Notes: generated by a model from the letters alone, not told the origin. Positions 1 to 64,000 are shown, counted from the first letter of the stretch. The stretch: DNA of 64,000 nucleotides from Sminthopsis crassicaudata (GCF_048593235.1 NC_133622.1:243850055-243914054), one strand, 5' to 3'. Translations and numbers: made by a program.

Positions 1-787
1 ACAACATTGTCCCCAGGACAGGAATGAGTGAGTAGTGGTCATCGAGTGTGACAAATCTCGGAGATACTGAATTAATACTGGCTCACTAAAAGCATCACCT
101 CTACTAAAATACTGGGGACAGAAAGACCATCTAGTAGTTCCCATTCCATTTCTCAAATGGAGGTGAACAGTGAGATACCCAGAAACTAAAGGAAAGGCCG
201 GGTGGCCATCAGAGCAGATGTCTTGCAGAGGAATGGGTCAGCTCCCTGAAGCTCAGCTGGCCCCTTAGTTCATTCACTGATATTAAGCCATACTCTGTGG
301 GTGATCTTGGGGAACGAATCATTTTGTTTGCATTTCCTCTTGCATCTGGGGGCTAAATAGAGGTGAGATCCAAGAGTAAGAACCCCTGGAGGTGGATTAG
401 CTGACTCTACACAAAGCAAACTCACTCCAAGTTCTGTGCCTCAGTTTCCCTTTCTAGTGGAATGAGGAAATCACACAATGAAGAGGGAAAGTCAAGAGAT
501 CGTTTGGTCCAACTAGCTTGTTTTCAGACTTGAAAACTGAGGACTAGAGAAATTAAATGCACGAGGATAAGAAGCCAGGTAAGAATTTGAACTCAGAACT
601 CCCAACTTCAAAGTCATCGACTTTTCTACGAAATGAAATTCTGCCAAAGAAAAACAAAGTTCCTGTAAAAGTTGAGGATGGTGTGTATCTGACCTTGCGC
701 AACCCAAAGGGGTCCTAGCTGCATCGCTGGCCTTCAGCCAGCGGGTTACGATGTGGGGCTCCCCAGAGTCCTCCTTCAGCCCAGTCT

Positions 788-845
788 GATTTACTGGAAA
801 TCACAGCAGAATCAATCGTCCTTAATTTTTAACAGGCAGGCCAAT
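788..845 (+). promoter_or_regulatory. SERPING1: SERPING1 proximal promoter module (TATA-less): GAS-like, ONECUT/HNF6-like, HNF1-like and CCAAT motifs
   Basis: TTACTGGAA 791-799, AATCAAT 810-816, CTTAATTTTTAAC 821-833, CCAAT 841-845. The segment resembles the human SERPING1 5' region as I recall it. Factor assignment is by motif only. Confidence 0.55.
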
Positions 846-1553
846 GGCCAGGTCCGGCCCATGGCCGGGCCTTCCTCTCCTCCCCATCTGGGTTGGACTC
901 TGGGGTCACTCTGCTCTGAAGCTGCTCACGGATCAGGAGTCGGGGCGCAGGTCTGGTGCTGGGCAAGGTGGGGAAGGGTACCCACAAATTACCTGGATTT
1001 AAGAATAAGCTGGGCTCCTGTTTCTTGATTATCACTCCAGGGCCCTCCCCCCATCCCATCCCCCCCCGCGCCCCTTGGGGCTCCTCTTTGGAACTTTTCT
1101 CAGCTGCTCTCTAGACCTCCCGGTGCCCCTGGGGCCCCTCAGCTTTCCCCCCCTCCCATCCCCGGCCTAATCCAGGGCCCCATCTCCTGCCGCCACAGCC
1201 CGGACCCCTCCGCTGAACAGATGGACAGAGACCCAGGCCCGGGCCAGAGGAGGAGGGGAGGTGCGGGCTTGGGGTGGGGGAGGCGGGGGTGGGGGAGAAG
1301 GAAGGACAGCTGTGCTGGGAAACGGCCGAGATTACTGGAAAACAAAACCGAGGGGAGGGGCCCCGCAGGGGAAGGCCCGGCGAGAGGCGATCGGAAAGGG
1401 AAGAAAGAGAAAGGAGGGCTGAGGCTGCCGGGGCCCACCCCCAAGCCCCAGTCCCCCCGGCCCGGAGCCCGCCCCTTTGCTCTCAGCAGGCAGGGGACTG
1501 ACCCGGGACCCCCGGCATTGGTTCAGCAGGTCAAGGCGGACAGCGACGCCCAG

Positions 1554-1616
1554 ATGGCAGCCCGGCTGACCCCGCTGCTGACCCTGCTGCTGCTCTTTCT
1601 AGCGGCCCGGGCCGAA
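1554..1616 (+). CDS. SERPING1: C1 inhibitor, first coding exon (signal peptide MAARLTPLLTLLLLFLAARAE)
   Basis: ATG in context cagATGg, hydrophobic leader, donor GAA|GTAAGT at 1617, phase 0. Joined CDS 63+448+135+204+146+220+254 = 1470 nt = 489 aa plus stop. Confidence 0.9.
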
Positions 1617-2250
1617 GTAAGTGCCCCCACCCCACACACGCTCCTCGGGGGGCGGGGGCGGGGCAGAGAAGAAGCGCATGTAATTAACCCTTTGTGGGCA
1701 GCGACGAGGAGTGAGTGGCGCAGTCCAAAACGGGGAGCCTAGACAGCTCCGCCTGGGCGGAACCTTAGCTCTGATCCCCTGTTTTACGGACCCGGGGGTG
1801 GGGGTTGGGTGGGGAAGACTTATCCAGTATTACGGACCCGGGAGGGGAAGAGACTCGTCCGCTAGCCCACGGCCATTGGTGGCAGACCCAGAACTCGACC
1901 CATCCCTTAAACCAGCAGACCTGATAGTCTTTCCACTGCACCCCAGCCCTCGGGCTCTCTTCCTCTGAAGTTACTGGCTTCAAGCCCACGACTAGCTGTG
2001 TGACCCTGGACGAGTCCCTTGGGAAGAAAGAATAACAAAACAAAACAAAAAGAAAACCCAACAGATCCCCAGTTCCTCATCTGAGGGGCTCAAGGAACAT
2101 TTAAAACATGGGCCAGGACGGGGCTTTCAGACCTGATGCAGATCTACAGGCTCCTGCGTGGGGGGGAGGGGGAGAGCTGGAGGGGGATGGGAACTACAGA
2201 TCACATATATGCCCCTGGACTGTTAACACCTGGAAGGAAATTTAACTTTT

Positions 2251-2728
2251 TTTTTTTTTTTTTAATTAATTATAATTTTTTATTTCCCAGATAGATGCAT
2301 GGGTAATTTTACAGCATTGACAGTTGCCAAACCTTTTGTTCCAATTTTTTCCCTCCTTCCCTCCCCCCCATGGCAGATTGACCAATACATGTTAAATTTG
2401 TTAGAGTATAAGTTAAACACAATATATGTATACATGACCAAACGTTGTTTTGCTGTACAAAACGAATCAGACTTTGAAATAGTGTACAATTAGTCTGTGA
2501 GGGAAATCAAAAACACAGGCGGACAAAAATAGAGGGATTGGGAATTCTATGGAGTGGTTCATAGTCATCTCCCAGAGTTCTCCCGCTGGGTGTAGCTGGT
2601 TTAGTTCATTTCTGCTCTATTGGAACTGATTTGGTTCATCTCATTGTTGAGGAGGGCCACTTCCATCAGAATTGATCATCATATAGTATTGTTGTTGAAG
2701 TCTATAATGATCCCCTGGTCCTGCTCAA
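2251..2728 (-). mobile_element. 5'-truncated L1 (3' UTR fragment) in SERPING1 intron
   Basis: Poly(T) on the + strand, marsupial L1 3'-end sequence, 14-bp TSD GAAATTTAACTTTT at 2237-2250 and 2729-2742, canonical TTTT/AA site. Confidence 0.85.
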
Positions 2729-3501
2729 GAAATTTAACTTTTAATGGAAAAAAAAAAACAAACCATTTATTTGAAGTTGGTTTCTGGGGCTTTGAGCCCC
2801 CTTCCCTCTCACTTTCAAAGGATGGATCCATGGGAATGCCTATTACTCTCAGTGCCCACCTTCTCTAGAGTCAGGCTGATATATGGAGTCCTGTTTCAAG
2901 CAGGACTCAGTCCTCCCTTCAGGCCTCCAGAGCTTAAGAGAGTAGTCTCACTAACGAACCCATCCTGGCCCATCATTCTCCCTGGAAATTTCAGAAAAGC
3001 AAATTTAGGAATAAGCCCATGGACGTCCAGATGAAAAGGATCAGAGATGTCACCTGATCTAACCCTCTCTCATTTTATAGATGAGGATTCTAAGGTCCAG
3101 AAAGGTTAATGACTCAGCTGAGGTCACACAGGGGCTAGAGCTGGGACTTGAATTGTTTGACTTCAGAACCAGTGCTTCTTACACTAAGGTAGACTGTTTG
3201 ATGTCAAGACTAAAATCCTAACAATGAGAATCATTTCAAAGTGGAATAAGTTGCCTCTGAAGATAGTGGGTTGTCCCTTATTTAAAGTCTTCAAACAAAA
3301 GCTACTTGTTCATTTTTGAGGTGTCTTATCTTTGAGGTTTCCTATTTAGATATTAATTGGACTAGATGGTCTCTGAAGTCCTTGCTTGCTCTGAGCCTCA
3401 TGATATGGGTCTTTCCATGACTTTAGATATGTTTAAGTGATGTGATCTCCTGGACTATGTCTCTAAGACTCAACTTCTCCCTTTCTTCTGGGTATTTGAA
3501 G

Positions 3502-3949
3502 GTGGACCATGGTAGCAGAGAGGAGCAGGCAAATAAAAATGAAACATTATTGACCCAGCCAAGTGGAAAGAATGAATCAGAGACTGATCTGGATAGCCCC
3601 CAAAGCCACATCGAATCCCAGAAAGTGATAAAAGATAAAACAACTCATCCACCGACAGACTTTCCCACAAAGTCTACTACCACTGAACCAACTACTCAAT
3701 CCCCTACAGAGCTCCCCACTCAACCAACTTCCCAGCCAACCACTCAGGCCCCTCCTGAACCAACTTGCCTGATTCCTGATATTTCCTGCTCTGAGATCAA
3801 GACTCAAGAAGCAGAGAACATGTTGGGAGAAGCCATGACAGATTTCTCCCTGAAACTTTACCGGACCTTCTCAGCAGTGAAGAAAATAGACTCCAATATG
3901 GTCTTTTCCCCATTCAGCATTGCAAGCCTTCTCACCAACATCCTCTTAG
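3502..3949 (+). CDS. SERPING1: C1 inhibitor coding exon 2 (Thr/Pro-rich mucin-like N-terminal domain and start of serpin domain)
   Basis: Acceptor tttgaag|GTG, QPTT-like repeats, two Cys seven residues apart, serpin motif [13 protein letters not shown], donor TTAG|GTAAGG (phase 1). Confidence 0.93.
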
Positions 3950-4671
3950 GTAAGGGTCTTACCTGTAGACTCCCCATCATAGCTGGCCCTGGTATCCTCG
4001 TGACTGTCCTGATCACAGCCACCCTAAATGGGCTTACACTCCCTGCTGCCATAACAATATGGCTCCAAGAGGAAGTCTTCTTAGATAATGGTCACTGTCC
4101 CAGGTGCTAACCTATTCCTGCTAATACCTTTATTCTTCTGACTAGTTTCTTGAGCACCCCCTGTGTGTAAGGTGCTTTTCAAGGATATACCAAGATGCCA
4201 AAATGTTATCCTTGCCCTTAAGCCCACAGTCTAATAGAGGAGAAAAGCCATGTACACTAGTATGTGTATGCATACATATACTCTATGTAGTGAGTACGTT
4301 GTAAGTGGAACAGAGTATTTTAATCAGAAGAATGAATGGTTGGTGAGGGCTATTTCTTGAAGAATGAAACAATATTGCTAACTTGGAAGGAAGAATAAAA
4401 TTTAAATAAAGACAAAATGTGGAGTGAGGAGAGAATATCATATAGAGAGTAAGAGTGCTGGATATGAGTTCAAATCCCAGCTTTGCTACTTTTTAGCTAT
4501 GTGACTGAGAATGTTATGGATGGCTTTCTTCTTGAGGTGGAGCTTAAAAGAGATGTCTTTCTTTCAAATCAAGTTTGTGATTAGTGAAAGACGAGCCAGA
4601 GAGAACAAAGAATAGAGGTAAAAAGAATAATTAAGAGCCTGTTTCAATAGACTCAGGAAAAGGTGATGAAT

Positions 4672-4914
4672 AGGCCCAACTCAGTGGATAGAGCCAAGAG
4701 ACCCAACTCAATGAATAGAGTCAAGAAGCCCACTTTAATGGATAGGATAAAGAGGCCCACCTCCATTGATAGAGCTAAGAGACCCACCTCAATGGATAGA
4801 GCTAAGAGGCCCACCTCAATGGATAGAACCAAGAAGTCTAACTCAGTGGATAGAGCAGAGAGGCCCAATTCAATGAATAGAGCAGAAAAGCCCACCTCAA
4901 TGGACAGAGCAGAG
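4672..4914. repeat. 27-bp minisatellite, 9 copies
   Basis: Consensus AGGCCCACCTCAATGGATAGAGCTAAG. It appears in the ORF track as a 9-aa repeat (RPTSMDRAK). Confidence 0.9.
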
Positions 4915-7248
4915 AGAAGGAATGTTTGTAAAATTCATGGGCATGGATTTGAACCCAGATCTTCTTGACCCAGAAGCCAGTTTTTATCCATGCCATATTG
5001 CCTATTAAATGAGATTAAGATTTTTAAAATAGATCCATTGGATCTTTGTATCAAAAGGAGAAGGAAGCTGAAGACTTCAATTTGGGTTTTGGCTGTTTGA
5101 GTGGAGAGAAAGGGTTGAATTGTGGGAGGGCTCTTACAGAGGGAGACTCAAAAGGGTAAACTAGATTCCCCCCCCCAAAAAAGGGGGATTCTTCCATAGG
5201 CAACAGATGCCATGTCTTCTTTTCTTCTCCTCCCCCTCTTTCCTCAGGTCCAAGTAACTAGAAAACAATTTAAGTCTTTTTTTTTAAATTCCAATGAGAG
5301 ATTTTTACCTTCATTTCCCAATAGATATCTTCCCCATCCCCATCCAAAAAGCCATTTCTTATTACAAAGAATTAAAAAAAGAAAAGAAGATGATGGATGG
5401 GAGTAATTCATCAAAACAAACCATCATATAGACCAAGCCTGACATTATATAGAGTGTTTCACATCCATAGGTCCCCATCTTATATTTCTCCTTCGAGTCA
5501 AACTGGGTAATTATATCTATACAATATTTGATTTTGATTTTATTTCATCAAGCCTTTGTTAAGTACAAACTGTTTATCAGATGCTGTGCTTGGCACCGGG
5601 AGTACAGGGGTAACATATTGCATGGAACCTATCTTTAAGGAGTTTACAATGAAGGGGCAGAAAGAACACAATCCACAAAGTTGAGGATGAGGCAGAGGTG
5701 AATTTCAGGGAAGGTTTCATGGAGCAGGTGGCATCTGGAAAGAGAGGGACTTTAGAAATAAAGAAATGAAGGGGTAGACGTTCATTCTAGTCTTAAAGAT
5801 ACCTAAGGTGAACAAAGCCAGAGCAGGAGCAAGATGAAGGATGGAGAATAGCTATATGCCAGAGAAAGATGGGGAATCACGTCTCTTGTTTCTTGGCAGA
5901 GAGTTCATGGATTCTAGGGATGACATATATTTGCATTCATGGTTTGTTCTTTTTTTATACTTTACTGTGCTTTTTGTGTTTGTTATAAAGGTGTCTCCTT
6001 CTAGAGCTGAGAAAACAGTTCAGCTTGACTGGAATTTTGATTTCATGAAGAGAGTAATATGGGATAGATCAACAAACTATGATTATACCTACTACATGCC
6101 AGGCACTGTCCTAGGTACTGATACTCTGAAGCTAAAAGGGAAAGAGGTCTCTGCCCTCAAGAAGCTTATAGTTTGGTTGAGGAAGACTAGAATTTAGTTA
6201 AGGATTTGTCTGAATCAAGGTCTATACAAATAAAAGGTGGTTTTGGCGGCAAGGCGCTAGGAGCTGGGGGCCTCAGGAAAGGCTTCTCATAAGAAAATAG
6301 AACTTTGTTAAGTCTTGAAGGAAGTAGTAGAGACTGGCTCAAAGAGGGTCTTGGATGGCAGGATCAAACATTTCTGTTCTATTTGTTAAGCAATAGGGAT
6401 CCACCAAAGACTTCTGAGTAGAGGAGTAGCATGATCATAGCAGTGCTAAAGGGAGGAGGAGGAAATGGCCAGCCCATGGACCCTATAAGACCCACAAAAT
6501 CTGCGAAGGCATCCATAAGAAATGATGAGCTGAAAGCTTGATACAACATCCTCCCACTGCTTGAATTCTATAAGTTAACAATTTTATATGGCCTGCAAAT
6601 GATGCTATAAATATCTAAATGGCCCTTGGCAGAAAAAAAGGTTCCTTATGCCTAAAATGAGGATGTGTATGAGCTAGGGTAGAGTCAGGGGATGGAAAAG
6701 GAAGCACTGGCTGCAAGAGATATTGCCAAAAGAGGAATAAGCCTTCTCAACAGCTAACTAGATTCAATTATTGAGGGAGAAAAAAAAAGTCAAAGATGAT
6801 TCCAAGGTTGCAGCTCTAGGTAGCTGGATGGATGAAAATTGTTGACAGGATTGGAGGAGTTAAAAGGAAAGGTCAGTGTAAGAAGGAAGGAGCTTGATTT
6901 TAAATAAGCTGAGTTTAAAATTTCAACAGAACATCTGGAAATCTTCACTAGCTAGTTGAAAATATGTCATTGAAGCACTGAGGAGAGATGGAGAGGGAAA
7001 ATATGGATTGAAAAAGTCATCTGCTCAGAGGTTAAGGCTGAAGCTGTAAGAATGGCCAACAAGTGGGAGAGTAAAAAGAAAAGTTTTAGGATAGAACTTT
7101 GTTAGGAATGGAGAAGCCTCAGCTTTTGACCTTTTCCAGGGTTTCTCAAGAAGCCTCCACAACATGAAAATAAGCCCTCTTTTGTGGCTGTCCTAGCCTT
7201 GACTCCATTCTCAATCACTAACCCTGAACCCCATCTCATCTTCTCCAG

Positions 7249-7383
7249 GGGCTGGAAACACCACCAAAAGAAACCTGGAAGAACTTCTCTCTTACCCCAA
7301 GGACTTTGACTGTGTTCATCAGACCCTGAAGAACCTATCAACCAGTGGCTTTATCTCAGCCTCTCAGATCTTCCACAGTCCTG
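7249..7383 (+). CDS. SERPING1: C1 inhibitor coding exon 3
   Basis: ctccag|GG...CCTG|gtgaga, 135 nt, translates [45 protein letters not shown]. Too short for the ORF track. Confidence 0.95.
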
Positions 7384-8536
7384 GTGAGATGCTATCTGCA
7401 AGGGTTGACAAGTCACCTCCTCCCCATCTCTGAAGGGAGCCCTAAGGGTTCTCGGCTGTGTTTAGCAACTGCCATTGATCCTGATTGGCTATTGAGATCC
7501 CAGAAGTGGGAAGGATGGGAAAGTGTAGATATGATAAGAATTGCTAAACCAAAGTATGGGACTTTTTTTTATAGAACTATGGAGGATACTGAATAAATGA
7601 AAAGGCATTTATTGAGTGCCTTCTATGTTCTAAGCATTGTAATAAGGACTGGTGATAGAAATACAAAAGAGAACTTCCCTTGAGGAGCTTATATTTTAAT
7701 GGTGGACGATAACACATATTGAAGTGGTTAGGAAAGGATAATTTGGCCTGGGGGAATCACAAGGAGTAGAGTCACAGGGCAATCAATTGACATATATATT
7801 CTTTTTCTAGAAGCATTTAGTGTTCATTTGATTACCATTCCCAGAGTAAGAGGAAAAAGGGACAGAAGCCAGGTACAGAACACAGCATAGTGGGAAGATA
7901 GATGGAAAGAAGCATGATTGGGTGCCAGCTAGATAGAATGGGCTCTCATCGATGACAGTCCCCGGATGGGAGATCCAGAGCTGAGTGGCTTAACTCCTCC
8001 GGGGCATGGTCTCCAGTTTGAGGGTACAGAAGCATCAGCGCAGCAAGGCAGGAAGATTGCCAAGGTGCTCGTGGAATACATTAGGAAGAAAGGGATGAGA
8101 AAGGCAGAGAGGGGGAGGCTGTATTAAACTAAACACTAGACTAAAAGTGAGGAGACCTTGTAATCCAAACCTTGGTGAAACATGAAGTTAATTCAGAGAC
8201 TGGGAGGGGCAGGAAATTTGAACTTGGATAAAGGAAGACTTCCATTCTCTGCCCATGCAAGATTTTTGTCCCTAAACCAGTTCCCTCATCTATAAGAAAA
8301 GGATAAGGCTACGGTTGTTATTGTTATCCCAGCTCTGCTGGCAAATGCCTTAGGCTTCTGTTTCCTCAATGCTGAAATGAAAGGTAGACTAAGGTCCCTT
8401 TCCAGCTTCTATGGTTTTCTGGAGTAGGAAAACGTAGATTGGCCCCTGCATGTCAAGTTAAAGGCCATCTTGGTAAGGGGCTGGGGAGCTTCCCTCTTCT
8501 CTTCTCACCATGACTTGTCCACTATCATTCTCCCAG

Positions 8537-8740
8537 ATCTGATTCTGAAGAAGAACTTTGTGAATGCCTCCCAGGCCCTGTATGGCAACCAGCCCACAGT
8601 TCTGAGCAATGACAGTGAGGTGAACTTGGCTTTGATCAACTCATGGGTGGCCAACAGGACCAATAACAAGATCGTCAATCTCCTGAAGAGCCTGCCATCA
8701 GACATCAGGCTTGTCCTAGTCAATACTATCTACCTTAATG
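8537..8740 (+). CDS. SERPING1: C1 inhibitor coding exon 4
   Basis: cccag|AT...AATG|gtaagg, 204 nt, [13 protein letters not shown]...[13 protein letters not shown]...LVNTIYLN. Confidence 0.96.
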
Positions 8741-9637
8741 GTAAGGAATCAAATGTGGGGAGAATTCAAGTAAAACTCATGATTGGTTTCAGTTTGATTT
8801 AAATAGCAATTTTTGTTGTTGCCTGCCATAAAAGGCCATGGAGGCACTGGATTGGATACTGGACTTGGAGTCAAATACTCCTCTGAGTCTTTTTAATTGT
8901 GTTTAATTTCTGGATTTCATTCACAAATCTGGATTTGTGAGAAAGTTTCCATATCAAGAGTTCTTTATATTGATAAAATCCCCAAACCTTTAGGTCTTTT
9001 TATAACCTTGTGTTTCTGGCTTTCTGGAAGTTTGAATGAGCTGCACCCGCAGGGATAACCTTCCTGTCCTAGAACTTGTCCACAAGTTCACCTCAAGATT
9101 TTTCAGACTTAGTCTCAGAACTAACAGTTCACTTACTACCAAATCTTCTAGTAAGCCTAAAAGACTTCCAGCAACAGCTGGGTATGGAGTCAAGAGTCCC
9201 CACTCTTTCATTTGTGAGCTGGCTGACTATGGGCAGCTTTATTTTCTGAGCCTTACTTTCTCCATGTTTGAATTTTGGTAGAGCTGTGAACTTGAACTCG
9301 GTGATTTATTATTTCCAACTATGCAAATCCTCAGTCATCAATCAATCAGATACTTATTTAAAACAATTATTTCATGAATTGATTTGTTTAATCATTGAAA
9401 AACCCAAATAATTATTTAGACTTTTAAAAGTTACTTAACAATTTAAAGAAAATACTCCATTTACTATGAATGTAATAAACATTTGCTCTTTGGTCCTGAT
9501 GAAGAAAACACTTAGAAAGTTGAAAGTGAGCTGTAAATTTGAGCTATTAGGAAGTTTTCTCCAACACAAGGCCTTTATCTTCCTGCCTCGGTCTTCCCAT
9601 CATTCCACTCTCTCTCTCTCTCTCTTCTTTCCTTTAG

Positions 9638-9783
9638 CCAAATGGAAGGTGACTTTTGACCCCAAAAAAACTTACCTGGAGAACTTTTACCCCAAATCCT
9701 CCAAGGTGAAGGTGAAGGTGCCCATGATGAGGAGTGAGAAGTATCCAGTGACCCATTTCATAGACTCCAACTTGAAAGCCAGG
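9638..9783 (+). CDS. SERPING1: C1 inhibitor coding exon 5
   Basis: ctttag|CC...AGG|gtgagt, 146 nt, [12 protein letters not shown]...[23 protein letters not shown]. Confidence 0.96.
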
Positions 9784-11730
9784 GTGAGTATAAAGGGTTT
9801 TGCCAGCAGCCACCTTGATCTTCAGTCACCATCTGGGGTCCTTTCTGGATTTCCTGTTTTCATAGACACAAAAGAATCTTTTCTGCTTCAACCACTCTTC
9901 CTCTTTCTCAGAGCTCTCTCCTTTTCCTTTTTCCTACTCTACTTTTTCTAACTTTCTTCTGTCCAGTAGTTCCCTGAGGAAGGCAGAGACCTCTGTACTC
10001 CCTTTCCAGCAGCAACTGAGTTCACACGAGCCACATTGAGACTCAGTATCCCTTTTTTGGCCAAACCATTAGGGAACCCAGAAAGCTGAGAAAACTCTGT
10101 GTCTATGTGGCACATGTGGATACATATGTGTGTACAGGTGGGTGGTGAATTCCTCAATAGAATGAGACTAGCGAGAACAATTCAGACCTTCAAAGTAGCG
10201 CTTTTCCTCTACGAGATACAAAGATTATGACCCTCATTTTGGAGATGAGAAAATTTGAAGTTGCTTATCCACAGACACACAGAACTTCAGAAACTGCCCC
10301 AGAAGTGAGGTGAGACATATCTCAAAGCCTGGCAGGTTCTGGTTCATTATTACAGAATGTTGTGTGCCCAGCACTGTCCCAGGTGCTATTCAGGCTACAA
10401 AGAAAGCATGAGACACAATCCTTGCCCCTCGAGGAGCTTCCCTTCCCTTGGAGAAATCAAGATTCACACATGAATAGAGAACAAGAAGCCAGTGTCCATT
10501 TTATAGCAGACAAGTCCTGCAGGTAATCAAAACCCAGAACTGGAAGGGACCTCCTAAGCTATCTCATCCAAATTCCTCACTTAATAGATGTGGAAACTCA
10601 TGTCTGGGAAATGAAGAGACTTGCCAAAGGTCATACTCGGCAGGAAGTACAAGAGTTAGAATCTTCTGTCTCCCAAGCCCAGAGTATTTCATTTCTATGA
10701 CGCTTCTTCACTATGACCAGTTGAAATATAAAGTGAAAAGGTTATCACCCCCATTTTGAAGATGAGAAGACTGAGCCTCAGAGAGTTGCTCATGGCCATG
10801 GCAATTGGTCAGGGTTGGAGCTTAGATTAAACCCAGTTTTTCCAATACTCTTTCTACCACCACTTATCCCACCGCCCACAAGTGGAGAAACATTGCAAGT
10901 GTGATTGGGTGTTGGGGCAGGGAGTAGTAGCCTAGAAATGCAGCAGAGAGGCTCAGTGGAGAGAGAGCCCGTGCAGTGGGAAGAGAAGACAGGGTTTAGT
11001 CAGAGAAGATGAATTTCTAGAGGAAGGGATGTCATAGATGGCTTCTGAAGAATGACTAAGAATGACGCCCCAAAGCGAGTCTTGGCAAATGGTTGTTCCT
11101 CCTGTGGAGACAGAGAAATCACTGAGTGGTATCCTGGCTTGTCCACACCTTCTCATGGCTTTCAGATTCATACAAATCCTTTAAGATTTACAAAGCACTT
11201 TCTTTACTACAACCAGGTAAGGTAGGTGGTACTGGCAATGTTGTCTCTATTTTACAGATGAGGAAATTACGCCTTAGTGACAGCAAGTGACTAGCCCAGT
11301 ACTAAATGGCTAATTAATGACTCAGCCCCAGACTCTCATACACCCAGGTTTTATGTGCTGTCCCTTGTGGCCACCATGCTCAACATGCTTACCATGCAAG
11401 CTTTATTCCTCCCCAGAATTCTCAGAAGCTTTAGAGTTCATGTTTTCCATCACCTGAGGAACTTCTCTCTATTTGGAGTCAAAGGATCTGTGTTTGATTC
11501 TTCTCTCTGACGTTTGGGTGACTTTGGGGAAATCATTTAATTTCCTGAGCCTGAGTTTCCATTTGTGAAAAGTGAGAGAATTGTGCTAAATGACCTCTGA
11601 GGTCCCTCCCAAAGCTGGTTTTCTCATCCTATGACCCTGTGACTCACAAGGCAACTTGGGACTCAGCAAGGAAGCTCTCAGGCCTAGTTGGCAATGGGAA
11701 GGCTGAGGGGCCCCATCTCTTGGTCCCCAG

Positions 11731-11950
11731 ATTGGTCTCCTGCAGCTCTCCAATGACCTGAACCTGGTGATCCTGCTGCCTCAGCACTTGGGCGTTCAGC
11801 TTGCTGAGGTCGAGCTAAAACTCAGCAGCCCGGTCTTCAGCGCCGTCTTGGAGAAGCTGGAGAAAAGTAAAAGTCAGGCGACTCTGGTGACCATGCCTCG
11901 ACTCAAGGTGAACACCAGCCAGGACCTGCTCCAGATCTTGGAGAAGATGG
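11731..11950 (+). CDS. SERPING1: C1 inhibitor coding exon 6
   Basis: ccccag|ATT...ATGG|gtgagc, 220 nt, IGLLQLSNDLNLVILLP...MPRLKVNTSQDLLQILEKM. Confidence 0.96.
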
Positions 11951-12597
11951 GTGAGCTCTGTGACCTCATTGCTTTCCTTATAGAGAACAAATCGGGGGTG
12001 GCAAGGGAGTAAGAATGCTGTCCGCCCACTTAGGCCTTGGGACTCTCTTCAGTGCTTTAACTATCTTGTTTGACCCTCACGACAATCCCCCCAAATGGGC
12101 AACATGGCAGAGTGGAGCAAGTTCTGGACTTCGAGTCAGAAAGACTTCCTCAGATACTAACTGCATGGTCCTAGGCAAGTAACTTCCTTGTGCCTTAGTT
12201 TCCTCATCTGTACAATCAGAATGTTGGACTCTAAAGTCCCTTCCAACTCTCATCCAGTGATGCTCTTCAACAGGTGAGGAAGCTGAAACTCAGAATTTGG
12301 TACACGTACAAAAAAACATTGCACATTAACTCCAGAGCCAGCACTAGAAGTTATGGCTCATAGTTCTCAGGCCCAGGATTCTTTCCATTTCACTGTGCTG
12401 AAGATATGGAAGGAATGGATGGCTATTGTCCATTCCAGATTGTTCCCAGGGCTTTTCAGCACTGAGTCTAGCCCCCTGGAAAAGGTATATCCTTACTGAG
12501 GGGGAATGGAAAGGATGTGTCTAAGAAACCTTTTTTTCATGCTAGTATGGAATCAATCAGTCAAATCAACAAGCATTTATTAAAAGTCTGTTATGCA

Positions 12598-12669
12598 GGG
12601 GCAGCTAGGTGGTGCAGTGAAAAGAACACCAGCCCTGAAGTCAGGAGGACCTGAGTTCAAATGTGATCT
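12598..12669 (+). mobile_element. tRNA-derived SINE (WSINE1-like), cut off by a gap
   Basis: GGGGCAGCTAGGTGGTGCAGTG head and GAGTTCAAAT B-box. Confidence 0.8.
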
Positions 12670-13749
12670 NNNNNNNNNNNNNNNNNNNNNNNNNNNNNNN
12701 NNNNNNNNNNNNNNNNNNNNNNNNNNNNNNNNNNNNNNNNNNNNNNNNNNNNNNNNNNNNNNNNNNNNNNNNNNNNNNNNNNNNNNNNNNNNNNNNNNNN
12801 NNNNNNNNNNNNNNNNNNNNNNNNNNNNNNNNNNNNNNNNNNNNNNNNNNNNNNNNNNNNNNNNNNNNNNNNNNNNNNNNNNNNNNNNNNNNNNNNNNNN
12901 NNNNNNNNNNNNNNNNNNNNNNNNNNNNNNNNNNNNNNNNNNNNNNNNNNNNNNNNNNNNNNNNNNNNNNNNNNNNNNNNNNNNNNNNNNNNNNNNNNNN
13001 NNNNNNNNNNNNNNNNNNNNNNNNNNNNNNNNNNNNNNNNNNNNNNNNNNNNNNNNNNNNNNNNNNNNNNNNNNNNNNNNNNNNNNNNNNNNNNNNNNNN
13101 NNNNNNNNNNNNNNNNNNNNNNNNNNNNNNNNNNNNNNNNNNNNNNNNNNNNNNNNNNNNNNNNNNNNNNNNNNNNNNNNNNNNNNNNNNNNNNNNNNNN
13201 NNNNNNNNNNNNNNNNNNNNNGCTAAATGACACAGTAAGTAGAATACCTTGTCCTTGAGTCAGCTTTCAAATCCCGCCTCAGATACTTTCTAACTGTGTG
13301 CTCTTGAGCAAGTCACTTAATCCCGATTGCCTACAAAAGAAAAAGTCTTTTATAAACCAGACATTGTACTAGATACTAGGTTCCAAAGCCCACTGGTCTC
13401 AGACACTTANNNNNNNNNNNNNNNNNNNNNNNNNNNNNNNNNNNNNNNNNNNNNNNNNNNNNNNNNNNNNNNNNNNNNNNNNNNNNNNNNNNNNNNNNNN
13501 NNNNNNNNNNNNNNNNNNNNNNNNNNNNNNNNNNNNNNNNNNNNNNNNNNNNNNNNNNNNNNNNNTAAACGAGACAGTAAGTAAAACACCTTGTCCTTGA
13601 GTCAGCTTTCAAATCCCACCTCAGACATGTCCTAACTGTGTGCTCTTGAGCAAGTCACTTAATCCCGATTGCCTACAAAAGAAAAAGTCTTTTATAAACC
13701 AGACATTGTACTAGACATGAGGGTTCCAAAGCCCACAGTCTCTGCCTGA

Positions 13750-14860
13750 AGGAATAAGATGGAATGTCATTCATAAGAAACAGCAGGAAAGTCTATTTGT
13801 CTAGACAGCAGATTGTGGGAAGGAGAGCCATTTATAATGAAATTGAAAACTACTAGAATGCTGTTAGATTATAAAGGGCTTCAAAAGCCAAGAAAATGAC
13901 TGTCTAATTTATCCTAGAGGCAACAGGGAGCCACTATAGTTTATTGAGTAAGAGAGTATCATAGTCAGATCTGTATTTAAGCAAAATCATTTTAGCAGTT
14001 GAACTGGAGAAAGGAGAGACATGAGTCAGAGAGATCAATGAAAAAGGTCATAGCAGTAATCCATGGAAGAAATGATGAGGGGCTATATGAACAATGAGAA
14101 CTGGATGAATGTAAACGATTGTGAAGGAAGAAAGAGTAAGATTTGATGACTGATTAGAAGGGTGAGAGAGAGAGTGTTGAGCTTGCAAACCTGGAAGAAT
14201 GAGAGCATGGAAGAGCCCTTGGCAAAAATAGACAATATTGGAAGAGGGATGGGTTAGGGGAATGATACAACAAATTGGGTTTTAAACATGTTGAGTTTGA
14301 GGTATCTATAAGCCAACCAGTTTAAAATGTTTAGTGAGTAACTGGAAATTCATGACTGGAACCCCAAATGAGACTGGAGCAGGAGCTAAAGAGTCATGTG
14401 CATGGAAATGAAAATTAAACCCATGGGAGCAGATGAGGTCATCAAAGAGATGTAGAGAGTGAACAGAGTGAGTCTTAAGACAGTGTGGTGAGGTACCTTT
14501 ATGGCCCTTGATTTGCATGAGCCAGTAACATAACCTGAAAAAGAAAGGACAAACAGGAATCCTGGGATAGAGAAGTGTCAACAAAACCCAAGGGGAAGAG
14601 AGTCCAGGTGAATGAGGTGATTAACAGTTTCCAAAGCCCCAGAGAGATTAAGAAGGATAAGCACTGAAAAAGTCACTTTCAGTTTAGTAATTGAGCCATT
14701 AGTGGAGTAATCACTTTCACTGGAGTGCCCTGACAAGAAATCATTTTGCAAAGAGTTAAGAAGTAAGAGGAAAGGCCAGGAAAATAAGATCTTTTTTTAA
14801 AGAGTTTGGCTAAGAAAGGAAGGACAAGATAGAAGGTTATAGTGAAGGTTTTTTCCAGAT
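13750..14860. mobile_element. Ancient degenerate LINE remnant (L2-like)
   Basis: Purine-rich degenerate sequence resembling L2 3' regions as recalled. No ORF. Family and limits approximate. Confidence 0.35.
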
Positions 14861-16291
14861 AGAGGAGATGGGATTATTTGTAGGCTGTAAAGAGAGGAGC
14901 CTCAAAAACAGGAGCAAGTGACTCACAGGAACTTGGAACTGAGTTATATAGATCACAACATATGCAAGAGATATTTATTAAATGCTTACTATGTACGAAC
15001 CCCTCCCCATTCTGGATATGTTGAGGGAGACACAATATTTCGAAAAGGACACTGTCCTTAAGTACTTTATAGCCTAGGAGTCAAGTGACACATAGAGGTG
15101 ACTAGAAAATATACTATTTCTTAAACACAAGAGAATTATTAATCACTCAATCATAAGCATTTATTAAGCATTTACTGTATGCTAGGCATTGGGGATACAA
15201 ATAAAAGAATGAAACAATTTCTACATTTTTTTTTTTTTTTTACTTTTAAGTTGGGGAATGGAAGGAAGGAAATGAGCATTTAAATGTCTCAGCCAGCCAC
15301 TGAACTAAGTACTTTTACAAATATTATCTCATTTGAAGTGGGTGGGAGAGAAGGGAAAGAAGCTTCTTAGCTGAANNNNNNNNNNNNNNNNNNNNNNNNN
15401 NNNNNNNNNNNNNNNNNNNNNNNNNNNNNNNNNNNNNNNNNNNNNNNNNNNNNNNNNNNNNNNNNNNNNNNNNNNNNNNNNNNNNNNNNNNNNNNNNNNN
15501 NNNNNNNNNNNNNNNNNNNNNNNNNNNNNNTTAAGTGTATATTCTATATTCTAACAAAGTGCTATGTGAGGTCCAACGAAGGTCTTTGTTAGGAGCTGGG
15601 GGGCTTCCTGGTGGAAGTGGCTGGTAAACAAGTTGAACTTTAAAGTCTGATGATGAGAAGAGTTTCCAAAAAAGGTGCTCAAGGAATGTTGTGATCTAAT
15701 TTCAAATCAATTCAAATCAACAAACATTGATTAACCACCATAAAAAGACAAAAAAAAAAAAAAAATAGTTATAGTCTTTCAATGAATGCACATTTTTCTG
15801 TGGGATATAATATTTAGAGAGCAGCATAATAGAAGTCATTATGTGACAAGTGTGACAAGGGTTATCGAGAAGCCTAGACCAAGTGGTCCACGGACATTCC
15901 AGGAAGAAGAGAACAGATGTAACTATGGGCATCAAGGAAGGCTTCGTGGAGGAGGTAGCACCTTGATTGGTCCTTGAATAAAGAGAAGCTGAGCCAGTTG
16001 AGGAAGGAGTACTTTTTAGGCACAGGGATTCAGCTACCTTTTTGTGAATATAAAATGGAAGGAGGTGGAATGTCAAATTCTGGAAGTAGGTAGCAGTCCA
16101 ATTAGGCTGGAATGTAAATGAAGCTGGAAAGGGAGGTTGGAGGCAGACTTTATGAGCTCATTTCCTGCTGATGGGAGGTAGGAATGCTGGAGTGACTTCA
16201 TTCTCCAGGCCTGAGAGCACAAGGCAAGCCTTGTGGGTAGGGATGTGCCTGCCTCTCCCACCTGTCACTGATGCTGACTTTCTCTTCCCAG

Positions 16292-16545
16292 AATTCTTTG
16301 ACTTCTCCTATGACCTCAACCTGTGCGGGCTGACAGATGACCCAGAGATTCAGGTATCTACTGCCCATCACCAGACCACGCTAGAGCTGAATGAAGCAGG
16401 AGTCGAGGGAGCAGCTGCCTCCACCGTCTCCGTAGCCCGCATCATGTCCATCTTTGAGGTGAGGCAACCCTTCATCTTCGTGCTGTGGCACCAGAAGTAC
16501 AAGTTCCCTATCTTCATGGGCCGTGTGTATGACCCCAGCTCCTGA
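16292..16545 (+). CDS. SERPING1: C1 inhibitor last coding exon (reactive-centre loop)
   Basis: ttcccag|[16 protein letters not shown]...[29 protein letters not shown]...[10 protein letters not shown]. Serpin hinge and signature present. Confidence 0.97.
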
Positions 16546-16740
16546 GCTCTGGAGGGATCACTGGGTAGGACCAGCTGCTGATGCCCCAAACTTCGCCTCC
16601 ACAGAACACCCTAGGCCTGCCCAGGCTGCCTTTTTCCACTTCTTGCCTTCAAGCAACCAACTTAGGACCACAGTACTGCACAGTAACTTTTTCACCCTTC
16701 CTTTCTCCCTTCGAGGGCCCACATGAGTCTAGCTTTTACT

Positions 16741-16746
16741 AATAAA
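16741..16746 (+). terminator. SERPING1: SERPING1 polyadenylation signal
   Basis: AATAAA about 195 nt after the stop, followed by T-rich sequence. Confidence 0.75.
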
Positions 16747-16926
16747 CTTGGCAGGGCAGACATTTTTTGGACTCTTATTTATTTATCCCCATCAGAATGT
16801 GTATATGGAATTACAGAGATGTTTGATTTCACTGATTATACTTCTATTCAAATCCAAGTCTAAAGCTTTTTCTGATCATTTTTCCCCCTCTTAGGGTAGC
16901 TTTTATTTAATATTTTAAGATTTGCA

Positions 16927-17060
16927 GGGCAGCTAGGTGGTGCAGTGGATAGAGCACCAGCCTTGAATTCAGGAGGACCTGAGTTCAAATCTGATCTCAG
17001 ACACTTAACACTTCCTAGCTGTGTGACCCTGGGCAAGTCACTTAACCCCAGCCTCAGGGG
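16927..17060 (+). mobile_element. WSINE1-like SINE, full length
   Basis: A/B boxes and TGTGTGACCCTGGGCAAGTCACTTAACCCC core, imperfect TSD (aagatttgca / aaaatttgca). Confidence 0.88.
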
Positions 17061-18483
17061 GAAAGAAAATTTGCAAAACACTTTACAATTATTAATTCTT
17101 TGATCGTCACACAGATGAGAAAACCAAATATACAGGGTGAGGTGACTTGCCCAGGGTCACACAATCTGAACAAGATTCAAACATTCTTCCTTACTCTAAA
17201 TCCCATGTTCTATCTACTGCTCCATTTAGCTACCATATAAGGCTTTTAAGGTTTGCAAAGAATTTGTTGAGCCTAAAATAAACTCATGAGGTTGGTGCTA
17301 TTATCTCCATATCCACATGAAGAAACTGAGGCTGAAACAAGTTAAGTGACTTGCTCACAAGAATGTGGGTAAGAATTTGAACTTAGGACCTCCTGACTCT
17401 AAATCTAAAACCCTATCCATCAGTAGTCTGGCTAATGAGGTTCCTAGGCTGATTCCCGAAGCATGTGATCCCAAGGATCCTTTCTTCCTTCTGGGAACAA
17501 GTGTTCTCCTCTCCAGGGTCCCACTTGCTGCCCTTGTTCCCCATCTGATTTTTCCTTTTCTCTGTTCTCCTTGATTCTCTTATTTCTCAAAGTTTCCAGG
17601 TCTCTTCTCTCCTATTATCTGCCCCTTTTCTCTCTCAACATTTGTCTTTCTCATATCTTAGCATTGTTTTTCTGCCTCTCATGTTTCTTAATACCCTTTT
17701 TTGCTATGGTTCTCCAGGTAACTTTCCTCCCAACTTTCTTTCTTGCTCATTTTCAGGGACACTCACATTCCTACTGGTTAATGTAATCAACACAAACCCT
17801 TCCAGTACTCTCCGGATTATGGGATTTTGAGCAAGGACTCTGATTGGGTAGATGTGAAAACTAAGACTTAGTTAAAGAGATGACTTAGGGAAATAACATC
17901 CAAATTCACACAGATAATAAATGACATCAAATGCAGGTCATCTGACTCCTAATACAAACTCTTTGTTGTATAATATAATAAACAAATATAATATAATATA
18001 ATTAAAATAATATAATAATGACATTTGCTATAGAGAAGCCATCATACATTGAACACAGAATACTAGAGGCAGGGTAGAAGAAAAAAGAGAATAAGAATTT
18101 ATTAAGAATTTCCCAAGTGCCAGGGACTATGCATCATTATCTTCCATTTACAATGGAGAAAACTGAGGCAGAAACTGATGACTTGTCCAGGATCACATAG
18201 CTAGGAAGCATGGAAGCTACCAATCAATACATGGAATTGTTGATTCCAATTTCTCAGACATCCTATGCTTAACCAAGGTGACCCACTGAGTTGATGGCCT
18301 CTGGGGATTCAGAAAAGACCTTTGTTTTCCCTATAGCCCTCTCATCCTACTGTTAAAACTGGTTTTTTCCAAGTTCTCTCAAAAAGGTGGTATCACCCTG
18401 GTGCAGAAGAGCTAGGAATCCAACACAGAAGTCCTGCTTTCTGTCACCATGGTGGACATTGGCCTCTATAAAGAATTAAAACA

Positions 18484-18840
18484 TGATGGACAGAAACAAC
18501 TACACCCAGAGAAGGAACACTGGGAATTGAATGCAAAATATTAGCACTACTGACTATCTACCCATTTTACTTAAACCTTCGGAATCCAATACTTAACGTG
18601 CAATAAGAAAGTGGTATTTACACACATATATTATATCTAGGTTATATTGTAACACATGTAAAATGTACAGGATTGCCTGTCATCTAGGGGAGGGAGTGGA
18701 GGGAGGGGAAAATCTGGAAAAATGAATACAAGGGATAATGTTATAAAAAAATTACTCATGCATATGTACTGTCAAAAATATATAATTATAAAATTATTTT
18801 TAATTAATTAATTAAATAATTAATTAATTAATTTTAAAAA
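18484..18840 (+). mobile_element. 5'-truncated L1 3' fragment
   Basis: L1 3' UTR ending in an AT-rich tail, 14-bp TSD AAAGAATTAAAACA at 18470-18483 and 18841-18854. Confidence 0.85.
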
Positions 18841-20490
18841 AAAGAATTAAAACAGAGCACATGAGCTCCAAACTTTATGTGAGGGTTCAAGGAGCCTCCA
18901 ACCTCTGAGAAGGAACAAGAAGAAAGAAGAAAAATGACCTGACTCTCTGAAGAGGTTTTGCTAGTCAAAGACTTTGGGATAGTTTATTTGTGCATGGAGC
19001 TCAAGCTGGAAGGTAACTCAGAGGTAATCCAGAGGCAATTTAGGTTATTTTATAAATAGAGGAAACTGAGAAAGAAAGGGAAAATCACTGGTCTAAAGTT
19101 ATCTATGAAAAAGAGGCAGAGGTAGTACTTCAACCTAGATATGTTCAATGTTTTAATTTTATTTTTTCAACAAATTAAAATTCATTTTCTCTCCTACCCA
19201 TCTCTTCCATCTCTCCATTGGAGAAAAAAAGATAATGAAAAATAAAACTCTTGTGATAAATATGAATAGTCAAGCAAAACAAATTCTTATGTGGGTTTCG
19301 TGTGTGTGTGTTTTTCCAAACCCTGAGTCCACTCCTCTCTGTCAAAAAATAAGTAGTATATTTCTTCTTCATCAGTCCTCTGGAATCATGGTTGATCATT
19401 GCATTGAGTGGAGTCCTTAAGTCTTTCAGAGTCAATCCAGGTTTTTCATGCTAGATTTAGCTTTTTCTCCATAGCACTACACTCAAAGGTACAGGTCAGT
19501 GGTAAACAAATCCTACAGTGAAAGAGGTAGGTCACAGTCATGAGATAGAATGAGTTGTGTGCCTTGAAGATGACATTTCCATTATATTAGAAGATCCACA
19601 GAGAAAAATCTTTGCCTTATTAACGTCCATCTGTGTTGGATCAACAAAAGTGCCTAACAAAAAGTGGGGGGAGAGGGGGGTCCAGGGCACAAGCCAGGTT
19701 GGAAAGGTAAGAAGCCTCAAGAACTCCCCAGTGCCAGGTGGATGTGGGTGGGTTGGCACAAAAGTGCCAAGAATAAAGTTGAGACCGTGAGCACATCTTA
19801 TTCCTTGAAGTAAAGAAACTAGGGCTGATGTAAATGAAAATCCTTTTCCAAAAAAGAAATCAGATGTTCCAGCCTATAAAATGTCAGACTGTCAGTGGTG
19901 ATAAGGAAAGTTCAGGCCATTGGTAGTGTCTAAGAGCTTCTAGAAGGAACCTATATCAAATCTTCTTATAATGGAGAACAGATGAAGCTGGAAATTAAAT
20001 ATCCAATTTAAATAACTAGCATTAAGGGAAAGGTTCAGAGCCCCAAGAGCCCAATTTGGGAAACTAATACAAAGCACCATGGGGTGAAAGGAGTCATTTT
20101 ATAAGTGGGGAAACTGAGGATTAGAGAGGGACAAGTAAATGGCTTAAGATCATCCCATCCAGTTCACAACAGGTAGAATTCAAATCCTGCTTCTAGGAGG
20201 TCTCAGATTTCCAAAAGTATTCTCTAAATCAGGAAAGGTGATATAACAGCAGTTATTAATCACCAGGCTAAGCAAGGAAAAAAAGATCAGACATTCAGAG
20301 AAAATGAGTTAGGTTATCTTACCTGATGGTAGGAAATTCTCTGTCCATTCAATCAGCCAAAGGCTCAGGGAGTGTCCAGCTCTGAAGGAAACATCCTAGA
20401 AGATTTGCCAGAAGAACACAAAAGCAGCACTCCAAACAGAAAGCAGCTCTTCAGGCTGAGGGTTTTGTTTTGTTTTGTTTTGTTTTCCCT

Positions 20491-20622
20491 GAAGCAATTG
20501 GGATTAAGAGACTTGCCTAGGGTCAATATAGTTAGGAATTGTTAAGTATCTGAGGTCAGATTTGAACTCAGGTACTTCTGACTTCAGAGCTGGTACTCTA
20601 TCTATTGTGCCATTTGGTTTTC
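20491..20622 (-). mobile_element. Diverged WSINE1-like SINE
   Basis: Reverse-complement core and B-box (ATTTGAACTC), with a (TTTTG)n tail at 20463-20486. Confidence 0.7.
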
Positions 20623-20764
20623 CTAGCTGAAGTTCTAAGCAAACTGATGATCATAGTGTGAGACTTGATGCTCTTGGACAGGCTCCTCCACAAGAACTCT
20701 GTCATCTTCCCTTAACATGGAACACACAGAGAAGCTGAGCATGTCACCATTCTAGGGAAGAGGA

Positions 20765-20768
<4 letters not shown>

Positions 20769-20795
<27 letters not shown>

Positions 20796-20802
20796 CAAAA
20801 CA
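20769..20802. repeat. (AAAAC)n microsatellite
   Basis: Direct reading. Confidence 0.9.
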
Positions 20803-21012
20803 ACTAATACCTGGTAATCAGAGCTGTAACTAGGGTAAAGTAGTCAGGGATTTGTCCCAGAATGGCAACTCTNNNNNNNNNNNNNNNNNNNNNNNNNNNN
20901 NNNNNNNNNNNNNNNNNNNNNNNNNNNNNNNNNNNNNNNNNNNNNNNNNNNNNNNNNNNNNNNNNNNNNNNNNNNNNNNNNNNNNNNNNNNNNNNNNNNN
21001 NNNNNNNNNNNN

Positions 21013-21120
21013 CCAGAGTCACACAGCTATGAAGTGTTAAGTGTTTGAGACCAAATTTGAACTCAGGTCCTCCTGAATTCAAGGCTGGTGCTCTATCCAC
21101 TGCGCCACCTCGCTGCCCCC
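21013..21120 (-). mobile_element. WSINE1-like SINE, 3' part in a gap
   Basis: Reverse complement of the SINE head (CTCTATCCACTGCGCCACCTCGCTGCCCC). Confidence 0.82.
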
Positions 21121-23744
21121 AGAAGGGAATATTTTATATCTTTATTAGTCCAGATACCACTATCCTTAAATCTCACGATCTAATTTGAGTTCTGCACCTT
21201 CAAAAGGGGATGGAGAAGGAAGAGAAATAAACCCTGAAAGAGGGTAATGTGGTCAAGGATTTGTCCGAGATGGGGGAGGAGTATTTTCTTTATGGTACAG
21301 ATTCTACCATCCTTAAATATCATGATCTTATATGGTTCTACATCTCAAAGAGGATGGGGAAGGAGAAGAGGTAGACTGGAAAAGTTCTTCACTGACATAA
21401 TTGATAAGAGAGGAGGAATATGGCCCAACCCTATCTACGAATGTAAAATTGTATTATTCTCCCCCAACTCTCTTTGTTCTCACAAAAGGACAAATCCTAA
21501 TTATAGCTCTGCTGGTGATATCTGGGTCCTTTGCCCTTGAAGGAAAATGTGAATAACTCTCAAGGGACACACGTAATCCTAAAGGACTTTTGCTCTGGGA
21601 CAGGCAAAGATCCTCTCCTCTTACTAAAACCTGCCTAGTGCTTTGAATATGTGAATGTTTGCTTTGCAATATGTTTAGACAAATTCTCAGACTCCTATTT
21701 TGAGATACCTCAGTTTCTCAAACCATTCTTCCTAGACTTTCTCACTAGATCTGTAACTCTCAGATCCATTCTAGGAGATAGAACTGCTCTCTCTCTAGGA
21801 GATAGAATTGGAATGGGATCAGATTTGGGTCCCAAAAATAAACATACCACTGGATAAGAGTAACAAGAAGGAATTTTAATCGTGACACAAAGTAACACTT
21901 CCTAGCTGCTTGGAGCTATCCAAATGTAAAGTTGGATGTCTCAGAAGGGTGTTCACTGAGAGAGAGAGAGTTCTCCAACCTAATTCTGGATGAATACATG
22001 TGGATACATTTTAGAGGGAATTCTCAATCAAACAGGACTCTATTCCAGTCTCAGTACTTTGAGATCTCACCCATCTTCACAATGTGTAGATGATTCCCAC
22101 CTTTTATTTTTTGTTTGTTTTGTTTTGTTTTTTATTTTTACTTTGGTCTTTGAGCAGGAGCTCAGAAATGTGTGTGGGTCACTCTAAGAAAAGGGGAACC
22201 TCTCCAATACAAGATGAAATATGCTTCAGAGACAGCAAAGAACAGAAATTACAAGTGCTTCCCAACTATTCCCAGATACATTTCCCAAAAGGAACTCTGA
22301 TTGACTTGTACATATGGTTTAAAAAAAAATGCAGAATGAATTGTGTGATATCTAACTGCTCCTCGATGTTCCCCACAAAGGAGCGAGGTTTGGGGGGAAA
22401 GGGATAATCAAACTAAAATTAGTCTGGACAGGATCATATCAAAGTTCTCTATTCTGTCTAATATTCTCTATTTTTAGATTCCTTCCATTTCTGAATCATT
22501 CAACAGAAAGTCCACTCCAGCTAAGTCCACTCTAGCTTTGATATTTTTGGTTCTAAGATTTCTTCTGGATTGAACATTTTCCCAGTCAACTTATGGCTCT
22601 GAAACTTGGTGGCTATTTGACAATTAATCTCATAGACCCTCAGTTTCCATCTCTATGAAATGAGAGTTAAAAACTGCTTGCACTATTTATGCCACAGAGT
22701 AGTTGCCAGGACAGCGTTTTGTAAACTTGAAAGACCTATGCGAGCTATCATTATTTTCTGACTCCCATTGTCCCTCCCAGATATGACCTTCTGCAGTCCA
22801 AGGTTCCTTCCAGTCTGAATTCTGTGCTCTGATTGCAAGTTTCTGAGAACCTGTGGGAGTCATGACCAGCTCATCCTCCCCTGTCCCCTTTACCCCTCAA
22901 CACTCCACATCTTCAAGAGGCCAGTTTCCCAAGCTAAGGCTAGAGGGGAACATGTCTTTCCTTTAGATACATCTAATTCTCTGACAGGAAATGCAGGGGC
23001 AACTCTTGCTGGGTGGAGGGACATTTATAAAAAGTGGAAGGTGGGAAAAGAGAACCAGGAACACTAAGGAGCTTGGAGAATTGGATGCCATAGGGGTACC
23101 TGGGAGGAGGAAGGAAGCCAGGACTTCAGAGCAAAAGAGCTTCCTCCTAATGCAGAGCTTTAAAGTTCAGGATGTTGTAGGCACTATAGCTGGGGTTTCC
23201 CCATTCTCCTTTCTCCTCTGTTACTTCAGGGAGGTTTTTCCTACTGCTTGGCTGGGCTCCTGTCCCATCTTGCCTACCATATGGACATGAAAGAGGGTTC
23301 CAGCCTGGCAAACTCAAGAGTGCTGGCCAATGCCCCTACCCCAGCTGGTCTGGAGCTGCCCCAGCCAATGCTTCCTTCTGCTTTTTGGTCAGGCAACATA
23401 TGGGTTCTGGGCTTTCTCTCCTTTCCCAATGCTTCTCTCTTTGCCCCTGTAGCCGGACCTGGGTGCCATCCTATCCCTTTAGTTTGTTGGTGTTTCTACT
23501 ATAGCTCCTGTGATTGCCGGATGCCTGATCCACCCCTGTTTGAAATCTTAGGCCAGCAGAGGCAGATAATAAGCGATAGTGATCCCACCTTTCTGTAAAC
23601 CTACTGGGCTCTGTTCTCCCCTGGGCCGATTGAGCCTCCCCAATGTGAATGCTCTATTCAACACAGACTGATCCCCTTTCTGGGTCTTCCAAACACTCTT
23701 TAGTAACATCTCTAGTGGAAGTGAATGGATCTCCCTCTAAAAGG

Positions 23745-24300
23745 GATCACAGAAGTCATCTGGTCCAACCTGTACCTGAACAGGAAATTCTTTCCACTTA
23801 AACCCTTTGAGTAAGAGGAAACTCATTACTTCCAGGGCAGTCCATTTGGGTCTGGGACAGCTCTGGGAAGTAGGAAAGTTTTCATTATAACAAGCTAAGC
23901 ACCAGGTCTGGACAGTTTCCGCTCATTGCTGCCATCTCTGGTCAAGTAGAACAAGTCTGATCCCTCATGTGGCAGCTCTTAGGATTCCTGAAGGTGGTTA
24001 TTACTCACCTTTCCTCATTCCAAGGCTTCTTGACAAAATCCTTCCTTCAGATCACAGGAATTCTTATGCTTGAAGGCAGCTTGCATTAGTGATCCATCCC
24101 TCCCCAAGCCTATTCTTCCAGAGCCTAAACACTTCCAGTTCTTTCAACCCATCTAGAACTTTGTTCCCAATAGCCCCATCACCCTTGTATTCCTCCTTTG
24201 GGCAAACTCCAGCCTATGAATGTCCTTCCTCTAATTTGGCACCCAGAAGTGAACTCAAGGTTCTATATGGGGGTCTGAGCGGGGCAGAGTCCTGAGTAGT
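23745..24300. mobile_element. Ancient LINE remnant (CR1/L3-like)
   Basis: Degenerate motifs such as GTCATCTGGTCCAACC and TCCATTTGGG...CAGCTCT resemble CR1/L3 3' ends. Family uncertain. Confidence 0.35.
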
Positions 24301-25579
24301 ATCACCTATCTCCTGGCACCAGCTTTTATTATCATTCAATTTATTATCATTCAAGGATCTGGACCCACAGAAGGACTGAATGAGTGCATCCACCAGCCAA
24401 TCATCAGCTGGGTGTTGTTCATGGAACTGTAGATCCATAGTTATGGCAACAGATGAAAGTGCATTCGTGTGCAGACACATACTGTGCTGTCCCATGTAAA
24501 CCACTTCACCTTGCTGTGCTTCTGGATTGTTTTTCCCCCGTTGGTGAAATGAAAAGACTCTTCTCTCATTTTTAATTCATTTTAAAATCCTCGTTGAAAG
24601 AGGGAGGAGTAGGCTGAGCCAGAAAGAGAGACACAAAAAGAGTCGTGAGTTCCATTTTCTTACTTTTTGTCCACGACGCTTTTGTTTGGAACAAAGAGAT
24701 CCCTTTGGCCTCTCTTTCCTCACTCATTTTGTAGAGCCATTCGGTGTCTGGGGGCCTGTTTAGTAAGTTAGCACATGGATTTCTGGAAGTGGAGAGGAAG
24801 GCTTTCTTCTCTCTCCATTCCCTCCCAAGCTGCTCTGTTTGCTGGATGAGATTTCATGTCCTTTCGGATCAAGCTTCTGAGCCCCAGAAAGAAAGATCTG
24901 AACTGGAGAGAGGAGGGAGTGGAATCCCAGGTAAGGAAACCATCCTGATCCTCCTTCTTTCCTCCACAGTTCCAGGCCCGGCTGGCTCAAACCCTACCCT
25001 TTAGGGAGCTGGAGAATCATTTCCACAACCAGCCTTTAGTCAATAGGCCCCAGAGCTTCAAGAGCTGAGTGCGGCCTGCTGCTCCCCACTCCTCCAGGGG
25101 CTTGGGGGCCAGACACAGGGGTGGGTGTGTCCCAGGGAGTCTGGGCTCCGGGGGCTCTCCAGTGGGGCCAAACTTTGGCTTAAGGGGCTTGAACTCTGTG
25201 GTCATCTCCTCTGACCAAGGGTAGCCCCGGAGCCCAAGATGAATCCTAGGAAGATCTCAGGCATTTATTTGCTAGAGAAAGGGCAGAAGGTTGGACGTGA
25301 GAGAAAAGCCAGAGCTGGGAGAACTGAAGCTTCTCCTATCCCAACCCTGGGGCCACATGGAGAGGTGGGGGTGGGGGTGGGATTCAATCTGCCTCCGGCT
25401 CCAACCAGCCTTGCAGAAGCCTCTTGGGAAGTGTAACAGGAAGCGCAGGGAGTGGGGAATTCTGGAGGGAGGGGGTGGAGGGGCGAGAGGCCAGGGGAGG
25501 GGGTGCCCGGGGAGCGCCATGACATCATGGTCTATTGAGAAGGGGAGGGGGGTGGGAGGGGAGGGGAGAAAGAGGGGAC

Positions 25580-26137
25580 CCGACAGCCAATGAGAAAGAG
25601 GATCTCGTTTCAAAAGGGTTAACCTTCAGCCAATGGGAGCCGGGGGGAGCGATCCTGCTCACTCCATTCAAGAATCCCAAGTATTCAAGATGGACGGCAG
25701 GGAGTGTGGAAAGAGAAAAAGGGGGAAGAGGGGGATGAGAAGAGCAAGGAAAGAAGAGAGGGCACCGAAGGCCAGCCGGCCGGCTGCCTGCAGCTCCCCT
25801 CCAGCCGGCTCTTCTAAGGAGGCTGCACAATCTCCTCTCAGCCAAGACTTAGGAAGGGGGGAGGAAGAGGAGGAGGAGGTGGGAAAGGCAGGAGAGAGAG
25901 AGAGAGAGGGAGTGGGAAAGGGGGAGCTGGGGATAGACACAGGAGAGAGGGAAGGCGCGAGAGAGAGAGGGAGGGAAGGGAAGAGAAGGGAAGGAAAGCC
26001 GAGAGAAGGGAAGGGAAAGGGAAAGGGAAAGAAGGGAAGGAAAGGGGAGAAAAGAGAAGGCAGAGCAGAAGCAGAGACAAGTAGCAGGAAATTGACCATA
26101 AAGAAGAGAACTCTAGATATCCTCAACTCCTAGAAGG
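25580..26137 (+). promoter_or_regulatory. Putative promoter and first exon of the MIR130A host transcript
   Basis: Two CAGCCAAT boxes (about 25584 and 25628), G-rich upstream tract, donor-like AGG|GTAAAG at 26138, 2.9 kb upstream of the miRNA on the same strand. Inference. Confidence 0.45.
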
Positions 26138-26663
26138 GTAAAGCCAAAGATTTTCTCCTTTTATTTTCTCTTCTTAAAGGCTCGGGGTCTTCTGGTCTCT
26201 CTCCTCTCCCCCCCCCTTTCTTCCCTCCTTTCCCTCCTTTTTGTCTCCCTCCTTTTCCTACTTCACTTGTGGGCATCTCCTCTCCCCCTGATCTGCCTCT
26301 CCACAAACAAGCAAAACAACAATTAACTATTCTAAAGCGCTAGGAATGGCGTGCTGGGTTTGTTTAACTGTCATTTTCCAAGTGGTTGGTGGGGAGGGGG
26401 CGAGAAGAGCAGGGGATCTGGAAACCTGGAGGGGGTCGAGTACCGGGTCGTAGTGTGTGTGGGGGGGTCGTGTGTGTGGGAGGGGTGGGGGGCAGGGTGT
26501 TCTGGGTGGTTTGGGAGCCCCGGAGGAGGTGGGCTGCACAGGGACTTGGAGCAGGCTAAGTGTGAGTGCACTCTGTGTGTTTGTGTTGTCTGTCCCTGAG
26601 GTGTGGCTCCGAGTTGTGTCGGGCTGCTGTGGTCCTGCTATTTGTGCTGAGGGGCCCGGAGTT

Positions 26664-26674
26664 TGTGTGTGTGT

Positions 26675-26720
<46 letters not shown>
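26664..26720. repeat. (GT)n microsatellite
   Basis: About 28 units with one interruption. Confidence 0.95.
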
Positions 26721-26722
<2 letters not shown>

Positions 26723-28980
26723 TCTGTGGCTGGGAGATGTGTGGGAGGCACAGTTGGGTGCTGGCGGTGGGGGCAGGAGAAAGTTCTCCCCCTCCCCCCT
26801 TCCCAGCTGCCCTCTTCTCTCTTATCCCATTCACATAACTTGGCTTTTCAGGTTCCTCCTGGTCTCCTCCTTTGGTCTCCATGGCTGCAGGGAAGGGGTG
26901 GGAGGGGAAATTCGAGCAGCCCACCCCTCTTGTGAGCCCCCGGCCCCTGCTGCTCTCAGCTAACCCTCCACCTGCCCTTTTCTCTCAGATCCTAAGGGCT
27001 CGGTCCCACGTCCCCTGCGGCTCTGGGGCTGGGGCCGGGATTGGGGTTGGGGCTCCCAGACCAAGAGCAGCCCTGTCCGAGTGTGAAGGGGATGGATTCA
27101 GCTCCCTCCCCTCCCCCCCATTTCCTTCGAGATCTCTCCACCGTGGTCTTGGGAAGAACTTCGAGGAACGACCGGCTCCTGGGCCCAAGGTGGGGGAGGG
27201 GCCATTCCAGGCTGGGTGAGTCCCAGGGTTTTTCTCTTTGGGGATGGAATGGAGGAGAGAGCCAGGGGGGAGGGGAGGGGGAAGCTAGAATTCCCTCCCC
27301 CTTCCCTTTTTCCCTAGCTTCCCTCCAGCCCAGGTCCCTCTCTTTACCCTGCCTGGGCAGATCGGTGGAGGGAGGGAGGAGGGACTAGCTCCCTAACTAA
27401 GGAGCAGTCCGCTCTCTCTTTGCCCCTTTGTCCCTTGTCGTCGGTGTGACCCAGTGGCTAGCCCTGACTGGCTTGTCTGGCCCTGGGGGCAGAGGTCAGG
27501 ACCCACCCCTGTGACTGACCCCAAGCCAGGCCTCCAGCTTCCACTTCCTTCCATCGGGACTATCTCTGCCAACGGGGCCCCTGTGTTTAAAGATCAATGG
27601 AACAAACTGCCCTGCTGAAGCTGGGGGTGGAACCTGGTGTGCAAATAGGAGAAGGGAGGGGTGTCCTTTGGGCTGCTGCTGCGGAAGGCTTGGGTGGGAG
27701 GTCCCATCCCCCCCTTAGAGATGGTGGAGGGGTCCCCAAACCTCAGGGATCAACTCCTGACTTATCCTTTCATCTCTGTCCCAGCCTTCCGAGGGTCTTG
27801 TCCTTGAGACTTAAACCTGTTTACAGCTGGAGGGAGGGATTTTCCGGGATTCTGGCCCCACACCGGAACAGTCTGTCCCTCGGGCTGGTGGTGGTGTCCA
27901 CCTCTGCACAACTGGATGTCCTCCTCGGATTCTCTCAGCTGTCTTTTACCCTGGGCCTTTCCCCAGTCTTGAGGGCATTTATTGGTGAGAAGATGAAGTC
28001 TTCAAAGGGCACAAAGAAAGCCCAGAGAAGGGAGTCTTTGTACCAGGTTCATTTTTGAAGTGTGGTGCTTATTCACAAGCTCTCGGGGCCCAGGGACAGA
28101 GACCCCCAGACAAGAGTCAAAGCTCATGAGTTTTGTTCGCTGCTGTTATTTGCCCGTGGTTCTGCTGTAAGTAAAGATGTACCCTCCACACATTGCTCAA
28201 CCATGTACCCATACGGTGTTTTGCAATTCTTAAATAGAAAGGGGTCAATGGCAGCAACTTGAAGCTAATCTACCTAAGTATCTGTTCCCTGTGGGCCCAT
28301 GGTCACTGTTCCCTCTCCCTTTCTCTCCCTTACCCCCTCCACCCACCCCTTATCTCTCCCCCCCTCCCCGACACACACACACACACACTCAGCTACCATC
28401 TCTTTGAAGTCTAGAAATGAGAGAGCTCTGCTATCTGGGGATGGAGTGGGTGGAGTTCAAAGATGAGAAAGGTCATTATAACTTCACTACAACCAGAAAA
28501 GTTGGGAGAGAGGAGTGACTTTAAGATTTAGGAAAGAGGAAAAGTTGATTACCAACCACCAGCACCTTTCACACAGACCCACTCACACTCACACGGGCTT
28601 TCAGACTGTCCATCCTTCCCCTGAAACACATACTTGGGATCAAACTGAAGGTAAGCATCCGTGTCTGGGCCTTTCTTCAGTTGTACCTGCATCCCTTACC
28701 TTGAATGACGAAAGCACCACCCACTGAAAAGAATGATCAGCTTAGCTTTGGGCCAAAATAGGCCTGCCTTCTCTAGGCTGGGAATAGGGATGGAAGAGAT
28801 GCAGAAAAAGGAGAAATATTGACTTGATGAGTTTGAAAATAGAGATAAAAGATGGTAAGTGAAATTGAAGAAAAGGAACAGAGAAGACGAAAAGAAGAAG
28901 GAAAATTGAATGAAATGGAAGAGATGAAGACATAGAATAAGAGGGGAGACATCCATCAGAAGCAAGACAGCTTTCCCACT

Positions 28981-29060
28981 CCCGGCCGGGGCTCTTTTCA
29001 CATTGTGCTACTGTCTGCACCTGTCACTAGCAGTGCAATGTAAAAAGGGCATTGGCTGGG
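28981..29060 (+). ncRNA. MIR130A: miR-130a precursor hairpin (5p 28991-29012; 3p 29031-29052 CAGTGCAATGTAAAAAGGGCAT)
   Basis: miR-130/301 seed AGTGCAA. Arms pair along their length, lower stem CCCGGCC/GGCTGGG, apical UGU, CNNC (CAAC 29067-29070). Syntenic position between SERPING1 and YPEL4. Confidence 0.96.
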
Positions 29061-31709
29061 CAGTACCAACCTGCACCGGCCGCCTTCGATTTGTCCCTGC
29101 AGCAGTTGGGTTTTGGTGTTGGAATCTGCATCCATTTAGCATGGATCCAAGTGTTATCCTGAGCCTGACCTCAGTTCCTAAGTCACCCACTATTAATTAC
29201 CCTGTGTGGAGAAGTGATATGGCTGCCAAAAAACAACAGACCTATGGGTGTACTGTTGGGGATGGGGAGGTGAGAGGTTGCTATACCATGTGTGGTTAAA
29301 TGAAGGTCAAAATCTGTAGTGGTAAAGGCACTTCCCATACAAGGGTCCCTAATTGTCCCAGAACTTTTAAATCAAGAGGGGGAGAAAATGGACTGCCCAT
29401 TTTCTTTTCTGGCAAATTCAGAACAAGATTGGATGATATAGAGGAGAACAATAGCTCAAAAGGAGCCCCTTGCTTGGGACAGGGAGAGGAACACAGAAGG
29501 AAGTGTGGCTGCTCACCCCTGTCAGTCCACCCCAGTTGTTCCTTCGCTGGGTGCTCAGGGAAGAAGAGAGAGAAGGAAGCAGTCTTGTCCCCAAACATAG
29601 GATCTCAGATTATAGAGAGACCTTAAAGATCATCTGTTCTTAAGGGTTCAGAATTGGAAGGCACCTGAGAGTCACGTTGCCTACCTGTATTTGGACAAGT
29701 CCCTTTGCTTCCCAGCATACCCAATTAATGGTCATGCAGCCTTTGCAAATGAAGACCTTCGGAGGTAGGAAACACTTTATAGACGAAAAAATCAAGGCCA
29801 TCAAATTGAAAAATATGAGAGTCAAGATTTCAACCCAGATTCTCTAACCCCACAATCAATGCCCTTGAAAACATGAAGAGTAATTCCTTCAATTCAGAAA
29901 CCCTCGAGGCATGGATTAGTTGTAGTAAGAGGTGGGGAGGACCCCCCCACAAAGTGTTTTGGTCTTTTAGATGTTCACAGAATTGCCCAGGCCCTGATCA
30001 AATCTCCCATGATGAAAACAGGACCAGGCAGAAGAAGCCCATAGGCTATGGTGTGTAGCAGGTGCTGTATAAATTACTTGAATTAAAATTCATTCACTGA
30101 ACCACACATGATTTCTTAGCAGTGTTAAAAAAATGGCAGTTTGGACATGGTTTGCAAGGAGAGCTTTAGATCAGATACGGATAGGTGCCATCTCTGGTCA
30201 CATGGACCTTAGTGGCCAAGGATGAAATTCACATAATGGCATATAGCTCAAATGAACCCTCTGAGAGCATCTTCATCTTGCTTTACAGTTGAAGAAACTA
30301 AGGGAAGGCCCTTATGCTTGGGCAGACAGAATCTAGGATACTAGAGATTTCATGTAGATCCAGAGGCTCAGTGTGCCTGTTATCATCCCCTTCCTTCCCA
30401 AGAACTTCCATTCTCCGTGTATCCATTGTCTTTCAAAGCCCTCTTGGGCATCCCAAGCATTGCACTCATCCACCGGGTGGTCTTTCAGGAGCAATGTGGC
30501 TCTGAGACATTGTCTTCATGTGACTTATGTCTGTTATAACTTTGCCATCCCTCACTGGCCTCCATTTCTGTTCTTTAACCTTAAGCCCTGAATAAAAAAG
30601 ATTGGGTTGGGTTCATTTGATTTCTAGGAGAATGTAACCTGATGAAGACTTTGAGCTATGAGAGCAGGGAACTATTTTTTGCCTTTCTTGGAATCTCCAG
30701 CACTTAGAGCACAGTGACTGGCACGTAGGAGGCATTTATTATTGCTTATTGGCTGAAGAACAGAAGCNNNNNNNNNNNNNNNNNNNNNNNNNNNNNNNNN
30801 NNNNNNNNNNNNNNNNNNNNNNNNNNNNNNNNNNNNNNNNNNNNNNNNNNNNNNNNNNNNNNNNNNNNNNNNNNNNNNNNNNNNNNNNNNNNNNNNNNNN
30901 NNNNNNNNNNNNNNNNNNNNNNNNNNNNNNNNNNNNNNNNNNNNNNNNNNNNNNNNNNNNNNNNNNNNNNNNNNNNNNNNNNNNNNNNNNNNNNNNNNNN
31001 NNNNNNNNNNNNNNNNNNNNNNNNNNNNNNNNNNNNNNNNNNNNNNNNNNNNNNNNNNNNNNNNNNNNNNNNNNNNNNNNNNNGTCTCTCCTGAGACCCA
31101 GTGACACTACAATTTTGAGCTACTCCCAATTTCTGCTGGTTGTGGGTAGACTCTTTACTGAATAATCGTTTTAAAAAACCTAAAGTAGTGTGTGTGAGGT
31201 GGTCAGAGGCAGCCAGGTGGTGAAAGTGGATAGGGAGAACTCTCAGTAAGGAAGACCTGAGTTCAAATAGGATTTCACTAGCTCTCAAAATCAGATAACA
31301 GCACTTACCTCTGGAGGTTGCCCTGAGGATAAAACGAGGTGCTTTTTACAAAACTTAAAGCACAAAACGAAATGAATATCCGGAGAATCAGCCGGAATCA
31401 AGAGGGACCTCAGAGCTGCGCTCACATGTTCCCAGATTTGAAGGCTTACCTGGATTCGGGAAGTCACCTCCAGCCCAGAATGCCGGGACTCAGACCGGTG
31501 ATCACAAAGTATACAACACCTTGGGGGCAAAATTCCCCCTAAAAACTTTTGGGCTGAAGATGGGTCTCCTACTAGCAAAGGAGCTCTGCTGCCCCCTGGT
31601 GGGCGTCAATGTTGACAAGAACCCCTCAAATGAGAAGCTCCTTCTGACTTGGGGGCTTGGGTGAAAGACAGGGCAAATCTTTGCACTTAGCTGGGTTTTT
31701 TTCCCCATT

Positions 31710-31715
31710 TTTATT
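31710..31715 (-). terminator. YPEL4: YPEL4 polyadenylation signal
   Basis: AATAAA on the - strand about 830 nt after the stop, with upstream TGTA (CFIm-type) and U-rich sequence. Confidence 0.7.
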
Positions 31716-32548
31716 AAAAATAAACTCAAACACTTTTTCATACAAAAGTTTCGTGCGCTGGTGGCCGCCACAGGAAAGTCCCGCCTGTGGCACTGATTTC
31801 CCACCTGAGCCCCAGTTGTCTGAGTCCCAGGAAGCACTGGCCCCCTGGGGACCGAGCCAGCTGGGGAGGGAAGTCACGGGGGCAGCTCCCCCATCCCAAT
31901 GGCGAAGGTTATATATGCAAAAGTGCCTCTGACAGGTGCCGAGTGAAATGGACATCCCAGTGAGCCTTCATCTCTTCCGGGGACTTGGGGCTGAGGTCTC
32001 TCTGCCCCCCTGGGAGGCCTTTCTGCTTCGGGCACGTTCTGAGCCGCTCTCCCAGAGCCGGGGGACGTCTCGCTCCAACCACGGAGGCCATCTCTGGCTA
32101 CTCCCTGCGGCCTACGGCCTGTGCCAGGCCAGGCCCCGCCTGCCTCAGCGGCAGTTCTTGGCCCCAGTCATATCTGAACCCCCACCTACTGGAAGGAGGG
32201 GCTCGGCCCTGCCGGTTCCCCGCTTCAAAACACCCCAGCGGCAGAAGGGTCTGAATTCTGGGACTCTGGAGCCAGAGCCGTCGCCCCGACTTTTTCTACC
32301 CCTGTTGCCATCCGTTATCCCTGTCCCTTGAGCATCCCCCCAGGATAGCCCAGACCAGCCCAGACCCCTTTTCCAAAGGGGACCTCCATGGGGATGTGGT
32401 GGGGTGGAGGGGCTAGACGGAGCTGGGTTTTCCCCAGGGGGCCGGGGTGGGACAGTACTGGTGCTAGGGTGGACAGCATGTCGAGGCGGGGGGCGAGGTA
32501 TGGGGGCGGGGTGTGGGGCATGCGGATGGGGCATCCTGCCTGAGCCCC

Positions 32549-32638
32549 TCAGTCCCAGCCGTTGTCCTTCACCATGTGCGACATTTCAATGATGTATTTT
32601 CCCTCCTTGTACTTCTGGCTTGTCTCAAAGGCTTGCTC
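32549..32638 (-). CDS. YPEL4: Yippee-like 4, last coding exon
   Basis: ccag|[32 protein letters not shown]. Confidence 0.96.
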
Positions 32639-32846
32639 CTGGTGGAGTGGGAAGCAATGGGTGGAAGGTCGTCTAGCGTGCCTTCCACGTCCCATTGATG
32701 CCCTATCACCCCTTCCCAGCACCTTTGGCCCAATGGCGGATCGGAGCCTCAGAGAACAGCCCCCGGCTCGGAGGGCGGTGGGGGCCTTAGAAGTGGACAT
32801 GGGATGGATGGCTCACCTCAGGGAGCAGGTGTCCCAGAATACTCAC

Positions 32847-32955
32847 ATATTTCCAGCCCAAGGTGGTTTTGCAGCTCTCACAGAAGATGTCAGCCACAGA
32901 GTGGAGGCCAGTGAGCAGGAGGCGCTGTTCAGCTGGCCCACAACCCACGTTGACC
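32847..32955 (-). CDS. YPEL4: Yippee-like 4, coding exon 3
   Basis: acag|G...TAT|gtgagt, 109 nt, [36 protein letters not shown] (second CxxC). Confidence 0.96.
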
Positions 32956-33354
32956 CTGTCTCGGGAAACAGCCAGCAAAGCCAGGCAGGGGAGGGGTGTT
33001 TGTTACTCAGGTCAGCCCCCCTGACCAACCCAAAGGGATCCTCCCCAGAAGGATCTAACCCCAGAAATCTGGAGAAACCCATCATTTCAGAGCCACCCCC
33101 TTTTTGGTTGATCCCTGGGGATTGCTTTCTCCAATGATGTGCTATCGGCATCTTAGCCCTCCCCAGGGACTTATTCCTGGGAGGATCACGGGCCAGGCTC
33201 CTCTGCTAACAGGGTGCAAAGAGGGACCTTTGTCCCACCGGCTGGGTAAGGGAGTTGCAATACCTGTTTGCTTCCCTCTGATTGCTAGGGGGGAACTTGA
33301 CCCTGAAGCCCCTTGTTCCACAGGGGGAAAAAATAAGGAAAGAGGGAGACTCAC

Positions 33355-33398
33355 ACAGAGTTAAACAGGTAGGCCCGGCCATGGCTCCCCTGGAAGGA
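33355..33398 (-). CDS. YPEL4: Yippee-like 4, coding exon 2
   Basis: ccacag|TCC...GT|gtgagt, 44 nt, SFQGSHGRAYLFNS. Confidence 0.94.
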
Positions 33399-33606
33399 CT
33401 GTGGAGACACAGGATAGAGAGTGACCACCAGGGACCCCGCGGTCCCACCATCTGTTCCCCCTCAATGCCACAAACGAGGGAGAACTTTCTGATCGGGACT
33501 GGTAGGCTCACTCCCGGTGATGTTCGTATAGGGGGAGTCCTGGCTGGGGAAAAAGTCCCTCACCATTCGGAAGGAAGGGGAGAAATGTGGGTCCTTCTGG
33601 GCGTAC

Positions 33607-33747
33607 CTTGGAGATGAGCTCATCGTGCTTGGCCAGGTGTGCCCGGCAGTGAACACAGCTGTATGTGCGATGACAGCGGGGCAGGTAACTGCGGAAGGTC
33701 TTGGTGGGGAGGCAGGCAGGGCCCGGGCCGGGCTCGCAGCTGGGCAT
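33607..33747 (-). CDS. YPEL4: Yippee-like 4, first coding exon from AUG (exon starts at 33931; ACG extension from 33852, see findings)
   Basis: [47 protein letters not shown]|gtacgc. Joined CDS 141+44+109+90 = 384 nt = 127 aa. Confidence 0.95.
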
Positions 33748-35799
33748 GACGGGCTGGAGGGCAATGCCCTGCCGGGCTGGGGGGGCTGGCGCAGTGCAGC
33801 CCCCACACAGACGATCGCAGGTGAAGCAGCGAAGCAGGTTGGCTAGAGCCGTGTTTCAGGACAGGAGAAATGTGGGGGGGCTGCCCGACCAGGGCCCCCC
33901 CAGACGAGAACCAGGTAGAAATGAAGGTCACCTGGGAAGAGGGGAAGGGGTGCATGAGGAGAGCACTGAGGCAGTGGAAGACTGGGGGTGTCTGGTTTCC
34001 TGGTTACCCTTCAGCCTCTCATGCTGTCTCCTGATACCAAAGACTAGCCCTTTTCTAGGAGTTTGTTTTGTTTTGTTTTTCCCCGTCCCCTTGATTCTAA
34101 TTCTGCTCTGGTGAGCTCAGCAGCAGTTCCAGCCTGCTGGCATGAGTCAGGGAGGCAGTATTTGGGGCGGGGATGGGGAGGGTAGCAGCAGCCTCCATCA
34201 TCTTTCCCTGAAAGCTCTCTAATAAGATGAAGGATGCTCAGGAGCCCCGTCATCTGCCAGTGTTTTCTTGGCCGTCCATTCATCTGTGCCGCTCGTACTT
34301 ATTGCTGCATCCAGTTGCACACTTGAGCCTTTGAAAGTTGGGGTGCTTCCGTTTCTTTCCTTGGCTCCCCCCCTCCTCCCATTTGCAATTCACAACATTC
34401 CCCACAACACCACCAGTTCCACGTGAGGCTGGGAAGGTGTGCCAAGACTTGGAGAAGATAGGATGTGTTCTGGGGGGGGAGCGGCACCGAGCTGCAAACA
34501 CACACTCAGAGCTTTCCTTCTTTCCCACTGTTTCAGATTGTGGAGTCCTCCTTTCACCACTAGGAGGGAGAACTTCGCAGCTTCCCAGCTCCCCCGTTGC
34601 AAGGCTCACCTCTGGGGATGCAGCACAGCGAGCGGCCCCCTTGATGGCCGCCCATTCCAGCCTAGCACAGCACTCTTAGCCAAGGAGCTACACTCTAAGC
34701 CTGTGATTGATTTCAGGAGCATTTGGATCAAAATTACTCCTTCTTTTTGTCTTGAGTGACTAATGTTCATCAGGCACCCAGAACCGGGAGCCTCTCCTCC
34801 CTGCTCTGCCCCCACAATCCCTCACCCACACCCATCCCTCACTCGTGGGAGCATGTGCGCAGAAAACTGGGAAGACTCAATAAAGCCCCCATAACAGGGC
34901 GATGGCTACAAGCCTCTTGTCCTAGGAAGGCTTGTTCGGGAGGCTCATTGAAGTTTCAGACAAAGGAGAGGGTCTCTCTTTTTTTTTTTTAAGTTTGTAG
35001 TTAGACCACTTCTATCCAAAAGCTTCCTTCCATATCCCATGGTCCATCTGGGTCTGGAGGGTGTCGGGGCAGGCTATGTCTCCGAGCACGAGCTTTGGCA
35101 AGTGCTCCCAGATCCGAATGGCCCAGGTGAGAGACTTGTTGGCTCCTGGTTATGCTGATGTTCCAGAAGCACATGACCAACTTAATCACAGGATACAGCT
35201 TCTTTGGCCACAGAAACTCTTAAAGACCAGAGGGGGCTCAGCCCCCCCTGGGTGGATGGAGTACCCACAAAAGGACAGCTCTACTGAGGGACTGAAACAG
35301 GAACGAGCCAAAATGGCCTTAAAGGCAAGGGAAGAGCTACATGACTGGGATCAAGAAGGCTTCTGGGGAATGGTTTTGGAGAGACACACTGGTTTCCAGT
35401 GAAACTCCAACTCCACATGGGTGAAGAGCAGGAAATCGGGAACGTCTGCTGTTGGCTGGTCTGGGCATTGGCAGATTTTGGCCTCGGCTCCTCGCTCTTC
35501 TGGGCTCGTCCAAAGGGCCTGCGGAGGGCCAGTGCAGGTGGACATCGATCGGAGGGATACAGGTTTGATGCAGAGAAATGCTCCAAGCTTCAGACCCAGC
35601 CGGAGCAGAATGGAGCTCGCCCTTCTCTCAGGAGCGTGCCTCCCACTTCTGCACCCCAAACAGCCTCCGGAAGCTTTCTCGTCCTCTGCAGGAGCCAGCC
35701 TTGCCTCCCGGCTCACTGAGCCCGACTTCTTCCCTCACTACATATGATCCAGGTAGGAAAAGCTGCCGCTGCGTTCAGGGTGACATTGTGGTCCAGCAG

Positions 35800-37600
35800 A
35801 GCGCCGGCAGCTTAGCCTTCGGCCCCTTGTATTGGGCTCTCCTTGCTGCCCTTAAGCCGGGCTCTCTCGATTAGCCGCTGTTCTGCTCGGAGAAAGCTGG
35901 CAGCCCTGTGGAGCGCCCAGACCTTCTCCTCCAGCCAGTTCCAGGCTAGCCCCCGCCCCCAGGAAGGTGGAGACAGCCCCGAGCATCAGAGGATAATGGA
36001 AAAAGTGACAAGAATAGGGATGGGGAGACTGCATCTATTCTTCCCCCTCTCAAATAACAGCAAGGAAGCAGGTTGGAAACAACAACAACAAGAGAGCGAG
36101 CCAAGGATTTTCTGCCCTCCTAGGAGACGGGGCTGGCCTTGGAGGAGGTGGGGAGGAAGGGAGGGAGGGGAGCAGGGGGGGATCCAGCCGCCCCGATAGC
36201 CTCCCAGGAGCGCTCTAGGACCAGATGCTAATCCCGTGCCTCTTTGGGGGAAAAAAAAAAAAAAAAGCTGGGGGGGGGGAGGAGAGCGCATCAGAGAGCT
36301 TCTCGTCAGCCCCGAGATCTCAGCCCCCCCCCCGGGTGATTTCGGGAGCTTGAGACCATTCACTCCCCCCGCACCCCAACGATAACTTGGAGTGCTGTCC
36401 ACCGGGGGGGGGGAGGCCGGGATCTGGAGGGTCCCCCCCCAAGTGGCCGCGATCTCTTCCGCCAAACCATAAGCAGCACCGATCGCCCCCGCAGCGAAAG
36501 TTGGGGGGGGGGGTCGGGGACCAGACAGCCCGGGGAGCTGCGGAGCCGGACGGAGCTGGCGAGATGCCCCCAGGCAGGCGAGGGGCGCCGCGGAGGAGAG
36601 CGAGGGGCGCGGGAGGGAGCGGGCAGGGAGCGAGAGAGGACAAAGGACGGCCGGATGAATAATGCATTTGCCAGGAGGATCAAAGCGCCGCAGAGCGAGG
36701 AGATTGGAAAAGGAAAACAATCGGGTGGGAGCTGCCCCCTCACCTTGAGGTCTGCGCCCGAGATCTCCGAGTGTGTGTCTCTCACGCTCCGCTCTTCCTT
36801 TATTTGTGCGTCCGCCTTCGATCGGGAAGGGGATGCGGGTCCCAAAGGGCCCGGGCCCGGGGCGCGCGGCCGGGGCCCGATGGAGCGCCGGGGACCCGGG
36901 GTGGGGGCGGGGGTCTCTCCTGCTCGGGCTCTGTCTGGGGGTGAATGTGGCTGGATGTTGTGGAGCTGCCTCATAACACTGTGAGTCATCCAGCCCCCGG
37001 CCCCCCCCCCTCCCACGTCAGAGCGGGGCTGGGAGACACAGGGGGCGGGCCGGGAGGGAGGCAGGGAGGGGGCAGAAACTGGGGGGCCGATGCGGGAGTG
37101 CAGCAGGGTGGCGAGGGGGCAGGAGCACGACTGCCGGCGCCATGGCGAGCAGGGAGCCGGGCGGAGCGCGCGGCCGACGGGGACGCCTCCGAACCACACG
37201 GGGTGACCGGGGAAGGCAGAAGAGAGAAGGAGAGAGAAAGGTGCCACGGAGGGAGGGAGGGAGGAGAGCCGGAGCGTGATCCATTCCCACGTCTCGGTCC
37301 TGACCGCGGTCCTGACGCAGGCCGGAGAAGGGCGGACTCCCGGGCTGGGGACGGCCCAGGGAGCCCCCGGCTCGCTCCCACCCCCCCGCGCGCCCCTTCC
37401 CAGGGAGCCCCTTCCCAGGGAGCCCCCAGCCAGAGCGACACCAAAAAGCGATCAACTCGCCAACTCTTCTCACTTATGGTCCGCCCGGGGGCGGGAGGTC
37501 TCGGATCCGCGGCAGCCGCTGACTCTTACCCCCATCGCCCCGACGCCTTCTCAACCCCTAGACTTAACCTCCATCGAGTTTGCGATGTGAATCACGCGGG
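35800..37600. promoter_or_regulatory. YPEL4: CpG island / YPEL4 promoter, with candidate non-coding first exon ending at 36744 (-)
   Basis: High GC and CpG content. Minus-strand donors CAAG|GTGAGG (36743) and GGG|GTAAGA (37529). TSS not determinable. Confidence 0.6.

Positions 37601-64000: not shown

What the first reader, a model, noticed from the sequence alone, without database searches (positions are those of the whole stretch)
33748..33858. Non-AUG (ACG) initiated, Cys-rich 35-codon N-terminal extension of YPEL4
Seen on the - strand: TGA AAC ACG G. An in-frame stop (33858-33856) is followed two codons later by ACG (33852-33850) in optimal Kozak context (A at -3, G at +4), then 35 open codons into the annotated ATG with no intervening ATG: (M)[38 protein letters not shown]. 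The open frame begins essentially at the ACG, and the peptide carries a CxxC-x3-CxxC cluster. This gives a 162-aa isoform against 127 aa. Established: ACG can initiate, and I recall comparative work proposing ACG extensions for eutherian YPEL genes, so this may be marsupial confirmation rather than a first report. Inference: the Cys cluster is either a second metal site or an S-acylation/membrane anchor.
Basis: partly seen in the sequence, partly recalled or inferred. Interest (0 to 1): 0.75.

Follow-up and report, generated by a model that had tools for sequence, protein, structure and literature searches.

The report
Known ACG-started YPEL4 extension, marsupial copy
The marsupial YPEL4 gene carries the 35-codon, cysteine-rich front extension starting at a non-standard ACG codon that was predicted for vertebrate YPEL genes in 2011; comparison across amniotes shows it is under protein-level selection, so the finding is correct but not new.

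Summary
On the minus strand there is TGA (33858-33856), AAC, then ACG (33852-33850; A at -3, G at +4), followed by 35 open codons into the YPEL4 ATG (33747-33745), with no ATG in between.

An open frame of this length is expected by chance about 55% of the time here. The evidence is therefore comparative:
- In 35 amniote YPEL4 loci (dasyurids, monotremes, ruminants/cetacean, squamates, sea turtles), the same TGA, the same ACG and a nearly invariant peptide are present.
- Variable sites by codon position are 8/2/22.
- dN/dS is about 0-0.05, as low as in the adjoining known coding sequence.
- Birds keep the frame with a 3-nt insertion.
- YPEL1 shares ACG-GCT-CTN and the core ALxxxLxCFxCxR.

Ivanov et al. 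2011 already listed YPEL1, YPEL2 and YPEL4 as non-AUG extensions conserved in all vertebrates. GENCODE v35 annotates those of YPEL1 and YPEL2 but not YPEL4. This is therefore a marsupial copy of a known prediction.

The proposed role of the cysteines (metal site or S-acylation) remains untested, and only C9 and C12 are invariant across birds and YPEL1.

Side leads are a strongly conserved leader upstream of the ACG and AUG-started copepod Yippee proteins with a similar N-terminus.

The parts
33932..33933 (-). Splice acceptor AG at the end of the upstream intron; the exon begins at 33931
   Evidence: a polypyrimidine tract followed by AG|G is invariant in marsupial, monotremes, eutherians, lizard, snake and sea turtle. 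Conservation collapses upstream of it and is high downstream.
33859..33931 (-). Conserved non-coding 5' leader of the first coding exon. It holds no ATG in any frame and has in-frame TGA codons at 33930-33928 and 33858-33856.
33873..33902 (-). Invariant UGGGGGGGC (33902-33894) and GCCCCCCCA (33881-33873), a possible 9-bp G-C hairpin ending 20 nt before the ACG
   Evidence: every pair is kept in 10 sequences but none covaries; the folding energy is not unusual (z -0.31). The structure is unproven.
33856..33858 (-). In-frame TGA that closes the frame two codons upstream of the ACG
   Evidence: The same TGA is present in 35 of 35 non-avian amniote loci that keep the frame. It is absent in birds.
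33850..33852 (-). ACG, the proposed initiation codon (A at -3, G at +4)
   Evidence: It is invariant in all YPEL4 loci, birds included, and in camel YPEL1, together with the following GCT CT.
33748..33852 (-). 35-codon N-terminal extension: (M/T)[34 protein letters not shown]
   Evidence: Coding-type conservation: variable sites 8/2/22 by codon position, binomial p 4.5e-5, dN/dS 0-0.05. It is 95% identical to eutherian protein models.
33835..33837 (-). In-frame CTG at codon 6 (A at -3, C at +4), a rival or additional start
   Evidence: Codons 2-5 upstream of it are kept at the amino-acid level with synonymous changes, which favours the ACG.
33745..33747 (-). Annotated ATG of the 127-aa YPEL4 (G at -3, C at +4)
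   Evidence: It matches the marsupial 127-aa protein P0123.
33607..33747 (-). Canonical coding part of the same exon (47 codons), ending AAG|gt
   Evidence: It is 100% identical to marsupial YPEL4 proteins P0006 and P0008.
33354..33398 (-). Coding exon 2 (SFQGSHGRAYLFNSV), flanked by ag and gt
32847..32954 (-). Coding exon 3 ([10 protein letters not shown]...LGWKY), flanked by ag and gt
32549..32638 (-). Last coding exon ([10 protein letters not shown]...DNGWD plus stop).

Best explanation
This is the marsupial (dasyurid-like) orthologue of the conserved non-AUG N-terminal extension of YPEL4.

Proposed mechanism: scanning ribosomes meet no AUG in the conserved exon leader. A fraction initiates with Met-tRNAi at the ACG, which sits in optimal Kozak context (A-3, G+4), and makes a 162-aa protein. 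The rest scan on through an AUG-free stretch to the ATG and make the 127-aa protein. The result is two forms with the same C-terminus.

Shown: the extension peptide is under strong purifying selection across amniotes. Its first ~14 residues, (M)ALxxxLxCFxCxR, are shared with the paralogue YPEL1.

Inferred: that the ACG is the start, that both forms are made, and what the extension does. My preferred guess for its role is an N-terminal targeting or anchoring motif, with S-acylation of the Cys residues in a hydrophobic/basic context. A self-contained four-Cys metal site seems less likely.
For: - Anatomy of the stop, ACG and open frame.
- Exon boundary: the ACG lies 79 nt inside an exon whose acceptor is conserved.
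- Conservation: 35 amniote loci have exactly 36 open codons closed by the same TGA, an invariant ACG, and only 6 distinct peptides from 18 distinct DNA sequences.
- Coding pattern: variable sites by codon position are 8/2/22 (p 4.5e-5). NG86 dN/dS for marsupial against platypus, ruminant, lizard, snake and turtle is 0.00-0.035, compared with 0.025-0.081 for the adjoining known CDS.
- Birds keep the frame through a 3-nt insertion.
- Codons 2-5 show synonymous changes: Leu as CTA, TTA, CTC or CTT; Ala as GCC or GCA; Asn as AAC or AAT.
- Camel YPEL1 has ACA ACA ACG GCT CTT GCA TGC, with the same A-3 and G+4.
- Literature: Ivanov et al. 2011 list YPEL1, YPEL2 and YPEL4 as extensions conserved with their non-AUG start in all vertebrates. 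GENCODE v35 annotates the YPEL1 (35 codons) and YPEL2 (33 codons) non-AUG forms. The human YPEL4 reference transcript contains the extension contiguously.
- Identity as YPEL4: exact matches to the marsupial protein and Serpin-YPEL4-CLP1 synteny, as in birds.
Against: - There is no direct evidence of translation here.
- The 2022 re-analysis did not recover YPEL4 in its phylogenetic or Ribo-seq sets, and GENCODE v35 did not annotate it.
- The open frame alone is expected by chance in about 55% of shuffles.
- Synonymous divergence in the extension is lower than in the CDS, and the first 10 codons are 89% invariant at the DNA level. Some of the conservation is therefore nucleotide-level.
- One tortoise assembly has a +1 frameshift in a C8 run.
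- One eutherian lineage (L012) shows relaxed constraint, with dN/dS 0.2-0.6.
- An in-frame CTG at codon 6 could also start translation.
- The AlphaFold model was uninformative.
Confidence: 0.82

Rival explanations
1. The stretch is conserved as an RNA or DNA regulatory element of the 5' leader (structure, protein-binding site or enhancer). The in-frame open reading is incidental and no functional extended protein is made.
For: The non-coding leader just upstream (33931-33859) is also strongly conserved, with invariant G7 and C7 runs. The first 10 codons are 89% invariant at the DNA level, and dS in the extension is about 0.5-0.8 of that in the CDS for marsupial comparisons. The open frame alone is not significant.
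Against: Substitutions have strong three-base periodicity (8/2/22), and dN/dS is about 0-0.05. The bird indel is a multiple of 3. The peptide core is shared with YPEL1, whose DNA has diverged. No unusual folding energy was found (z -0.18 and -0.31).
Confidence: 0.06
2. The extension is translated but starts at the in-frame CTG (codon 6, 33837-33835) or another downstream near-cognate codon. The product would then be about 157 aa.
For: CUG is generally the most efficient non-AUG start (Ivanov 2011). This CTG has A at -3. Leu codons at positions 6-7 are kept in birds.
Against: The CTG has C at +4. Residues 2-5 upstream of it are kept at the protein level with synonymous changes. The ACG with A-3 and G+4 is invariant in YPEL4 and in YPEL1, where positions 6-7 are GTA TTG.
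Confidence: 0.07
3. The extension is reached from an AUG in an upstream exon by alternative splicing, for example into the AG of CTCTAG|CC at 33844-33843, rather than by non-AUG initiation.
For: The 158-161-aa eutherian models P0001 and P0133 begin exactly at Asn5, just after that AG. Bird RefSeq models such as P0037 start at an upstream-exon AUG and read through the extension.
Against: Residues T-A-L-A upstream of that AG are conserved in birds and in YPEL1. The real acceptor at 33933-33932 is conserved. In-frame TGA codons at 33930 and 33858 block any upstream AUG on the normal transcript in all non-avian amniotes examined. The human reference transcript holds the extension contiguously. The 158-aa models are labelled 'partial'.
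Confidence: 0.04

Closest known systems
Predicted non-AUG N-terminal extensions of vertebrate YPEL1, YPEL2 and YPEL4 (Ivanov, Firth, Michel, Atkins and Baranov, Nucleic Acids Res 2011; PMC3105428)
   Same: It is the same gene and the same extension. [quoted passage not shown] The marsupial peptide differs from the ruminant one by one residue.
   Different: Only the species differs. The paper's text does not mention marsupials, and its Table 1 and dataset were not readable here.
GENCODE-annotated non-AUG proteoforms of human YPEL1 (35 codons) and YPEL2 (33 codons) (Fedorova et al., Nat Commun 2022, Supplementary Data 3; PMC9789052)
   Same: These are paralogous extensions of almost the same length. 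YPEL1 shares ACG-GCT-CTN and the core ALxxxLxCFxCxR.
   Different: YPEL4's extension was listed as not annotated in GENCODE v35 and was not recovered in that paper's PhyloSET or RiboSET. After residue ~14 the YPEL1 and YPEL4 extensions are unrelated in sequence.
Other conserved ACG-initiated extensions with leaky scanning, such as WDR26 and DDX17 as discussed by Ivanov 2011
   Same: They share a near-cognate start in good context, an AUG-free interval allowing leaky scanning to the downstream AUG, and two forms with the same C-terminus.
   Different: This extension is shorter (35 codons against a median of 51) and far more conserved than most. For YPEL4 there is no western-blot or ribosome-profiling support in the papers read.
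N-terminal multi-cysteine S-acylation motifs such as those of GAP-43 and PSD-95 (recalled from general knowledge, not tested here)
   Same: Several Cys lie within the first 20 residues, in a hydrophobic and basic context.
   Different: There is no sequence homology and no acylation data for any YPEL protein in the papers searched. This is a functional analogy only.

Membership tests
[quoted passage not shown] 2011) | An in-frame open 5' extension of the annotated CDS without any AUG | tested here: met
   35 codons, with no ATG in any frame from the exon start to the main ATG.
[quoted passage not shown] 2011) | An upstream in-frame stop that excludes an upstream AUG start | tested here: met
   The TGA at 33858-33856 is conserved in 35 of 35 non-avian amniote loci. 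It is not present in birds.
[quoted passage not shown] 2011) | Protein-coding pattern of evolution in the extension (Ka/Ks well below 1; indels in threes) | tested here: met
   dN/dS is 0-0.05 in most lineage pairs, and variable sites are 8/2/22 by codon position; birds have a 3-nt insertion. Exceptions are a +1 shift in a homopolymer in one tortoise assembly and relaxed constraint in L012.
[quoted passage not shown] 2011) | A conserved near-cognate codon in favourable Kozak context at the 5' end of the conserved coding signal | tested here: met
   The ACG with A-3 and G+4 is invariant in all YPEL4 loci and in camel YPEL1.
[quoted passage not shown] 2011) | Direct evidence of translation (ribosome footprints, N-terminal peptide or a larger band) | not testable with these tools
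YPEL4 orthologue (Yippee/Mis18 domain protein) | Sequence identity to YPEL4 and conserved synteny | tested here: met
   The first coding exon is 100% identical to marsupial YPEL4 proteins, and exons 2-3 match exactly. The order Serpin - YPEL4 - CLP1 is the same as in bird loci. The first exon alone gives no Pfam hit, but the full-length orthologues carry PF03226.
Independent tetra-cysteine metal site in the extension | Four metal-ligand residues conserved in position across the family | tested here: not met
   Only C9 and C12 are invariant. C16 is missing in YPEL1. C19 is replaced by P, A or G in several birds. YPEL1 has an extra C5. The structure model was uninformative, with pLDDT about 30 in the extension.
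N-terminal S-acylation (palmitoylation) motif | Cys residues near the N-terminus in a hydrophobic/basic context, with acylation shown experimentally | tested here: inconclusive
   The sequence context fits. No acylation data exist in the papers searched, and acylation cannot be tested with these tools.

The most novel reading that the evidence does not exclude
The N-terminal Cys-Phe motif may not be a vertebrate invention. It could be an ancestral bilaterian module of Yippee-like proteins. Copepod-type Yippee proteins begin with an AUG-encoded MPCNLISSCFFLESPWF, which places C9-F10 in the same register as the vertebrate (M)[11 protein letters not shown] and (M)ALACVLQCFFC. Under this reading, vertebrates kept the module but moved it behind a weak ACG start. 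That would make a minor, membrane-anchored (S-acylated) form alongside the soluble 127-aa form. For YPEL4 this could connect to the red-cell membrane defect of Ypel4-null mice. The conserved G7/C7 leader element might set the ratio of the two forms.
Probability: 0.2. Interest if true: 0.55.

Novelty: already known. Interest (0 to 1): 0.2.

Why it matters
The finding has little value as a discovery. The YPEL4 non-AUG extension was predicted in 2011 as conserved throughout vertebrates, and a marsupial copy is expected.

Its practical value is for annotation. The 162-aa form is missing from the marsupial, monotreme, reptile and most eutherian gene models seen here, and from GENCODE v35 for human. 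Yet its evolutionary signal is as strong as that of the accepted coding sequence.

The extension is still functionally uncharacterised in the literature searched. The Cys-rich, near-invariant N-terminus is therefore a reasonable target for anyone studying YPEL4 in red-cell membrane biology.

Tried and rejected
No splice-junction or expression evidence was obtained.
- RNA structure as an explanation: folding the extension and the leader gave energies no better than shuffles, and no covariation.
- Structure prediction: AlphaFold2 on the 158-aa meerkat model with a 46-sequence alignment gave mean pLDDT 44 and about 30 in the extension. It was too poor for any fold search, so the second job was not used.
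- Pfam on the first exon alone: no hit.
- Word search with the YPEL1 extension: only mammalian YPEL1 isoforms were found, with no YPEL2, fish or invertebrate bridge.
- Amphibian locus: no DNA was returned. Several marsupial assemblies also returned no DNA.
- Profile-profile comparison of vertebrate and copepod N-termini: P 0.002, probability 14%. This is suggestive only.
- Literature searches for YPEL with palmitoylation, N-terminal extension or near-cognate found nothing on the function of the extension.
- The human 158-aa entry (P0129) was seen in a cluster list but deliberately not used.
- The large representative search was not run, because no claim here rests on absence of relatives.

Full report
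**1. Observation**

Read on the minus strand, the window shows TGA (33858-33856), AAC, then ACG (33852-33850) with A at -3 and G at +4. From the ACG, 35 codons run open into the ATG at 33747-33745. They encode (M/T)[34 protein letters not shown], followed by [10 protein letters not shown]....

There is no ATG in any frame between the exon start and the main ATG. The in-frame near-cognate codons are ACG (codon 1), CTG (6), CTG (15) and ATT (30).

The open frame alone proves nothing. With the composition of this leader (66% G+C), about 55% of shuffles keep 35 codons open.

**2. Gene and exon context**

The gene is YPEL4.
- The first coding exon is 100% identical to marsupial YPEL4 proteins (127-aa cluster member P0123).
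- The remaining coding exons lie at 33398-33354, 32954-32847 and 32638-32549.
- A Serpin fragment and CLP1 flank the gene, as in bird YPEL4 loci.
- The window is about 99% identical to the Tasmanian devil locus.

A polypyrimidine tract followed by AG|G at 33933-33932 is invariant in marsupial, monotremes, eutherians, lizard, snake and sea turtle. Conservation collapses upstream of it. The exon therefore starts at 33931 and the ACG lies 79 nt inside it.

**3. Comparative test**

I fetched YPEL4 loci from other species: two dasyurids, echidna, platypus, ten ruminant/cetacean assemblies, ten squamates, eleven turtles, four birds, and one camel YPEL1 locus. No human sequence was used.

In 35 non-avian amniote loci:
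- The frame upstream of the ATG is open for exactly 36 codons and is closed by the same TGA.
- The ACG is invariant.
- Only 6 distinct peptides arise from 18 distinct DNA sequences.
- Variable sites fall 8/2/22 on codon positions 1/2/3 (binomial p 4.5e-5).

Nei-Gojobori dN/dS for the window against platypus, ruminant, lizard, snake and sea turtle is 0.000, 0.034, 0.026, 0.017 and 0.035. For the adjoining accepted coding sequence the values are 0.067, 0.055, 0.047, 0.025 and 0.081.

Birds keep the frame through a 3-nt insertion and have TTALGALLRCFPCERLCGG....

Codons 2-5 carry synonymous differences: Leu as CTA, TTA, CTC or CTT; Ala as GCC or GCA; Asn as AAC or AAT. Translation therefore begins upstream of the CTG at codon 6, and the only near-cognate codon available there is the ACG.

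Camel YPEL1 reads ACA ACA ACG GCT CTT GCA TGC. It has the same ACG GCT CT, A-3 and G+4. The YPEL1 and YPEL4 extensions share (T)ALxxxLxCFxCxR.

**4. Exceptions**

- One tortoise assembly (Gopherus flavomarginatus, L025) has one extra C in an eight-C run, which shifts the frame. Ten sea-turtle assemblies are intact. I cannot tell an assembly error from a real lineage-specific loss.
- One eutherian assembly (L012) resembles the narwhal protein at CGSC. It has five amino-acid changes and dN/dS of 0.2-0.6.
- In birds there is no stop upstream of the ACG. RefSeq-type models such as P0037 start at an upstream-exon AUG and read through the extension.

**5. Nucleotide-level constraint**

- The TGA and the first 10 codons are 89% invariant at the DNA level.
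- dS in the extension is lower than in the CDS.
- The non-coding leader 33931-33859 is also highly conserved. UGGGGGGGC (33902-33894) and GCCCCCCCA (33881-33873) are invariant.
- These two runs can pair, but no pair covaries and the folding energy is ordinary (z -0.31). The extension itself also folds no better than shuffles (z -0.18).

This suggests a requirement around the weak start site, but nothing more can be said.

**6. What is known**

Ivanov et al. [quoted passage not shown]

Supplementary Data 3 of Fedorova et al. 2022 (PMC9789052) shows the following:
- GENCODE v35 annotates the non-AUG forms of YPEL1 (35 codons) and YPEL2 (33 codons).
- YPEL4 is in the list of 28 predictions not annotated.
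- YPEL4 occurs in none of the paper's other supplementary files held as text (13 files were searched).
- The human reference transcript contains the extension sequence contiguously.

Full-text searches found no paper on the function, acylation or detection of any YPEL extension.

The finding is therefore a correct marsupial instance of a published prediction.

**7. Mechanism**

Most likely, a fraction of scanning ribosomes initiates at the ACG in optimal context. The rest scan through an AUG-free interval to the ATG. Two forms with the same C-terminus result (162 and 127 aa).

Selection on the peptide is shown. The start codon, the ratio of the two forms and the function are inferred.

On the cysteines:
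- C9 and C12 are invariant in all sequences examined.
- C16 is absent from YPEL1.
- C19 is replaced in several birds.
- YPEL1 adds a Cys at position 5.

A fixed four-ligand metal site is thus not conserved. This tilts me towards a position-tolerant role such as S-acylation or membrane targeting, but it is untested. The AlphaFold model was too poor to help.

**8. A lead beyond the literature**

Many unnamed 165-200-aa Yippee proteins begin with the AUG-encoded MPCN(L/F)ISSCFF(L/P)ESPWF. The Yippee domain of one of them, P0074, is nearly identical to that of the copepod Tigriopus californicus.

Their C9-F10 lie in the same register from Met1 as in the vertebrate extensions. A profile-profile comparison aligns residues 6-23 with 6-26 at P 0.002, but with only 14% probability. 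A mayfly protein also has a Cys-rich N-terminus (VFCCFRLGQPC).

The motif may therefore predate vertebrates and have been AUG-initiated originally. This is suggestive only.

**9. Limits**

- There is no read-level evidence. I worked beside those places afterwards.
- Amphibian and fish loci were not obtained.

**Verdict**

The finding is already known and of low interest. An annotation gap and two minor leads remain.

Noticed in passing
window 33859-33931 (minus strand), especially 33902-33894 and 33881-33873: The non-coding leader between the splice acceptor and the TGA is almost as conserved across amniotes as the coding sequence. It has invariant UGGGGGGGC and GCCCCCCCA runs that could form a 9-bp hairpin ending 20 nt before the ACG. 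Birds also have a G-run and a C7 run there, with a different sequence between them. There is no covariation and no unusual folding energy.
   Followed up: partly
L025:1370-1520 (Gopherus flavomarginatus, GCA_025201925.1): One extra C in a C8 homopolymer inside the extension shifts the frame, and codon 4 changes from GCC to ACC. Ten sea-turtle assemblies are intact. This is either an assembly error or a lineage-specific loss.
   Followed up: partly
L012:1396-1500 (GCA_949774975.1) and protein P0133 (narwhal): The extension carries five amino-acid changes (FACDRLCGSCAAP...GVALRPV) and dN/dS of 0.2-0.6, while the adjoining CDS stays constrained. Constraint may be relaxed in this eutherian lineage; all four Cys are kept.
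   Followed up: partly
L027-L029 upstream of position 1501; L026:1501; proteins P0037 and P0027: Birds lack the TGA before the ACG. Predicted bird isoforms start at an upstream-exon AUG (MSHGAVM...) and read through the extension, so in birds the extension may be AUG-initiated.
   Followed up: partly
proteins P0057, P0051, P0067, P0074, P0042, P0046 and about 20 more; P0077 (mayfly); P0091 (Tigriopus): Copepod-type Yippee proteins have an AUG-initiated N-terminus, MPCNLISSCFFLESPWF..., that resembles the vertebrate ACG-initiated extension (C9-F10 in the same register). The annotated Tigriopus model appears to lack this first part.
   Followed up: partly
L030 about 10050-10200 (camel YPEL1): In YPEL1 the frame upstream of the conserved ACG is open, with non-conserved in-frame ATGs. 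Gene predictors use these to make variable long 'isoform X' models (P0048, P0069, P0094, P0149-P0155). These probably misplace the start of the conserved extension.
   Followed up: no
window 36400-37500: A CpG-island-like stretch (G+C 0.66-0.75) lies about 3 kb upstream of the first coding exon. It is a likely YPEL4 promoter and non-coding first exon; this was not verified.
   Followed up: no
window about 30750-31100 and from about 37600: Runs of N (masked sequence or assembly gaps) flank the gene region.
   Followed up: no
window 3442-4110 (+) and 46768-47619 (+): A Serpin-domain fragment and a CLP1 exon (CLP1_N and CLP1_P domains) flank YPEL4, in the same neighbourhood as in bird loci.
   Followed up: partly
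   Followed up: no
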